Below are positions 1 through 64,000 of a stretch of DNA of 64,000 bases, in pieces. The DNA comes from Chrysemys picta bellii (lineage: Eukaryota): contig NC_088803.1 of assembly GCF_011386835.1 (NCBI RefSeq), positions 5,828,001 to 5,892,000 of the forward strand. The letters are read 5' to 3'. The number at the start of each line of letters is the position of its first letter. Position 1 is the stretch's first letter. Under the pieces are notes generated by a model, which saw only the letters and a list, made by a program, of their open reading frames with translations, did not search any database and was not told the origin of the DNA. The translations under genes and the position numbers were made by a program.

Positions 1-698
1 CCCAGGTGAATGGGGCTGTGTCTGACGCCAATGGGGCGGGCAAAGAGCCCCCCACTTTAACCCCTGGGGGCACTGGCCCCGGGCAGGGGGTCAGAGGGGA
101 ATTGGCTCACGCAGGAGGCGGGTGCAAAGGCTTGTGGGAGGCTGACAGGAGCCAGCCTCTGTTGCAAAGCATGGTGGGTAATCTGAATGCCCAGCACATG
201 ACCACAAAGGATTGTGGGTCACCGGGGAGAATGGGAGTCTGGTGCAAAGGATGATGGGTAGTTTGGGGGAGCAAGAGCCTGTTGCAAAAGATGGTGGGCC
301 AGAATGATTCAGGCACCAAGGATTGTGGGTAATTGGCCGCAGTAGGGCTACTATGCCGAGGACTGTGGGTAATTGGAGAGTGTGTTGCAAAGGATTATGG
401 GTAGTTGGCTAACCGGACACCTTGTTGCAAAGGATTGTGGGTAGCTAGGTAGCCCAAGACCATGTTGCAAAGGATTGTGGGTAAATTTGGAGCAGCTGGG
501 CTTTGTTGCAAAGGATTGGGGGTTGCTGGGTAGCCCAAGATTGTGTTGCAAAGCACTGTGGGTAATTGGGTAGCCCAAGTCCACGTTGCAAAGAATTGTG
601 GGTGGTTTCTTGCTCTCTGCTGCCCCTGTGCTCTCCCCGGTGGAGTGCGAGGAGCCCACCTGAGCCCCTAATATTCCCACTCCCCCTGGCCCCTCCAG

Positions 699-2621
699 AT
701 CCTGGGCATCACCAACCCCGAGGGGCGGAAGAAGTACGTGGCAGCTGCATTCCCCAGCGCCTGCGGGAAAACCAACCTGGCCATGATGAACCCCACGCTG
801 GCGGGCTGGCGGGTGGAGTGCGTCGGGGACGATATCGCCTGGATGAAGTTTGACAGCGAGGGTGAGATCAGGGGGGCAAAAGGGAGGTGTTGGGGGGACA
901 CACCGAGGATGGGGGCAGTAGATCTGGGATGGGGCACAGGGGGGATGTGGGGGAAACCCCAAGCTGAAGGGCTGGGGAGGGGAGAGCTCCTCTGGAGAGA
1001 GGGTGTCTGGGGGATCCAGCGTGGTGATGGGGGGGAGCCCTCAGGGAGGATCCCCAGCTAACCCCCTCTCCCCTCCCCCAGGCCGGCTGCGGGCGATCAA
1101 CCCCGAGAACGGGTTCTTCGGAGTGGCACCGGGCACCTCCATGAAGACCAACCCCAACGCCATGCACACGATACAGCGTAACACCCTCTTCACCAACGTG
1201 GGCGAGACCAGCGAGGGGGGTGTCTACTGGGAGGGCATCGACCAGGTCCTGCCCCCCGGCACCTCCGTCACCAGCTGGCTGGGGCGGCCCTGGGCACCGG
1301 GTAGGGCCATGGCCGCTTCCCCCTCCCCCCACTGCCCGCGGGGCGGTGCCCCCTGCCGGCCCCTCCCCACGGCACCCCCTAATGTCTCTCTCTGCGCCAG
1401 GTGCCAAGGAGCCGTGCGCCCATCCCAACTCCCGGTTCTGCGCCCCGGCCCGCCAGTGCCCCATCATGGACCCGGCCTGGGAGTCCCCCGAGGGCGTCCC
1501 CATTGACGCCATCATCTTCGGCGGGAGGAGACCCCAAGGTAACCCCCCTGTCCACCTTTCTTGCCTCCCCTTGGACTCCTGGGTCCCTCAGTGGGCTCAC
1601 ACCGCTCTCCCCCCTCTCCCCAGGGGTGCCCCTGGTCTACGAAGCCTTCAACTGGCGGCACGGCGTCTTCGTGGGCAGCGCCATGAGGTCCGAGTCCACC
1701 GCCGCTGCCGAACACAAAGGTAAAGGCCCCCGGACACCTGGGTCCCGTGTTCCTTTACCTCCTCCCCGGGAAACAGGAACTCGGGGGCTCCCTGGAGGGG
1801 GTTGCCCATTGCACCATCCCAGTGTCACCCCATTATCCACAATCCACTGCGCCAATGTCCAGTGATGGCAGGCTATCCACAGTCCTTTGCGCTGGAGTCC
1901 TGCAGTGCCAAATCCCCCACAATCCATTGCCCCAGAATCCCACTCTTGCTGAATACTCAGTCCAATGTGGCAGATTCCTACAATTCCTGATTTACCCACA
2001 GTCCTTTGCGCTGCCCTCCCACTCTCCCTGATTACCCGCAGTCCTTTGTGGCAGATTCCCGCCACCCCCACTTACCCACAGTCCTTTGTGTTGCAATCCC
2101 ACAATCCCCGGTTACCCATAACTCCCTGGCTGACCTACCCTCCCTGCTTCTCCACCCCCCCTCCAGGCAAGGTGATCATGCACGACCCCTTCGCCATGCG
2201 CCCCTTCTTCGGGTACAATTTTGGGCGCTACTTGGAGCACTGGCTGGGCATGGAGGAGCGGCGCGGGGTCCGTCTGCCCAAGATCTTCCACGTCAACTGG
2301 TTCCGCAAGGACGCGGCCGGCAACTTCCTGTGGCCAGGCTTCGGGGAGAACTCGCGGGTGCTGGACTGGATCTTCCGGCGGGTGGAAGGGGAGGAGAGCG
2401 CGCGGGAGACGCCCATCGGCTATGTGCCCCGGGAAGGGGCCCTTGACCTCCAGGGCTTGGCCAAGGTGGACTTCCAAGAGCTCTTTTCCCTGCCCAAGGC
2501 CTTCTGGGAGCAGGAGGCGCTGGAGGTGCGCAAGTACCTGACCGAGCAGGTCAACGACGACCTACCCCGGGAGGTGATGAGGGAACTCGAGGGGCTGGAG
2601 AGCCGGGTGAAGAAGATGTGA
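699..2621 (+). CDS. PCK2: Mitochondrial phosphoenolpyruvate carboxykinase (GTP), 5'-partial (last 5 coding exons)
   Basis: Exons 699-861, 1082-1300, 1401-1538, 1624-1719, 2167-2621 (TGA), all GT-AG and phase-consistent. Motifs [30 protein letters not shown]; C-terminus ...[11 protein letters not shown]. Adjacency to DCAF11 favours PCK2 over PCK1. Confidence 0.96.
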
Positions 2622-3437
2622 GGGGGGGCAGGGAGGCGGCCTGCCAAAAACACGGCCCTCGTGGAGTTTGTTTACATAGCATTCCCCCGCCTTGCCCAAT
2701 GCCGCTGCTATCTCAGTGCCTTGCTGCAAGTCAGCTGTCATCTTCCCTTGACGTGGGTTGGCCATCTTCTTCTCTTGACCGTGGTTCCGCTATCTTGTTT
2801 GCTTGAGGAGTCAGCCATTTTGTTCCCTTAATCATGGTTCCACCATTTTCTTCCCTCAATGTGGGTTGGCCATCTTCAATTGACATAGGTTGGCCATTTT
2901 CTTTCCTTGACTGTGGTTCCACCATCTTCTTCAACTGACATGGGAAGGCCTTCTTGTTTCCTTGACACGGATTGGCCGTTTTGTTTCCGTGACGATGTCC
3001 ACCATCTTGGTTCCTGGATGTGGGCTGCCTATTTTTCTCCTCTTGACCATGGTTCTGCCATCTTGTTTCCGTGCCCATGAGTCAGCCATCTTGTCCCCTT
3101 GAAAGGTTGACCTTCCTTCCAGCCAGATTTTAATATAATCACTTGTGAGGTTGGAACAACCCAGCTGGGTTTCGCCATCGGGTCCAGCTCTTCACACAAA
3201 CCAGGGCCTCAGCATCTACCGCCAACCCTGTCCTCCGTAAACCCAACATCAGCCAGCACATGAATGCAAACCTAGCATCCTCCAGGCTTAGCTCTGACGG
3301 TAAGGCTTATTTTAACCATGATCTGTGCCCCCGTTGCAACACTAAAAAGGAACCACCGTCCATGGCTGGATCTCTCAACCGCACTGACCGTTAGCCACTC
3401 TTAACTCAACCCAAGCCCAGTTCCTAAGCAGTATTAC

Positions 3438-3443
3438 AATAAA
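3438..3443 (+). terminator. Candidate PCK2 poly(A) signal (a second lies at 4006-4011)
   Basis: AATAAA downstream of the stop codon. Confidence 0.55.
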
Positions 3444-4539
3444 TCAACTCAGGATATGCCAGACCTCTCCATCACCACCCATCCTCACCCCAGTGCTCAA
3501 CGCCCCTCCCCAGGTGGGACGCCGGCCAAATTCTCAACTCTGCCGACCCATCATCTAACCACACCAGGACACCCCGTCCCTTTCTCTTTAAGCCCTGAGT
3601 CCCACCTCAAACTGGAACCCCCCAAACCCCCGTCTTCCCCCTGAATCCTCAATCGGTTCTTCCAGCTGCACCAGCCCTCCCTCCCGGTGGGCTCTCACCG
3701 TCAAGCTGAGGTGAGCTTAGCAACCCCCACCCCTCTTCTTCCTTTCCAGTGCTTGGCCCCGGGCCTGCCCCTCTAACGGATCCTCAGGAAGATTTTTGCC
3801 TTCAATGCAGGGCGGGACGGCTCCCGGTGATGGAGACAGGGAAGGGGGGTGAACTGGGGCGGACGACAGCTGGTATTTCCCGGGCGCAGGCTGGGCCGAA
3901 GTGGGGGCGGGAGCAGAAGCGACGTGGGGTTCAGCGCTGGGGTTCTTGGTACTACACAATGGGCTTTTGTTACTAATCACTGTTAATGAGACACGAGTGT
4001 CAAACAATAAAAGGATCTGAAGGACCGTGGCTAGTGACTGGAGTGGGGAACGGGGCAGAGAGGGAGGGGACCCCAACTGCTCCCTGGGCCAGCGGGGGCC
4101 ACGCGGCCGCTGGGGGACTTTGGCCCCTTTGGTTCATCCTGACCTGAGGCCGGGATAAGTGCAGAGACTGGTGAATGGGGCGGGGGGGCGCAATGCCTGG
4201 GGAGCAAAGGCTGCCATTATGGGAGGGGTGGGGGAATAGGGGCCAGGTATAAAGTGTCATGGGATGGGTGTGGGTTGAGGGGTGTTAGGGGCTGGGTATA
4301 CAGTGTCACGGGATGGCGGTGGCGGGCGTTAGGGGCCGGATATAAAGTGCCGCGGGGCGGGGCCAAGAAGGAGGGCGTTAGGGGCCAGGTACGGGGGGGA
4401 TAGGTCTGTATAATTTTTGGCGGTGTCCAGAACGGGTCCAAGTCCTGCCCCCAACACATGCCTTGAAAGCTGATATATATGTTTTTAAATAATGTAAAAG
4501 CGTGAGGGCTCTGGCTGGGGATGAAGGGTATGGGGTGCA

Positions 4540-6000
4540 GGAGGGGGCTCAGGGCTCGCATGTGGGGGTGAGGGCTGCAGGGTGGGGCTGGGGATGAGGG
4601 GTTCAGGAGGGGCTCAGGGCTGGGGTGCAGGGGGTGAGGGTTCTGGCTGGGGCTGAGGTCTTTTGGGTGCAGGAGGGGCTCAGGGCTGGGTGAAGGGGGT
4701 GAGGGCTCTGGCTGGGGCTGAGGGGTTCAGGAGGGGGCTCAGGGCTGGGGTGCAGAGGGGTGAGGGTTCTGGCTGGGGCTGAGGGGTTTGGGGTGAGGGA
4801 GGGGTTCAGGGCTGGCAGGAGGGGGGGTGAGGGCTGCAGGGTGGGGCTGGGGGGTTCAGGGCTGGGGTGCAGGGGGTGAGGGTGAGGGCTGGGGCTGAGG
4901 GGTTTGGGGTGTAGGAGAGGCTCAGGGCTGGCAGGAGCGGGGGTGAGGGCTGCAGGGTGGGGCTGGGGGGTTTGGGGTGCAGGAGGGGCTCAGGTCTCGC
5001 ATATGGGGAGTGAGGGCTGCAGGGTGGGGCTGGGGCTAAGGAGTTCAGGAGGAGGCTCGGCTGGCAGGAGGGGGGGTGAGGGCTGCAGTGTGGGGCTGGG
5101 GGGGGTGAGGGCTCTGGCAGGGACTGAGGGGTTGAGGAGGGGGCTCAGAGCTGGGGTGCAGAGGGATGAGGGCTCTGGCTGGGGCTGAGGGGTTTGGGGT
5201 GTAGGAGGGGCTCAGGGCTGGCAAGAGGGGGGGTGAGGGCTGCTGGGTGGGGCTGGGGGGGTGAGGGCTCTGGCTGGGGCTGAGGGGTGTAGGAGGGGCT
5301 CAGGGCTGGGTGAAGGGGGTGAGGGCTCTGGCTGGGGCTGAGGGGTTTGGGGTGTAGGAGGGGCTCAGGGCTGGGGTGCAGAGGGGTGAGGGTTCTGGCT
5401 GGGGCTGAGGGGTTTGGGGTGAGGGAGGGGCTCAGGGCTGGCAGGAGGGGGGGTGAGGGCTGCAGGGTGGGGCTGGGGGGTTCAGGGCTGGGGTGCAGGG
5501 GGTGAGGGTGAGGGCTGGGGCTGAGGGGTTTGGGGTGTAGGAGAGGCTCAGGGCTGGCAGGAGCGGGGGTGAGGGCTGCAGGGTGGGGCTGGGGGGTTTG
5601 GGGTGCAGGAGGGGCTCAGGTCTCGCATATGGGGAGTGAGGGCTGCAGGGTGGGGGTGGGGCTGGGGCTAAGGAGTTCAGGAGGAGGCTCGGCTGGCAGG
5701 AGGGGGGGTGAGGGCTGCAGTGTGGGGCTGGGGGGGTGAGGGCTCTGGCAGGGACTGAGGGGTTGAGGAGGGGGCTCAGAGCTGGGGTGCAGAGGGATGA
5801 GGGCTGGGGCTGAGGGGTTTGGGGTGTAGGAGGGGCTCAGGGCTGGCAGGAGGGGGGGTGAGGGCTGCAGGGTGGGGCTGGGGGGGTGAGGGCTCTGGCT
5901 GGGGATGAGAGGTGTAGGAGGGGCTCAGGGCTGGGTGAAGGGGGTGAGGGCTCTGGCTGGGGCTGAGGGGTTTGGGGTGTAGGAGGGGCTCAGGGCTAGG
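4540..6000. repeat. G-rich minisatellite (gggggtgagggctctggctggggctgag...) with a 626-bp higher-order duplication
   Basis: Visible tandem units. The landmark caggtctcgcatatgggg occurs at 4991 and 5617. Confidence 0.9.
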
Positions 6001-6030
6001 GCCGAGGGTTGGGTGTGGGGGGGTCCCAGA

Positions 6031-6599
6031 GTCCCCGGGCGATGCTCTGGAGCTGCTCCCCACGGAGCCAGGCAGGACTCAGGGAGCCTCCTCTGCCTCC
6101 AGGGCCAGACGCTCACACGGCTTCATCTTCCTGGGTCTGACCCCGGAGCATCCAGCATCCCCTGCCCCACCGTGCGCTTCCCGCAGCGCATCCGCCCGGG
6201 CGGGGTCCTGGGGGGGGGGCAGAGGGCCCTGCCCCCCGACTCCGCAGTCAGACGTGACTCTCAGCCAGTGACACAGAAGGTTTATCAGACGACAGGACCA
6301 CAGCGCAGAGCAGAGCTTGTAGGTACGGGAAACAGGACCCCTCAGGTCCAGCTTGGGGCCGGAGCCGGGGTCTGGGCCTCCCTTGCTTTCCCCAGCCAGA
6401 GGAGGGGCCCAGGCCATCGGTTGCCAGGAGACAGGGCGTCGGCCATTCACTGTGCAGACACCATCACACCTGCCCTCTAGGGCTCTGCACCAATCACACC
6501 CCTGATCTCTCCACCTAGATCCTTAAGAACTGCCTAGGGGAAACTGAGGCACCCACACAGTATTCAGAGAGAACATTAAGAACAGTCCCATTTCGTTAC
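6031..6599. mobile_element. Second copy of the LTR-like family seen at 58921-59664
   Basis: Shares gcgatgctctggagctgctccccacg...cgactccgcagtcagacgtgac and ggagacagggcgtcggccatt...cagagagaacattaagaac. No clear TSD. Confidence 0.75.
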
Positions 6600-7070
6600 G
6601 GGGGGGTTCTGGGGTGGGACAGGGCTGGGGATGAGGAGTTTGGGGTGCAGGCAGGCTGCCCTGGGGCTGGGGCCAGAGAGGAGGACTCCCCCCCCCCGGG
6701 CCGCACACTCACACCCACCACTGTCACTGCACGTGCTCCTAGGGCCCCTCTCAGGTCCAGGAAGCTCCTTGCCCCCCCTGAGGTGGGGGGGGTGGAGGGG
6801 GGCTGCCATTACATGTGGCCTCCACCCCTGCTGCTGCCCCTCACTGTAGCCTCACTGGGGGTGGGGGATGGGGCTGCCCCTTGCCCAGCGTGGGGCAGGA
6901 GCTATGCCTGCGGGCGGGGGGGGGGAGGCCGTGGCAGGGGGGCACTGGGACCCTGCAGCGCACTTAGTGCCGGGAGCCAGCAGAGCAGCAGCGGGAGCTG
7001 CAGCGAGGCGCCGGGGCAGAGACCAGACCCTAAACATTGCTGGAGCCCGGGCACCGCCAGGGGGAGGGGG

Positions 7071-7470
7071 GCGTTAGGGGCCGGGTAGAACATGACGCGG
7101 GGAGGGGGCGGGCCAGGGGGGCGTTAGGGGCCGGGTAGAACGTGACGCGGGGAGGGGGCGGGCCAGGGGGGCGTTAGGGGCCGGGTAGAACGTGACGCGG
7201 GGAGGGGGCGGTCCAGAGGGGCGTTAGGGGCCGGGTAGAACGTGACGCGGGGAGGGGGCAGGGCGGGAGGGCGTTAGGGGCCGTGTAGAACGTGACGCGG
7301 GGAGGGGGCAGGGCGGGGGGGCGTTAGGGGCCGGGTAGAACGTGACGCGGGGAGGGGGCAGGGCGGGGGGGCGTTAGGGGCCGGGTAGAACGTGACGCGG
7401 GGAGGGGGCAGGGCGGGGGGGCGTTAGGGGCCGGGTATAACGTGACGCCAGGCAGGGCGGGGCGGGGCTC
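7071..7470. repeat. Exact-period 50-bp VNTR, 8 copies, upstream of DCAF11
   Basis: gcgttaggggccgggtagaacgtgacgcggggagggggc... starts at 7071, 7121, 7171, 7221, 7271, 7321, 7371 and 7421. Confidence 0.97.
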
Positions 7471-7499
7471 CCCATTTTATGGTTGATAGATCTTCCCCC

Positions 7500-9062
7500 A
7501 GCCAATCAGGAGCTGTGGAGCCCCCTGGTGTTCGTCAAGCGTAAAACTCCATCTATTCGGGGAGCCAGGCTCCTCTCAGGCCCGCCTTGCTGTCCCTTCA
7601 ATCACCGATCCATTGTCCAATCAGGGAGCTGGTTCGCTCTCACTGCTCGCCTCCCAATCTGTGCTCTCAACCAAGCCCTTGTCAAATCAGAGAATCAGTG
7701 TCCCTTGGGAGCCTGCCTCACATGGCCTGTCAATCTTTTTTAATGTCCAATCAGGAGAGTCGACGCCTTCTTTAAAAGAGTAATTATTACGCTATCAGTC
7801 ACTATTATCCAATCAGAGAGCGAGGGCTATTTTTAAGGCTATCAATCACTCCATGCTAACCAGGTTTATACCACTGTACCGCCTCCCCGTTTCCAGTGCC
7901 ATTCATATAGTAACTGTCCAATCAGAGAGCCCGTGCATAACCATAGACCCGCCTCTTCCAAAGCTGTCACTCTCAACCCAATCAGCGAACTGGCCTGTAC
8001 TTTAAATCCCCGCCTCCCCTGTTGCGAAGGCGGAGGGCCAATCAACGTGTCCGAATTTTCTACAACGCCCTCTACCGTACGTGATGTTCAGAGGAGGAGC
8101 CAATCAGAGGGCGCCGGGCTTGTCCCGCCTCCCTCTTCTTCCGTTAGAGGCGGCTGCAGTTCTAAAGATGTAAACAAGGCTTCGCGCTGCGGCCGTTAGA
8201 GGGTGAGGAAGGTCTCGCGGTTAGGGGAAGGGAGGGGAGAGAGTTTGGAGTGGCTTCTGATTGGCCACGGCCGGCTCGCAGGGGAGGGGGAGGAGGAGGA
8301 GGAGAAGGTTGTTGGGGGAGTCAGGTGGGTTCTAATTGGTGGGGGGGAAGGGAGCTGGGTTGTGGACTGGGGTAGCAAGTGTCCCCCTAAGTATGGGACG
8401 TTCTGATTGGTGGGCCTGGGGGAATATAGGGCGCTCTGATTGGTGGGTGGCTCTCTTGACCGTAAGAAGCCCCCTGGTTGGTGCAGGGGGTAGAAGGAGC
8501 TGATTAGTGGATTAGAGGCTGGCATATGAGAGGGGGCAAGAATCGAGGCTGTGGTTGGTTGTGCAGTCAACAGGCCCGTGTGATTGGTGCGTGGCACACT
8601 GAGGGGAGCAAGAGTGCCCCCTGAGTATAAGGTGCTCTGATTGGTGGATGGCTGCTAACGTCATTGGTGGGTTCCTGTGCTATATTGAGGGGAGCAAGTG
8701 TGTCCCCTGAGCACAGGCTCCTCTGATTGGTGGGGAAGGGAGGGGGCACTGAATGTGCAGATCTGATTGGTGAGCAGCTGCAGTATGTAGCACAATGGAC
8801 CTCTGAGTCTGAAGGCCTGTGATTGGTGGGTGGCTGTGGTATATTGAGGAGGACAATACTGCCCCCTGAGTATGAAGGGCTCTGATTGGTGGGTGGTTGT
8901 GGTATATTGCGTGGGGACCATACCATCCCTTGAGTATAAAGGGCTGTGTGATTGGTGGGTGGCTGTGGTATATTGAGGAGGACAAAACTGCCCCCTGAGT
9001 ATGAAGGGCTGTGATTGGTGGCTAAAGGTTTTCCTTTCAGGGAGCTTCTTGTTCCTGATTGG
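7500..9062 (+). promoter_or_regulatory. DCAF11 promoter / exon 1 / intron 1 with a dense CCAAT cluster
   Basis: 9 CCAAT on + (7502-8104) and 14 ATTGG (8260-9062). ETS-like CTTCCG near 8138. Candidate non-coding exon donor gtgagg at 8203 and acceptor at 9039-9040. Confidence 0.7.
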
Positions 9063-9131
9063 CTGCGGGGGGAGTGGGAGAGGAGCCAACACAGCAAACC
9101 CCCGAGCCTAGTTCCAGACAATGCCGTAAGC

Positions 9132-12100
9132 ATGGGTTCCCGTAGCAGCAGTGCTAGCTCTGGGGGCCGGGACCCCCAGGACGGCAGGCCCCAGAGGGGC
9201 TCCAGGCTCCTGCGGGGTGAGGAGGAGGAGGAGGACGAAGATGTGGATCTGGCCCAGGTACTGGCATATCTACTGCGCAGGTAATTTACTTCACTGCCTA
9301 CTCCCCTAGGTGCAGCACAGGGAGTCCTCCCATCTGCCTAGAGTTGCCAACTGTTTAATCGCACAAACCCCAAAACCCTTGCCCTGCCCCTTCCATGAGG
9401 CCACGCCCCCCACTCACTTCATCCCTGCTCTCCCCCAACCTCATTCAGTTTCACTGGGCCAGGGCAGTGGGTGGGGGTGCAGGAGGGGGTTTGGGTTGCA
9501 GGCTCTGGGAGGGAGTTTTGATGCAGGGGGGGCTCAGGGCTGGGGCAGGGGGTTGGGTGTGGGCTCTGGGCTGGGGAGTGGGGCCAAGGAGTTCGGAGTG
9601 TGGGAGGGGGCTCCGGGCTCAGCCTGGGAAGGGTAGAGGTTTGGGGTGCAGGATGGGATGCAGGGAGCTGGCTCTGGGAGGGACTTTGGGTGTGGGAGGG
9701 GGCTCTGGGCTGGGGCAGGGGGTTGGGTTGCAGGAAGAGGCTTGGGGTGCAGGCTCTGGGCAGTACTTATCTCGGGGGGCTCCCGGAAGTGATCGGCATG
9801 TCCAGCTCCTAGGCTCGGGGGCAGCCAGGTGGCTCTGCATGCTGCCGCTGCGTGCCGGTTCCCAGCCAATGGGAGCTGTGGAGCCGGCACTCAGGGTGGG
9901 GGCAGTGCGCAGAGACCCCCTGGCTTCGGAGCTGGAGGTGCCAGCTGCTTCCAGGAGCTGCTTGGAGCCAAGGCAGGCAGGGAACCTGCCTTAGGCCCAC
10001 TGCGCCACTCGACTTTTAGTGGCCAAAAATCTCGGATTGGATTCAGTAGCCTCCGGGAGATCGAGGCTGATTCCAGGAGACTCCTGGCTAATCTGGGAGG
10101 GTTGGCAACCCTACGTCTGCCCCAGGGTGGTGCCGGCTCTGATCTGGCCTCAGCTGGCATAGGGAGTAGGCTTTGGGGCTTCTCCCTTCCCCTCCCAAGT
10201 GGAATCACAAGACAGGATGCAGTGTAAATGCAATGACGACTCTGCTGCCGGATCTAATCAGTGGAAGCAAGCGACCTCAGTTGCTCCCTGGCTGGTCCTG
10301 ACAGACCTCTTCCCTGCGGGATCCCGTGGCACGCAAGCAGAAAATCCAGTCGGACCCATCAGCACGTGGGGGGCAGGCGGGAAAAGGGGAAAGCTCAGAT
10401 TTAAACTCTTTGGGACTGGCTCATCAGGTGACCCCGAGCTCCCAGGGAGACTCTGTGCCCCGAAAGCTACGGTGCTGGGGGAATATCACACAGGAGCCGA
10501 GAGGATTGGCCCAGATGATCACGTGGCTCCCTTCTAGCCTCAGAATCGACGAATCCTTCACACCAGGACACTGAATTTTGAGAACAGGAAATGAATGCAG
10601 GGTTCTAGATGGCGCATCCCGGACTCCTGGGTTCTGTCCCTCCGTGATGCCAGAGGCCTCCTGGGCTAGGGCTTGGGGAGGGGGCTGAAGGGGAGGTCGG
10701 GCTGATGAATGAGCTCTGGTTTCTGCACCCCGCAGAGGTCAGATTCGGTTGGTGCAGGGCGGAGGCGCAGCCAGTGTCCAGGTGGTCCAGACGCTGTCCG
10801 ATTCGGACGATGACAACGACAGCGCCTGGGAGGGGCGGCTGGGAGACCGTTACAACCCCCCAGGTACAGACCAGGACGCCGGAGCTCTGTCCCCAGGCCT
10901 GAGACGGGAATGGGAGCTAGTGGTTAGAGCGGGGGGGGCTGGGCGCCAGGACTCCTGGGTTCTATCCCTGGTTCTGGGATGGGAGTGTGGGCTAGTGGTT
11001 AGAGCAAGGGAGTGGCTGGGAGCCAGGACTCCTGGGTTCTAGTCTCCGCTGTTGTTTATACCTGGAACGTGTCTCTGCCCCACCCCCCCACCTCCCCTGC
11101 AGTGGACTCCGCGCCTGACACACGGGACGTGGAGAATAATGAGATCAAAACCCAGATCCAGCTGGCGAACGGGATGCTGGGCTCCAGGCAAGCTGGCCGC
11201 AGCATCCCCCACCTCCTCCGCCAGGTACGTGGTCCCTCCTGCAGGGGAGCCCTGGGGCCGAAGGGGAGTGGGCTCTGGTGGGTTACAGCACAGGGACTCT
11301 GGGGTTCTCACACCCGCTCTGCTCCCTCTGCAGAGAGAATGGGGCTTGTGCCACAACAGCAGCTTTTCCCCGGGCGAGCGCTCCCGTGTGATGTCCCAGT
11401 GAGTATTGGCAGAGTGGGGGGGGTGGGGGTCACTGGCAGGGGACTCCCCACTGACCTGGTGCTCTCTGCGCCCCCCCCCAGCTTCCTGCCCAACCAGCTG
11501 GTGTTCACCGACTCCTACTCCCAGAAGGCCTTCTGCGGCATCTACTCCAGGGATGGACAGCTCTTCATGTCCGCCTGTCAAGGTATGGGGGGGCGGGGCT
11601 TGGGGTGGTTTACCAGCTTACCCACAATCCCCTCTGCTCTTGCCACAGGGCTCCTACTGCCGCCCGGCTGCTTGGCCTTGTGGGTAAGCAATATCCCAGA
11701 ATTCTCTCTCCTTCTGCCTTTCGGAAGAGGGTAGTAACGGCTTGCAGTGCCACCCACCCGCTTGGCATTGTGAGTCAGGGTCATGCCCTTGCGCATTGTG
11801 GGTAACCACTCTACCAGAATGCTCTCTGTTCCCCTGAAGGACTCTCAGATGGGACCAATCTGGGGGGGCCCTTATCCATATTGCAAAGCAGCTGAGTTGT
11901 GCAGGAAGCTCTTAGGCAAGAGCAGAGAGGATTCTGGGAGGCTATTTCCCACAATGCACAGTGGCTGGGCTGCCCTGGGGGCAAGCAGAGAGGATTCTGG
12001 CAGGGCGTTTACCCCTTTGCATTGTGAGTAGAATTCCCAGAATCCATTCTGTCCTACAGTGTGTGGTAGACGCTCAGTGCTGCCCCCTCCCCGCTTTGCA

Positions 12101-15100
12101 TTGTGGGTACGGGCCATCCTAGCATCCTCCCTCCTAAACTCTCGCTTCTCTCCCTGCCCCCCTTCCAGACCAGACAATCCGCCTGTACGACTGCCGCTAC
12201 GGAGGCTTCCGGAAGTTCAAGAGCATCCGGGCGCGGGACGTGGGCTGGAGCGTCCTGGACGTCACCTTCACCCCCGACGGAGGCCACTTCCTCTACTCCA
12301 GCTGGTCCGACTACAGTGAGTAGGGACTGGGGGTGGAGCCTGCCTTAGCCCTGCCCCCAGGCAGGAAGCACTGACCAGTGTCTCTCTCCCTACCTCCCTC
12401 CCCCAGTTCACATCTGTAACATCTATGGCGACGGAGACGTCCACACGGCACTGGATCTGAGGTAATAGGGGGGGGGGGGCTGCCATTATATGGGGGGCTG
12501 GAGGGGTCAGCTATCATGATATGGGGGGATTAAAGGGGCTCCTGGTCATTGTGGTCTGGGTGGGGGCGATTGCCCGGCAGGCGATGTATGCCCCACTTTA
12601 CAGAGGGAGGGGACTCTTCTCCCCACCTCCACCCCCCTGACCCTGGGTCCCTGCCAATCTGTCCTGAGGGAAGAGCCCTCCCTGACCCCCAGATCGGAGG
12701 ATCAGTTAGACCCAGAGCACGGGAGAAAGAGCCACCAGCCAGGCATTGAGGGGAAAGATTCCCTGAGCCCCCTCAGGTCCCTGGCCCACTCCCTCTAGAG
12801 TCCCACCTCCTGCTGTGGCTGATCCCTGATGCCTCAGGGGAAGATGGAGGGGAGGGAATACCCAAAATGCAACTGGCAGACGTCCATCACGATTGCTTCC
12901 TGACCCCTGCGGGCTGCAGCCCTGAAGCATGAGATTGGAGGCTGGGTATCAGCTTCAAATGAGCACATCAGGGGGCAATGCAGGCCCATCCCGTTCTCCC
13001 CAAAGGCATGAAGGAAGGGGAAGAGCAGGGGGACCCACAGATTCATGGACTCTGAGGACCACCCCCTCCCTCCAGCCGCAGGATTTCAATGTCTGTCTCT
13101 CCTCGTCACAGGCCGGACGAGCGCCGGTTCGCTGTCTTCTCCCTCACAGTCTCCTCTGACGGGCGGGAGGTGCTCGGCGGGTAAGTCACAAGGGCACCCC
13201 CAAAGCCAAGAGCAGCCCAGGTGGGCTCCTGCATTTCCAATCCGGTCATGTGGCGAGAGCAGAGAGGATTCTGGGACAGCCCTTACCCATAATGCATGGT
13301 GGGATGGCCACTGCCCACAATGGACTTCTGGGAGTCCCTCCCACTCCTTTCTAAAAGGCCCACGGGCGAGAGCAGAGAGGATTCTGGGACAGCAGTTGAC
13401 CACCCAGCCATGCGCTGTGGCTCTTACCCACAATGCATAGCGAGGTGAGCCCCATTGAGCCAGGCTAGACCAGCTGGGCACCCCTCAAGCCCATACCTCT
13501 TCACCAGGGGGGCAGGGTTACCCCCCGTGCCCCTCAGACCCTGCTCCACCTCCAGCCTCACTGCCTGATGCCTCAGTTTCCCCCCCCCAGGGCTAACGAC
13601 GGGTGCGTCTACGTATTCGACCGGGAGCAGAATAAACGGACCCTCAAGGTACCTCCCCTGCTGGGGGACAGGCGGACACACTGGGGGCAGGGAGGGTTCT
13701 GGGAGGGTGCTTACCCACAATGCTATGCGGGTTGGTACACTGGGAGCCCCTTGGTGGCAACAGAGCGGATTCTGGGCACAGGGGCTTACGTGACGCTCCC
13801 AGCCCCAGAACACTTCTAAAAACTGGAGTTTTATTAAACTGCGTATCCCAAACCGACCAGTCGCAGTTTGCCAAGCAGCTGCTGCTGAGCCCCCCAACTT
13901 CTGCTCCTACCCCTGCGCCCTAGACCTGTCCCCTTTGACCTCTTCGGTCGACTTCCAATCCTTAAGATCACTGGGGCGTTGCCTTGCGAGTGCTACGTTC
14001 TCCCCTCGCAGCCGGGACTGACGTGGTACAATAGTCCGTCTCTCCCTCCGACGCGCCCGGGAGTCCCGCTAGCTCGTAAGCGCCGTCTCAGCTGTGCCGG
14101 GGCTTTGTGTGAAACTACAAACCCTGGATACCACGTGCTCATCTCGTCTGACCTAGATACTGCTGCTCATAGACCACCTCCTCCCCCAGGAATTCCTAGA
14201 GCAGCGCTCTTGATTTTAAAATCACCGGGGATGGAGAATTCACCGTGACCCTTGAGAAGTCGTTCCAATGGTTAGTTACTCTCATGGTTAAACATTTACG
14301 CCTTATTTCTGGCCTGAACTTGTCTAGCTTCAGCATCCAGCCGCTGGGTCTTGTCACAACTTCGTCTGCTAGTGTGAAGTGTTCCCCACGGAGGAACTTG
14401 TATAGACTGTGATCGAGTCAGCCCTTAGCCTTCTCTGTGTCAGACTCCAAGAGCTTAATTGCTTTGGCTTCTCCCTCGAAGGCAGGTTTTCCAAACCTTG
14501 AATCAGTCTCGTAGCTCTTCCCTGAACCCTGGGCGTAGCGTTCCAGCCGTGGTCGCACCAGTGCCACATTCCGAGGTAAAATAACCCCTGGATGGAGCGG
14601 GTGGAGCAGTGCAAATAATGGATTTTGTGCTTCCCTGGCAATTCCGGAATACATTTTTGCTTCGGATTGGTCGAAAACCCAAACCTTTTGATGGATCAAC
14701 TCGGAAAATAATTCGTTCTGGGTGGAGTGAAACATTTGGACACAACCAAGAGGGGTTGTTTTACGGCTCACCATTTAATCAAATGAAAGGAGACTTTGAA
14801 CAGAAAGTTGGAAAACGGAGACACAACGGTTTGATTTGGGGGAGGGGTTCCCTCACTTGGTTTGGGTTTTTTTTTTTTTCCCCCAACCCAAACAATTTGG
14901 TGAAACTGGCTCAAATCAGCAAAAAGTTTTGGCGTCAGAGATTCTGCATTTTTTAACCTTCAAAGAAAGCACAGAAAAAAGTCTGTGGCATGTGACAGAC
15001 ATAAGGACATCCCGGTGATGCGTTCACCAGTCCGATAGTTGGATTTAGACTCTAAGTAGGTGCTCAGATGTCGTCACCGCTGGATGTCTTTTCTCTCTAG

Positions 15101-18100
15101 CTGCGAGTGTCAGCGGCTCTTTCTGGTGATTTCACCTCTTGTCCGCTACAGCTTTCAGACCCCATGTTCTCGTTTTGGCACTGATGCCTTCCAGCAGCCG
15201 GCGCGAAGGTCGCGGCGTTCGGCTCGGCAGCTCCCAAAGCATCCTGCTCCTTGCCCAGCCATGGCTGGAAGGGTTCAGAGTTCAGCGTCTGCTGCTGTCA
15301 CGTGACGCAGTTGATCTTCAATCTGCAAATGACTGGAGTCTGAATTCCTCTCCTCGGTCTGAGCTCCGATGGGGCTAGTTTGCCTTGTTCCCAGCATCTT
15401 CTCCTACGGTGGCGCTGAAGTTACAAAGCAGTAAAAACTCTGTCACCTGCTTTTACTCGGTTGACTGGACAATCCTTTCAGGAGCAGGACGTTTAGCTTG
15501 AAAACCTGCCCCCCCCCCCGTAAGATTCCTGCCAAAAGCTCTGTCCCCTGTTCAGAGGCCGTGCCAGGCACTGGCTGATCCTAGCAATTCGTTCCGTCTC
15601 TTTATGGCCCCTGGGTGCCTCTTGGGAGTTCCCCGGTAAACCCAACCCCAGCTGAGATCCAGAAGAGGGGGATTCCCATGGCGTCGGTTCGCCACGTCAT
15701 GGTAGGCAAACCAGGCTTGTGTGTTTCACCTCAGACTCAGGAATCTGCTCTCCATAATTCCGGCTAAAGTTCAGTTGCATCTTGTTTCCTGATAAGCTAC
15801 GCCTCCCGCTGGAGGCCGAGGCCGGAGTAAACCGGCTGCATCCCAGCTTCCGGGATTTGGGGCTCGCCAGAAAACCCACTTTCAAGCCAAGTGGCCCCAC
15901 CCCAGCTGCCCTTTCTTCGGGAGCGGCCGGTTGTGCTGTTTGATTTAAAAGCGCCATCGAGGGCGAGGGTGACACAGCTCCCGCGGGTGTTTGGCTCTTC
16001 GTTCCCTTCGCTCTCCCCTGAGCCGCTGTGAAATCTTTCAGCCCACGGCCCTTTCAGTTTGATCTTCCAAGGTTAACTCTGGCAACAGAGGCATCCCTGA
16101 GCTCCCATCTCTTCCTGTTTCCACACACTTCTGTACTGCAAGGTGACCGCAGAAATGCTCACCCCGAGACCAGGAGCAGCGTCCCCAACCCTGCCGACCT
16201 GTCCCCTTTCTCCTCTTTAGCTGAGTGCCAGCCCTTAAGAGGGAAGCAGAGCCGGGAAATGGCCTTCAAAGAGCTAATGCCACAGGGCCAAGTAGCTAGG
16301 CCCTTTGAGCAAGAGCAGAGAGGATTCTGGGAGGGGGCTTACCCACAATGCAAAGCTGCTGGAGTGCCCTGGGAGCCTTTGGGAGGACAGAGAGGATTAT
16401 GGGAGTGCACTTACCCACAATCATAGAATCACTGAACTGGAAGGGCCCTCGAGAGGTCATCTAGTCCAGTCCCCTGCACTCAAGGCAGGAGGAAGTATTA
16501 TCTAGACTATCCCTGACAGGTGTTTGTCCAACCTGCTCTTAAAAATCCCCAATGACGGAGATGCCACAATCTCCCTGCGCAATTTATTCCAGTGCTTAAC
16601 CGCCCTGACAGGAAGTTTTTTTTCTAATGTCCAACCTAAACCGCCCTTGCTGCAATTTAAGCCCATTGCTTCTTGTCCTAGCCTCAGAGGTTAAGAAGAA
16701 CAATCTTTCTCCCTCCTCCTTGTAACACCCTTTTATGTACTTGAAAACTGCTATCATGTCCCCTCTCACTCATCTCGTCTCCAGACTGAACAAACCCAAT
16801 TTTTTAATCTTTCCTCATAGGTCATGTTTTCTAGACCTTTAATCATTTTTGTTGCTCTCCTCTGGACTCTCTCCAATTTGTCCGCATCTTTTCTGAAATG
16901 TAGCGCCCAGAACTGGACACAATGAGGCCTGGTCAGCGCGGAGTAGAGCGGAAGAATGACTTCTCCTGCCTTGCTTACAACACTCCTGCTAATACATCCC
17001 AGAATGATGTTTGCTTTTTTTGCAACACTGTTACAGTGTTGACTCTCATGTAGCTTGTGATCCACTATGACCCCCCAGATCCCTTTCCGCAGTACTTCTT
17101 CCTAGCAGTCATTTCCCATGTTGTATGTGTGTAAGTGATCGTTCTTTCCTAAGTGGAGTATTTTGCATTCGTCCTTATTGAATTTCATCCTATTTACTTC
17201 AGACCATTTCTGCAGTTTGCCCAGATCATTTTGAATTTTAATTCTATCCTCCAGAGCATGTGCAACCCCTCCCAGCTTGGTATCGTCCACAAACTTTATC
17301 AGTGTCCTCTCTGTGCCATTCTCTAAATCATTGCTGAAGATATTGAACAGAACCAAACCTAGAACCGATCCCCGCGGGGCCCCACTCGTTATGCCCTTCC
17401 AGCCTGACTGAACCACTGATAACTGGTTGGAAGATCATTCCCAGAGAGTAGTTATGCACCCACCTTCTAGTAGCTCCATTGAGGATGTATTTCCCTAGTT
17501 TGTTTATGCAAAGCAGCTGGGTCCCTGGAGTGAGAGCAGAGAAAGGGAGGCAGCTTACCCACAATGCAAAGCAGCTGGACTGCCCTGGATGGGACAGAGA
17601 GGATTATGGGAGGACACTTACCCACAATGCAAAGCAGCTGGGCTGCCCTGGGAGAGCAGGGAATATTTGTGGCGGGCGCTTACCCACAATGCTGTGTAAC
17701 CCCTCCCCCCACCCCTCCCCAGATCGAGTCCCATGAGGACGACGTGAACGCTGTAGCTTTCGCCGACGACAGCTCCCACATCCTCTTCTCTGGGGGCGAC
17801 GACGCCATCTGCAAGGTGTGGGACCGGCGCACCATGCGGGAGGACGACCCCAAGCCGGTGGGGGTGCTGGCCGGCCACCAGGACGGCATCACCTTCATCG
17901 ACAGCAAGGTGAGCACCCCCTGGGGGCTGGATCCTGCCCTGTGGTGGAGAGGGCTGGGTGCAGGGTGCTGACCCATCTCTGCCTCCCTCCGCCCCAGGGA
18001 GACGCCCGCTATTTGATTTCCAACTCGAAGGACCAGACCATCAAGCTGTGGGACATCCGGCGGCTCTCCGGGCGTGAGGGACTGGAGGCGTCACGCCAGG

Positions 18101-19233
18101 CCGTCACCCAGCAGAACTGGGACTACCGTTGGCAGCAGGTGCCCAAGAAAGGTCAGCATGAGGGCGTGGAGGTAGGAAGGGAGGGGGCAGGAGCCGTGGG
18201 ATGGGAAGCAGGGCAGGGGGCTGGAAGTGGGGAGGGAAAGTGGAATGAGGTGGGGGAGGAGCAAAGGAAGGGACAGGGACAGGAAGTGGGGGCACCAGGT
18301 GGTGTTCTGAGGAAAGCGGGGACAGGAAAGGCATGGGAAGGGCACTGTTTAGCTACTGTGGGGTGGGGCAGGAAGTGGGTGGCAAGAAGGAGGAAGCGGA
18401 GTGCAATGGTGGGGAAGGGGAGGCAGAGAGTAGAGGTCAAGGGGGATGCAGGAAGTGACATAAAGGGTGACATGGTGGCCTTGAGCCTGCCCCCTTGGGG
18501 AGGGGGAGCGAAGCAGGAAGTCCCGCCCTGGGGAGGGATCTGGTGTGAGTGCGGGTGGGCTCTAACCCTGTCAATCTCCAGCCTGGCGCAAGACCAAGCT
18601 GCCGGGCGACAGCTCCCTGATGACGTACCGGGGCCACGGGGTGCTGCACACGCTGATCCGCTGCCGCTTCTCGCCCCCGCACAGCACCGGCCAGCAGTAC
18701 ATCTACAGCGGCTGCTCCACCGGCAAGGTGGTGGGTGAGTGAGCCCGAGTCAGCACCTGCTCCCTGGGCAAGGGCAAAGAGAGGGGGAGCAAAACAGGAA
18801 GTCCCACCCACCAGACAAGGGCCGAACAGGAAGCCCTGCCCGTAGGAGGGTGGGGATAGGGCTATGACATGGGGCAGGCCCACCAGTGTACGTACACATG
18901 GTGGAGCCACTGTGTTGGTGGGAGTGGGGCAAAGCATAGGGGGAAGTGCCATTCGGGGGGGGGGGGGGCAGAGGTCCCCAGGCTTTGGACTGTACCACTC
19001 AGTTCAAAGTGGAGGAGAATTACTGAGAAGGACCATTCCTTCACATGGGGCAGGGGGTGTTTGAGATTTGGGCAGTATCACTGCATTCATGGTGGGGGAA
19101 ACGTGGGCAGTACCACTATATGCTGTAGGGGGAAGGGATCCCGTGGAAGATATAGTACCATTCTATGCGAAATAGGGGGTGGGGGCAGCTGACCTAGGAC
19201 AGGACGGCTCATTGTCTGTGTCTGTGTGTGGGG

Positions 19234-19266
<33 letters not shown>

Positions 19267-19862
19267 AGCGGATGGCATGTACCATTGTAGTGGGCTGGGG
19301 AGAGGGAAATCTCATTCTTGTTGCTCTGCCCCCAGTGTACGACCTCCTGAGTGGGCAGATCATCAAGAAACTGACCAGTCACAAGGCCTGTGTGCGTGAT
19401 GTCAGCTGGCACCCCTACCAGGAGAAGATCGTCAGCAGTTCGGTGAGTGGTGGGGGGGGGCGCTCTGCCTGGGGCGCTGACACCGCGGGGTGGGGGGAGA
19501 GTGTCCCGGCAGGGGCTGCTCTGCCTGGGGTGCTGACACTGCGGGGGGGGGGGGGGGGGGGTGTCCCAGCGGCGGACGCTCTGCCCGAGGGGGGGACCCC
19601 AGCAGGGAGGAGGGGTCTCAATGGGGGGCACTCTACCCGGGGGGGGGGGGAATCCCAGCGGCGGACACTCTGCCTGAGGGGGGACCCCGGCAGGATCCTG
19701 GGGGCGCTTTCACCCTTCTCTCTCTCCCGGCAGTGGGACTGCTGTCTGCGCCTGTGGGAATACCGCCAGGCTGAATACTATGAAGACGATCTCAGGGACC
19801 CCGCAAACCTCCCTTCGGCTGGGGAGCCCCCCGCGAGCTCCCCTGGCTGTTCGGATCAGTAG
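9132..19862 (+). CDS. DCAF11: DDB1- and CUL4-associated factor 11 (WD40), 540 aa
   Basis: Coding exons 9132-9280, 10736-10863, 11103-11224, 11334-11398, 11482-11582, 12169-12315, 12407-12461, 13112-13180, 13591-13648, 17723-17908, 17998-18151, 18582-18734, 19336-19442, 19734-19862; 1623 nt in frame. Begins MGSRSSS...EEEEDEDVDLAQVLAYLLRR; WD repeats such as HEDDVNAVAF...CKVWDRR. Confidence 0.96.
9339..10113. mobile_element. hAT-type non-autonomous DNA transposon (MITE) in DCAF11 intron 2
   Basis: TIRs TAGAGTTGCCAAC ... GTTGGCAACCCTA. 8-bp TSD catctgcc (9331-9338) / cgtctgcc (10114-10121), 7 of 8 identical. Confidence 0.88.
10908..11048 (+). mobile_element. Two tandem tRNA-derived SINE-head-like units
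   Basis: A-box-like GCTAGTGGTTAGAGC followed by B-box-like GGACTCCTGGGTTCTA, twice. Confidence 0.5.
14190..14600 (-). mobile_element. Old, degraded CR1-like 3' fragment
   Basis: ttccaatggttagttactctc...tgaacttgtctagcttcagcatccagcc resembles reverse-strand reptile CR1 3' regions as I recall them. Boundaries are approximate. Confidence 0.55.
16421..17505 (-). mobile_element. 5'-truncated CR1 LINE in DCAF11 intron 10
   Basis: Starts with tcatagaatc, the reverse complement of the CR1 (ATTCTATG) tail. RT remnants GSVLGLVLFNIF...LIKFVDDTKLGG and VAKKANIILGCI...LERVQRRATKMIKGLE. Confidence 0.93.
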
Positions 19863-20708
19863 GCCCCCGCCCTCTGACTTGGGCGGCTGCCCTGTTTCTC
19901 AGTGCTTGGACTTGTGGAGACTGCATTGGGGGTGCTCTGGGCCCTGGACACCCCAAAAGTCCTCTGCCCTGGGCTCAATACCCTGGCAGTTTGAGGGGAG
20001 GAGTCAGTGTCCCCCCACAATCACTGGGGTGCAGGGATTTGGGAATCCCCCGTGGGACATTTGATGTGTATTATGGACTGATGTGTAATTTACTGGGTGG
20101 GGAATGGGGCGCGGGGCCTGTCTTCTGTAGGGGTGCCGGCCCCAGGGCAGAGAATGGGGCGCGGGGCGTGGGGCCTGTCCCCTCTAGGGGGCGCTGGTCC
20201 TGATCCAGCCCGAAGGCAGGGACTGGCTGGCTCAGGGGGCTGTGGAATGGGGTGTGGGGCCTTTTTTCCCCCCCCGCATGCCGGATGGGGCCTGCACCCC
20301 CTAGAGGGGCATCTGGGCTCAGCATTGGGGGACCTCTAGCAGGAAACTCTGCCCCCCTAAATTTGGGGGAGCCTGGCTGGAGACCCCCACCCCATCTTCG
20401 TGACTTGTTCTCCCTGCCCTGGCATCCCTTGGCCAGCTTGGGGGGGGTGGGAGGGGGGCAGATATGAGGTCGCCTGTCTGGCAGCCCCTGGAGTTAGGGG
20501 GCTGGGATGTTGGGGGGGCCTTTCCCCACCGCCCTTTTCAGGTAGCTCCCCACCCTGTTGGGACGGCGGGGTGCAGGTGCAGGGGTGTGTGGCTGGAATG
20601 TGGGGTGCAGCCCCCGATTCTGGGAGCGGGGCACAAAGCGCTAGGACAGTTTGGGGGCACCCGGGGGCGGGGGGGGGGGGACTCTGTCTGTGCCACCTGC
20701 TGTCTGTC

Positions 20709-20714
20709 AATAAA
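20709..20714 (+). terminator. Probable DCAF11 poly(A) signal
   Basis: First AATAAA I found downstream of the DCAF11 stop. Confidence 0.7.
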
Positions 20715-20797
20715 CCTCTCGACATTCCTCAGGCTGCGTCCTTGGGGGGGCGGCGCCCGGGCTCAGCTGTTGCCGCGCGTCACTGTCGGGGGAGGCC

Positions 20798-21924
20798 ATG
20801 GCCGGGAGCGGGGGCCGCCTGCCCCTCGTCCTGCTGGCCACCGTGGCCGGCTGGGCCCTGGCCCTGGCCCGGGGCCTGGTGTTCCTGAGCAGTGAGCGCT
20901 GTGCCTGGCTCCTGGGCGCCCCCTGCCTGCGGCGGGCGTATCACGCCTGGCTGGCGGGCGCCGTCCTGCTGGGACCCCTGCTGCACCCCTTCGCCGACCC
21001 CCATGCCATCCTCGCCAACCAGCGCAACTTCTTCAGCCGGTGAGCGAGGGGGCAGAGCCCCATGGGCAGCAGATTGGGGGGGGAGTGGAGGATGGGAGGC
21101 AGGGGGTCACGGTCGGGGCTGTCAGGATGGGGGGAAAGGAGGTCCAGGGCTGGGGGGAGATGTGGGGGGCAGGCAGGGAGTCCTGGGGGTGGGGTGGGGG
21201 GGCCGTGGAGGGGACAAGGAGGCCCAAGACCCGTAGGGCTGTGGGGGACCGGGCAGGGAGGCTGGAGGCTGGCATGGGGCCACCGGGGGCCACCCCCTAA
21301 CGTGTCCCCTTTCCCCACAGCACGTTCGTGGCCTCGGCCTGGGGCTGGACCTGCATCCTGGCGGGCGGCTTTGCCCTGCTGGTGAGCTATGGGGCGACGG
21401 GCCGGGCGCTGGCCCCCCTGCGGCCGCTGGCCCGGCTGGCCGTGGGCACGGGGCTGCAGCTGGCCGCCGCCGCCGCCTTCGGGCTTGTGGAGGAGCTGAC
21501 GGGCTACTGCTACGCCCCGCTGCCGGCTGGCACCCTCCTGCCCCCCCTGCCCGACCGGCCGGGCTGCTTGGCCGCTGGGCACCGCTGGCGCGGCTACCTG
21601 CCCTCCCGGCCCGCCTTCCTGCTCACCTTCTGCTGCCTGCTGCTGGCCGAGGAGCTGGCCGTCTTCCGGCGCTACCTGGCCCGCGGGCACCCGGCCGGCG
21701 CCCCCCTGCGCCTCGTCTTCCTGCTCAACGTGGTGCTGCTGGCCTTGTGGAACCTCCTGCTGCTGGGCACCGCCGTGTACGGCCCGGCCTACGGGCCCCA
21801 GCTGGTGGGGGCCGCCGTGGCCACGCTGGCCTGGTACCTCACTTACCAGGGCTGGTACCGCGCCCGCTGGTCCCCCGGCCGCCCGGGGGCCGGCCTCTTC
21901 CTCAAGGGCGAGCCACGTGCCTGA
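20798..21924 (+). CDS. FITM1: Fat storage-inducing transmembrane protein 1, 281 aa, divergent at the active-site motifs
   Basis: Exons 20798-21039 and 21321-21924 (846 nt). FIT signature FLLTFCCLLLAEE, plus GAPCLRRAYHAWL and SAWGWTC. Syntenic position between DCAF11 and PSME1. Confidence 0.92.
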
Positions 21925-22402
21925 GGGACCCAGGCATCCGGGAGAAGCACAGCCCCCCTCCCCCCCAGTGTGGAGAGGGATTGTCTCCACTGCCAGTTGG
22001 GGGTGCTAGGGGGGTGAATGGGGGGGAGGCAGGAGCAAGGGGGAGCTGGCTGCTGAAGGAACCCAGGTGTCCTGGCGGGGGGAGCAGACCCAGGAGGCCA
22101 TGGGAGGGGACCCAAGTGTCCGGGAGAGGATCCCTCCCCCCACCCTCGAAAGGGGCTGAAACCCTCTCCTGAGGGAAAGGGGGTTGGAGGGGGCAGGCGT
22201 CCAGGAGTTGGAGGGTGTTGGGGTGGGAGGGGAACCCAGGTGTCCGAGGAGGAATGGAGGCCCCCCTCACTGTTTCCTGGGGGGGGGACAGGAAGACTGG
22301 GGGGGTTAATTCAGGGATGGGGCCCCAGGCATCTGTCGGGGTGGGGGGGAAATCCCAGCATGGAGTGAATGACAACAGGGGGACCCAGGCATCCGGGGCA
22401 CA

Positions 22403-22408
22403 AATAAA
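22403..22408 (+). terminator. Probable FITM1 poly(A) signal
   Basis: AATAAA about 480 nt after the stop, followed by GT/T-rich sequence. Confidence 0.7.
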
Positions 22409-23098
22409 ACATGGCCGCCTGCCCTCAGTGGGGAAAAGCCTGTCGCTGTGGTTTATTGGGGTTGCTCGGGGGGGGGGGGACACTCCTCATGGGAATGATG
22501 GGGGAAGGGGACCCTGGTATCTGGGGGATTAGCTGAGGGTGGGGGCACTGCTGGAGGGAAGCTCGCAGCACTGGAGTCCTCCCTCCCCCAGCTGCGGGCA
22601 CTGCTCTGAGCTCACAGCCCAGCAACCCCACCCCCATCGGTGGGGGCACTGTGCGGGGGAAGCTCGTAGCCCAGACACCCACCCCCTGGGGGCACGGTGG
22701 GGGGGGGGGGAAAAGCTTGCAGCCCAGACACACACACACACTAGGGGGGGGGGGGGGAGCTCGCAGCCTGGACCCACACAACCTGCCCACGGGGGGCGGG
22801 GGGGAAGCTCTTGCAGCCTGGACCCCCTTCCCCTACTGGGGACACTGCTGGGAGAAGCTCACAGCCCGGACCCACACACCCTGCCCCCTGGAGGCACTGC
22901 TGGGGGAAGATCAGAGCCCAGGCATCCCTCCCCGCCGGAGGCACTACGGGGGGAAGTTCGCAACCCGGACCAGCCCCGCCCCCCCTCGGGGGCACTGCTG
23001 GGGTAGCTCGCAGCCCGGAGATCCCGCCCCCACTGGGGACACTGTTGTGGGAAGCTCGCAGCTCGGACTCGCCCTCCCCCCCCCCCCCCCCCCCGGCC

Positions 23099-23137
23099 GG
23101 GACTTCCCCCGAAACGTCAGTTTCGTTTTCACTTTTC
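23099..23137 (+). promoter_or_regulatory. NF-kB-like site plus ISRE/IRF-E upstream of the PSME1 ATG
   Basis: GGGACTTCCC 23099-23108 and AGTTTCGTTTTCACTTTTC 23119-23137, about 75-115 nt before the ATG. PA28 genes are known to be interferon-inducible. Confidence 0.8.
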
Positions 23138-23212
23138 AACTCGCACCATCATCCCCCCCGCCACGCGCCTCGGGCCCCCCAGCTCCGTCACGCACCCCCC
23201 AGCGACCCCCCC

Positions 23213-26200
23213 ATGGCTGCGCTGCGGATCAGCCCCCAGGCCGAGGCCCAGGTGAGGGGGGGGGACCTGGCCGGGGAAATGCGGGGCGGAGGGGGAGCAG
23301 ATTTATGTGGGGCCTGGTTGAGGGTGGTGGGGCCGAGGGGTGCAGGAAAGAGAGGGCTGGAGGGTTCGGGGAGCCGGAAGGGGGAGCTTGGCTGGGGGGC
23401 AGGGAGGGGGTGTTGGGCTGGGGGGCTCGGGAGAAGGGGGGTGCTGGGATGGGGGTTCGGGGAGCTGGGATGGGGAGCTTGGGGGGAGCGGGGCTGGAGG
23501 GTTCGGGGGAAGGGAGGGGGTGGTGGATTGGGGGGGCTCAGGGAAAGGGAGGAGGTGCTGGGGGGCGAGGGGGGAGCTGGGATGGGGGGTTCGTGGGAAG
23601 GGGGGAGCTGGCCTGGGGGACTCGGGGAAGGGAGGGGGTGCTGGATTGGGGGGCGAGGGGGAGCTGGGCTGGAGGGTTCGTGGGACGGGGGTGCTGGGGG
23701 CTCGGAGGGAGCTGGGTTTGGGGGTTCGTGGGAAGGGGGAGCTGGGCTGGAGGGTTCGTGGGACGGGGGTGCTGGGGGCTTGGAGGGAGCTGGGTTGGGG
23801 GGTTCGTGGGAAGGGGGGAGCTGGCCTGGGGGGCTCGGGGGAAGGGAGGGGGTGCTGGATTGGGGGGCGAGGGGGAGCTGGGCTGGAGGGTTCGTGGGAC
23901 GGGGGTGCTGGGGGGCTTGGAGGGAGCTGGGTTGGGGGGTTCGTGGGAAGGGGGAGCTGGGCTGGAGGGTTCATGGGACGGGGGGGCTGGGGGGCTCGGA
24001 GGGAGCTGGGTTGGGGGGTTCGTGGGAAGGGGGGAGCTGGCCTGGGGGGCTCAGGGGATGGGAGGGGGTGCTGGATTGCGTGTCTGCCTGGGGAATTCGG
24101 GGTGCAGCTGGGGGTAGATGAGGGGGTCTGTGCCTCTCCCCAAGCCCGGGCTCTGCCCATCGCCCTGAGGGGGCAGCACGGTGACCCCAGTGGGGAGGTT
24201 TCCATGGGGCAGTCGGTTCCCAGGCCCGGGGGGAAGGGCCCCTCCACGCCCCATCACCAGCGCAGATGGGGCAGGGCCGGGCAGGTGGCCGGGGGGATCG
24301 GGTGTCGGGGGCTGGCGGGGTGCCCGGGGCGGGGGGCTGGCAGGGAGCCCAGGCTTGCTGGGGGCTGGCAGAGAGCCTGGGCGGGGGGAGGGGACGCGGA
24401 GGGAGCGTCCTGCTGGGACATTTGACCCCCCGGAAATTTCTTTCCCCCCCCGCAGGTGGATTCCTTCCGGACCCAGCTCTGCGCCCAGGTGAGACGCTGC
24501 AAGCTTCCCCCCAGCAGTGCCCCCAGCCAGTGGGAGGAGGGGACCCAGGGCTGTGAGCTTCCCCCAGCAGTGCCAGCCCCATACTGACCCTCTTCCCCCT
24601 CCCCCCAGGCTGAAGCGCTGGTTGGGACCCGGTTCCCCAGTAAGATAACTCAGTTGGATGCTTTCCTCAAGGTATTTGGGGGGCAGGGAGGGGGCGGGAG
24701 GGGGGATGTGGGTTTGCCTGGGACACGGGGTGGGGGGATTTAAGGGGCTCGTCAGGGGGCAGGGAGGGGGGCTGCTTGGGGGGCAGGGAGGGGGTGGGAG
24801 GGGGGATGTGGGTTTGCCTGAGACACGGGATGGGGGGATTTAAGGGGATCGTCAGGGGGCAGGGAGGGGGCGGGAGGGGGGGGGGGTTTGCCTGGGACAC
24901 GGGGTGGGGGGATTTAAGGGGATCGTCAGGGGGCAGGGAGGGGGGCTGCTTGGGGGGCAGGGAGGGGGCGGGAGGGGGGATGTGAGTTTGCCTGGGACAC
25001 GGGATGGGGGGATTTAAGGGGATCGTCAGGGGGCAGGGAGGGACATTAGAGGGTTTTGGGGGGCAGAGGGTGGGAGGCAGATTTGGGGATGGGGCAAGAG
25101 GGTTTGGGGGAATGTGGGGGCTGGAAGGGGATTGGGGAGCTAGGTGGGTGAATTATGGGGGCTGCGAACAGGGTTGGTGGCTCAGGGGACGGGTGGGGGC
25201 ATCATGGGGGGTGGGGAAAGTGGGGGACCAGGAGAGGGGGGTTGGGGCAAGGGTGAAAGGTCACTCTGGGGGGCCCAGCTGCTCACCACCCCTCCCCATC
25301 CCCCAGGACCCGGCGCTGAACGTGGGGGACTTTGAGTCCCTGCGGGCCCCGCTCGACATCCCCATCCCCGACCCCGCCAAGGAGAAGGCAAAAGCCGAGC
25401 GCCGCAAGGTGAGCTGGGGGGACCCCAACATCGGGGGGAGCCCAACACGCCCCCCCCCCGGCGTGACAGCTGAGACTGGGGGGGAGTTGGGTCATGAGGG
25501 TCCCACAAACCCACAGGTCAGATCTGGGGCTCTCTCCCTCCCTGCACCCCCATTTTCTTATTCTGTTCTTTTGGGGGGTTCACCGGATTGGGGGGTTCAC
25601 AGTTCCATCGCCCCTCAAGGGAGGAGGGTGATTGGGGGGGGGGGCTGGGACTTCTACCCTACACCTCCATTTTCTCCTGTCCTTCTCCTCCGGGGTAGAA
25701 GGAAGAAAAGAAGGAAGAGAAGAAAGACGAGAAGAAGTCGGAGGAGGAGGATAAAGGTGAGTGGGGGGCCCAGATCTGGGGGGGGGCCTCCATTGACGGG
25801 GATTGGGCCCCTAGCCCCGCTGGTTCTGGGGGTCTGTGGGTCCGACCCCCCCATTTGTCTGTCTTTCCCCAGCGCCCCCCTGTGGCCCCGTGAGCAGCAA
25901 CGAGACGGTTGTGGGGCTGGTGAGCCGAGTGAAAGCCGAGATCCAGGGCGCCAAGGAGGAGCTGGGGCTGGTGAGTGTGAGACGGAGCCAAAATATGACC
26001 CCGGCCTGGCCACCGTGCAACACGCACCCTGCACGACGCTCGTCCCCCGTGCGCACAACACGGCCCTGGCCAGGCCACCGTGCAGCACACACCCTGCACG
26101 ACGCTCGTCCCCCGTGCGCACAACACGGCCCCGGCCAGGCCACCGTGCAACACGCACCCTGCACGACGCTCGTCCCCCGTGCGCACAACACGGCCCTGGC

Positions 26201-29200
26201 CAGGCCACCGTGCAGCACACCCCCTGCACGACGCTCGTCCCCGTGCGCACAGCACGGCCCCGGCCAGGCCAGGCCACCGTGCAGCACACCCCCTGCACGA
26301 CGCTCATCCCCCGTGCGCACAACACGGCCCCGGCCAGGCCACCGTGCAACATGCCCCGTGCACGACGCTCGTCCCCCATGCACACAACATAACCCCGGCC
26401 TGGCCACTGTGCAACACGCACCCTGCACGACACTCGTCTCCCGTGCGCACAACACGGCCCCGGCCAGGCCACCGTGCAGCACACCCCCTGCACGACGCTC
26501 GTCCCCCATGCACACAACACGAGCCTGGACACTGCCACCGTGAAACACACACCCTGCACGACGCTCGTCCCCTGTGCACACAACATGACCCCGGCCTGGC
26601 CACTGTGCAACACGCACCCTGCACGATGCTCGTCCCCTGTGCGCACAACACGGCCCCGGCCAGGCCACCGTGCAGCACACACCCTGCACGACGCTCGTCC
26701 CCCATGCACACAACACGACCCTGGACACTGCCACCGTGAAACACACACCCTGCACGACGCTTGTCCCCCGTGCGCACAACACGGCCCCGGCCAGGCCACC
26801 GTGCAACACGCTCCGTGCACGACGCTCGTCCCCCGTGCACACAACATGACCCTGGCCTGGCCACTGTGCAACACACAGCCTGCACGACACTTGTCCCCCA
26901 TGCGCACAACACGACCCTGGACACTGCCACCGTGAAACACACCCCCTGCAGGACGCTCGTCCCCTGTGCACACAATGTAAGAGGATGCACCACACGCCTA
27001 GGTAACACACCCAGCAGGTCCCATCCCCTCCAACGGGGCAGAAGGACATACACTCATGGTCTCTCTCGTCCCCAGGTCTCTGTCTGGGTTCAACTCCAGG
27101 TGCCCCGTATCGAAGACGGCAACAATTTTGGGGTCGCAGTCCAGGTGAGTGTCCCCCCTTCTCCAACCTGCCCCCCACTTACCCCCCCAGCTCATTAACC
27201 CCCCCTCTCCCCCTCCCCAGGAGAAGGTGTTTGAGCTGATGACGGGCTTGCGGACGAAGCTGGAAGGATTTCAGACCCAGATCTCCAAGTGAGTCCCAAT
27301 TTTGGGGGACCCCTTCCACACCCAAATCCAAGCCAGGGACCCCTCCCACCCCCGTCCCATCAACTTGGTTAAAAGCAAAACAAAGAATCAACCAACCACC
27401 CACAAGAACCAAGAATATTCAAGGGCAAAACCGGCTGTTAAATGCAGGGGGGAAAGAGCTTGACAAATCCAAAGGAGTTAAATGCCAAAAACCCTTGAAA
27501 GGAAAAATTGGATTTTTTTTCACAAAAGCAAGGAATCGAAATGGCAACAAACTTCATTCAATGCAACCTTTTAAGCTCACAAAAATCCCAAGGAAATTAA
27601 ATCCCAAACGCTGCGCCCAATGCCGAGACATTTATTTAAAAAAAACAAGGAAATTAAATGCCCAAAATGCTCATTAAAAACAAACGTGGCGTTTTTCCAA
27701 CAAGCAGGAATTCAAATGCCACATTTTGTGGAAATGCAAATTTTTAAGCTTGCCCCAAAAAGGAGGCAATTAAAACGACACCAATTTTGTTCATTTTTGT
27801 AATACTCTGCAAAAGAGAGGAAGTTTTAATGTAAAGGGGTGGGGGAGCTTTGTTCACAGCAAAAGTTTTAGGGTCATCAGGAACCAAGGACATTTTAATG
27901 CCTAAATAACTTCGTTCAATGGGAAAACGATGAGCATTGACCAGACGGAACATTTTAATGCAAAATCTTTGTGAAATGTGACATGTTAAGGTTGCAAAAA
28001 GACCATTTTGCATTTCACAGGTTGTTGTTTTTTCTTTTTCATTAACAATTAGAACGTTTGCATTTAACTAAGTTGTCGACCTTTAAGTTTTGGTGGCCGT
28101 TTGGTTTGGTTTTTCGGAGAACTGAAAAATTTCCACATAAATTTAATTTTAAAAAGCCTGTTTAAAAATCAAATTTGAGTTTATTTGGTTGTTTCTGCAG
28201 CCTTAAAGTTTTGCACTTCAAAGGGGTTTTCCATTAAAATTCTGTTTGTTTGCAAAGTACAGTTTGTCCATTTGAAATGTTTTCACATTTGTTTTTCCAA
28301 GTTAAATTGGCCTTTAGTTTTATCCAAAACAATTGTTTCCTCAGTCCCTTTGCAGCCATTTTCTGAATTAAATGCAAAAATTTTAATGTGCAAAAGCCAA
28401 ACTAAGGAAACTAAAATGCAAACAAACAAACAAACAAACAGGTATTTTCACACCCTCAGTACGTTCCCTTTTCTATGCATTAAAATTCCCTAATTTTGCA
28501 GGTTTATTTTTTTACTTTGCACATTTTCCTGCATTTAATTTTTGTTTCAGAACCATAAAACTTGCATTTCATAACATTTGTTTGCATTAAAAATTTCTCC
28601 CTACCAGCACACATTTCCCCCCAAGCTTAAAATGTGCATTTTAAATTGCCTCCTATTTAAAACAATCTTAATATTTTGCATTTAGCAACCATTTGTGCAT
28701 TACAATGATTTTGACTTCACAACCTTGATATTTGATATTTTAAGAAGTTTTGCATTACAATTTTTCCTCTCCTTTGCAGCCTTCATATTTTGTAATTTAA
28801 AAAGGAAGTTAAAATGCACAGTGTCGGTAGATCGAAAAAACATTAAATGCAAAATGTGAAGGATGCAAAGGGGAAGGTTACTGTAAAAAAAAATTGTTCA
28901 ATGCAAACGTAAAGATTGGAAAAATATTGTGTGTGTTAATTTCCTCGTTATTGGAAATTAAAATTCTTGCACTTTAAAAAAAGTAAAAAACATTACATGC
29001 AAAATCTTTAAGCCACAATCCTACGAATACTTATACATGTGCTTGACTTTACTCCTGGGTGTTAGTATCACGGGTAATAGACCTAACATTAAGCCCAGGT
29101 ATATGTGTTTGTGGAATTAGCAACTGAATTTGCAATTTAAAAAAGCTGTGAAGAGTAAATGCAAAAATTGTTAAATGCAAAATTATCCTGCCCCCCCCAA

Positions 29201-30806
29201 AGGAAATTAAATGCAATAAAACTTAGTTTCCACATAACATTTAAGCTTGAAAACTAGCAAAAAAAATAGTTAGTTTCCAGAATGCAAAAAATTTTTGTCA
29301 GATGCAAAACATTTTAGTTCATCATGTTTTTGCACGTGCAGTTCTGTGTTATGAATCGAATTTGAGGTCCGTACAAGGAGCCATAATACTTTGCAGGGAC
29401 CAGTATTTGTGCACATTGAAATTCCTTGGTCACTGGTGTTCCCTCAAGATTGAAAATAAAATCGGAAATGCCAAATTTTTAATCTTGCAAAACCAAAGCC
29501 TCCCCCGAGGAAACGTAACAAGCCTAATGCCGCTCAATGCCAAATCAATGAACGCGGCCAAGAGGGTTTGAATGCAAATCCAACTTTGTTACCTGCAGAT
29601 CGTTTCCTGGTTCGGGGGGGCGCGTTACATTTTCTGCAATTTTGTTAAGTTAGGAGGGTAGAAAACAAGGAAATTCTCACTGCCCCAAAACTTCATGACG
29701 GTCACACAGTGGAGAGATTGGGCTACCCTTGTAGGGGGAGCCACCTGCAAGGCGCCCCCCGCAATGAGAGCCCCCTGCTCGTCCTTCCTCACCCCCAATT
29801 TGGGGCTTCAGCTCTGACTTCTGATTCCCCCGCCACACATAGGTATTTTTCCGAGAGAGGCGACGCAGTGGCTAAAGCGGCCAAAAATCCTCACGTGGTG
29901 AGTGTCTGGGATGGGTGCAACCGCCCGGACGCCTGGGTTCCCTGCTGTGCGGGAGAGGGGGTGCCCAGACACCAGGGTTCTCCACTGTGTGGGAGGGGGA
30001 CCAGGGTTCTCCACTGTGTGGGAGGGGGGGGGCGCCCGGATGCCAGGGTTCTCCACTGTGCGGGGGGAGGTGTGGGGGTGCCCGGATGCCAGGGTTCTCC
30101 ACTGCGTGGGGGGGGGGGCACCCGGACACCAGGGTTCCCCACTGCACAGGAGGGGGACTGCCCGGAAGCCTGGGTTCCCAGCAGGGGCTCTGGGACACCA
30201 GGGATGGTGGGGGAGACACTGGGCCCCTCATTTCCCTGGTTCTGTCCCCCACAGGGTGATTACCGGCAGCTGGTGCACGAATTGGACGAGGCGCAATACG
30301 CTGAGATCCGGCTGATGGTGATGGAAATCCGGAACCTCTACGTGAGTGGGGGGGGTGGGGGGAATCAGAGGGTTCGGCCAGGGGGATTGAGGGGAATAGC
30401 TGGGAGAGTGCAGTGAATGGGGAGGGGGGGGCAGCTTCTCTTCTGTGTTGTAACCCCGTCCCCCCACTTCTCCCCTGAACCCCCATTCCACTCTCAGGCT
30501 GCCCCGGCCTCAGCCATCTGGGAAGGGAGAGACAGCCGAGTTGGGGGGCTTTTCTGGGAGGGAGCGGGTTTGGGGGGTGAAGGCCAACATTAATGGACCC
30601 CAGAAGACCTGGATCCCCCAGGGTAGGGACTTGGGGACAGAGGTGAACCCCTAATTTAGCCTCACCCCTAGAAGCCGGCAGCACCCTAATCCTAGACCGA
30701 CTCCCCCATCTCCTCCCACCCCCAGGCCATTCTCTATGACATCGTGGTCAAGAACTTCGAGAAGATCAAGAAGCCACGGGGCGAAACCAAGGGCATGATC
30801 TACTGA
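23213..30806 (+). CDS. PSME1: Proteasome activator PA28 alpha, 250 aa
   Basis: 11 exons: 23213-23251, 24456-24488, 24609-24671, 25307-25408, 25699-25756, 25873-25970, 27076-27144, 27221-27288, 29843-29897, 30255-30341, 30726-30806. KEKE region, activation loop PRIEDGNNFGVAVQ, C-terminus KPRGETKGMIY. Confidence 0.96.
25996..26980. repeat. 65-bp CpG-rich VNTR, about 15 copies, PSME1 intron 6
   Basis: Unit ccggccaggccaccgtgcaacacgcaccctgcacgacgctcgtcccccgtgcgcacaacacgg. Period measured from 26051 to 26116. Confidence 0.95.
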
Positions 30807-31925
30807 GCGACCTTTCACCTCCGGCCCTCCCACCAATCGCAGGGCGGGTTGGGAAGAGAGGCAAAGGCGGGACTTCCTGTCGTGCCACCTGCTGCTGATC
30901 AGAAAAAAAGAGCTTTAGGGGGTTTCGCGGCCAGTTTTTGATTAAAAAAAAAAAAAAAAAAGGCAACAAAATGCCAAAAATTTGCGAAATGGAAAATGTT
31001 CGAGGTTGTTGGGAAATTAAGGAAATGAAACTTTGTTTGCCAGAAAAGGAAACTGAACGGCCCAAAACAGACCTGGGAAATTATTTTCAAGATGCAAAAA
31101 AAACTTAAAAAAAAAAAAAAAATCAAAGGAAATTGAGCAGCAAAAAAATGAAAGGACGAGATCTGATAGCGACACAGTCTCTGCCAAGTCTGCGTGAAAT
31201 GGCAAGCCTGGCCCCTGTGAAGAAAAGCCGTAAACGAGCATGATTCAGTACGACGAGCGTCATGAAATGGAAACCACGAATGTCAAAACAAATCCCGGGA
31301 CTAGAAATCCAAACCACCGCCTTACAGGGAAGATTTTGCCCCCACAAGTTCAGGTTTTTGGCATTTTAATTCTTTATTTTGTCCTTTTCGCAACTAGTTT
31401 TGCCTTATGTTCCTTAGCGGTTTAAGGAGTTGCAATAAAATAAAATTAATGAATTGAAAGCAAATGGCCCCAAATTCTGTAGGGTCCGAGGTCGGTGGTG
31501 ACATTTCCTTGGGGTTTTGACTGTCATATTTTGCATGTCAGGAGGTTTGGGGCATTGAAGGACCTTCATTTTTTTGCCGTCCGACACTCATCGCTTAGGG
31601 GAAGGAGGATGCTGGGAAAACGACAGAACAATCAGGTGCCAAAAAGGAAAAATAAAAATAATCCAAAAGGAAATTAAAGGCCAAAATAAAAAACTTTGTG
31701 AAATCTGCAAAAACGTAGCCAACAAAGGGACCTAAATGTAGCATTTGGGGGCTGATGGGAGGAGTCTGGGCTCATTGGGGGAGGGGAAGGGGTGGAATAA
31801 ATATAAAGCAATCAGTGAAAGTCAGCTGAGTCTTTACTCGGGCCAGCCAATGGGGGCGTGCCATTGTTCCAAGCAGTCCAATCAGAATACAGCCCTGGTT
31901 TCCCCAGGCCAGCCAATAGGGTCCC

Positions 31926-33322
31926 TCAGGCACTGCCATTGGCGACAGACACCAGCCGGGCGATCTCGGTGTTGAGGTGCTGATTGGTCCAGTCCCGTCT
32001 GATGTCATCAAGGTGGGTGTCGAAGTCGACCAATTGGGTGTGAGCTTTAGCCTCCAGCAGGGACTTGCAAATGTGGCGGGAGGATTCCCAGTCGTGCCAC
32101 ATGACTCTGAAAGAGACAGGAGGGGGTGAGGTAAGTCCCGAACGCCTGGGTCCCATCCCTGGTCACCCTTAGGGCTGGGAGCGTGGGGTGGGCACTGTCC
32201 CGGACGGCTGGGTCCCATCCCCGGTCACCCTGAGGGTTGGGAGCATGGGGTGGGGGGCGCCGTCCTGGACGCCTGGGTCCCATCCCTGGTCACCTTGAGG
32301 GCTGGGAGTGTGGGGGGTGACATCCTGAACGCCTGGGTGCCATCCTCGGTAACCCTGAGGGCTGGGCAGCGTGGGGGCACCATCCCAGACTCCTGGGTCC
32401 CATTCCCAGGGATTGGGTAGCATGGGGGGCCCATGGCAGGTTTTGGGGGAACCCCACTCACAGGTTCTTGTCCTTGGGGAGCCAGTGCCGATCCCGCTGC
32501 TCCAGCACAACAACGGGGGGCACGCGGGGGTTCTGGGTCAGTTTCCGGTTATCCAGCTGGGGGGAAGGAGAAGGGGGACAGTTGGGGGGGCACGCTGGGA
32601 AGACCCCCCAACCACCCTCCAAATGTCAATCACAGCCCCCCACCCTCTGTAGGCACCCCCATGGGGTCCCTGATCACAGCCCCACACACACACCCTGCCC
32701 CTAGGGGGCCCACTCCAGCCCCCCAAAACCCCAGATCTCACCATGATCAATACAGCACCCTCAGAGAGCTCAGCCAGGCGTCCAGCCATCTTCAGAGCCA
32801 GGGGGGTGGGGCTACATGGGGGGGCAGGAGAGATGTCAGGGGGGAATGGGGACCCCCTCCCTGCCCCCCTGGGGACCCCTAAAGTTACCTCATGTCGTCC
32901 AGCCCGGCATTGGCCTGGTAGTACCCAGCCACCAGCAGGTTAGAGCGAGATGCCCACAGATCAACCTGGGGAGAGGGAAGAGGTTGAAAGGGGAGCGTGC
33001 CCCATACAGCGCCCCCCTGCTGCCCCACACGGAGCCCCCAACAGCCACTGCAGCCTGGCGCCCCCAGCCCCCCCACCCCATAGGGAGCCCCCCTGCCCAG
33101 CCCCGACCACCCCCTGCCGCCCACCTGGTTCAGAGCCACCTCCAGCATGACGCTGAGAGCCAAGTTGCTGTGGAAAAGGGGGACGCAGTCGGTGAGGAAC
33201 AGACACTCGGGGGGGCCCCCCCGGCGCCCCAGGAGCAGCCCATTGACAGCGGCGTGGGGGTGCCGGGCGGCGTGGAGGCACATCTTAGCATAGGCCTGGG
33301 TGGAGACCTCCACCTCGCCCAT
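31926..33322 (-). CDS. EMC9: ER membrane protein complex subunit 9 (MPN-like), 206 aa
   Basis: Minus-strand coding exons 33322-33125, 32965-32889, 32811-32742, 32556-32462, 32106-31926 (621 nt). [32 protein letters not shown]; [18 protein letters not shown] probable non-coding exon 1 has its donor near 34241. Confidence 0.95.
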
Positions 33323-33361
33323 TCTGCCAGGCAGCAAAGGGTTAACACAGCCGGTGCCCCT

Positions 33362-34230
33362 CACTCCCGACCCGCAGCCCCCCACTAGCCCAGCCCTGCC
33401 CCCCAGTCCTCCCAACCTGCAGCCCCCACTAGCCCAGCCCTGCCCCCCAGTCCTCCCAACCTGCAGCCCCCACTAGCCCAGCCCTACCCCCCAGTCCTCC
33501 TGACCCGCAGCCCCCCACTGGTCCAGCCCTGCCCCCCAGTCCTCCCAACCCGCAGCCCCCCACTAGCCCAGCCCTACCCCCCCAGTCCTCCCGACCCGCA
33601 GCCCCCCCACTAGCCCAGCCCTGCCCCCCCAGTCCTCCCGACCCGCAGCCCTCCCACTAGCCCAGCCCTGCCCCCCCAGTCCTCCCGACCCGCAGCCCTC
33701 CCACTAGCCTAGCCCGGCCCTGCCCCCCAGTCCTCCTGACCCGCAGCCCCCCACTAGCCCAGCCCTGCCCCCCCAGTCCTCCCGACCCGCAGCCCCCCAC
33801 TAGCCCAGCCCTGCCCCCCAGTCCTCCCGACCCGCAGCCCCCCCACTAGCCTAGCCCGGCCCTGCCCCCCAGTCCTCCTGACCCGCAGCCCCCCACTAGC
33901 CCAGCCCTGCCCCCCAGTCCTCCCGACCCGCAGCCCCCCACTAGCCCAGCCATGCCCCCCAGTCCTCCCGACCCGCAGCCCCCCCCACTAGCCCAGCCCT
34001 GCCCCCCCAGTCCTCCCGACCCGCAGCCCCCCACGAGCCCAGCCCTGCCCCCCAGTCCTCCCGACCCGCAGCCCCCCACTAGCCTAGCCCGGCCCTGCCC
34101 CCCAGTCCTCCTGACCCGCAGCCCCCCACTAGCCCAGCCCTGCCCCCCAGTCCTCCTGACCCGCAGCCCCCCCACTAGCCTAGCCCAGCCCCCCCAGTCC
34201 TCCCGACCCGCAGCCCCCCTAGCCCGGCCC
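33362..34230. repeat. About 45-bp C-rich VNTR, EMC9 intron 1
   Basis: cccgacccgcagccccccactagcccagccctgccccccagtcct repeated. Confidence 0.95.
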
Positions 34231-34241
34231 TGAGCTCTCAC

Positions 34242-34440
34242 CTTCCCTCTGCACTGAGCCCCCCCAGGATATTGCTTGTCAGGGTCCCCACAGCTGCCCC
34301 CCTCGCCCTCTGATTGGCTGACTACAGACCAATCGCGTCTCGAGTGTGTGCTTTGCTTCTCTGGGTCCTGATTGGCCAGTGCGCCCTCCCCACAAGGGCA
34401 TGGGGCCGCTGCTGTCTTCGCCGATTGGCCGAGTGCTGCC
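34242..34440 (-). promoter_or_regulatory. Probable EMC9 promoter / non-coding exon 1
   Basis: Four CCAAT boxes between about 34310 and 34430. Minus-strand donor GTGAGA at 34241. Confidence 0.6.
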
Positions 34441-35256
34441 CCCATCCCGAACGTGCCCCCCCAGGTCCTCCAGAGCCATAGAGGCGGCGCCTAGAGCGGC
34501 CCCAGGAGCAGCAGAACCCGGAAAAGACATATCCCTGCCCCATGGGGAGGGGCTACGGGGCGTTACCCACCATGCCCTGGGGCACATGTTAAAAGGCGGG
34601 GGGCGGGGCACAATTGCCTAGGCTCAAAGGGGGATGACAGGGCGCTACCCATGATGCCCTGGGGCACAGATGCTAATCAAAGGGCCACGGTGCTTTCCCC
34701 ACAATGCCCCCGGGGCTAGGCGCCGAGGGTCCTGTTCCCCACAATGCCCCATGCCCGGGAGCCAGGTGCCGAAGGGCCCGTTCCCACAATGCCCCGGGGG
34801 CCAGGCGCTAAGGGGTCCATTCCCCCCAACACCCTGGGGGGCAGACGCCGAGGGGCCCGTTCCCACAATGCTCCGGGGGCCGGACGCCGAGGGGCCCGTT
34901 CCCACAATGCCCCGGGGGCCAGGCGCTAAGGGGTCCATTCCCCCCAACACCCTGGGGGGCAGACGCCTAGGGGCCCGTTCCCACAATGCCCCAGGAGCCA
35001 AGGGGCCCATTCCCCACAATGCCCTAGGGCCGAGGGGTCCATTCCCCACAACACCCTGGGGGGCAGACGCCGAGGGGCCCGTTCCCACAATGCCCCAGGA
35101 GCCGAGGGGCCCATTCCCACAATGCCCCGGGGGCCGGGCACCGGGCGAGGAGCGGCCCATTCCCACAATGCCCTGGGGGACAGACGCTGAGGGGCCTGTT
35201 CCCACAATGCCCTGGGGGCCAGACACCAACACAGGAGGCAGGTTCTGGGGGAACTG

Positions 35257-35262
35257 TTTATT
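35257..35262 (-). terminator. Probable PSME2 poly(A) signal
   Basis: tttatt on +, 60 nt downstream of the PSME2 stop. Confidence 0.75.
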
Positions 35263-35321
35263 TGCAGTCTGGTTCCGGCCCCTCCCCTGCTGGGGGGCAG
35301 GGCTCAGGTGCCCTGGGCCCC

Positions 35322-38300
35322 TCAGTACATGGACGGCTTCTCCTCGCCCTTGGGGTTTGTCAGCTTCTCCAGGTTCTGGGTGAGGATGTGATAGAGCTCG
35401 GCCTGGGAGGGGAGACAAAAGAAAGGAGCTCGAGGGGGCCAGAGAAACCCCCACAGAGAGATTCCCCCTGAACCAAACCCCTCCCATTGGAGCCCCCCCA
35501 GCCCTCACTGAGACCCCCCCAGAGCCACGCCCCCTGGGGTCCCCTCCCTATTCCCTGCTCCTCCCCAGCCTTCACTGAGACCCCCCCCAGAACCACACCC
35601 CCTGGGGTCCCCTCCCTATTCCCCCCCCAGCCCTCACTGAGACCCCCACAGAACCACACCCCCTGGGGTCCCCTCCCTATTCCCCCCCCAGCCCTCACTG
35701 AGACCCCCACAGAACCACACCCCCTGGGGTCCCCTCCCTATTCCCTGCTCCCCCCCCAGCCCTCACTGAGACCCCCACAGAACCACACCCCCTGGGGTCC
35801 CCTCCCTATTCCCTGCTCCCCCCAGCCCTCACTGAGACCCCCCCAGAACCACACCCCCTGGGGTCCCCTCCCTATTCCCTGCTCCCCCCCAGCCCTCACT
35901 GAGACCCCCACAGAACCACACCCCCTGGGGTCCCCTCCCCGTTCCGTGCCCCACCAGCCCTCACTGAGACCCCCCCAGAACCACACCCCCTGGGGTCCCC
36001 TCCCTATTCCCTGCTCCCCCACCAGCCCTCACTGAGACCCCCCCAGAACCACACCCCCTGGGGTCCCCTCCCTATTCCCTGCTCCCCCACCAGCCCTCAC
36101 TGAGACCCCCACAGAACTACACCCCCTGGGGTCCCCTCACCGTTCCCTGCCCTCCCCAGCCTTCACTGAGACCCCCACAGAACCACACCCCCTGGGGTCC
36201 CCTCACCGTTCCCTGCCCTCCCCAGCCCTCACTGAGACCCCCACACAACCACACCCCCTGGGGTCCCCTCCCCATTCACTTCCCCCCAGCCCTCACTGAG
36301 ACCCCCACAGAACTCCCCTCCCCCCAGGGTCCTCTCCCCATTCCCTGATCCCCCCAGCCCTCGGAGACTCCCACAGAACCACAGCCCACGGGGTCCCCTC
36401 CATGTTCACTCCTCCCTCCAGCCCTCACTGAGACCTCCACAGAACCACACCCTCCGGGGTCCCCTCCTCGTTCCCCGCCTCCCCCTAACCCTCACTGAGA
36501 CCCTCACAGAACCACACCCCTGGGGTCCCCTCCCTGTTCCCTGCCCCGCCCAGGCCTCACTGAGACCCCCACAGAACCACACCCCACAGGGTCCCCTCCC
36601 CGTTCCCAGCCCCCCATACTCACGTAGAAGCCCCGAATGTCCAGCACCATGGTCCGGATCTCCCCATAGATCACCTCGTCCCGCTCATGGACCAGAGTCC
36701 GGTAATCCATCTGGGGGCAGGGGACGCTGGTTAGCTTGGCTGGGGGCACTGCTGTGGGGAAGCTCACAGCCCTGGAGCCCCCCAACCCCCTGGCTCAGGG
36801 AACTGCTGTGGGGAAGCTCACAGCCCCGGAGCCCCCCAACCCCCTGGCTCAGGGCACTGCTGTGGGGAAGCTCACAGCCCCGGAGCCCCCCAACCCCCTG
36901 GCTCAGGGCACTGCTGTGGGGAAGCTCACAGCCCCGGAGCCCCCCAACCCCCTGGCTCAGGGCACTGCTGTGGGGAAGCTCGCAGCCCCGGAGACTCGCA
37001 GACCCTGTTTCAGGGCACTGCTGTGGGGAAGCTCGCAGCCCCCAATCACTTACCACGTGGGTCTCCTTCGAAGCCTTCGCCACGGCATCTCCTCGCTCAG
37101 AGAAATATCTGGGGGTGAAGAGAGAGTGAGAGCAGGACCAGACCATTACCCATAGTGCCCTGGGGCACAGACACCCATGGGGAGAGTATTACCCACAGTG
37201 CCCTGGGGCTGGGGCACCAATGTAGAGCATTACTCAGGATTCCCTGAGGCATGAAAGCCAATGTAAGCAATTACCCACCATGCCCTGGGGCAGAGACATG
37301 GTTGGGGGGGCGTGACCCACAATGCCCTGGGGCAGACATGGGGGATGGTGAAACTCACTTGGAAATAGCTGTCTGGAAGCCCTCGACCTTGGTCTTGATG
37401 GCCGTCACCCGCTCCAGCACCTTCTCCTGGAGGAGGGGGGAGATGGGGGTGAGATTGGGGTCCCTGTAGAGGGGGGACTGGCTGAGGGGGGACTGAGGGG
37501 GCCCTTACCTGAATGGCCACCCCAAAATCATTCCCGTCCTCAATTCTGGGGATCAGGTGATGGATCCAGGTGATGACCTGGAGACAGAGAGACAGTGAGA
37601 GGGGGCCAGGGCACTGCTAGGGGGAAGCTCGCAGCCCTGGCATCTCCCACCCACTGGGGACACCATTGCAGGGAAGCTCGCAGCCCTGTGGGCACTGCTG
37701 CAGGGAAGCTCGCAGCACCAGCGCAGAGGAGGGTTCGGGGGGGCTCACCAAAACACATTTCTCCTTCAGCTCCCGCACCTCCGGCTTGACCCGGCCCAGC
37801 AGCGTCACCATGGCCTCGTTGCCCTTCAGGTAGCCGCATTTGGGAGCTGGGGGGGGGGGGAGGAGGGGGGGAGAAAAGGGAGGACAACAGGGGGTGAGTC
37901 CACAGCCCAACCCAGCCCCCCCAAAATCCTGCCCCCCAAAACTGCCCCAAAACTCACTCTCCTTTTTCTCCTCCTTATCCGTCTCCATGTTAGTCGAGTC
38001 CTGGAGGGGGGAAGGGGACAGGAAATGAGTCAGCGCCTCACCAGCACGGGGTGGTGTAACACAGGGGGAGGAGGGTTACCCCAAAACTCACCTCGTCCTC
38101 ATCCTTGGGGGGCGGGTCAGGGATGGGGATATCCAGGGGGGCCCGGAGGGTCGAGAGATCCTTGATGTTCAATGAATCCTCCTGCATGACAGCAAAGTTA
38201 TCTGTGGGGGGCGCTCTCCCGGGGGGAAAAAAGGGGGGGGCAGGAGTGTGAGGGCCAACCCGGGGGGCACTGACAGTGTGGGGGAGATCCCAGGGCTGAC

Positions 38301-39263
38301 AGTGTGGGGGAGACCAGCAGGGGTGTTCTGGGGCGACCCTGGGGTGGATCCCAACTGGGGGCAACCGAGGGCTGTTGTGGGGTCCCAGCACTGGGGGGCA
38401 CTGACAGTGCATGGGGGAGTATGGGTGCATGGGGAGGGGGCGTTCTTACCTTCAGGAACTTGTCCAGTTGAAAGATTTTTTGGGGTAAAAATGTTGACAG
38501 GAATTGCTCAGCCTGGGGGGGGAAGAGAGAGGGGTCACAGGGGTATTTGGGGGATAATTCATCCCAGTGGGGGGCAGTTAATCATGGGGGGGGCAGATTT
38601 ACCTCCTTGAAGAGAGATTCCCTGAAGAGCTCGACCTAAAAACACGGAGAGGGCAAGAAAAGGCAGCTGAGTCTGGGGTGGGTCACGGCTGTGAAAACAG
38701 GGCTCAAGACCCCTGCCAACCCCCCTCCCCACAGCACGGCGCCCCCCTGGTGACTCCCCCCTCCCCACGGCACAGTGCCCCCGCTGGCCCCGTGCCCCAT
38801 GGCCCCCCCCTGCCCACCTCCCTTCCCACAGCACGGTACCCCCCTACTCCACAGCGCCCCCTGCCAACCCCCTTCCCCACTGCACGGCGCCCCCCCCCTC
38901 GCCCCACAGACCCCCTCCCCCTTCCCGACGGCGCCCCCTGCCGGCCCGCTCCCCCGCAGCACGTGGCCGGCTCGGGGATTCCCCTGGGGAAGCGGAAGGG
39001 GGATCCCCGGGGGTGACGCACGAGTTGGGGGGTCCTGGGGGGACAGGTTTCCATCCCTCTCCTTGGCCCCCTCATCTCACCCGCCCCCCGATCTCGCCGC
39101 CCCCCCGCTGCACCCCCGATCTCGCCGCCCCCCCGATCTCACCGCCCCCCCACTGCACCCCCGATCTCGCCGCCCCCCACTGCACCCCCGATCTAGGGGC
39201 CCCGCAGCCCCCCACCTGCCGGCGGGACTCCCCGCTGACTTTCACAGCGCAGGCCTTGGCCAT
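35322..39263 (-). CDS. PSME2: Proteasome activator PA28 beta, 244 aa
   Basis: 11 minus-strand exons: 39263-39216, 38635-38603, 38512-38450, 38181-38092, 38000-37958, 37846-37749, 37577-37509, 37426-37359, 37108-37054, 36710-36624, 35402-35322. [14 protein letters not shown]; C-terminus [11 protein letters not shown]. Eight exon sizes are identical to PSME1. Confidence 0.96.
35490..36610. repeat. About 64-bp VNTR, PSME2 intron 10
   Basis: ccagccctcactgagacccccacagaaccacaccccctggggtcccctccctattccc repeated. Confidence 0.95.
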
Positions 39264-39303
39264 GGTCCGGGTCTGTCTGTCCGCGGGAGCCCGGCTCTGA
39301 CCC

Positions 39304-39320
39304 CTTTCGATTTCACTTTG
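39304..39320 (-). promoter_or_regulatory. ISRE/IRF-E upstream of the PSME2 ATG
   Basis: The minus strand reads CAAAGTGAAATCGAAAG, about 40 nt upstream of the ATG. Confidence 0.82.
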
Positions 39321-40559
39321 CCGGGCCCGCCCCCCGCCCCGCCCCGGGCAGCGCCCCCTGCCGGCCCCCGCCAGCCTTGGGGTCCCCCGAGACCTCCTGC
39401 CCCTACTCCCACTCCCTGCCCCCCTACCATCCCCTGCCAGCCTTGGGGTGTCCCCCATGAGACCCCCTTGCCCCCCCCGCCCGGCCTGCCTCCGTACCCT
39501 ACCGGCCCCCACCAGCCTTGGGGTCCCCCGAGACCTCCTGCCCCTACCCCTACTCCCTGTCCCCCTACCGTCCCCTGCCAGCCTTGGGGTGACCCCCATG
39601 AGACCCCCTTGCACCCCCCACTGCCAGCCCTGCCTCCCTACCCTCTCCTGCCGGCCCCCGCCAGCCTTGGGGTCCCATTGACACCCCCTGCCCCCACTCC
39701 CGGGGTCCCCACTGCCAGCCCTGTTCCCCAGTCACAGACCTGCCTCCCTACCGCACCTGCCCCCCATTGCCAGCCCCGGGAGTCCCCACAGCCAGCCTTG
39801 GAGTCCCCCTGCCACCCCCCCCATCCTCCCTGCCAGCCCTGGGGCCCCTTCGCCAGCCTTGGGGTCCCCCCGAGACCCTCACAGCCCGCCACTCTCAGAC
39901 CTGCCCGCTTACCGTCCCCTGCCCCCCGCCAGCCTTTCGGCCCTGAGCCCCTCACTGCCCCCGCGGCCCGGGGCCCCCTGCCAGCCTTGGGCTCCACTTT
40001 CCCAGCCCTGGGTCCCCCCGCTACCTCCAGTGCCCCAACTGCAAGACCTGCCCCCCTGCCGCCCCCCCACCGGCTCGCGGGCCCCCCTGTCGCCCCCCCA
40101 CCAGCTGTTTCTCTTTCTCTTCCGTCCCCAGCGCGCTCCTTCCGCGAGTTCTCGGCCGGGCCCCGCCCGCTGCAGGGTGAGACCCCCCCGCCGGACCTCC
40201 TACACCCCCCGGACCCGCCGCCGGACCCCTGCACCCCCCGGCCCACCCCAGGGCCCGCCGCCTCTTCCCTACACCCCCGACCCACCCCAGCCCCCCCCCC
40301 CCCCCCCCCGCTGATCCCTCTGCTCTCCCCGGCTCGCCAGCCCCGTCGCCCCCTCTGCTCCACCCGACCCTTTTCCCGGCCCCCTCTTCACGCCCCCGCC
40401 CCACCCCCGGCTCACCCTGCACCCGCCTGCCCCCTGCACCCCCCCGGCTTGCCCCGGGGCCCACCCTGCACCCCCCGCCCCCTGCATCGCCAGGTCCGAC
40501 CCCCGGGCAATGGGGGACCGGGGTACAGGGCTGTGGGCGCGGCGTGGGGGATCAGGGTA

Positions 40560-42100
40560 CGGGGTCTGTCCAGGGGAGATTGGGGTACGGGGAAGCTGGT
40601 ATGGGTGGGGGCTGGTTCGGGATATCAGGGTACAGTGGGGGGCTGGCTGGGGGGTATTGGGGTATGGGTGGGGGCTGGCTCGGGATATCAGGGTACAGTG
40701 GGGGGCTGGCTGGGGGGTATTGGGGTATGGGTGGGGGCTGGCTCGGGATATCAGGGTACAGTGGGGGGCTGGCTGGGGGGTATTGGGGTATGGGTGGGGG
40801 CTGGCTCGGGATATCAGGGTACAGTGGGGGGCTGGCTGGGATATCGGGTTAAGGGTGGGGGCTGGTTGCAGGAATCTGGGTACGGGGGGTTGGTTGCAGG
40901 GATCGGGGGGTATGGAGGGGCTGGCCGGGGGATATTGGGGTATGAGTGGGGGCTGGCTTGGGATGTCTGGGTACAGTGGGAGGCTGGCTGGGGATATCGG
41001 GGTACAGGGGGGGCCGATTGCAGAAATACAGGGGCCGGCTGGGGATAGCTAGGTATAGTGGAAGGCTTGCTGGGGGATATTGGGGTACAGCAGGGGGCTG
41101 GTTGCAGGAATTGGGGTACAGGGGCTGGCTGGGTATATCGGGGTACAGTGGAAGGCTGGCTGGGGATACTGAGGTCCAGGGGGCCGGTTGCAGGAATCGA
41201 GTTACAGGGGCTGGCTGGGGATATCGGGGTACGGGGAGTTGGTTGCAGGAATCGGGGAATGGGTGGAGAATATCTGGGTACGGGTGAGGGCTGGCTGGGG
41301 ATATCGGGGTATGGGGGTTGGTTGCAGTGATCGGGATATGGGGACCGGCTGGGGATACTGGGGTATGGGGGGTTGGTTCCAGGGATCAGGGTATGAGTGG
41401 GGAATATCTGGGTACGGGTGAGGGCTGGCTGGGGATATCGGGGTACGGGGGGTTGGTTGCAGGGATCAGGGTACGGTGGGGAATATCTGGGTACGGGTGA
41501 GGGCCGGCTGGGGATATCGGGGTACGGGGGTTGGTTCCAGGGATCAGGGTATGAGTGGGGAATATCTGGGTACGGGTGAGGGCCGGCTGGGGATATCGGG
41601 GTACGGGGGTTAGTTCCAGGGATCAGGGTATGAGTGGGGAATATCTGGGTACGGGTGAGGGCTGGCTGGGGATATCAGGGTACGGGGGTTTGGTTCCAGG
41701 GATCAGGGTATGAGTGGGGAATATCTGGGTACGGGTGAGGGCCGGCTGGGGATATCGGGGTATGGGGGGTTGGTTCCAGGGATCAGGGTATGGGTGGGGA
41801 ATATTGGGTACAGGTGAGGGCTGGCTGGGGATATCGGGGTATGGGGGTTGGTTGCAGGGATCGGGATATGGGGACCGGCTGGGGATACTGGGGTATGGGG
41901 GATTGGTTGCAGGGATCGGGGTATGGGTGGGAAAAAACTGGGTACGGGTGAGGGCTGGCTGGGGATAAAGAAGTCCAGGGGGGCTGGTTGCGGGAATCGG
42001 GTATGGGGGCTGGCTGGGGATATTAGGGTACGGGTGGGGGCTGGCTGGGGATATGGAGGTCCGGGGGGACCGGCTGCAGGAATCGGGGTATGGGGGCAGC
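40560..42100. repeat. G-rich VNTR upstream of the first RNF31 coding exon
   Basis: gggtacgggtgagggctggctggggatatcgggg... repeated. Confidence 0.9.
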
Positions 42101-42133
42101 AGGTTAACCCTTCGCTCTCCCCCAGGCCGGGTC

Positions 42134-45100
42134 ATGGCGCAGGCGGTCCCCCCCCTCGGGGAGCCCCAGTTCCTGCAGCTGCGGGAGGAGTTGGTGCAGG
42201 CGCTGGCCCAGAGCCCGGTGGATCTGCACCCCGAGACTGTCCAGCTGCTGGTCGAGGCCCCCCTGCCCCCACACGTCAAGTACCGGGAGATTGACGCCCA
42301 GGGCATCCTCCGTGCCAACATGCAGGGGCAGGTAGTGCTGGGCTGGGGGGAGGACATGGGGGGCAGGTGGAGGGAGAGTTGGAGGGCAGGAATGGGGGAC
42401 TGGGGAGGGGGTGTTGGGGGGCAAATGGGGGGTGAGGGCGTTAGTGGTAGGGCTGGGGGCTGGGGAGGGGGCATTGGGGGGCAAATGGGGGGCATGGGGG
42501 ATTTGGGGAGGAGGAGTGGGGGGCTGGGGAGGGGAGGAGCCATTGGGGCGGATGTGGGGGGGAGTTGGGGGCAGGAGTGGGGGGTTGGGGAGGGGAAGGG
42601 GGAAGATGGCAGGTGGGGGAAGTTGGGGACAGGAATGAGGGGCTGGGGAGCAGGTGTTGGGGGCAGATGGCAGGTGGGGGAGTTGGGGGGCGGGCCTGGG
42701 GAGCAGGCGTTGGGGGCAGATGGCAGGTGGGGGAGTTGGGGGCAAGAATGAGGGGCTGGGGAGCGGGCGTTGGGGGCAGATGGCAGGTGGGGGGGAGTTG
42801 GGGGGCGGGGCTGGGGAGGGGAGGGGGCATTGAAGGCACTGAAGGGGGTCAGCAGCAGCGGGGCTGGGATGGGGGTTGGGGTTGTAAGAGGGGGACTGGG
42901 AGGGTGAGAGGGGATGGGGCAGAGGCAGGAGGGGTAGAGGGGCTCTGCGGGAGGGGCAGAGTCAGGGGTGGGGGAGGGATTGGGGAGCTCTGGGTGGGAG
43001 CGGAGGGGCAGAATGGGGGGCTCCTGGCAGGAGGGGAGTTGGGGGGGAAAAGGGGGGCAGGGTCTCCGCTCTGGGCTGCCCCTCATGCCCCCCATTGCTC
43101 CCCAGCCCCCGGCCTGCCTGCGAACCATCTCCACAGCCCTCAACATCCTGGAGAAATACGGGCGCAACCTACTGAACCCCCTGAAACCCCGCTACTGGCG
43201 CGGGGTCAAGTTCAACAACCCCGTCTTCCGCAGCACGGTCGACGCCATCCAGGTGGGACCTCGGCCCCCGGGCCTCCCTAAGCCCCCAGTGCCCCGAACC
43301 CCCCCCCCGGCCCCTCTCCCCAGGGCCCAGATCGCCCAGCCCCTGACCCCCCCGAATCCCCCAGCCTGTGGACTCCCTGGCCCCAGATCACCCAGCTACA
43401 CTGAACCCCCCAGGATTGCCCAGCCCCCCCGAACCGCAGTACCCAACAAACTTGGCTTTTTCAGCATGGATGAAGCCAGGTGAGACCCCCAAATACGCGT
43501 TCTGGTCTGCGGAATCCCCCCAGCTCCTGAACCCCACTCACTCCCTGTACGCCAATATCCAATAACCCCATATTCTGCAGCAGGGTCGACACCATACAAG
43601 TGAAAGCCCGAACCCCCAACCCCAAATCTCCCAGACCTGCGATACCAACACCACCGTCCCCCCCCAATCTCCCAGCCCCCCAGTTACCAACACCCTGCCC
43701 CCTAATCTCCCAGCCCCCCAGTTACCGACACCCCCGTCCCCTGAATCTCCCAGCCCCCCAGTTACCAACACCCTGCCCCCTAATCTCCCAGCCCCCCAGT
43801 TACCGACACCCCAGCCCCCTGAATCTCCCAGCGCCCCAGTTACCGATACCCCCTCAATCTCCCAGCCCCCCAGGTACCGACACCCCCGCCCCCTCAATCT
43901 CCCAGCCCCCCATTTACTGACACCCCCGCCCCTCAACCTCCCAGCCCCCCAGGTACCGACACCCTAGTTCAGAGGTGGGCAAACTATGGGCTGCGGGCCA
44001 CACCCGGCCCATGGGACTGTCCTGCCCGGCCCCTCCCCTGCTGTCTGGCTGCTCGAGCCGGGCGGCGCGGCTCAGGGGTGAACACAGAGTGCCCTGGCCG
44101 GCCCCCGGCACTCGGGCAGCTCAGCGCCGGTGCCCCCCGCAGCGGGGGTGGGGTGAGCAGGGAGGGAGGCTCACCCGCAGCCTCCGGGGAGCAGGCGGGG
44201 GGTGCAGGTGGTGGGAGCGCAGGGAACGTGGCGGGAGGACGCAGGAGGACACCGGGCGGCCGCGCAGCCGGGTGGAGAGAAGCGGTGCTTTGAAGGGGAA
44301 ACCGCCCCCTCTCTCTGGCTGTGCGGCTGCCCCTGCTCTTTCTGAGTCCTCCGCCGTGTTCGCAGGGCCACATTCCCAAAGGAGCTGGGGGGGTGCCAGG
44401 GGGCCGTTAGGGGTGGGAGGTCCCGGGGGGTGGTTAGGGGCAGGGGGGTCCCGGGAAGGGGGGGGGCAGGGGTCAAGGAGCAGGGGGGTTGGATGGGTCA
44501 GGAGTTCTGAGGGGGGCAGTCAGGGGCCGGGAAGTGGGAGGGGGCACATAGGGGGCGGGGGCCAGGCTGTTTAGGGGGGGCACAGCCTTCCCTACCCAGC
44601 CCTCCATACCGTTTTGCAACCCCAATGTGGCCCTCGGGCAAAAAGTTTGCCCACCCCTGGTCTAGTTACATCCCAGCCCCCCTCCCCCCATATTTCCCAG
44701 TCCCGAAGGTACCGACACCCCCGTCCTCCCAGCCCCCCAGTTACTGACACCCCCGTCCCCTGAGCCTCCCAGCCCCGAAGGTACCGACACTCCCGTCCCC
44801 CCCAAATCTCCCAAACCCCCAGTTACTGACACCCCCATCCACCAACCTCCCAGCCCCAAAGGTACCGACACTCCCGTCCCCCCCAAATCTCCCAAACCCC
44901 CAGTTACTGACACCCCCATCCCCCGACCTCCCAGCCCCAAAGGTACCGACATCCCCGCCCCCTCAACCTCCCTGCCCTCCAGTTACTGACACCCCCATCC
45001 ACCAACCTCCCAGCCCCAAAGGTACTGAAACCCCCATTCCCCCAAATCTCCCAAACCCCCAGTTACTGACACCCCCGTCCCCTGACCTCCCAGCCCCGAA

Positions 45101-48100
45101 GGTACCAACCTCCCAGCCCCCCAGTTACCAACAACTCCCGCCCCCTCAACCTCCCTGCCCTCCAATTACCGACACCCCCATCCCCCCCAAATCTCCCAAA
45201 CCCCCAGTTAGACATCCCCGCCCCCCCAACCTCCCAGCCCCCCAGTTACCGACACCCTAGTTACACCCCAGCCCCCCGATCCCCCCCAGCCCTGGTTCTA
45301 ACGCGGCTCCTCGCAGGGCGGGCGGGACGTGCTCCGTCTCTACGGCTACACGGAGCAGCAGCCGGACGGGCTGAGTTTTGCCGAGGGGCTGGAGGAGCCG
45401 GACGCCCGGCGCGTGGCCTCCGTCACCGTGGACGTGGTGCTGCTGAGGGCCGAGCTCAACATGCTGCTCTCGGTAGGGGGCGCCGGGGGACGGGGGGGGC
45501 TGGACGGGTAGGGCTGAGCAGGAGGTGCTGTGGGGAAGGGAGCAGGGTGGGGACAGGGTAGGGGGCTGAGCAGGGGGTGCTGTGGGGCAGGGTGGGGGCT
45601 GAGCAGGAGGTGCTGTGGGGAAGGGAGCAGGGTGGGGGCAGGGTAGGGGGCTGAGCAGGGGGTGCTGTGGGGCAGGGTGGGGGCTGAACAGGAGGTCCTG
45701 TGGGGCAGGGAGCGGGGTGGGGTGGGGGCTGGGCAGGGGGCACCGTAGGGCAAGGAGCGGGGTGGGGGCTGAGTCTCATTGTGTCGTTTCCATTTCAGAA
45801 CAATCACCCGAACCCCGATATCCTGCAGGGAATGCTGCAGGGGGGGCAGGAGGTGAGGAGGGGCAAGTGGGAGGGGATCTGGGGGTGGAGGGCAGGGGCA
45901 GGGTTGGGAGAGGTAGGGCTGGGATGAGGCGTAGGGCTGGGCGGTCGGGTGGATCGAGGGGTTCGGCTGGGCCTGTCACCTCTTCATCTCTTCCAGGTGA
46001 CCCTCATCCCGGACTCGGTGCCCGTCCATGACACGGCGCCCCCCGGAGCCTTGCCCCAGACGGGTACGTGCCACGGGGCGCCATGGGGAGTAGGGCACAG
46101 GGAGCTCTGTCTGTGAGGAGAGCACGGGGGGAGCCATGGGCCTGGGGAGTGGGGGTGCTGTGGGGCATGGAGGTGGCTCTGGCTGTCGGGGGTGCTGTGG
46201 GGCAGGGCGGTGGGGACTGGGAGCAGAGGAGCACCGGCTGGGGGACGCTGTGGGGAGAGGGCGGGGGCACTGTGGGGCTGGGGAGTGGGGGTGCTGTGGG
46301 GCACAGAGGGGGTTCTGGCTGTGGGGCAGGGCAGTGGGGACTGGGAGTGGGGGACCACTGGCTGGAGGACATGGGGGGGCTGGGCTGTGGGGTGATCCCT
46401 CTCTCCCACCCCCCAGGGCCAGCCCCCCCGGCCACCTGCCTGCTGTGTGGGATGGAGCCAGCGTCCCTGCTCTGCCCTGAATGCAACCAGAGTCTCTGCC
46501 CCGAATGCGACCGTCTCTTCCACAAACACCCAGCCCGGGCCCAGCACCGGCGCCTGTCCGTGGGGGAACTGGGCTTGGGGGCTGGGCCCCCTGCACAGAG
46601 GTAACGGGGATCCCCCTGAGCCACCCTGCCCCCAGGTATTGGAGCCCCCCACCCTGAGCCCCCCAGGATACAAGGACCCCCTGAACCCTGTTCTGCCCCC
46701 ATAGAAGGGGCCCCCTCTGTGACCCCTGAGCCCCCGATAATGGGGACCCCCTGATCCCCCCCCAGGACTTGGGTCCCTCCTGAACCCTATTCTACCCCCA
46801 GGCAATACATGAATTATGATTACAAATGAATTGAAACATTGAAAATTACATTTGAAATAAAAATAAAGAAATGTAAAAAAAAAAAAAAAAAAAGAAGTTT
46901 CCTACTGAACTGGCCGTAATTCCTGAGCCGAAACGGTGATTCAAATGAACTGGCTCATTAAACTTTACGTTCCGAATGCGATTTCTTCTCCCTTTAACTC
47001 CCAGACTGCAAAATTAACAAATTACAGTCAAACTGCAGTCCGAGGGAATACAAAAATAAATAAATGGAAACTAAAACTAAAAATCACGGCTTTGCCCCAA
47101 TACTCAGGAAAATCCCCCAAATCAGTGAGAGCTGGACCTGAAGCAGGACATTTCCGATGCTTTCGATGTTTTTTCTTCTTTGTTTAGTAACGCCCCCCCC
47201 CCCCCGAGATCAGGTGAATTGCAATTCAAAAAGAAATCAAGTGAAATTAAAAATTCAATTTCCAATCAAAATAAAAGCTGTCGATTTTTGACAACTGTTT
47301 CATAACAGCTTTGCCATAAAGCGACGTGCGTCTGATGCAGAACAGATCCCAGCAGCTAATCAAGGGGAAGTTTTCCATTTCCAACACGGTCGCTGATTTT
47401 CCTGGTTTTCTCTCTCGTTAAGAGAGACAATTATCAAATACACGAATGACCGTGAGAAAGAACAGCGGGTGAAATAAAAAACGAAACGCAAATTTCCTGG
47501 CAAATAAAACGCCAAGTGAACGAATTTGATTCAAAATTCACTACCAGAAAAGATTCAATTGAAAATAAAAATGAAAAATGTACATTCTAAAACCCAGGCT
47601 TGAATATTAATGACTAAAATGAAGAAAATGCCCCCCCCCGCCCCCCGAATTGGTGGCTCGATCATGGGCAGCAGTTTTCCGCGCTGGCTTTTTTAAATAA
47701 AAGCCCAAATTCTTGGGGGCCAACAGGTGCATCACAGGGGGGACCTGGCTCTCAGGGGGATCACCCAGCTGCCCACACCCCAACACAGCAAGTCAGTGAG
47801 GGGAACCCGCTCGCTCGCGGAGTACGGCCCCATTCAGACAACAGGCCCCCTCGTTTGGGGGACCCCCTGCCTGGCCCCAATCCCCCCTTCCCCCAGGTGT
47901 TGGGGTCCCCCTGCCTGATCCCCCACCTCTAGGTATTGGGGATCCTCTGCCTGACCCCAATCCCCCATCCCCCAGGTGTTGGGGTTCCCCTGCCTGATCC
48001 CCCACCTCTAGGTATTGGGGATCCTCTGCCTGACCCCAATCCCCCCTTCCCCAGGTGTTGGGGTCCCCCTGCCTGGCCTCTCAGTCACCCCGGCCCAGGT

Positions 48101-51100
48101 TTTGGAAAGCCCCTGCCTGGTCCCCCAGCCCCAGGTATTGGGGACCCCCAGACTGTTCTGACCCCCAACCCCCCAATCCCATTTCCAGGGCTCCTGGCCC
48201 TTTAAAACCCCAGAGGATTCTGGGACATTCCATTCGGTTGCCAGGAGAGGGCGACAGTTGCCCCAGAGCATTATGGGTCCCTGTTTGGGCCGGGCCAGGG
48301 GGGAGCAGAGGTGGGGGAGGGGAGGCGGGCTCACAAGGGGGCGGGGCACGGGCCGTGGGGAGGGGAGGGGAGGGGGGTCACAGGGGATGTAGGGGCCTGA
48401 GAGGGAATTTGGGGGTACAGGGGATGTATTGGGGTGTGGGGGTCTGTGGGAATATGGGGGTGCAGGGTGGGGGTGTGGGGAGGAGTGGGGATTTGGGGGG
48501 CAGGATGGGGGCTCTGGGGGGGAGGGTGGGGGTGTGGGGGGCTCTGGGGATTTGGGGGCAGGATGGGGGCTTTGGGGGGCAGGGTGGGGGCAGTGGGGGG
48601 CTGTGAGGATTGGGGTGCAAGAAGGGGAGTTGTGGGGATCTGGGGCACAGGGTGGGGGCATGGGGAGGTCTGTGGGGATTTGGGGGGCAAGATGGGGGCT
48701 CTGGGGATGCAGGGTGGGGGTGTGGGGATTTGGGGGTGCAGGGTGGGGGCAGTGGGGACTGTGAGGATGGGGGTGCAGGAATGGGGGGCTGTGAGGATCT
48801 GGGGTGCAGGATAGGGGTGAGGGGGCTGTGAGGATTTGGGGGCAGGGTGGGGGCTCTGGGGGTGCAGGGTGTGGGTGTGGGGAGGAGTGGGGATTTGGGG
48901 GTGCAGGGTGGGGGTGTGGGGAGGTATGAGATTGGGGTGCAGGACTGGGGGAGCTATGGGGATCTGGGGCGCAGGGTGGGGGCATGGGGAGGTCTGTGGG
49001 GATTTGGGGGGCCCCGCCCGTCTCTCTCACCCCCTTCTCTCTCCCCCAGCCTGTCCATGGTGCCGTCGGAGCCCCCAGTCGTCCGCCCGGCCCTGCCCCC
49101 CAAGCCGCGCCTGCCCTGGCGCTGTGCCGCCTGCCGTGCCCCCAACGAGGCACGGGCCGTGCTGTGCGTGGGGTGTGACCGGCCCCGGGGCTGCCCCACG
49201 CCCCCCAACCCCCCACCTGATGGGGACCCCCTCCGGGGGGGCTGGGCCTGCCAGACTTGCACCTTCCTTAACCCTGGCCCCACCGTGCTGTGCGCCGTGT
49301 GTGAGCGCCCCCGGCTGGCCGGCCGGCCCGGCGCCTCTGACCCCCAGCATCCCCCGGATGGCCCCCCCATGCCCATGCAGGTAAGGGGGCGGCGCCCCTC
49401 ACTCCTGACCCGCTTCCCTGCTGGGCCCGGCCTCCCCCCCGGTGCCCCTCACTCCCGACCTCCGTTAACCCCTCGCTCCCCGCAGGCCAAGGGGGCCCCA
49501 GGCTGGAAGTGTGAACACTGCACCTTCTGGAACCAGCTGCCTGGGCGTGTGTGTGAGGTTTGCAACAGGACCAGCCAGCTTGGGGGCCCCCCCCAGGAAG
49601 AGAAGGGACCCCGGCGTCCGGGCAAGCCCCACCCCCTCTCACCAGAGGAGGTGGAGCGTCGGCGGCAGGAGAAGCTGCGAGAGGACGGGATGAAGCTGGT
49701 GGCCATGATCCGGGTGAGAGGCTCCTCCCCCTTTCCCGAGGCCCCTCCCCCTGCCCTTGAAAAACATCTGTAGACCCTACCTGCTCCCTGAATCCCCTTG
49801 AAGCTCCTCCCCCTCCTGTACCCGTCTCCCATGCAGGCCCCGCCCCTCTTCTGCACAGGCCAACCAGACTCTTTACTTTCCATCACTGGGGCGGAGCCAG
49901 CAGGATAACTCCTAACACTGCCCTCTTCCAGACGAGGAGGCGGAGCTCTTTCTAACCCCACCCTCCCCAGGAGGTGGGGCTCTCTCTAACCCTGCCCTCT
50001 CCCAGAAGAGGAGGTGGGGCTCCCTTTAACCCCGCCCTCTCCCTGAAGAGGAGGCGGAACTCTCTCTAACCCTAGCCTCTCCCCAGGAGGCGGAGCTGGC
50101 AGGCGTGCCCCCAGAGGAAGTGGGGGCGGCGCTGCGGTACTCAGGAACAGAGCTGCCCCTGCCCTGGCTACGCTCGGAGCTGCCCGCGGTGCTGGACGCG
50201 GTGGTGGAACAGGCCACGGAGCAGGGGGCAGGCGCCGAGCTGGGCGCCATCACCCAGCAGGAGGCTCGCGCCGCCTGGACCCAGAGCCAGGGCGACGTGG
50301 ACGAGGCCGTGAGCCGCTGCCTGAGCGCCCGGCGCAGCAAGGTGGGGGCAGGGCCAAGGGGCGGGAATTGTGGGGGGAGGGGCTTGGATGGGAGTGGAGG
50401 GGCAGAGCTTGTGGGGCAGGGTGGGGCCTGGGGAGGGGTGGGGTGGGGAGGGGCTTGGATGGGAGGGGAGAGGCCGGGCTTGTGGGGCAGGGAAGGGCCT
50501 GGGGAGGGGCAGGACCTGAGGAGGTGAAGGGTGGGGACTAGGAGGGGTAAAGGGTTCTGAGGCAGGGGAAGGGGAGGGCTTGAGGGGTGGGGCCTGGGAG
50601 CTGTGCGGCTTGTGGGGAGGGGCGGGGCTTATGGAGAGGGGTAGGGCCTGGAAGGGGCTTATGGAGGAGAGGAGGGGCTCATTGGGAGGGACAGGTCCTG
50701 GGAGGGGCATGGCTTGTGGGGAGGGGCAGGGCCTGGGAGGGGCGGGGATGGTTGGGCAGGGTCCCATCTCTCCCCCCTGCAGGTGCGGGAGCTGGCGGCG
50801 CTGGGGTTCGGGGAGCGGGGGCCAGTGCTGCAGGCGCTCTACCAGAACGGGGGCGACCTGTGGGGGGCCCTGACGGAGCTGCAGCGCCTCCAGCTGGAGC
50901 CATTCCACCGGCGCATGTGGGAGCCGGCCGAGCCCGAGATCGACTTCCATGCGCCCGACCGGCAGGTCAGAGCCGGGGGTGGGGAGATCGGGGGGGGGGG
51001 GGATCTGGGGAAAGTCTGGGGGTGGGAGCAAGGGGGGAACCAGGGGGCATGGGGGGCCATGGGGGATGCAGGTGGGGGGGAACCAGGGGGCATGGGGGGC

Positions 51101-54100
51101 CCATGGGAGATGCGGGGGGGGATGCAGGCAGGGGGGAACCAAGGGGCCATGGGGGCTGCGGGCGGGGAGAACTGTGGGGTGTGGGGGGACCCAGGGGTGC
51201 TGACACCCTCTCCCCTCAGGCACTGCTGCGGCGGCTGCTGGCCTCGCTGGCGCTGCCCAGCTGGGGGCGGGCGGAACTGGTTCTGTCGCTGGTGCGGGAG
51301 CAGGAGGTGGTGGAGAACCGGGGGAGGCCGGCGGCCTTGGCCGACATCGTAGACGCCGTGCGGGCCTCCCCCGACCGCGACTTCATCAAACGCCTGCTCA
51401 ACTGGGAGTGCGCTGTGTGCGGCTGGGCGTTTCCCCGCAACCAGGTACCCCCGCCGGGCACTGCACCCCCCTGCCGGCCGGGCACGATCTCCCCGCCGGG
51501 CACTGCCACCCCCTGCCGGCCGGGCACGACCCCCCACCCCACTCCCGCCGGGCACTGCCAACCCTGCTGGCCAGGCACGATCCCCCCACCGGGCACTGCA
51601 CCCCCCTGCCGGCCGGGCACGATCCCCCCGCCGGGCACTGCCACCCCCTGCCGGCCGGGCACAACCCCCACCCCACCCCCGCCGGGCACTGTACCCCCCT
51701 GCTGGCTGGGAATGATCCCCCCGCCGGGCACGGCCAACCCTACTGGCCAGGCACGATCCCCCCGCCGGGCACGGCCAACCCTACTGGCCAGGCACGATCC
51801 CCCCGCCGGGCACTGCACCCCCCTGCCGGCTGGGCACGATCCCCCCGCTGGGTACGGCCACCCCCTGCTGGGCAGAAGCGACACCCCACCCCACCCTACC
51901 CCCGCCGGGCACTGCACCCCCCTGCTGGCCGGGCACAATCCCCCCACCGGACACTGCCAACCCTGCCGGCCGGGCACGATCCCCCCGCCGGGCACTGCCA
52001 CCCCCTGCTGGCCAGAAACGACACCCCACCCTACCCCCGCCGGGCACTGCCAACCCTGCCGGCCAGGCACGACCCCCCCCCGCCGGGCACTGCCACCCCC
52101 TGCTGGCCAGAAACGACACCCCACCGCACTCTACCCCCGCCGGGCACTGCACCCCCCTGTGCTGGCTGGGCCTGTCTCCGGTCCCACACCTGCGGCGTTC
52201 CCGCCGCCGAATTGCCGCCAAAAGCCCCCTGACTGCCGTGCTTGGGGCAGCAAAATACATAGAGCCGCCCCTGGCGGGACCCCCAGCCAGGCTTGTCCCA
52301 TCCTTCCTCCGCCAACCAGTCGCATCCCCCTCCCCTCCGCCGGCCGGGAGCGTCCCCCTTTCATGAGCCTGGTGGGTCCCCCCAAGATACGTCCACCCAG
52401 CAGACATCCCTCCCTCTGTGTCCCTCCCGTGTGTCCCCCCGAGATGCGTCTTCCCCGACAGGCCAATTCCCGGCCCCGTCTGAGCCGCGTCCCCCCCAGA
52501 CACATCCCCCCCACAGCTGGCCAATTCCCGGCCCCGTCTGAGCCGCGTCCCCCCCAGACACATCCCCCCCAACAGCTGGCCAATTCCCAGCCCCGTCTGA
52601 GCCGCGTCCTCCCCAGACACATCCCCCCCGCAGCTGGCCAATTCCCGGCCCCGTCTGAGCCGCGTCCCCCCCCCAGACACATCCCCCCAACAGCTGGCCA
52701 ATTCCCAGCCCCGTCTGAGCCGCGTCCCCCCCAGACACATCCCCCCCGCAGCTGGCCAATTCCCAGCCCCGTCTGAGCCGCGTCCTCCCCAGACACATCC
52801 CCCCAACAGCTGGCCAATTCCCGGCCCCGTCTGAGCCGCGTCCCCCCCAGACACATCCCCCCCACAGCTGGCCAATTCCCGGCCCCGTCTGAGCCGCGTC
52901 CCCCCCCAGACACATCCCCCCCAACAGCTGGCCAATTCCCGGCCCCGTCTGAGCCGCGTCCTCCCCAGATGCAGTCGCTGACGTCCTGCGAATGCACCAT
53001 CTGTCCCGATTGCTTCGCCCAGCACTTCACCATCGCTGTGAAGGAGAAACACATCACGGACCTGGTGTGTCCGGCCTGCGACGCGCCCGACCTGAGCGAC
53101 GAGGCCGAACTGCTGGGCTACTTCTCCACGCTGGACATCCAGGTACGGGGCCCAAGAGCCCCCGCAATCTCCTGGGGACCCCCAAACCTCCCAGGGGCCC
53201 CTATACCCTCTCTGAGTCCCCCCAATCCCCTGAGGCCTCCCCGAACCTCCCTGAAATTCCCCCAAGCCCCCAACCCAACCTACTTCTCCATGCTGGACAT
53301 CCAGCTCCCCGGAGCCCCCCAAACCCCTGAACTCCCCTGAGCACTCCAAATGCCCAACCCCCCCAAATCCAGTGGACATGCAGGTTCTGGGAGACCCCAA
53401 AGCCCACTCCCACCCCCAGTTCCCCTGAACCCCCACAGCTGTGGCCCTCATGCCCAGGTATTGGGGTGACCCTGCGCCCCATCCCCACACACTCCCAGGG
53501 GTGAGCACCCCATCCCATGCCTGGGAGCCCCCTGCACCCAGCCTCAGGGGTGGGGCACCCCAAAAAGGCAGGGGAGCTCCAGAAGCCCCTGCTCACCCCT
53601 CCCCTTCCTCCCCCAGCTCCGCGAGTGCCTGGACCCCGAGATCTACGAACTGTTCAGCAAGAAGCTGACGGAGCGTGAGCTCATGCGGGACCCCAAGTTC
53701 CAGTGGTGCACCCACGTGAGTGGGTGGGGCCCCAGGGCCAGGGGCGGGGCCAAGCCAGAATGCTGGGGGGGGTCAGAGTGCCAGGGCGGGGCCAGAATGC
53801 TGGGGGCGGGGTCTCAGTGCCAGGATGGGGCCAGAACTCAGGGGGCGGGGCCAGTGGACAAGGGTTGGGGCTGGGGGCGGGGCCAGAATCCCAGGGGACG
53901 GGGTGGGGCGCACAGGGCAGGGGGGTTTGGTGGGGGGGAAGAGGAGGTGTGTGACAGGGGAGGGGTCATTGGCGGGGGCCTGTGGGGGTCTCTTGGGGGG
54001 CATCTGAGGGGGGAGTCTCTGGGGGGAGACTGTGGTGGTTTCTCGGGGGGGCTGTGGGGGTCTCTCGGAGGGCCTCCCTCTCTCTCTCACCCCCCCTTTC

Positions 54101-57100
54101 CCTCTCCAGTGCTCGTTCGGGTTCATCTACGAGTCGGAGCAGGCGGCCGCCCAGTGTCCCCAGTGCAACCAGAGCTTCTGCGTCCACTGCAAGCGTGCGG
54201 TGAGGGGAGGCTGGGGGGGCTGGAGGGGAGGGGGCGGGGCCTTGAGAAGTGGGGGACAAGGACAAGAGGCAGAAGCTCCAGTGTCGGGTAGTTCCGCAGG
54301 CTCTGGCGGGGTCCGGCTAGGCAGAGTGTGTGTGGGGGCTGGGCATGGAGGACCGGGGGGGCTGTGTGGGTGGCGGGGGGGGATGAGGCCATGCTGACCC
54401 CCACATCTCCCCCCGCAGTGGGAGCCGCAGCACCAGGGCCTGTCTTGCCAGGAGTTCCAGGAGTGGAAGAGAACCAACGACCCCCAGTACCAGGCACAGG
54501 GGCTGGCGGTGTACCTGCAGGAGAATGGAATCGGTGAGCTCCCCCTGCTCCCCCCCACAGCCCCCCATCCCCCCAACCCACCCCCCAGTACCACGCACAG
54601 AGGCTGGCGGTGTACCTGCAGGAGAATGGAATCGGTGAGCTCCCCCTGCTCCCCCCCACAGCCTCCCATCCCCCCAACCCACCCCCCAGTACCACGCACA
54701 GGGGTTGGCAGTGTACCTGCAGGAGAATGGAAACGGTGAGCCCCCCCTGTTCCGCCCCACAGCCCCCCATTCCCACAGCCCCCCAGTACCACGCGCAGGG
54801 GCTGGCACTGTACCTGCAGGAGAACGGAATCGGTGAGCCACCCCTATTCCCCCCCACAGCCCCCCAACCCGCCCCCCAGTACCAGGCGCAGGGGCTGGCA
54901 GTGTACCTGCAGGAGAATGGAATCGGTGAGCCCCCCCTGTTCCCCCCCACAGCCCCCCATCCCCACAACCTGCCCCCCAGTACCAGGCGCAGGGGCTGGC
55001 GGTGTACCTGCAGGAGAATGGAAACGGTGAGCCCCCCCTCTTCCGCCCCACAGCCCCCCAGTACCACGCGCAGGGGCTGGCACTGTACCTGCAGGAGAAC
55101 GGAATCGGTGAGCCACCCCTATTCCCCCCCACAGCCCCCCAACCCGCCCCCCAGTACCAGGCGCAGGGGCTGGCGCTGTACCTGCAGGGGAATGTAATCG
55201 GTGAGCCCCACCGTTCCCCCCTACAGCCCCCCATCCCCCCCAACCCGACCCTCAGTACCAGGTGCAGGGGCTGGCGCTGTACTTGCAGGAGAACGGGATC
55301 GGTGAGCCCCCCCGTCGCTCCGCACACACTCCAAGCCCCCCTACTCCTTGGCCCCCTCTCCCAGTGTCCCCCCCCCAGGGGCTGCTGGGTTGTGGGGTGG
55401 CTCCTGCCCCCCTGTTGACTCCCCCCCACCTCTCTCTCACCAGCCTGCCCCAAGTGCAAGTTCCCATACGCGCTGGCCCGGGGAGGCTGCATGCACTTCC
55501 AGTGCTCCCAGTGCCGGCACCACTTCTGCAGCGGCTGCTACGGGGCCTTCCACACCAAGAACGTAAGGGGGCCGGGGGGGCTGTGTTGTGGGATTGTTGC
55601 GGGGGGGGGGTGGGTTTGTTGTGGGATTGTTGGGTGTTGTATTGTGGGGTTATCAGGTGGTGTGTTCTGTTGGGTGTGGTGTTGGGGGGGGACAGGGGTT
55701 GTGGTGTGGGGTTGTCAGCGCGGCTGTTGTGGGGCTCTCAGGGGTTGTGGGGGGACACAGAGGTTGTGTTGTAGGGTTGTTGGGTGGGTTGCTGTGGGGG
55801 TGTTGGGTTTGTTGGTAGGTGTTGGATAGGGAATGGGGTAGTATTGTAGGGTTGTTAGGGGTGTTGGCTTGGTTGCTGGGTGTTGGGTGGGGTTGGGAGT
55901 TGTGGTGTGGTGCAGGGTTGTCGGGTGTGGGTTTTGGGTTGGTTGCTGGGTGTGGGATTGTCAGGGGTTGTGGGGGGGGGAAGGAGCTTTTGTTGTAGGA
56001 TTGTTAGGTGGGGTGGTTGTCAGGGTGTTGGGTTAGTTGTTGGGTGTGGGGGTGTCGGAGGTTGTGCAAGAGTTGGGGTTTGTGTTGTAGATTGTTGGGT
56101 TTATTGTAGGTATTGGGTGGGGAATGGGGGTAGGGTTGTTAGGGGGTGTTGGGTTGGTTGCTGGGTGTTGGGTGGGGATGGGGGTTGTGGTGTGGGGTTG
56201 TCGGTTGTGGGTATTGGGTTGGCTGTTGGGTGTGGGGGTGTCGGAGGTTGTGCAGGAGTTGGGGTTTGTGTTGTAGATTGTTGGGTTTTATTGTAGGTAT
56301 TGGGTGGGGAATGGGGGTAGGGTTGTTAGGGGGTGTTGGGTTGGTTGCTGGTGTTGGGTGGGGATTGGGGATGTGGTGTGGTGGGGGGTTGTCGGATGTG
56401 GGTGTTGGGTTGGGTGTGGCGCTGTCGGGGATTGTGGTGTTGTGGCGGGTTGGGTTGGGCTGTCAGAGGGTTGGGGTGTAGAGAAAATCTCTGTATTTAT
56501 CTCTATAAATCTTTATGACATTGCATCTTGCATGATGTTATTTTGTATTTCATATGACTTGGCCTTGTGCCTCTCTATTTTCATACAACTTTGGATTAGA
56601 TCCTGTATAGAAAATTGGTAGAAAACTTTGTATCAAATGTTCTAGCCCCAAAGGCTAGTCTAGTTAAAGTAAAAGAAACGTGGGCCTTTTTGCTAGAAGT
56701 AGAATAAGCTCTTCCCCCACTCGGTAATCAATTGCCCCATTGACTGAATGAGGTGTGAATGAGTGAGGCTTGGAAGACCCCCACCTCCGGACACCTACAA
56801 CAGTTGGAGAGGGCTGGGAGCCAGAGCAAAGGACAATCCAAGTCCTCAGGTGGGCCCAGTAAAGAAGAGCGGACATATTGACGGCCTCCGGGATTACAAG
56901 CGAGCACCTGCTTCAGAAAACCCCTCTTGGAGCAGCACTGGGACAACACCTAGAGAAGAGCAGCACAAAGACCGGCGGACGCAGACCGGCGGACGCAGAC
57001 ACAGATTTTGAATCTGGTCTAGATTTGCATAAGAGGAAAGCTGCTATAAAAGTGAGGTGTCTTGCAGAGGACCCCGGGTCTCGTCTTGTCACCATCGGAG

Positions 57101-57210
57101 CATCAATCCGGATCGGGAGAAGCCCGGCTCCACCCCCTCCCCCATCTAACTCACCTGGCCAGTGCAGTTAATGGAGCAACTCGTTGGTAACAACAGCAAG
57201 ACGGAGAGAG

Positions 57211-57249
<39 letters not shown>

Positions 57250-59984
57250 ATGACTGTGCTATAGATATCTCATGTGCATATCATAGAGTATTAATTGATT
57301 CCTGTATTACTAAGAAATGTGGCGTTTTGCCTTAATCCCCCTGAAAAGATCCTGTATAGTACTTTGAGTACAACAGTGGGGGGGGAATAGGTTTGTGTGG
57401 TAGGGTTATTGGGTGGGGTGTTGGGTTGTTGCTGGGTTTTGGCCAGGGATGGGGGTTGGTCGTTGGGTGTGGGGATGCGGGGGGAACGGGGGTTGTGCTG
57501 TTGTGTAGCGGTGTCTCTCCTCTCCCCCCCAGAAATGCACGGTGCCCTCGTGCCCGGTTCGCCAGTCCCTGCACGGGCACCACCCCCGCGACTGCCTCTT
57601 CTACCTGCGTGACTGGGACGTGGAGCGGCTGCAGCACCTCCTGCAGGTCAGAGGGTGCGGGGGGGATCCGGGGGCAGGGGGATGGGCCCTGAGGGGCGTT
57701 GGGGAGACAGGGCTGGGGGTGAGTGGCGGGGATCCGGAGGCAGGGGGATGGGCCCTGAGGGGTGTTGGGGAGACAGGGCTGGGGGTGACTGGGGGGATCC
57801 AGGGGGATGGGCCCTGAGGGGTGTTGGGGAGACAGGGCTGGGGGTGACTGGGGGGATCCAGGGGGATGGGCCCTGAGGGGTGTTGGGGAGACAGGGCTGG
57901 GGGTGACTGGGGGGATCCAGGGGGATGGGCCCTGAGGGGTGTTGGGGAGACAGGGCTGGGGGTGAGTGGGGGGGATCCAGGGGCAGGGGGATGGGCCCTG
58001 AGGGGCGTTGGGGAGACAGGGCTGGGGATGAGTGGGGGGGATCCGGGGGCAGGGGGATGGGCCCTGAGGGGCGTTGGGGAGACAGGGCTGGGGGTGAGTG
58101 GCGGGGATCCGGGGGGCAGGGGGATGGGCCCAGAGGGGCGTTGGGGAGACAGGGCTGGGGGTGACTGGGGGGATCCAGGGGGATGGGCCCTGAGGGGTGT
58201 TGGGGAGACAGGGCTGGGGGGTAAGTGGGGGGGATCCAGGGGCAGGGGGATGGGCCCTGAGGGGCGTTGGGGAGACAGGGCTGGGGGTGACTGGGGGGAT
58301 CCAGGGGGATGGGCTCTGAGGGGTGTTGGGGAGACAGGGCTGGGGGTGACTGGGGGGATCCAGGGGGATGGGCCCTGAGGGGTGTTGGGGAGACAGGGCT
58401 GGGGGTAAGTGGGGGGGATCCGGGGGCAGGGGGATGGGCCCTGAGGGGTGTTGGGGAGACAGGGCTGGGGGTGAGTGGGGGGGATCCAGGGGCAGGGGAA
58501 TGGGCCCTGAGGGGCATTGGGGAGCCTGGGCTGGGGGTGACTGGGGGGATCTGGGGGCAAGGGGATGGGCCCTGAGGGCCGTTGGGGAGCCTGGGCTGGG
58601 GATGACTGGGGGGAATCCGGGGCGATGGGCCCTGAGGGGTGTTGGGGAGACAGTGCCGGGGGTGACTGGGGGGGATCCAGGGGCAGGGGTGATTGGGGGG
58701 GGGAGCAGGGGGTTGGGGGAGCAGGGGCCTGACCATTGGGGGGCAACCGTGGGTCTCACTCTTGACACCCCCCCCAGGATAACGGCGTTGTCTTCAACAC
58801 AGAGCCCCCCACTGGGACCCGGCCAGCGCCTGGAGGTGAGAGCAGGGGATTGTGGGTAACCGGGCAGTCAGGTAAATGGGCGGAGATCGGCCCCTGGGCA
58901 GGAGATTGTGGGTAACCGGGTGTCCCTGGGCGATGCTCTGGAGCTGCTCCCCACGAAGCCAGGCAGGAATCGGGGGGAGCCTCCTCTCTCGGAGCCAACT
59001 GTCTCCAGGGCCAGACGCTCACACGGCTTCACCTTCCTGGGTCTGACCCCGGAGCATCCAGCATCCCCTGCCCCACCGTGCGCTTCCCACAGCGAGTCCA
59101 CCCGGGTGGGGTCCTGGGGGGGCCAGAGGGCCCTGCCCCCCGACTCCGCAGTCAGACGTGACTATCAGCCAGCTCCAAACTGAGGCCTTGGCTACACTGG
59201 CAATTCACAGCACTGCAACTTGCTGCGCTCAGGGGTGTGAAACCCCCCCCCCCCCGAGCGCAGAGTGCAGCGCTGTAAAGGAGAGGGGGAGTACTTGCAG
59301 CGCTGCGACTACACTCGCGCTTCACAGTGCTGCCCCGCAGCGTTGTGAATCTGCGAGTGTAGCCGAGGCCTGAAACTCTCCAGCCCCTCCCCTGCCTTTG
59401 TCTCTTTCCGGGCTAGGTCACCTGAGCCCTTTGTTCTCCAGCACCTTCACTTGGCACCTTGCAGGGGAGGGCCCAGGCCATTGGTTGCCAGGAGACAGGG
59501 CGTCGGCCATTCGCTGTGCAGACACCATCACACCTGCCCTCTAGAGCTCTGCACCAATCACACCCCTGATCCCCCCACCTAGATCCTTAAGAACTGCCTA
59601 GGGGAAACTGAGGCACTCACACAGTATTCAGAGAGAACATTAAGAACATTCTCACTTTGTCACACCGGGCAAGGGATTGTGGGTAACTGGGCAGAGACCG
59701 GCCCCTGAGCAGGGGATTGTGGGTAACCTGGCAATCCCCCCCCCCCAGCAGGGGATTATGGGTAACTGGGCGGGGATCGACCCCTGGGCAGGGGATTAGG
59801 GGTGACCAGGTGAGATTGGCCCCTCCCCGGGCAGCGGATTGTGGATAGCCGGGGTGCTGGCGTTACCCATCATGCCGTGCCTGCCAGGTGGCTGCCGCGT
59901 GATGGAGCAGAAGGAGATCCTGGCCAGGCTGCGGGACGAGGCCTGCGGGAAGGAGACGCCCCCCGGCTACGCCGGCCTCTGCGA
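42134..59984 (+). CDS. RNF31: E3 ubiquitin ligase RNF31/HOIP (PUB, B-box, ZF/NZF1/NZF2, UBA, RING1-IBR-RING2, start of LDD), 3'-partial
   Basis: 19 coding exons: 42134-42331, 43106-43252, 45317-45472, 45799-45852, 45997-46063, 46417-46600, 49050-49380, 49486-49713, 50087-50341, 50783-50965, 51220-51444, 52969-53142, 53617-53715, 54110-54199, 54419-54533, 55444-55562, 57533-57646, 58778-58835, 59888-59984. PUB motif [13 protein letters not shown]; catalytic GGCMHF (Cys codon 55488-55490). Terminal exons are absent and presumably in the N gap. Confidence 0.95.
43970..44659. mobile_element. hAT (Charlie-like) MITE inserted in a minisatellite unit of RNF31 intron 2
   Basis: TIRs CAGAGGTGGGCAAACT ... 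AGTTTGCCCACCCCTG. TSD ccctagtt / gtctagtt. An uninterrupted unit gacaccctagttacacc survives near 45250. Confidence 0.85.
51445..52968. repeat. Two VNTRs (about 40 bp and about 58 bp) in RNF31 intron 11
   Basis: cccgccgggcactgcacccccctgccggccgggcacgat... and 9 copies of ggccaattcccggccccgtctgagccgcgtcc...ccccag. Confidence 0.93.
54481..55310 (+). repeat. Exon-derived VNTR: 9 copies of the RNF31 exon 15 3' end plus donor
   Basis: ccccag-TACCAGGCACAGGGGCTGGCGGTGTACCTGCAGGAGAATGGAATCG-gtgag repeated with C-rich spacers. Confidence 0.97.
56477..57375 (+). mobile_element. Solo LTR-like element in RNF31 intron 16
   Basis: TG...CA termini (TGTAGAG...TACAACA). Abrupt lower-GC insert within GT-rich repeats. 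Octamer ATTTGCAT 57023-57030, TATAAAA 57045-57051 and a (GT)n tract. Imperfect flanking TSD ttgggg / gtgggg. Confidence 0.7.
57655..58690. repeat. About 59-bp G-rich VNTR, RNF31 intron 17
   Basis: gggggatccagggggatgggccctgaggggtgttggggagacagggctgggggtgact repeated. Confidence 0.95.
58921..59664. mobile_element. Solo LTR-like element in RNF31 intron 18
   Basis: Termini TGT...ACA with a perfect 5-bp TSD CCGGG (58916-58920 / 59665-59669). Both ends are homologous to 6031-6599. Confidence 0.82.
59184..59370. mobile_element. PIF/Harbinger-like MITE nested in the solo LTR
   Basis: TIRs GGCCTTGGCTACACT ... AGTGTAGCCGAGGCC. 3-bp TSD TGA (59181-59183 / 59371-59373). Confidence 0.85.
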
Positions 59985-60179
59985 GTAAGTGGGGGGGGGG
60001 GGCTGTGGGGCATTGGGGTGGTCAGGAGGACTGGAGTGGAGGGGCGTTATGTGGGAGATTGAGGGGTCAGGGAGGCTGGGGGGCTTGGGAAATTAGAAGG
60101 ACTAGGGATGTGGGGGGCTGGTGAATCGGAGGCTGGGGGGATGCGTGGGGCGGGGGTCGTTGGGAGATCTGGGGGGACA

Positions 60180-60679
60180 NNNNNNNNNNNNNNNNNNNNN
60201 NNNNNNNNNNNNNNNNNNNNNNNNNNNNNNNNNNNNNNNNNNNNNNNNNNNNNNNNNNNNNNNNNNNNNNNNNNNNNNNNNNNNNNNNNNNNNNNNNNNN
60301 NNNNNNNNNNNNNNNNNNNNNNNNNNNNNNNNNNNNNNNNNNNNNNNNNNNNNNNNNNNNNNNNNNNNNNNNNNNNNNNNNNNNNNNNNNNNNNNNNNNN
60401 NNNNNNNNNNNNNNNNNNNNNNNNNNNNNNNNNNNNNNNNNNNNNNNNNNNNNNNNNNNNNNNNNNNNNNNNNNNNNNNNNNNNNNNNNNNNNNNNNNNN
60501 NNNNNNNNNNNNNNNNNNNNNNNNNNNNNNNNNNNNNNNNNNNNNNNNNNNNNNNNNNNNNNNNNNNNNNNNNNNNNNNNNNNNNNNNNNNNNNNNNNNN
60601 NNNNNNNNNNNNNNNNNNNNNNNNNNNNNNNNNNNNNNNNNNNNNNNNNNNNNNNNNNNNNNNNNNNNNNNNNNNNNNN
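60180..60679. other. Assembly gap (500 N)
   Basis: Run of n in the sequence. It sits where the last RNF31 exons and 3'UTR are expected. Confidence 1.
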
Positions 60680-60796
60680 GCAGCCCCCTGCCAGCCCTGC
60701 CCCCCCCCCCCCCCCCCCGCCCGTGCCCCTCACTCCTGCCCGCAGCCCGGCTCAGTGTGTCCGGGCGCCCCCTGGCGGCTGTTGAGGCTTCGGGGC

Positions 60797-60813
60797 CACG
60801 TGATTTCTGGGAA
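60797..60813 (+). promoter_or_regulatory. IRF9 promoter: E-box plus GAS element
   Basis: CACGTG 60797-60802 and canonical TTC-N3-GAA (TTCTGGGAA) 60805-60813 in a CpG-rich segment. Probable non-coding exon 1 donor gtgagc at 60914. Confidence 0.75.
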
Positions 60814-60994
60814 AAGGAGCGAAGCGGCGGAGAAACGCGAAGGGGCGGGGGGAGGGTGGGACCGGGCGCGGACCGAGCGGCCCCGGGACAGACGGCGCCG
60901 CGCAGGGCTGGAGGTGAGCTCGGGCCGGGGCCGCGGGGGCAGATCAGACCCGGAAACTCCCCTGCGAGAGACGTGGGGGCGGGAGGGATTCGGG

Positions 60995-61730
60995 GTGAAT
61001 TGGGGGGGCCGTCGGGGGGGAGAACGGGGTGAATTGGGGTAAGAACGGGGTGAATTGGGGTTGGCAATCGGGGCCAGAACGGGGTGAATTGGGGTAAGAA
61101 CGGGGTGAATTGGGGTGGCAATTGGGTGAGAATGGGGTGAATTGGGGTAAGAACGGGGTGAATTGGGGTGGCAATCAGGGGTGAGAATGGGGTGAATTGG
61201 AGTAAGAACGGGGTGTATTGGGGTGGCAATCAGGGGTGAGAATGGGGTGAATTAGGGTAAGAACGGGGTGAATTGGGGTGGCAATCGGGGGGGAGAACGG
61301 GGTGAATTAGGATAAGAACGGGGTGAATTGGGGGAGAACGGGGTGAATTGGGGTGGCAATCGGGGGGGAGAATGGGGTGAATTAGGGTAAGAACGGGGTG
61401 AATTGGGGGAGAACGGGGTGAATTGGGGTGGCAATCGGGGGGAGAACGGGGGTGAATTGGAGTAAGAACGGGGTGTATTGGGGTGGCAATCGGGGGTGAG
61501 AATGGGGTGAATTAGGGGTAAGAACGGGGTGAATTGGGGTGGCAATCGGGGGGGAGAACGGGGTGAATTGGGGTAAGAACGGGGTGTATTGGGGTGGCAA
61601 TCAGGGTGAGAACGGGGTGTATTGGGGTGGCGAGCGGGGTGTATTGGGGTGGCGAACGGGGGGGGAGAACGGGGGTGAATTGGAGTAAGAATGGGGTGAA
61701 TTGGGAGATAATCAGGCTAAACTGGGGTGA
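60995..61730. repeat. G-rich VNTR, IRF9 intron 1
   Basis: ggggtgaattggggtaagaac and ggggtgaattggggtggcaatc units. Confidence 0.93.
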
Positions 61731-62144
61731 ATTGAAAACTGAAATGGGGGGCCCTGGGCTGTGGGGCGTACGCTCTGGGGTAGGCGCTTTGGCGTTGGAG
61801 GTGGGTGAAAATTGGGGGAAGGTCTTGGGAGTTTTGGGGTTGTCAATGGGGGGGTGAAAGTGGAGGGGTGCATCAGGGGAGGGGAAGCCCCTGGGGGGGA
61901 ACAAACTCCCAGTGGGGTTAAAGTTGGGGGCTGATGGGGAATGTTGGAGGAATTTACCCCGGGGGGGTGACTCAGGCAGGGGACTGATCCTTGAGGGTGA
62001 TGGGGGCCCTGACCCACGGAGGGGGCACCACAGCCTGGTCTGGTGGGTGGGAGACCCATCCAGGGACCCAGTCGAGCCCTGAGGGTGTGGGGGGCTCCGT
62101 GGCGTGTACGAGGTACCTTACTCCCCCTCCCCCGCCCCCCAGGG

Positions 62145-63896
62145 ATGGCGTCGGGCCGGGCCCGCTGCACGCGGAAGCTGCGCCAATGGACTGTGGAGCA
62201 GGTGGAGAGCGGGCGGTTCCCGGGGCTGGTCTGGGATGACCCCCCCGCCAAGACCATGTTCCGCATCCCCTGGAAACACGCCGGCAAGCAGGACTTCCGC
62301 CATGACGAGGACGCGGCCTTCTTCAAGGTACACGCAACAGAGACGCTACGGACATGCTGAGCAGCCACTAGCAACATGCTAAGCACACGCTAAAACTATA
62401 CTAGCAACATGACACACACACTAAAGATACATTAGCAACACGCTAAGCACATGTTAAAGATACAATAGCAACATGCAACACACATGCTAAAGACACAGCA
62501 AATACCACCTAAGGGTTATGCTAAAACACAGCAAGGCCCCCTGAAGCACATGCTAACCACATGCAAAGTACATGCTCAGTACATGCTAACCATATGCGAA
62601 GGAGACAGTAGGTGCCTGCTAAGGCCACAGATGGGATCATGCTAAGGACACAGGATGGGGACATGCTAAGGGCACGTGGGAGTGGCGCACGCCAAGGGGC
62701 CGGGCCCACGCTAACCCCCCGCTCCTCCCCAGGCCTGGGCAGAGTACAAGGGCAAATACCGCCGGGCGAGCGGCTGGACCCGGCGGCTGGAAAACCCGCC
62801 TGCGCTGCGCCCTCAACAAGAGCCCTGAGTTCGAGGAGGTGCCCGCGCCGCTCCCAGCTCGACATCGCCGAGCCCTACAAGGTGTACCGCCTGGTGCCAC
62901 CCCGCCGAGCAGCGCCCCGGTGAGCGGGGACCCCCGCGCGGTGTCACAGCCCCATCCCCTGTCACGGCCCCCCCCGCAGTGTCACAGCCCACACCCATCC
63001 CCTGTCACGGCCCCCCCGCAGTGTCACAGCCCCCCCCCGGCCACCCCCATCCCCTGTCACAGGACCCTGGCATCCGGGCGGGCCCCCCCGCCCCCGCGGT
63101 GTCACAGCCCCCCCGGTCACCCCAATCCCCTGTCACGGGACCCCAGTGTCCAGGAGCCCCCCACGCGGTGTCACAGCCCCACCCGGGGACCCCCATCCCA
63201 TCACGAGACCCCGGCATCCGGGCGGCCCCCACATGGTGTCACAGCCCCCCCGGACACCCCCATCCCCTGTCATGGGACCCTGGCGTCCAGGCGGCCCTCA
63301 CGCAGTGTCACGGCCCTCCCGGGGACCCCCATCCTGTCACGGGACCCCAGCGTCCGGGCGGCGCCCATGTGGTGTCACAGCCCCCCCGGCCACCCCCATC
63401 CCGTCACGGGACCCCCGGCATCCGGGCGGCCCCCAAGCGGTGTCACAGCCCTCCTGGGGACCCGGGCGTCCAGGCACCCCCTTGTCCCCTGTCACAGCCC
63501 CCCAGGGACCCTGGAATCCCTGTTTTCCCTGCTTAAGGCCCCTCTTGTACCCCCCCCAGCTAAGCTGCCAGCTCGGAGGGTCCCCCGCAGGTGAAGAAGG
63601 AGCACCCCGACTCCTCCTCGGAGGGGGATGAGATGGGGACCAGTGGGGGGGCTGCCCAGGCCCCCCTCACCCTGGATATGGTCAGCATGGTGAGTCTGGG
63701 GGCTGGGGGAGGCCAGGAGGTGTCTCCGAGGCTGGGGGGAGCGGGAATGTGGTCTCCAGGGGGCTGGCCCCCCCATCTCATTCTCTGCCCCTCCAGGAGG
63801 TGATGTCGGGGTCGGAGCCCATGGCCGGCGCCTCCCAGAGTTCAGATGATTCTGGCATCGAGACCAGCGAGTGCAGCCGTGACACCGGGGTCCCAT
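62145..63896 (+). CDS. IRF9: Interferon regulatory factor 9, 5' part, with apparent frameshifts in exons 3-4
   Basis: Exons 62145-62327 (MASGRARCTRKLRQW...WKHAGKQDFR), 62733-62919 (AWAEYKGKY / PGERLDPAA / [15 protein letters not shown] / SQLDIAEPYKVY, split over three frames), about 63560-63689, and 63797-63896. The gene continues beyond the window. Confidence 0.9.
62930..63520. repeat. Degenerate VNTR, IRF9 intron 3
   Basis: gtgtcacagccccc...ccccatcccctgtcacgggaccc repeated. Confidence 0.88.
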
Positions 63897-64000
63897 GTAA
63901 GAGTTGGGGGGTCAGGGGCAGGGGGGATCAGTGGGGTGTTAGGGGCAGAGCGGAGGGTCAGTGGGGGTGTTGGGGGAAGGACAGAGGGTGAGCAGGGAGT

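What the first reader, a model, noticed from the sequence alone, without database searches (positions are those of the whole stretch)
21601..21790. FITM1 lacks both putative catalytic histidines (His to Pro twice)
Seen in sequence: RGYLPSRPAFLLTFCC (CCC at 21610-21612) and TAVYGPAYGPQLVGAAV (CCG at 21784-21786). From my recollection of the family, human FITM1 has RGYTVSSHTFLLTFCC and VIYFHQYTHKVVGAAV, and the equivalent two His residues of FITM2 are the lipid-phosphatase-like / acyl-CoA diphosphatase catalytic residues. The ORF, splice sites and FLLTF...EE signature are intact. Inference: a retained pseudo-enzyme whose lipid-binding role is uncoupled from catalysis, or a gene under relaxed selection.
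Basis: partly seen in the sequence, partly recalled or inferred. Interest (0 to 1): 0.72.

Follow-up and report, generated by a model that had tools for sequence, protein, structure and literature searches.

The report
Turtle FITM1 lacks its catalytic histidines
The painted turtle's muscle-type fat-storage gene FITM1 has prolines where its enzyme relative FITM2 has its catalytic histidines, yet it is expressed and conserved; all turtles sampled share this and most other vertebrate FITM1 genes also lack these histidines, so it is a modest addition to a known pattern.

Summary
In the two-exon FITM1 gene (+ strand, 20798-21924), codons 21610-12 (CCC) and 21784-86 (CCG) encode Pro. They sit exactly where FITM2 and mammalian FITM1 have the C2 and C3 histidines. 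A third triad position (21796-98) is also Pro. Contigs from independent runs, including spliced poly(A) transcripts, carry the same codons.

The feature is not peculiar to this gene copy. All six turtle species with both sites resolved have it, so it predates crown turtles. Of 143 FITM1 clusters, only 10 keep both histidines (mammals, tuatara, snake). Ray-finned fish, frogs, birds, cartilaginous fish, coelacanth and lizards each lack one or more. FITM2, including the painted turtle's own, always keeps them. Hayes et al. 2017 had already noted altered key residues in "a few FITM1s, particularly in fish".

The turtle gene is not decaying. Exon 2 shows 28 synonymous against 6 non-synonymous differences from a sea turtle. 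Turtle omega is about 0.12-0.16, against 0.05 in squamates. All 37 family-wide conserved columns are kept, and the predicted fold is confident and PAP2-like.

The changes carry a strong GC-biased signature (31 weak-to-strong against 5 strong-to-weak; GC3 0.96).

Best reading: an ancient, retained, non-catalytic FIT paralogue. This is a new member of a known kind, of modest interest.

The parts
20798..21039 (+). FITM1 coding exon 1 (ATG at 20798; 80 codons plus 2 bases of a split Arg codon)
   Evidence: Translation matches the N-terminal part of the database protein P0001 and aligns with turtle and squamate FITM1. The donor GT is at 21040-41. Transcript contigs end this exon at 21038/39.
21040..21320 (+). 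Single intron (281 bases, GT..AG)
   Evidence: table 5: a joint that skips 281 bases, GT..AG, in one contig each of runs X10 and X13.
21321..21924 (+). FITM1 coding exon 2 (200 codons plus stop TGA at 21922-24); holds TM3-TM6 and the former active-site motifs
   Evidence: The translation is 100% identical to Chrysemys picta bellii FITM1 (P0001). It gives a weak Pfam FIT match on its own (20.3 bits against a 21.4 cut-off).
21610..21612 (+). C2-motif position (H-1; FIT2 His155 equivalent): CCC = Pro
   Evidence: It shares a column with the His of the S-G-H motif in all FITM2 sequences and of the S-S-H motif in mammalian FITM1. Reads agree; one other species has the synonymous CCT.
21616..21654 (+). 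FIT signature FLLTFCCLLLAEE (TM4), intact
   Evidence: F180, L182, L187, E191 and E192 are among the conserved family columns that are kept.
21784..21786 (+). C3-motif position (H-2; FIT2 His214 nucleophile equivalent): CCG = Pro
   Evidence: It shares a column with the His of the Y-F-H motif in FITM2. No read difference.
21796..21798 (+). Fifth position of the C3 motif (D-3 equivalent; His in mammalian, lepidosaur and coelacanth FITM1, and Q/E/H in FITM2): CCC = Pro
   Evidence: Hayes 2017 defines the HxxxD/E/Q/H motif.
21925..22437 (+). 3' UTR, with AATAAA at 22403-22408 and the poly(A) addition site at about 22437
   Evidence: The X10 contig runs to 22437 and is followed by a run of 21 A (tables 7 and 8). 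The sequence was read.

Best explanation
This is the painted turtle's orthologue of FITM1 (FIT1), the vertebrate-specific paralogue of the ER acyl-CoA diphosphatase FITM2. On the stem lineage of turtles, all three residues that align with the lipid-phosphatase-type catalytic triad changed to proline: C2 His, C3 His and the fifth C3 position. Each change takes a single A-to-C step, CAY to CCN. They happened during a burst of strongly GC-biased substitution, probably GC-biased gene conversion in a very GC-rich region, at sites whose constraint had already lapsed in FITM1. The protein kept its six-helix PAP2-like scaffold and every other family-wide conserved residue. It is transcribed, spliced and polyadenylated, and it has been under purifying selection ever since. 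It therefore most likely works as a non-catalytic FIT protein: an ER membrane protein that binds or partitions neutral lipid into droplets, as shown for mammalian FIT1. The catalytic job is left to FITM2, which keeps both histidines in the same animal. Shown here: the substitutions, their register, their age and spread, expression, selection, GC bias and fold. Inferred: loss of enzyme activity, the lipid-partitioning role, and biased gene conversion as the driver.
For: - Identity and orthology: exon 2 is 100% identical to C. picta bellii FITM1. The FITM1 clade has 100/100 support and turtles are monophyletic at 100/100. A WD40 (DCAF11-like) gene lies upstream in three turtle loci, and PSME1-like and PSME2-like exons lie downstream in the window.
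- Register: the two Pro fall in the FITM2 His columns in three independent alignments. FIT2 H155 and H214 are required for activity and function (Becuwe 2020). The triad is defined in Hayes 2017.
- Paralogue control: the painted turtle's own FITM2 (P0324) keeps the S-G-H and Y-F-H motifs.
- Reads: spliced poly(A) transcript contigs and a DNA-like contig carry the same codons.
- Age: six turtle species, including the pleurodire Pelusios, have Pro at both sites; Gopherus has Pro at the C3 site but a rearranged C2 loop.
- Selection: Chrysemys against Lepidochelys exon 2 has 28 synonymous and 6 non-synonymous differences, pN/pS 0.09, Fisher p = 9e-11. The codon model gives turtle omega of about 0.12-0.16, with 2dlnL = 122 against omega = 1.
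- Conservation: all 37 columns that are at least 80% conserved across FITM1 and FITM2 are kept.
- Fold: the AF2 model has pLDDT 92.3 and pTM 0.89. The three Pro sit at helix starts or in the short loop between helices, where Pro is tolerated. The top structural neighbours are PAP2/LPT enzymes: PgpB Z 9.7, Aur1, SMSr, LPP1, G6PC1.
- GC bias: GC3 is 0.96. The Gly+Ala+Arg+Pro (GARP) share is 0.45 against 0.26 in squamates. Polarised changes at codon positions 1-2 are 31 weak-to-strong, 5 strong-to-weak and 6 neutral.
Against: - No enzyme or lipid-binding assay exists for any turtle FITM1. I also found no paper testing whether even mammalian FIT1 is catalytic, so 'loss of activity' is inferred from FIT2 mutants.
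- Turtle omega is about three times the squamate value (0.05).
- Exon 1 is weakly constrained (8 synonymous against 8 non-synonymous differences).
- Other turtles (Gopherus, Mauremys, Pelusios, Carettochelys) carry indels in the luminal loop and evolve faster. Constraint is therefore uneven, and in some turtle lineages the gene may be drifting.
- The runs with transcripts are coded 'organism B' and differ from the window at a few synonymous sites, so they may come from a very close relative or another population.
- Contig depth cannot rank expression, and the tissue is unknown.
- Biased gene conversion is inferred from composition only.
Confidence: 0.72

Rival explanations
1. The gene is simply decaying under relaxed selection. 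Loss of the triad would be the first step to a pseudogene, and the open frame is kept by chance or by the slow turtle clock.
For: Turtle omega is about three times that of squamates. Exon 1 has pN/pS of 0.41. Gopherus, Mauremys and Pelusios have luminal-loop deletions or duplications and have lost the second loop cysteine. The Mauremys model is flagged LOW QUALITY. Pfam FIT scores below its cut-off on exon 2.
Against: The frame has stayed open in every turtle sampled across the pleurodire-cryptodire split. Omega = 1 is rejected by 2dlnL = 122. There are 28 synonymous against 6 non-synonymous differences between Chrysemys and Lepidochelys. All CDS differences seen in the X10 and X13 transcript contigs are synonymous. 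All 37 conserved columns are kept. Spliced polyadenylated transcripts exist.
Confidence: 0.1
2. The turtle-stem burst was adaptive. FITM1 would have been remodelled for a new, turtle-specific role (for example lipid handling in anoxia or hibernation), and the prolines are part of that new function.
For: The turtle stem is long (0.48 substitutions per site) and is followed by near stasis in Chrysemys and Lepidochelys, with end branches of 0.011 and 0.015. Three prolines at the three former triad positions look non-random.
Against: The changes are overwhelmingly weak-to-strong (31:5), with GC3 of 0.96 and GARP enrichment. This is the signature of biased conversion or mutation pressure, not of selection. 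The same positions are also lost, to different residues, in fish, frogs, birds and sharks, which points to lapsed constraint. Pro is one A-to-C step from His.
Confidence: 0.08
3. The protein is still an enzyme and uses other residues, for example the conserved His in the G-H-x-W motif or the E-E pair, or a different chemistry.
For: Two other His remain in exon 2, in the G-H-R-W and G-H-P-A-G motifs. The E191/E192 pair is invariant across the family.
Against: In FIT2 and Scs3, a single His-to-Ala change at either the C2 or the C3 position abolishes function. The PAP2 mechanism needs a phosphohistidine intermediate on the C3 His. The remaining His are not in the C2/C3 columns in any alignment. 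The luminal loop that carries C2 is dispensable in several turtles.
Confidence: 0.04
4. Artefact: a sequencing or assembly error, a wrong exon model, or a misalignment creates the apparent His-to-Pro changes.
For: The region is extremely GC-rich with long G runs, where assemblies often err. The NCBI model carries a dubious N-terminal extension.
Against: Contigs from four runs of four studies agree at all three codons. The splice joint is confirmed. Five other turtle assemblies show the same residues. The flanking motifs align without gaps.
Confidence: 0.01

Closest known systems
Mammalian FIT1/FITM1 (muscle and heart ER protein that partitions triglyceride into lipid droplets; Kadereit 2008 and Gross 2011, as summarised in PMC9644577)
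   Same: It is the orthologue. Shared features: a two-exon gene, the same neighbours (a DCAF11-like gene upstream, PSME1-like exons downstream), about 62% identity over exon 2, the same FLLTFCC..EE signature, the same loop cysteines and the same C-terminal W-S-P-G-R-P-G motif.
   Different: Mammals have His at all three triad positions (S-S-H, and Y-F-H-Q-Y-T-H); the turtle has Pro at all three. Turtle GC3 is 0.96 and the Gly+Ala+Arg+Pro share is 0.45, against 0.85 and 0.30 in rhinoceros.
FIT2/FITM2, acyl-CoA diphosphatase (Becuwe et al. 2020, PMC7659722)
   Same: Same family and fold. The C2 and C3 motifs align column for column.
   Different: FIT2 needs H155 and H214; the turtle FITM1 has Pro at both. 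All 103 FIT2-type representatives keep both His, as does the painted turtle's own FITM2, P0324.
Fish FITM1s with altered key residues (Hayes et al. [quoted passage not shown]
   Same: Same kind of event: a FITM1 that has lost the LPT-type catalytic residues and is predicted to be inactive.
   Different: The residues differ: D/P/T in teleosts and gar, P/P/P in turtles. This is an independent loss in a different clade. The present survey shows the loss is the rule, not the exception, in FITM1.
PLPPR/LPR/PRG proteins (PAP2-fold lipid phosphate phosphatase-related proteins that lack the catalytic His; mentioned in Hayes 2017)
   Same: A membrane PAP2-type scaffold is retained after substitution of the nucleophilic His, with a presumed lipid-sensing or lipid-binding role rather than a catalytic one.
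   Different: A different branch of the superfamily and a different cell location (plasma membrane against ER). There is no direct homology beyond the fold (structural Z of about 8-10 to PAP2 enzymes).

Membership tests
FIT/FITM family (Pfam PF10261), FITM1 orthologue group | Sequence homology to FITM1 proteins | tested here: met
   Exon 2 is 100% identical to C. picta bellii FITM1. E-values are 1e-77 to 1e-69 against squamate and mammalian FITM1. It falls inside the FITM1 clade at 100/100. Pfam on exon 2 alone is just under the cut-off (20.3 against 21.4 bits).
FIT/FITM family (Pfam PF10261), FITM1 orthologue group | Conserved gene structure and neighbourhood (two coding exons; DCAF11 - FITM1 - PSME1) | tested here: met
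   Two exons, with the joint confirmed by transcripts. A WD40 gene lies upstream in turtle loci. PSME1-like exons lie at 24606-30803 on the + strand and PSME2-like exons at 36582-37577 on the - strand.
FIT/FITM family (Pfam PF10261), FITM1 orthologue group | FIT signature in TM4 (FLLxxC...EE), the loop 3/4 cysteine pair and the conserved Asn of exon 1 | tested here: met
   All 37 columns that are at least 80% conserved over 63 FITM1 and FITM2 sequences are kept, including N77, C144, C163, F180, L182, E191 and E192.
FIT/FITM family (Pfam PF10261), FITM1 orthologue group | Multi-pass helical membrane fold | tested here: met
   AF2 model with pLDDT 92.3 and pTM 0.89, with long helices at 8-40, 42-65, 87-107, 114-141, 177-201, 208-234 and 238-261. 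Hydrophobic segments were found.
Catalytically active LPT/PAP2-type FIT enzymes (FIT2-like acyl-CoA diphosphatase) | C2 histidine (S-G-H motif; FIT2 H155) | tested here: not met
   Pro, CCC at 21610-12.
Catalytically active LPT/PAP2-type FIT enzymes (FIT2-like acyl-CoA diphosphatase) | C3 nucleophilic histidine (FIT2 H214) | tested here: not met
   Pro, CCG at 21784-86.
Catalytically active LPT/PAP2-type FIT enzymes (FIT2-like acyl-CoA diphosphatase) | Fifth residue of the C3 motif (D/E/Q/H) | tested here: not met
   Pro, CCC at 21796-98. The motif is defined in Hayes 2017.
Catalytically active LPT/PAP2-type FIT enzymes (FIT2-like acyl-CoA diphosphatase) | PAP2-like fold | tested here: inconclusive
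   VIA-align: seven of the eight best chains are PAP2/LPT enzymes (PgpB Z 9.7 with 186 residues aligned; Aur1 8.9; SMSr 8.4; LPP1 8.1; G6PC1 8.0). These Z values are in the range that helical bundles can reach by chance. Foldseek found nothing significant.
Catalytically active LPT/PAP2-type FIT enzymes (FIT2-like acyl-CoA diphosphatase) | Acyl-CoA diphosphatase activity | not testable with these tools
   This needs a biochemical assay.

The most novel reading that the evidence does not exclude
FITM1 as a whole, not just the turtle copy, may be a pseudoenzyme lineage. Its conserved vertebrate function would not need the phosphatase-type active site, because the triad has been lost independently in ray-finned fish, frogs and turtles, and in part in birds, lizards, coelacanth and cartilaginous fish. 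The histidines kept in mammals, tuatara and snakes would then be either vestigial or a lineage-specific retention. The turtle's triple proline would be the most complete natural 'catalytic-dead' FIT1, and a ready-made reagent to separate the scaffold role of FIT proteins from their enzymatic role.
Probability: 0.45. Interest if true: 0.5.

Novelty: new member of a known kind. Interest (0 to 1): 0.33.

Why it matters
FIT proteins are debated: do they act by binding triglyceride, or by their acyl-CoA diphosphatase activity? FIT2 clearly needs its histidines. FIT1 appears untested in the literature I could search. Turtle FIT1 has been conserved and expressed for roughly 200 million years (my dating of the crown-turtle split, from general knowledge) with all three triad positions turned to proline. 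Together with the same losses across most vertebrate classes, this argues that FIT1's selected function is non-catalytic. That is directly testable. It also corrects the published impression that such losses are confined to a few fish sequences. Finally, it is a clean example of GC-biased substitution erasing an active site once constraint has lapsed.

Tried and rejected
- Pfam on the single exons: exon 1 gave nothing, and exon 2 scored just below the FIT cut-off. This says little, because the exons were searched apart.
- Solved structures by sequence: no PDB chain matched the FITM1 profile.
- Foldseek against the PDB: nothing significant. Only the VIA-align wide search brought up PAP2 enzymes.
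I made only counts of state changes and a hand parsimony argument.
- IQ-TREE's own optimiser stuck at omega = 1 for the turtle codon set. I replaced it with a likelihood grid.
- Biopython YN00 failed for most pairs at this extreme GC3, so I relied on NG86-type counts and the codon-model grid.
- The Mauremys protein has no gene on record, so no DNA was available.
- No crocodilian FITM1 turned up in any search, so the archosaur side rests on birds alone.
- Literature searches for a FIT1 enzyme assay or for 'FITM1 pseudoenzyme' found nothing.
- The window's two exons were never joined by me. Full-length work used the database protein by reference (P0001:65-345), and all codon statistics were made per exon.

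Full report
**What is there.** The window comes from the painted turtle: exon 2 translates to a protein 100% identical to Chrysemys picta bellii FITM1 (P0001). The gene lies on the + strand and has two coding exons.
- Exon 1 runs 20798-21039.
- The intron runs 21040-21320 (GT..AG).
- Exon 2 runs 21321-21924, and an Arg codon is split across the joint.
- A third proline, CCC at 21796-98, fills the fifth position of the same C3 motif.

**Reads.** I laid contigs of four public runs from four studies on 20700-22450.
- A 1254-base contig (X10) and a 1259-base contig (X13) skip exactly the 281-base intron. The X10 contig ends at 22437 in a run of A, 29 bases after AATAAA (22403-08). The gene is therefore transcribed, spliced and polyadenylated.
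- A DNA-like contig (X4) covers 21207-21936, including part of the intron.
- None of the runs differs at the three Pro codons, except X18 (another species), which has 21612 C>T. That gives CCT, still Pro.
- Every coding difference in X10 and X13 is synonymous.
- Run names are coded. X4, X10 and X13 are 'organism B', and X10 and X13 differ from the window at five to nine positions over about 1.2 kb. They may come from a very close relative or another population.

**Orthology.**
- A maximum-likelihood tree of 30 FITM1 and 10 FITM2 proteins separates the two paralogues at 100/100. It places the window's protein in a monophyletic turtle group at 100/100.
- A WD40 (DCAF11-like) gene lies directly upstream in three other turtle loci.
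- In the window, PSME1-like exons follow on the + strand (24606-30803) and PSME2-like exons on the - strand (36582-37577). This is the mammalian order. Earlier notes of this scan on the same window (PSME2/EMC9, RNF31, IRF9) fit it.

**Register.**
- Becuwe et al. 2020 show that FIT2 needs the C2 histidine H155 and the C3 histidine H214. H214 is the predicted nucleophile.
- Hayes et al. 2017 define the triad as H-1 in the S-G-H motif, and H-2 plus a fifth residue in an HxxxD-like motif. In FITMs that fifth residue is usually E, sometimes Q or H.
- In three independent alignments (A1; 289 sequences; A2), the turtle prolines fall in exactly those columns, without gaps in the flanking motifs.
The second is the fifth-position residue, and it is also Pro in the turtle.
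- The painted turtle's own FITM2 (P0324) keeps the S-G-H and Y-F-H motifs. So do the FITM2 of Pelusios, alligator and chicken.

**How widespread.** States are written as C2 / C3 / fifth C3 position.
- Turtles are P/P/P: Chrysemys, Lepidochelys, Carettochelys, Mauremys and a Logan-derived turtle sequence. Pelusios, a pleurodire, is P/P/A. Gopherus has the two C3 prolines, but its C2 loop is rearranged. The state therefore predates crown turtles.
- Outside turtles, with names:

| Group | State |
|---|---|
| Mammals, tuatara, Vipera | H/H/H |
| Four lizards | H/Y/H |
| Coelacanth | P/H/H |
| Three frogs | Q/P or T/Q |
| Teleosts and gar | D/P/T-like |
| Sturgeon and bichir | D/Q/H |
| Elephant shark | Q/H/Q |
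| Stingray | P/H/E |
| Birds | Q/H (rarely C or N)/R |

- Of 143 FITM1 clusters, 15 have His at C2, 11 at C3 and 10 at both.
- Among 126 representatives at 50% identity with both columns filled, all 103 FIT2-type proteins keep both histidines. Almost all of the 23 exceptions are FITM1.
- On the gene tree, His status changes at least 3 times at C2 and 5 times at C3.
- By hand, on the accepted species tree, keeping His along the backbone with independent losses costs as few residue changes (7) as any alternative at C2. It costs one nucleotide step fewer, because D is two steps from Q or P. This is inference, not a reconstruction.
The published remark that this affects 'a few FITM1s, particularly in fish' understates it.

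**Selection.**
- Exon 2 of Chrysemys and the sea turtle Lepidochelys differs by 28 synonymous and 6 non-synonymous changes: pN/pS 0.09, Fisher p = 9e-11. Exon 1 differs by 8 and 8.
- A GY+F3X4 likelihood grid on four turtles (188 codons) peaks at omega 0.12-0.16 and rejects omega = 1 by 2dlnL = 122. Four squamates peak at 0.05.
- Other turtle lineages are faster. Pairwise NG86 omega is 0.4-0.5 for comparisons involving Gopherus or Carettochelys. They also have indels in the luminal loop that carried the C2 motif. Gopherus has a tandem duplication and has lost the second loop cysteine.
- In the tree the turtle stem is long (0.48), while the Chrysemys and Lepidochelys end branches are 0.011 and 0.015. 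This is an old burst followed by near stasis in these two lineages.
- All 37 columns that are at least 80% conserved across 63 FITM1 and FITM2 proteins are kept in the turtle.

**GC bias.**
- Turtle exon 2 has GC3 of 0.92-0.99 and GC at positions 1-2 of 0.66-0.70. Squamates have 0.69-0.84 and 0.51; rhinoceros has 0.85 and 0.56.
- Gly+Ala+Arg+Pro make up 0.43-0.49 of the protein, against 0.25-0.30.
- At first and second codon positions where rhinoceros and all four squamates agree and the two slow turtles share another base, 31 differences are weak-to-strong, 5 strong-to-weak and 6 neutral.
- His to Pro is one such A-to-C step. This is the signature of GC-biased gene conversion or GC mutation pressure. 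That it drove the three changes is an inference.

**Structure.**
- I folded the database protein by reference (P0001:65-345, the same product as the two exons) with a 63-row alignment. The result has pLDDT 92.3 and pTM 0.89.
- In its numbering, Pro178 is in the first turn of helix 177-193. Pro236 is in the three-residue loop 235-237. Pro240 is in the first turn of helix 238-261. Proline is tolerated at such places, so the scaffold need not suffer.
- Foldseek found no significant PDB match.
- An exhaustive VIA-align search put PAP2/LPT enzymes in seven of the first eight places: PgpB Z 9.7, Aur1 8.9, SMSr 8.4, LPP1 8.1, G6PC1 8.0. This agrees with Hayes 2017, although such Z values are not decisive for helical bundles.

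**Verdict.** The best reading is an ancient, turtle-wide, expressed and constrained FITM1 that cannot use the FIT2-type catalytic mechanism. It is one more independent case of a loss that has happened in most vertebrate FITM1 lineages, and here it was probably pushed through by GC-biased substitution. Loss of activity and a remaining lipid-partitioning role are inferred, not shown. I found no paper that tests catalysis by any FIT1.

**Limits.**
- No crocodilian FITM1 was found.
- Contigs show presence, not expression level or tissue.

Noticed in passing
Proteins P0005, P0008, P0009, P0011, P0012: Lizard FITM1 (Elgaria, Sceloporus, Zootoca, Sphaerodactylus and one unnamed sequence) has Tyr at the C3 nucleophile position, in the Y-L-Y-E-Y-S-H motif. 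Tuatara and Vipera keep His. This predicted-inactivating change sits in a gene under very strong purifying selection (omega 0.05).
   Followed up: partly
Proteins P0156, P0157, P0203, P0210, P0218, P0219, P0268, P0285: Bird FITM1 exists but is extremely divergent (stem branch 1.17) and GC/Ala/Gly-rich. It has Gln at C2 in an S-P-Q motif, as frogs do. Several NCBI models are fused or misnamed (ZFP36L3-like, IF-2-like). In the tree birds join frogs at 97/96; this is probably long-branch attraction, but it was not resolved.
   Followed up: partly
window 20400-20800; protein P0001 residues 1-64: The NCBI painted-turtle FITM1 model carries a 64-residue N-terminal extension. In this window that upstream frame is out of phase with the ATG at 20798; a long G run near 20660-20680 differs. 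It also runs across an AATAAA at 20709-14, which looks like the upstream gene's poly(A) signal. The extension is probably an annotation artefact.
   Followed up: partly
L003:2700-3410 (Gopherus evgoodei): The Gopherus FITM1 luminal loop has a tandem duplication of the L-P-P-R-A-E-R-P-G motif. It has lost the second loop cysteine and the G-H-x-W-x-G-Y motif. Its 387-residue NCBI model reads exon 1 on into the intron.
   Followed up: partly
window 21928-22525 (+), 29924-30175 (-), 32137-32398 (-), and scattered: A 15-base motif, ACCCAGGYRTCYGGG, occurs 21 times in the window against 0.3 expected by chance. Six copies lie in or just beyond the FITM1 3' UTR, and there are two other clusters. Unrelated contigs join at these places in the reads. 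It looks like a turtle interspersed or tandem repeat family.
   Followed up: partly
window 20941-21990, - strand: A 349-residue ORF runs antisense through the whole FITM1 gene. It is Pro/Gly/Ala-rich, as expected by chance opposite a coding region with GC3 of 0.96. The transcript contigs are spliced in the + sense. No evidence of a gene.
   Followed up: no
Proteins P0262 and P0289: Two non-FITM1-looking representatives also lack His at C2: P0262 is Q/H and P0289 is D/Q. They may be further independent inactivations in invertebrate duplicates, of the kind Hayes 2017 describes. They were not identified.
   Followed up: no

What the first reader, a model, noticed from the sequence alone, without database searches (positions are those of the whole stretch)
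54419..55310. Array of eight in-frame-substitutable mini-exons copied from RNF31/HOIP exon 15
Seen in sequence: after exon 15 there are eight further 46-nt copies of its 3' part, at 54589-54634, 54690-54735, 54787-54832, 54880-54925, 54981-55026, 55062-55107, 55155-55200 and 55256-55301. Each is preceded by a C-rich tract ending in CAG and followed by GTGAG. None has an indel or stop, whereas the spacers vary (55, 55, 51, 47, 55, 35, 47, 55 nt). The copies encode variants such as [45 protein letters not shown] and [15 protein letters not shown]. Each starts in phase 0 and ends in phase 1, exactly like exon 15, so exon14 > mini-exon > exon16 is in frame and deletes 23 aa ([10 protein letters not shown]...NDPQ, which includes the last IBR zinc ligands) just before catalytic RING2. 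Established knowledge: spacers this short are below normal vertebrate intron size, so neighbouring copies could not be joined, which is a steric route to mutual exclusion. Extending exon 15 to any downstream donor gives a frameshift or stop. Inference: this is either a nascent mutually exclusive exon cassette tuning LUBAC activity, a set of decoy donors feeding NMD, or a silent VNTR. Copies 4 and 7 are near-identical and copies 3 and 6 share the ...AAC G ending, which suggests real higher-order duplication rather than read error.
Basis: partly seen in the sequence, partly recalled or inferred. Interest (0 to 1): 0.85.

Follow-up and report, generated by a model that had tools for sequence, protein, structure and literature searches.

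The report
Silent exon-junction minisatellite in turtle RNF31
The end of one RNF31/HOIP exon, together with its splice donor, has been copied eight more times head to tail into the following intron of a painted-turtle gene; this is a known kind of tandem repeat, and every assembled transcript examined ignores the copies, so it is probably harmless.

Summary
Window 54481-55313 is a 93-101 bp minisatellite with a 275-bp higher-order period. Its first unit is the last 46 nt of RNF31 exon 15 plus the donor GTGAGC. Eight more units follow, each with an identical donor.

The functional reading is not supported. In three RNA-type runs from three studies, one contig joins 54199>54419 and 54533>55444 and nothing else. 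The 46-nt block varies as much as the first 33 intron bases. All length changes sit in C-runs at the spacer end. dN/dS is not significantly below 1. The acceptor-like CCCCCCAG tract is itself a copy of the exon codons for N-D-P-Q.

An independent DNA sample holds copy-specific junctions, and the unit is unique in the genome, so the array is not an assembly artefact.

This kind is known in human F7, LMNB2, PDGFA, CBS and IFI6, and as "exon stuttering" on chicken dot chromosomes. The genome matches painted turtle SLU_Cpb5.0. The window is 22.5% minisatellite.

This scan had already noted similar arrays in other genes of this genome. I verified one, in SLC7A8.

The only mild novelty is that stuttering-type arrays occur in a turtle.

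The parts
54110..54199 (+).
   Evidence: RNA contig pieces and GT..AG joints; Pfam IBR_1/IBR match
54419..54533 (+). RNF31 exon 15, 115 nt. The first 69 nt encode the end of the IBR, including the His-x4-Cys. The last 46 nt are unit 0 of the array
   Evidence: Joints 54199>54419 and 54533>55444 in X19, X30 and X34; phmmer to human RNF31 structures 5edv, 6sc5 and 2ct7
54534..54539 (+). Authentic 5' splice site GTGAGC. It is the only donor used in the assembled transcripts
   Evidence: Joint 54533>55444 with GT..AG ends in three RNA-type runs
54481..55313 (+). Minisatellite of nine units of 81-101 nt with a 275-nt higher-order period. Homology to the exon probably starts near 54474
   Evidence: TRF; unit alignment; the only locus in the genome; BLAST of the exon end; junction comparison
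54589..54640 (+). Copy 1 of the exon end (46 nt, [15 protein letters not shown]) plus pseudo-donor GTGAGC
54690..54741 (+). Copy 2 ([15 protein letters not shown]) plus pseudo-donor; position -3 is A
54787..54838 (+). Copy 3 ([15 protein letters not shown]) plus pseudo-donor. The whole 93-nt unit is identical to copy 6
54880..54931 (+). Copy 4 ([15 protein letters not shown], same peptide as the exon) plus pseudo-donor
54981..55032 (+). Copy 5 ([15 protein letters not shown]) plus pseudo-donor, followed by the shortest spacer (35 nt)
55062..55113 (+). Copy 6, identical to copy 3, plus pseudo-donor
55155..55206 (+). Copy 7 ([15 protein letters not shown]) plus pseudo-donor
55256..55307 (+). Copy 8 ([15 protein letters not shown]) plus pseudo-donor. 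It is the last unit and runs into unique intron sequence
   Evidence: an X2 contig over 55218-55438 bridges it to unique sequence
55444..55562 (+). RNF31 exon 16, the start of the catalytic RING2 (CPKCKF...)
   Evidence: phmmer to human RNF31 structures 4ljo and 4ljp; Pfam IBR_1

Best explanation
This is a young, locally born minisatellite whose first unit spans the exon 15 / intron 15 boundary of RNF31.

Origin (inferred). A segment of about 101 bp was duplicated in tandem, probably by slippage or unequal exchange between C-runs. It held roughly the last 50-60 nt of the exon, the donor GTGAGC and about 41-48 nt of C-rich intron. It was then amplified to nine units, most recently as a 275-bp three-unit block.

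Splicing (shown). The assembled transcripts use only the most upstream donor, so the eight downstream copies are removed with the 910-nt intron and the protein is unchanged.

Look of the copies (inferred). Each unit looks like a mini-exon as a by-product of what was copied. The AG and its C-tract come from the exon codons for N-D-P-Q. The donor is the real donor. The open frame survives because the copies are young (about 90% alike) and lack homopolymer runs.
For: - Anatomy.
- Splicing: in X19, X30 and X34 (three studies, two organism labels) a single contig of 2.9-3.6 kb at depth 40-81 joins 53715>54110, 54199>54419 and 54533>55444. No other contig from these runs lies on the stretch.
- 14 RNA-type runs all hold the same 0.19 of the sampled words. 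About 0.16 is expected if they hold only the three exons.
- No sign of coding constraint.
- Reality of the array: an independent DNA sample, X2, covers all bins. Its contigs show no differences across the junction of copies 2 and 3 (54711-54839) and across copy 7 and its spacer (55145-55247), and one contig bridges copy 8 to unique intron.
- The unit occurs only here in the genome.
- The assembly's size and sequence count equal those of SLU_Cpb5.0, which was built from HiFi reads of about 14 kb.
- Background: 22.5% of the window is minisatellite, in 26 arrays. A second exon-end-plus-donor array lies in SLC7A8, 283 kb away.
- Precedent: F7 IVS7, LMNB2 and PDGFA use only the first donor (PMC1557585). 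Exon stuttering is described in chicken (PMC12954441).
Against: - Contigs drop rare variants, so use of a pseudo-donor or mini-exon at a few per cent, or in one tissue, is not excluded.
- The RNA runs carry organism labels D and B, whereas the best DNA holders carry label A. The exons are identical or differ by one letter, but the presence of the full array in D and B is only inferred from word shares (0.46-0.58).
- dN/dS of 0.36 (P=0.064) leans weakly towards constraint.
- Copy-number polymorphism was not measured.
Confidence: 0.8

Rival explanations
1. Decoy donors or poison pseudo-exons. A minority of transcripts use a downstream donor or include a 46-nt unit, are frameshifted, and are degraded by NMD. 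This would lower HOIP output either as noise or as regulation.
For: All eight pseudo-donors equal the authentic site from -2 to +6 (CG|GTGAGC), and two are closer to consensus at -3. Every such product is frameshifted or stopped. In human IFI6 and CBS the first two pseudo-sites are used (PMC1557585). Contigs cannot show rare forms.
Against: No contig carrying such a joint appears in three runs at depth 40-81. In F7, LMNB2 and PDGFA identical downstream donors stay silent. The mini-exon acceptor tracts have 0-3 T in 25 nt, against 3-7 for the three real acceptors.
Confidence: 0.12
2. Nascent mutually exclusive cassette. Exon 14 splices to one 46-nt unit and then to exon 16, giving HOIP isoforms that lack 23 aa and carry variant linker helices.
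For: The phases match, and all eight substitutions read through in frame.
Against: No such transcript appears in the contigs. The deletion removes the final His-x4-Cys of the IBR; exon 14 stops at IBR profile position 57 of 65, and the solved IBR construct 2ct7 covers the first 20 residues after the initial Trp of exon 15. Only 40% of the exon is copied. There is no selection signal. The acceptor is a copy of coding sequence. The same kind of array recurs in unrelated genes.
Confidence: 0.03
3. Assembly expansion or artefact. The true intron holds fewer units.
For: Short-read contigs of X2 break up inside the array, and some run on into unlike sequence.
Against: Copy-specific junctions are recovered without a difference in an independent sample. 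The assembly is built from HiFi reads far longer than the 833-bp array. The units differ from each other by about 10%, so they are not collapsed or expanded identical copies.
Confidence: 0.03

Closest known systems
Human LMNB2 intron minisatellite (10-15 repeats of a 100-bp monomer that reiterates the exon/intron junction; de Stanchina et al. 1997, as cited in PMC1557585)
   Same: The unit length is about 100 bp, and the first unit spans the exon/intron junction. The donor is reiterated, and only the authentic upstream donor is used.
   Different: The gene and taxon differ. Here there are nine units with a 275-bp higher order. I could not read the LMNB2 paper itself.
Human F7 IVS7 37-bp VNTR (Borensztajn et al. 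2006, PMC1557585)
   Same: The first monomer spans the exon-intron boundary. Identical pseudo-donors follow and stay silent. The most upstream site is selected.
   Different: The F7 unit holds only 4 exon bases, so it does not look like a mini-exon. F7 polymorphism (5-9 repeats) and pseudo-site competence were shown by experiment; neither was tested here.
Exon stuttering within 'sequence stuttering' on chicken dot chromosomes (PMC12954441, 2026)
   Same: It is a local tandem expansion of an exon edge plus its splice site into the adjacent intron of a GC-rich, repeat-laden gene. The exon part (46-60 nt), the copy number (8) and the span (833 bp) all fall inside the published ranges (20-187 bp, 1-44 copies, 112-23,555 bp).
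   Different: That paper describes birds (and gerbils), says the phenomenon was not found in other vertebrates, and ties it to dot chromosomes. Here the genome is a turtle's, and the locus lies 5.8 Mb into a 55.6-Mb sequence.
IFI6 (6-16) 12-nt and CBS IVS13 31-bp junction minisatellites (as summarised in PMC1557585)
   Same: A minisatellite at the exon/intron border reiterates the donor.
   Different: In those genes the first two pseudo-donors are used constitutively. No such use is seen here.
Mutually exclusive exons born by tandem exon duplication (from my own knowledge: Kondrashov and Koonin 2001; Letunic et al. 2002)
   Same: The copies are tandem, have a compatible phase, and are too close together to be spliced to each other.
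   Different: In that class whole exons of equal length are duplicated, transcribed and conserved. Here only the last 40% of the exon is copied, with no transcript and no constraint.

Membership tests
Minisatellite whose first monomer spans an exon-intron boundary (F7 / LMNB2 / PDGFA / CBS / IFI6 type) | Head-to-tail tandem array of units of 10-100 bp | tested here: met
   TRF finds periods of 101/93 nt, nine units and 81-88% matches
Minisatellite whose first monomer spans an exon-intron boundary (F7 / LMNB2 / PDGFA / CBS / IFI6 type) | The first unit contains the exon's 3' end and the authentic 5' splice site | tested here: met
   The transcript joint 54533>55444 falls inside unit 0
Minisatellite whose first monomer spans an exon-intron boundary (F7 / LMNB2 / PDGFA / CBS / IFI6 type) | The donor sequence is reiterated in the intron | tested here: met
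   CG|GTGAGC occurs eight more times
Minisatellite whose first monomer spans an exon-intron boundary (F7 / LMNB2 / PDGFA / CBS / IFI6 type) | Only the most upstream donor, or the first few donors, are used | tested here: met
   Only 54533>55444 is seen in contigs of three RNA-type runs. Rare use cannot be excluded with contigs
Minisatellite whose first monomer spans an exon-intron boundary (F7 / LMNB2 / PDGFA / CBS / IFI6 type) | Copy number varies between individuals (VNTR) | tested here: inconclusive
   X2 has a second contig over 55070-55247 with 8 differences at about half depth, either an allele or an extra unit. No read spans the array
Sequence / exon stuttering (PMC12954441) | Highly repetitive introns with local tandem clusters | tested here: met
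   22.5% of the window, and 25.3% of 46-60 kb, is minisatellite of period 30 or more
Sequence / exon stuttering (PMC12954441) | The copied exon fragment abuts the exon border and is copied into the adjacent intron | tested here: met
   The source ends at the last base of exon 15, and all copies lie in intron 15
Sequence / exon stuttering (PMC12954441) | Extensive intron length variation within the species | tested here: inconclusive
   X2 lacks 42 nt in the intron 13 array (53741>53784) and shows small indels elsewhere. That is one individual, and contigs only
Sequence / exon stuttering (PMC12954441) | Located on an avian dot chromosome | tested here: not met
   G000 has 2,372,089,908 bases in 9,850 sequences, matching painted turtle SLU_Cpb5.0 (2.372 Gb, 9,850). 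The locus lies on a 55.6-Mb sequence
Mutually exclusive tandem-duplicated exons | Whole-exon duplicates of equal length | tested here: not met
   46 nt are copied from a 115-nt exon. The first 69 nt have no copy
Mutually exclusive tandem-duplicated exons | Alternative copies are present in transcripts | tested here: not met
   None in three runs' contigs. Rare forms are untestable with contigs
Mutually exclusive tandem-duplicated exons | Purifying selection on the copies | tested here: not met
   Variable columns 8/46 against 6/33 in intron (p=1). dN/dS 0.36, P=0.064, or 0.62 without CpG transitions
Poison-exon / NMD-coupled unproductive splicing | Frame-disrupting inclusion products that are detectable and rise when NMD is blocked | not testable with these tools
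   The products would be frameshifted, but raw reads and NMD-blocked samples were not available.

The most novel reading that the evidence does not exclude
The pseudo-donors or 46-nt units are used at a low level or in particular tissues. This would give NMD substrates, or an IBR-truncated HOIP, that set LUBAC dosage. More broadly, junction minisatellites of the 'stuttering' type would be a recurrent feature of GC-rich turtle genes with some effect on splicing, rather than a phenomenon confined to birds.
Probability: 0.08. Interest if true: 0.55.

Novelty: new member of a known kind. Interest (0 to 1): 0.25.

Why it matters
For RNF31 itself it matters little, because the protein-coding transcript is untouched.

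It is a clean natural example of nine equal 5' splice sites of which only the first is used. That makes it suitable for minigene tests of how a donor is chosen.

There are now two verified cases, RNF31 and SLC7A8, on one turtle sequence, and the scan holds notes of several more. Together they suggest that the exon/intron 'stuttering' recently described as specific to birds also occurs in a turtle. This bears on when and why GC-rich regions became unstable in sauropsids.

Annotators should also expect false mini-exon or isoform predictions at such arrays.

Tried and rejected
- Constraint on the 46-nt block. I compared nucleotide diversity (0.089-0.100 in the block, 0.127 in aligned spacer columns), the share of variable columns, the position of indels, dN/dS and the chance of seeing no stop. 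None singles out the coding-like part.
- Paralogous copies elsewhere. A whole-genome search with one 101-nt unit found only this array.
- Odd X2 loose-end sequence. TGCCACAGCCCTTAAACCCA is not in the window, even with 3 mismatches. It remains unexplained; it may be a graph tangle or an allele.
- Other donor-like arrays in the window. The arrays at 43608-43964 and 44718-45122 have units containing CAGGTACC or AAGGTACT. I saw no adjoining exon at the first and did not follow them further.
- Asymmetry between donor-side and acceptor-side arrays. A look-up in the scan's notes gave nothing usable.
- Turri et al. 1995 (PMC306954) is not held, so IFI6 is cited only through PMC1557585.
- Exon 15 alone has no Pfam hit. 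Its assignment to the IBR rests on the profile positions of exon 14 and on PDB entries 2ct7 and 5edv.
- Species identity of the coded run organisms could not be resolved.
Full report
**1. What is in the sequence**

Exon 15 ends in a 46-nt block (54488-54533). Eight further copies of that block begin at 54589, 54690, 54787, 54880, 54981, 55062, 55155 and 55256. Each copy is preceded by a C-tract ending in CAG and followed by GTGAGC. The spacers measure 55, 55, 51, 47, 55, 35, 47 and 55 nt.

Tandem Repeats Finder reports one array over 54481-55313. Its periods are 101 and 93 nt, with a 275-nt higher-order period (2.9 copies, 88% matches). Units 3 and 6 are identical over all 93 nt. The two 275-nt blocks 54787-55061 and 55062-55336 are 90% alike.

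The flanking exons are RNF31/HOIP. Exon 15 matches human RNF31 structures 5edv and 6sc5 (E = 4e-15). Exon 16 matches 4ljo and 4ljp (E = 1e-17). Exons 14 and 16 hit the Pfam IBR families.

**2. The arithmetic of the mini-exon idea**

The arithmetic is correct. Exon 15 is 115 nt, and each copy is 46 nt. Both begin in phase 0 and end in phase 1. Exon 14 > copy > exon 16 is therefore in frame for all eight copies and removes 23 residues.

Extending exon 15 to donors 1-7 shifts the frame. Extension to donor 8 keeps the frame but meets a stop.

The 23 residues include His-x4-Cys. Exon 14 reaches only position 57 of 65 in the Pfam IBR profile. The solved IBR construct 2ct7 covers the first 20 residues after the initial Trp of exon 15. 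From the known C6HC pattern of IBR domains, these two residues are the last zinc ligands. A substituted isoform would therefore have a damaged IBR.

**3. What the transcripts do**

I laid three RNA-type runs (X19, X30, X34; three studies, organism labels D, D, B) and one DNA run from an independent sample (X2, label A) on 53600-56000.

In each RNA-type run exactly one contig lies on the stretch. These contigs are 2.9-3.6 kb long, at depth 40-81. All three show the same three GT..AG joints: 53715>54110, 54199>54419 and 54533>55444. No contig from these runs touches any downstream copy.

In the second run search, 14 RNA-type runs from at least five studies all hold the same 0.19 of the sampled words. 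That is close to the 0.16 expected if they hold only the three exons.

There are two limits. Contigs drop rare variants, so minor isoforms are not excluded. The RNA runs also carry different organism labels from the best DNA holders. The exons are identical or differ by one letter. DNA runs of labels B and D hold 0.46-0.58 of the words. That is more than the non-array part alone could give in the narrower stretch, so at least part of the array is present in those organisms.

**4. Is the coding-like block constrained?**

I found no evidence that it is. After aligning the nine units:

- Pairwise diversity is 0.089-0.100 in the 46-nt block and 0.127 in aligned spacer columns.
- The first 33 nt of the spacer (GTGAGC...CACAGCCCCCC) are as free of indels as the block, with one 1-nt gap in one unit.
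- All length variation falls in the last 22 or so columns. These consist of C-runs of 4-7 and short internal repeats, which are the slippage-prone part. The block itself has no run longer than 4.
- Variable columns number 8/46 in the block and 6/33 in the first 33 intron bases (Fisher p = 1.0).
- Of 13 variable sites in the block, 7 change the residue and 6 do not. This gives dN/dS of about 0.36 with one-sided P = 0.064.
- Four of the 13 sites are CpG transitions, and three of those are silent. Without them the ratio is 0.62 (P = 0.36).
- Only 9 of 135 possible single changes create a stop. Seeing no stop after 13-30 changes has probability 0.13-0.41.

**5. Where the 'acceptors' come from**

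The bases just upstream of the block in the exon read CCAACGACCCCCAG, the codons for T-N-D-P-Q. The end of each full spacer reads CCAACCCACCCCCCAG. The acceptor-like AG and much of its C-tract are therefore copies of coding sequence that have since gained small indels.

The original duplicated segment was thus about 101 bp, running from about 54474 to about 54574. It held roughly 60 exon bases and 41 intron bases. C-runs at both ends could have mediated the first slippage; this last step is inference.

The pseudo-acceptor tracts carry 0-3 T in 25 nt, against 3-7 T for the three real acceptors. The pseudo-donors equal the real donor from -2 to +6, and two of them match the consensus better at -3.

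**6. Is the array real?**

- X2 is a different sample and study from the likely source. It covers all 30 bins.
- X2 contigs show no differences across the junction of copies 2 and 3 (54711-54839) and across copy 7 and its spacer (55145-55247).
- One X2 contig links copy 8 to unique intron (55218-55438).
- X2 also has a second contig over 55070-55247 with 8 differences at about half depth. This is either an allele or an extra unit.
- X2 lacks 42 nt in the neighbouring intron 13 array (53741>53784). That hints at length polymorphism.
- One 101-nt unit finds only this locus in the whole genome.
- The genome has 2,372,089,908 bases in 9,850 sequences. These are the figures published for the painted turtle assembly SLU_Cpb5.0, which was built from HiFi reads of about 14 kb (bioRxiv 10.1101/2025.04.01.646645). 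Earlier follow-up notes of this scan also call the genome painted turtle.

**7. Context**

The window is crowded with minisatellites. There are 26 arrays of period 30 or more, covering 22.5% of it.

The scan's notes list similar arrays of an exon end plus its donor in CFB, SLC7A8, RDH5, RELA, RAB13, RBM14 and GPC2 of this genome. I fetched the SLC7A8 locus, 283 kb upstream, and confirmed it. On the minus strand a 50-residue exon ends in ...RPIK and matches human LAT2 (7b00, E = 2e-24). It runs into 13.4 copies of a 60-nt unit, and each unit holds the exon's last 28 or so bases plus GTGAGC (L009 616-1412). The other cases I did not check.

A process that produces such arrays in many unrelated genes argues against a purpose-built cassette in any one of them.

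**8. What is known**

Borensztajn et al. 2006 (PMC1557585) review minisatellites whose first monomer spans an exon-intron boundary:

- F7 IVS7 has a 37-bp unit in 5-9 copies, and only the first donor is used.
- LMNB2 has a 100-bp unit in 10-15 copies, and only the authentic donor is used.
- PDGFA has an 81-bp unit.

With 50 constructs, they showed that the F7 pseudo-sites are competent but are pre-empted by the most upstream site.

A 2026 paper (PMC12954441) names the same pattern 'exon stuttering' on chicken dot chromosomes. In that paper the exon parts are 20-187 bp, there are 1-44 copies, and spans are 112-23,555 bp. More than 90% of sources abut the exon border, and 95% of such introns vary in length. 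The authors state that they did not find the pattern in other vertebrates, apart from gerbils. The RNF31 array fits all the size ranges, but it lies in a turtle, on a 55.6-Mb sequence.

**9. Verdict**

The best explanation is a silent junction minisatellite, removed with the intron because the first donor is chosen (confidence about 0.8).

Low-level decoy use remains possible (about 0.12). A mutually exclusive cassette and an assembly artefact are each unlikely (about 0.03).

It is a new member of a known kind. The modest wider interest is that turtle genes show the 'stuttering' pattern so far reported for birds.

Noticed in passing
L009:616-1412 (G000:C13:5544115-5544911), minus strand: The SLC7A8 (LAT2) exon ending ...RPIK runs into 13.4 copies of a 60-nt unit made of the exon's last ~28 nt plus GTGAGC, at 95% identity. 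It has the same architecture as the RNF31 array.
   Followed up: yes
L009:2140-2383, minus strand: A 131-nt unit is present 1.9 times in the same gene. It appears to hold an exon-like stretch ending in ...GTG|GTGAGC, so it may be a very young exon-plus-donor duplication.
   Followed up: no
window 1-64000: 26 separate minisatellite arrays (period 30 or more, score 250 or more) cover 22.5% of the window. G-rich and C-rich units alternate by region. This resembles the 'sequence stuttering' described for chicken dot chromosomes.
   Followed up: partly
window 53741-53784 (array 53754-53854, intron 13): The independent DNA sample X2 lacks 42 nt here, about one unit of the 39-nt repeat. This is a likely length polymorphism between individuals.
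   Followed up: no
window 55070-55247: X2 holds two contigs here, one identical to the window and one with 8 differences at similar depth. This is either a heterozygous array allele or an extra unit missing from the reference.
   Followed up: no
window 54481-54892: Several X2 contigs leave the array into sequence that is not in the window (for example TGCCACAGCCCTTAAACCCA between 54774 and 54551). They may be de Bruijn graph tangles or an alternative arrangement. This is unexplained.
   Followed up: partly
window 43608-43964 and 44718-45122: Two C-rich arrays have units that contain donor-like CAGGTACC or AAGGTACT. I found no adjoining exon at the first.
   Followed up: partly
window 56023-56417: A 186-nt unit is present 2.1 times (92% matches) in the G/T-rich intron after exon 16.
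   Followed up: no
window 60180-60679: A run of 500 N (a gap or masked stretch). I left it as it is.
   Followed up: no
window 28001-30000: GC content drops to 0.38 in a window that otherwise runs at 0.55-0.73. This may be an inserted element.
   Followed up: no
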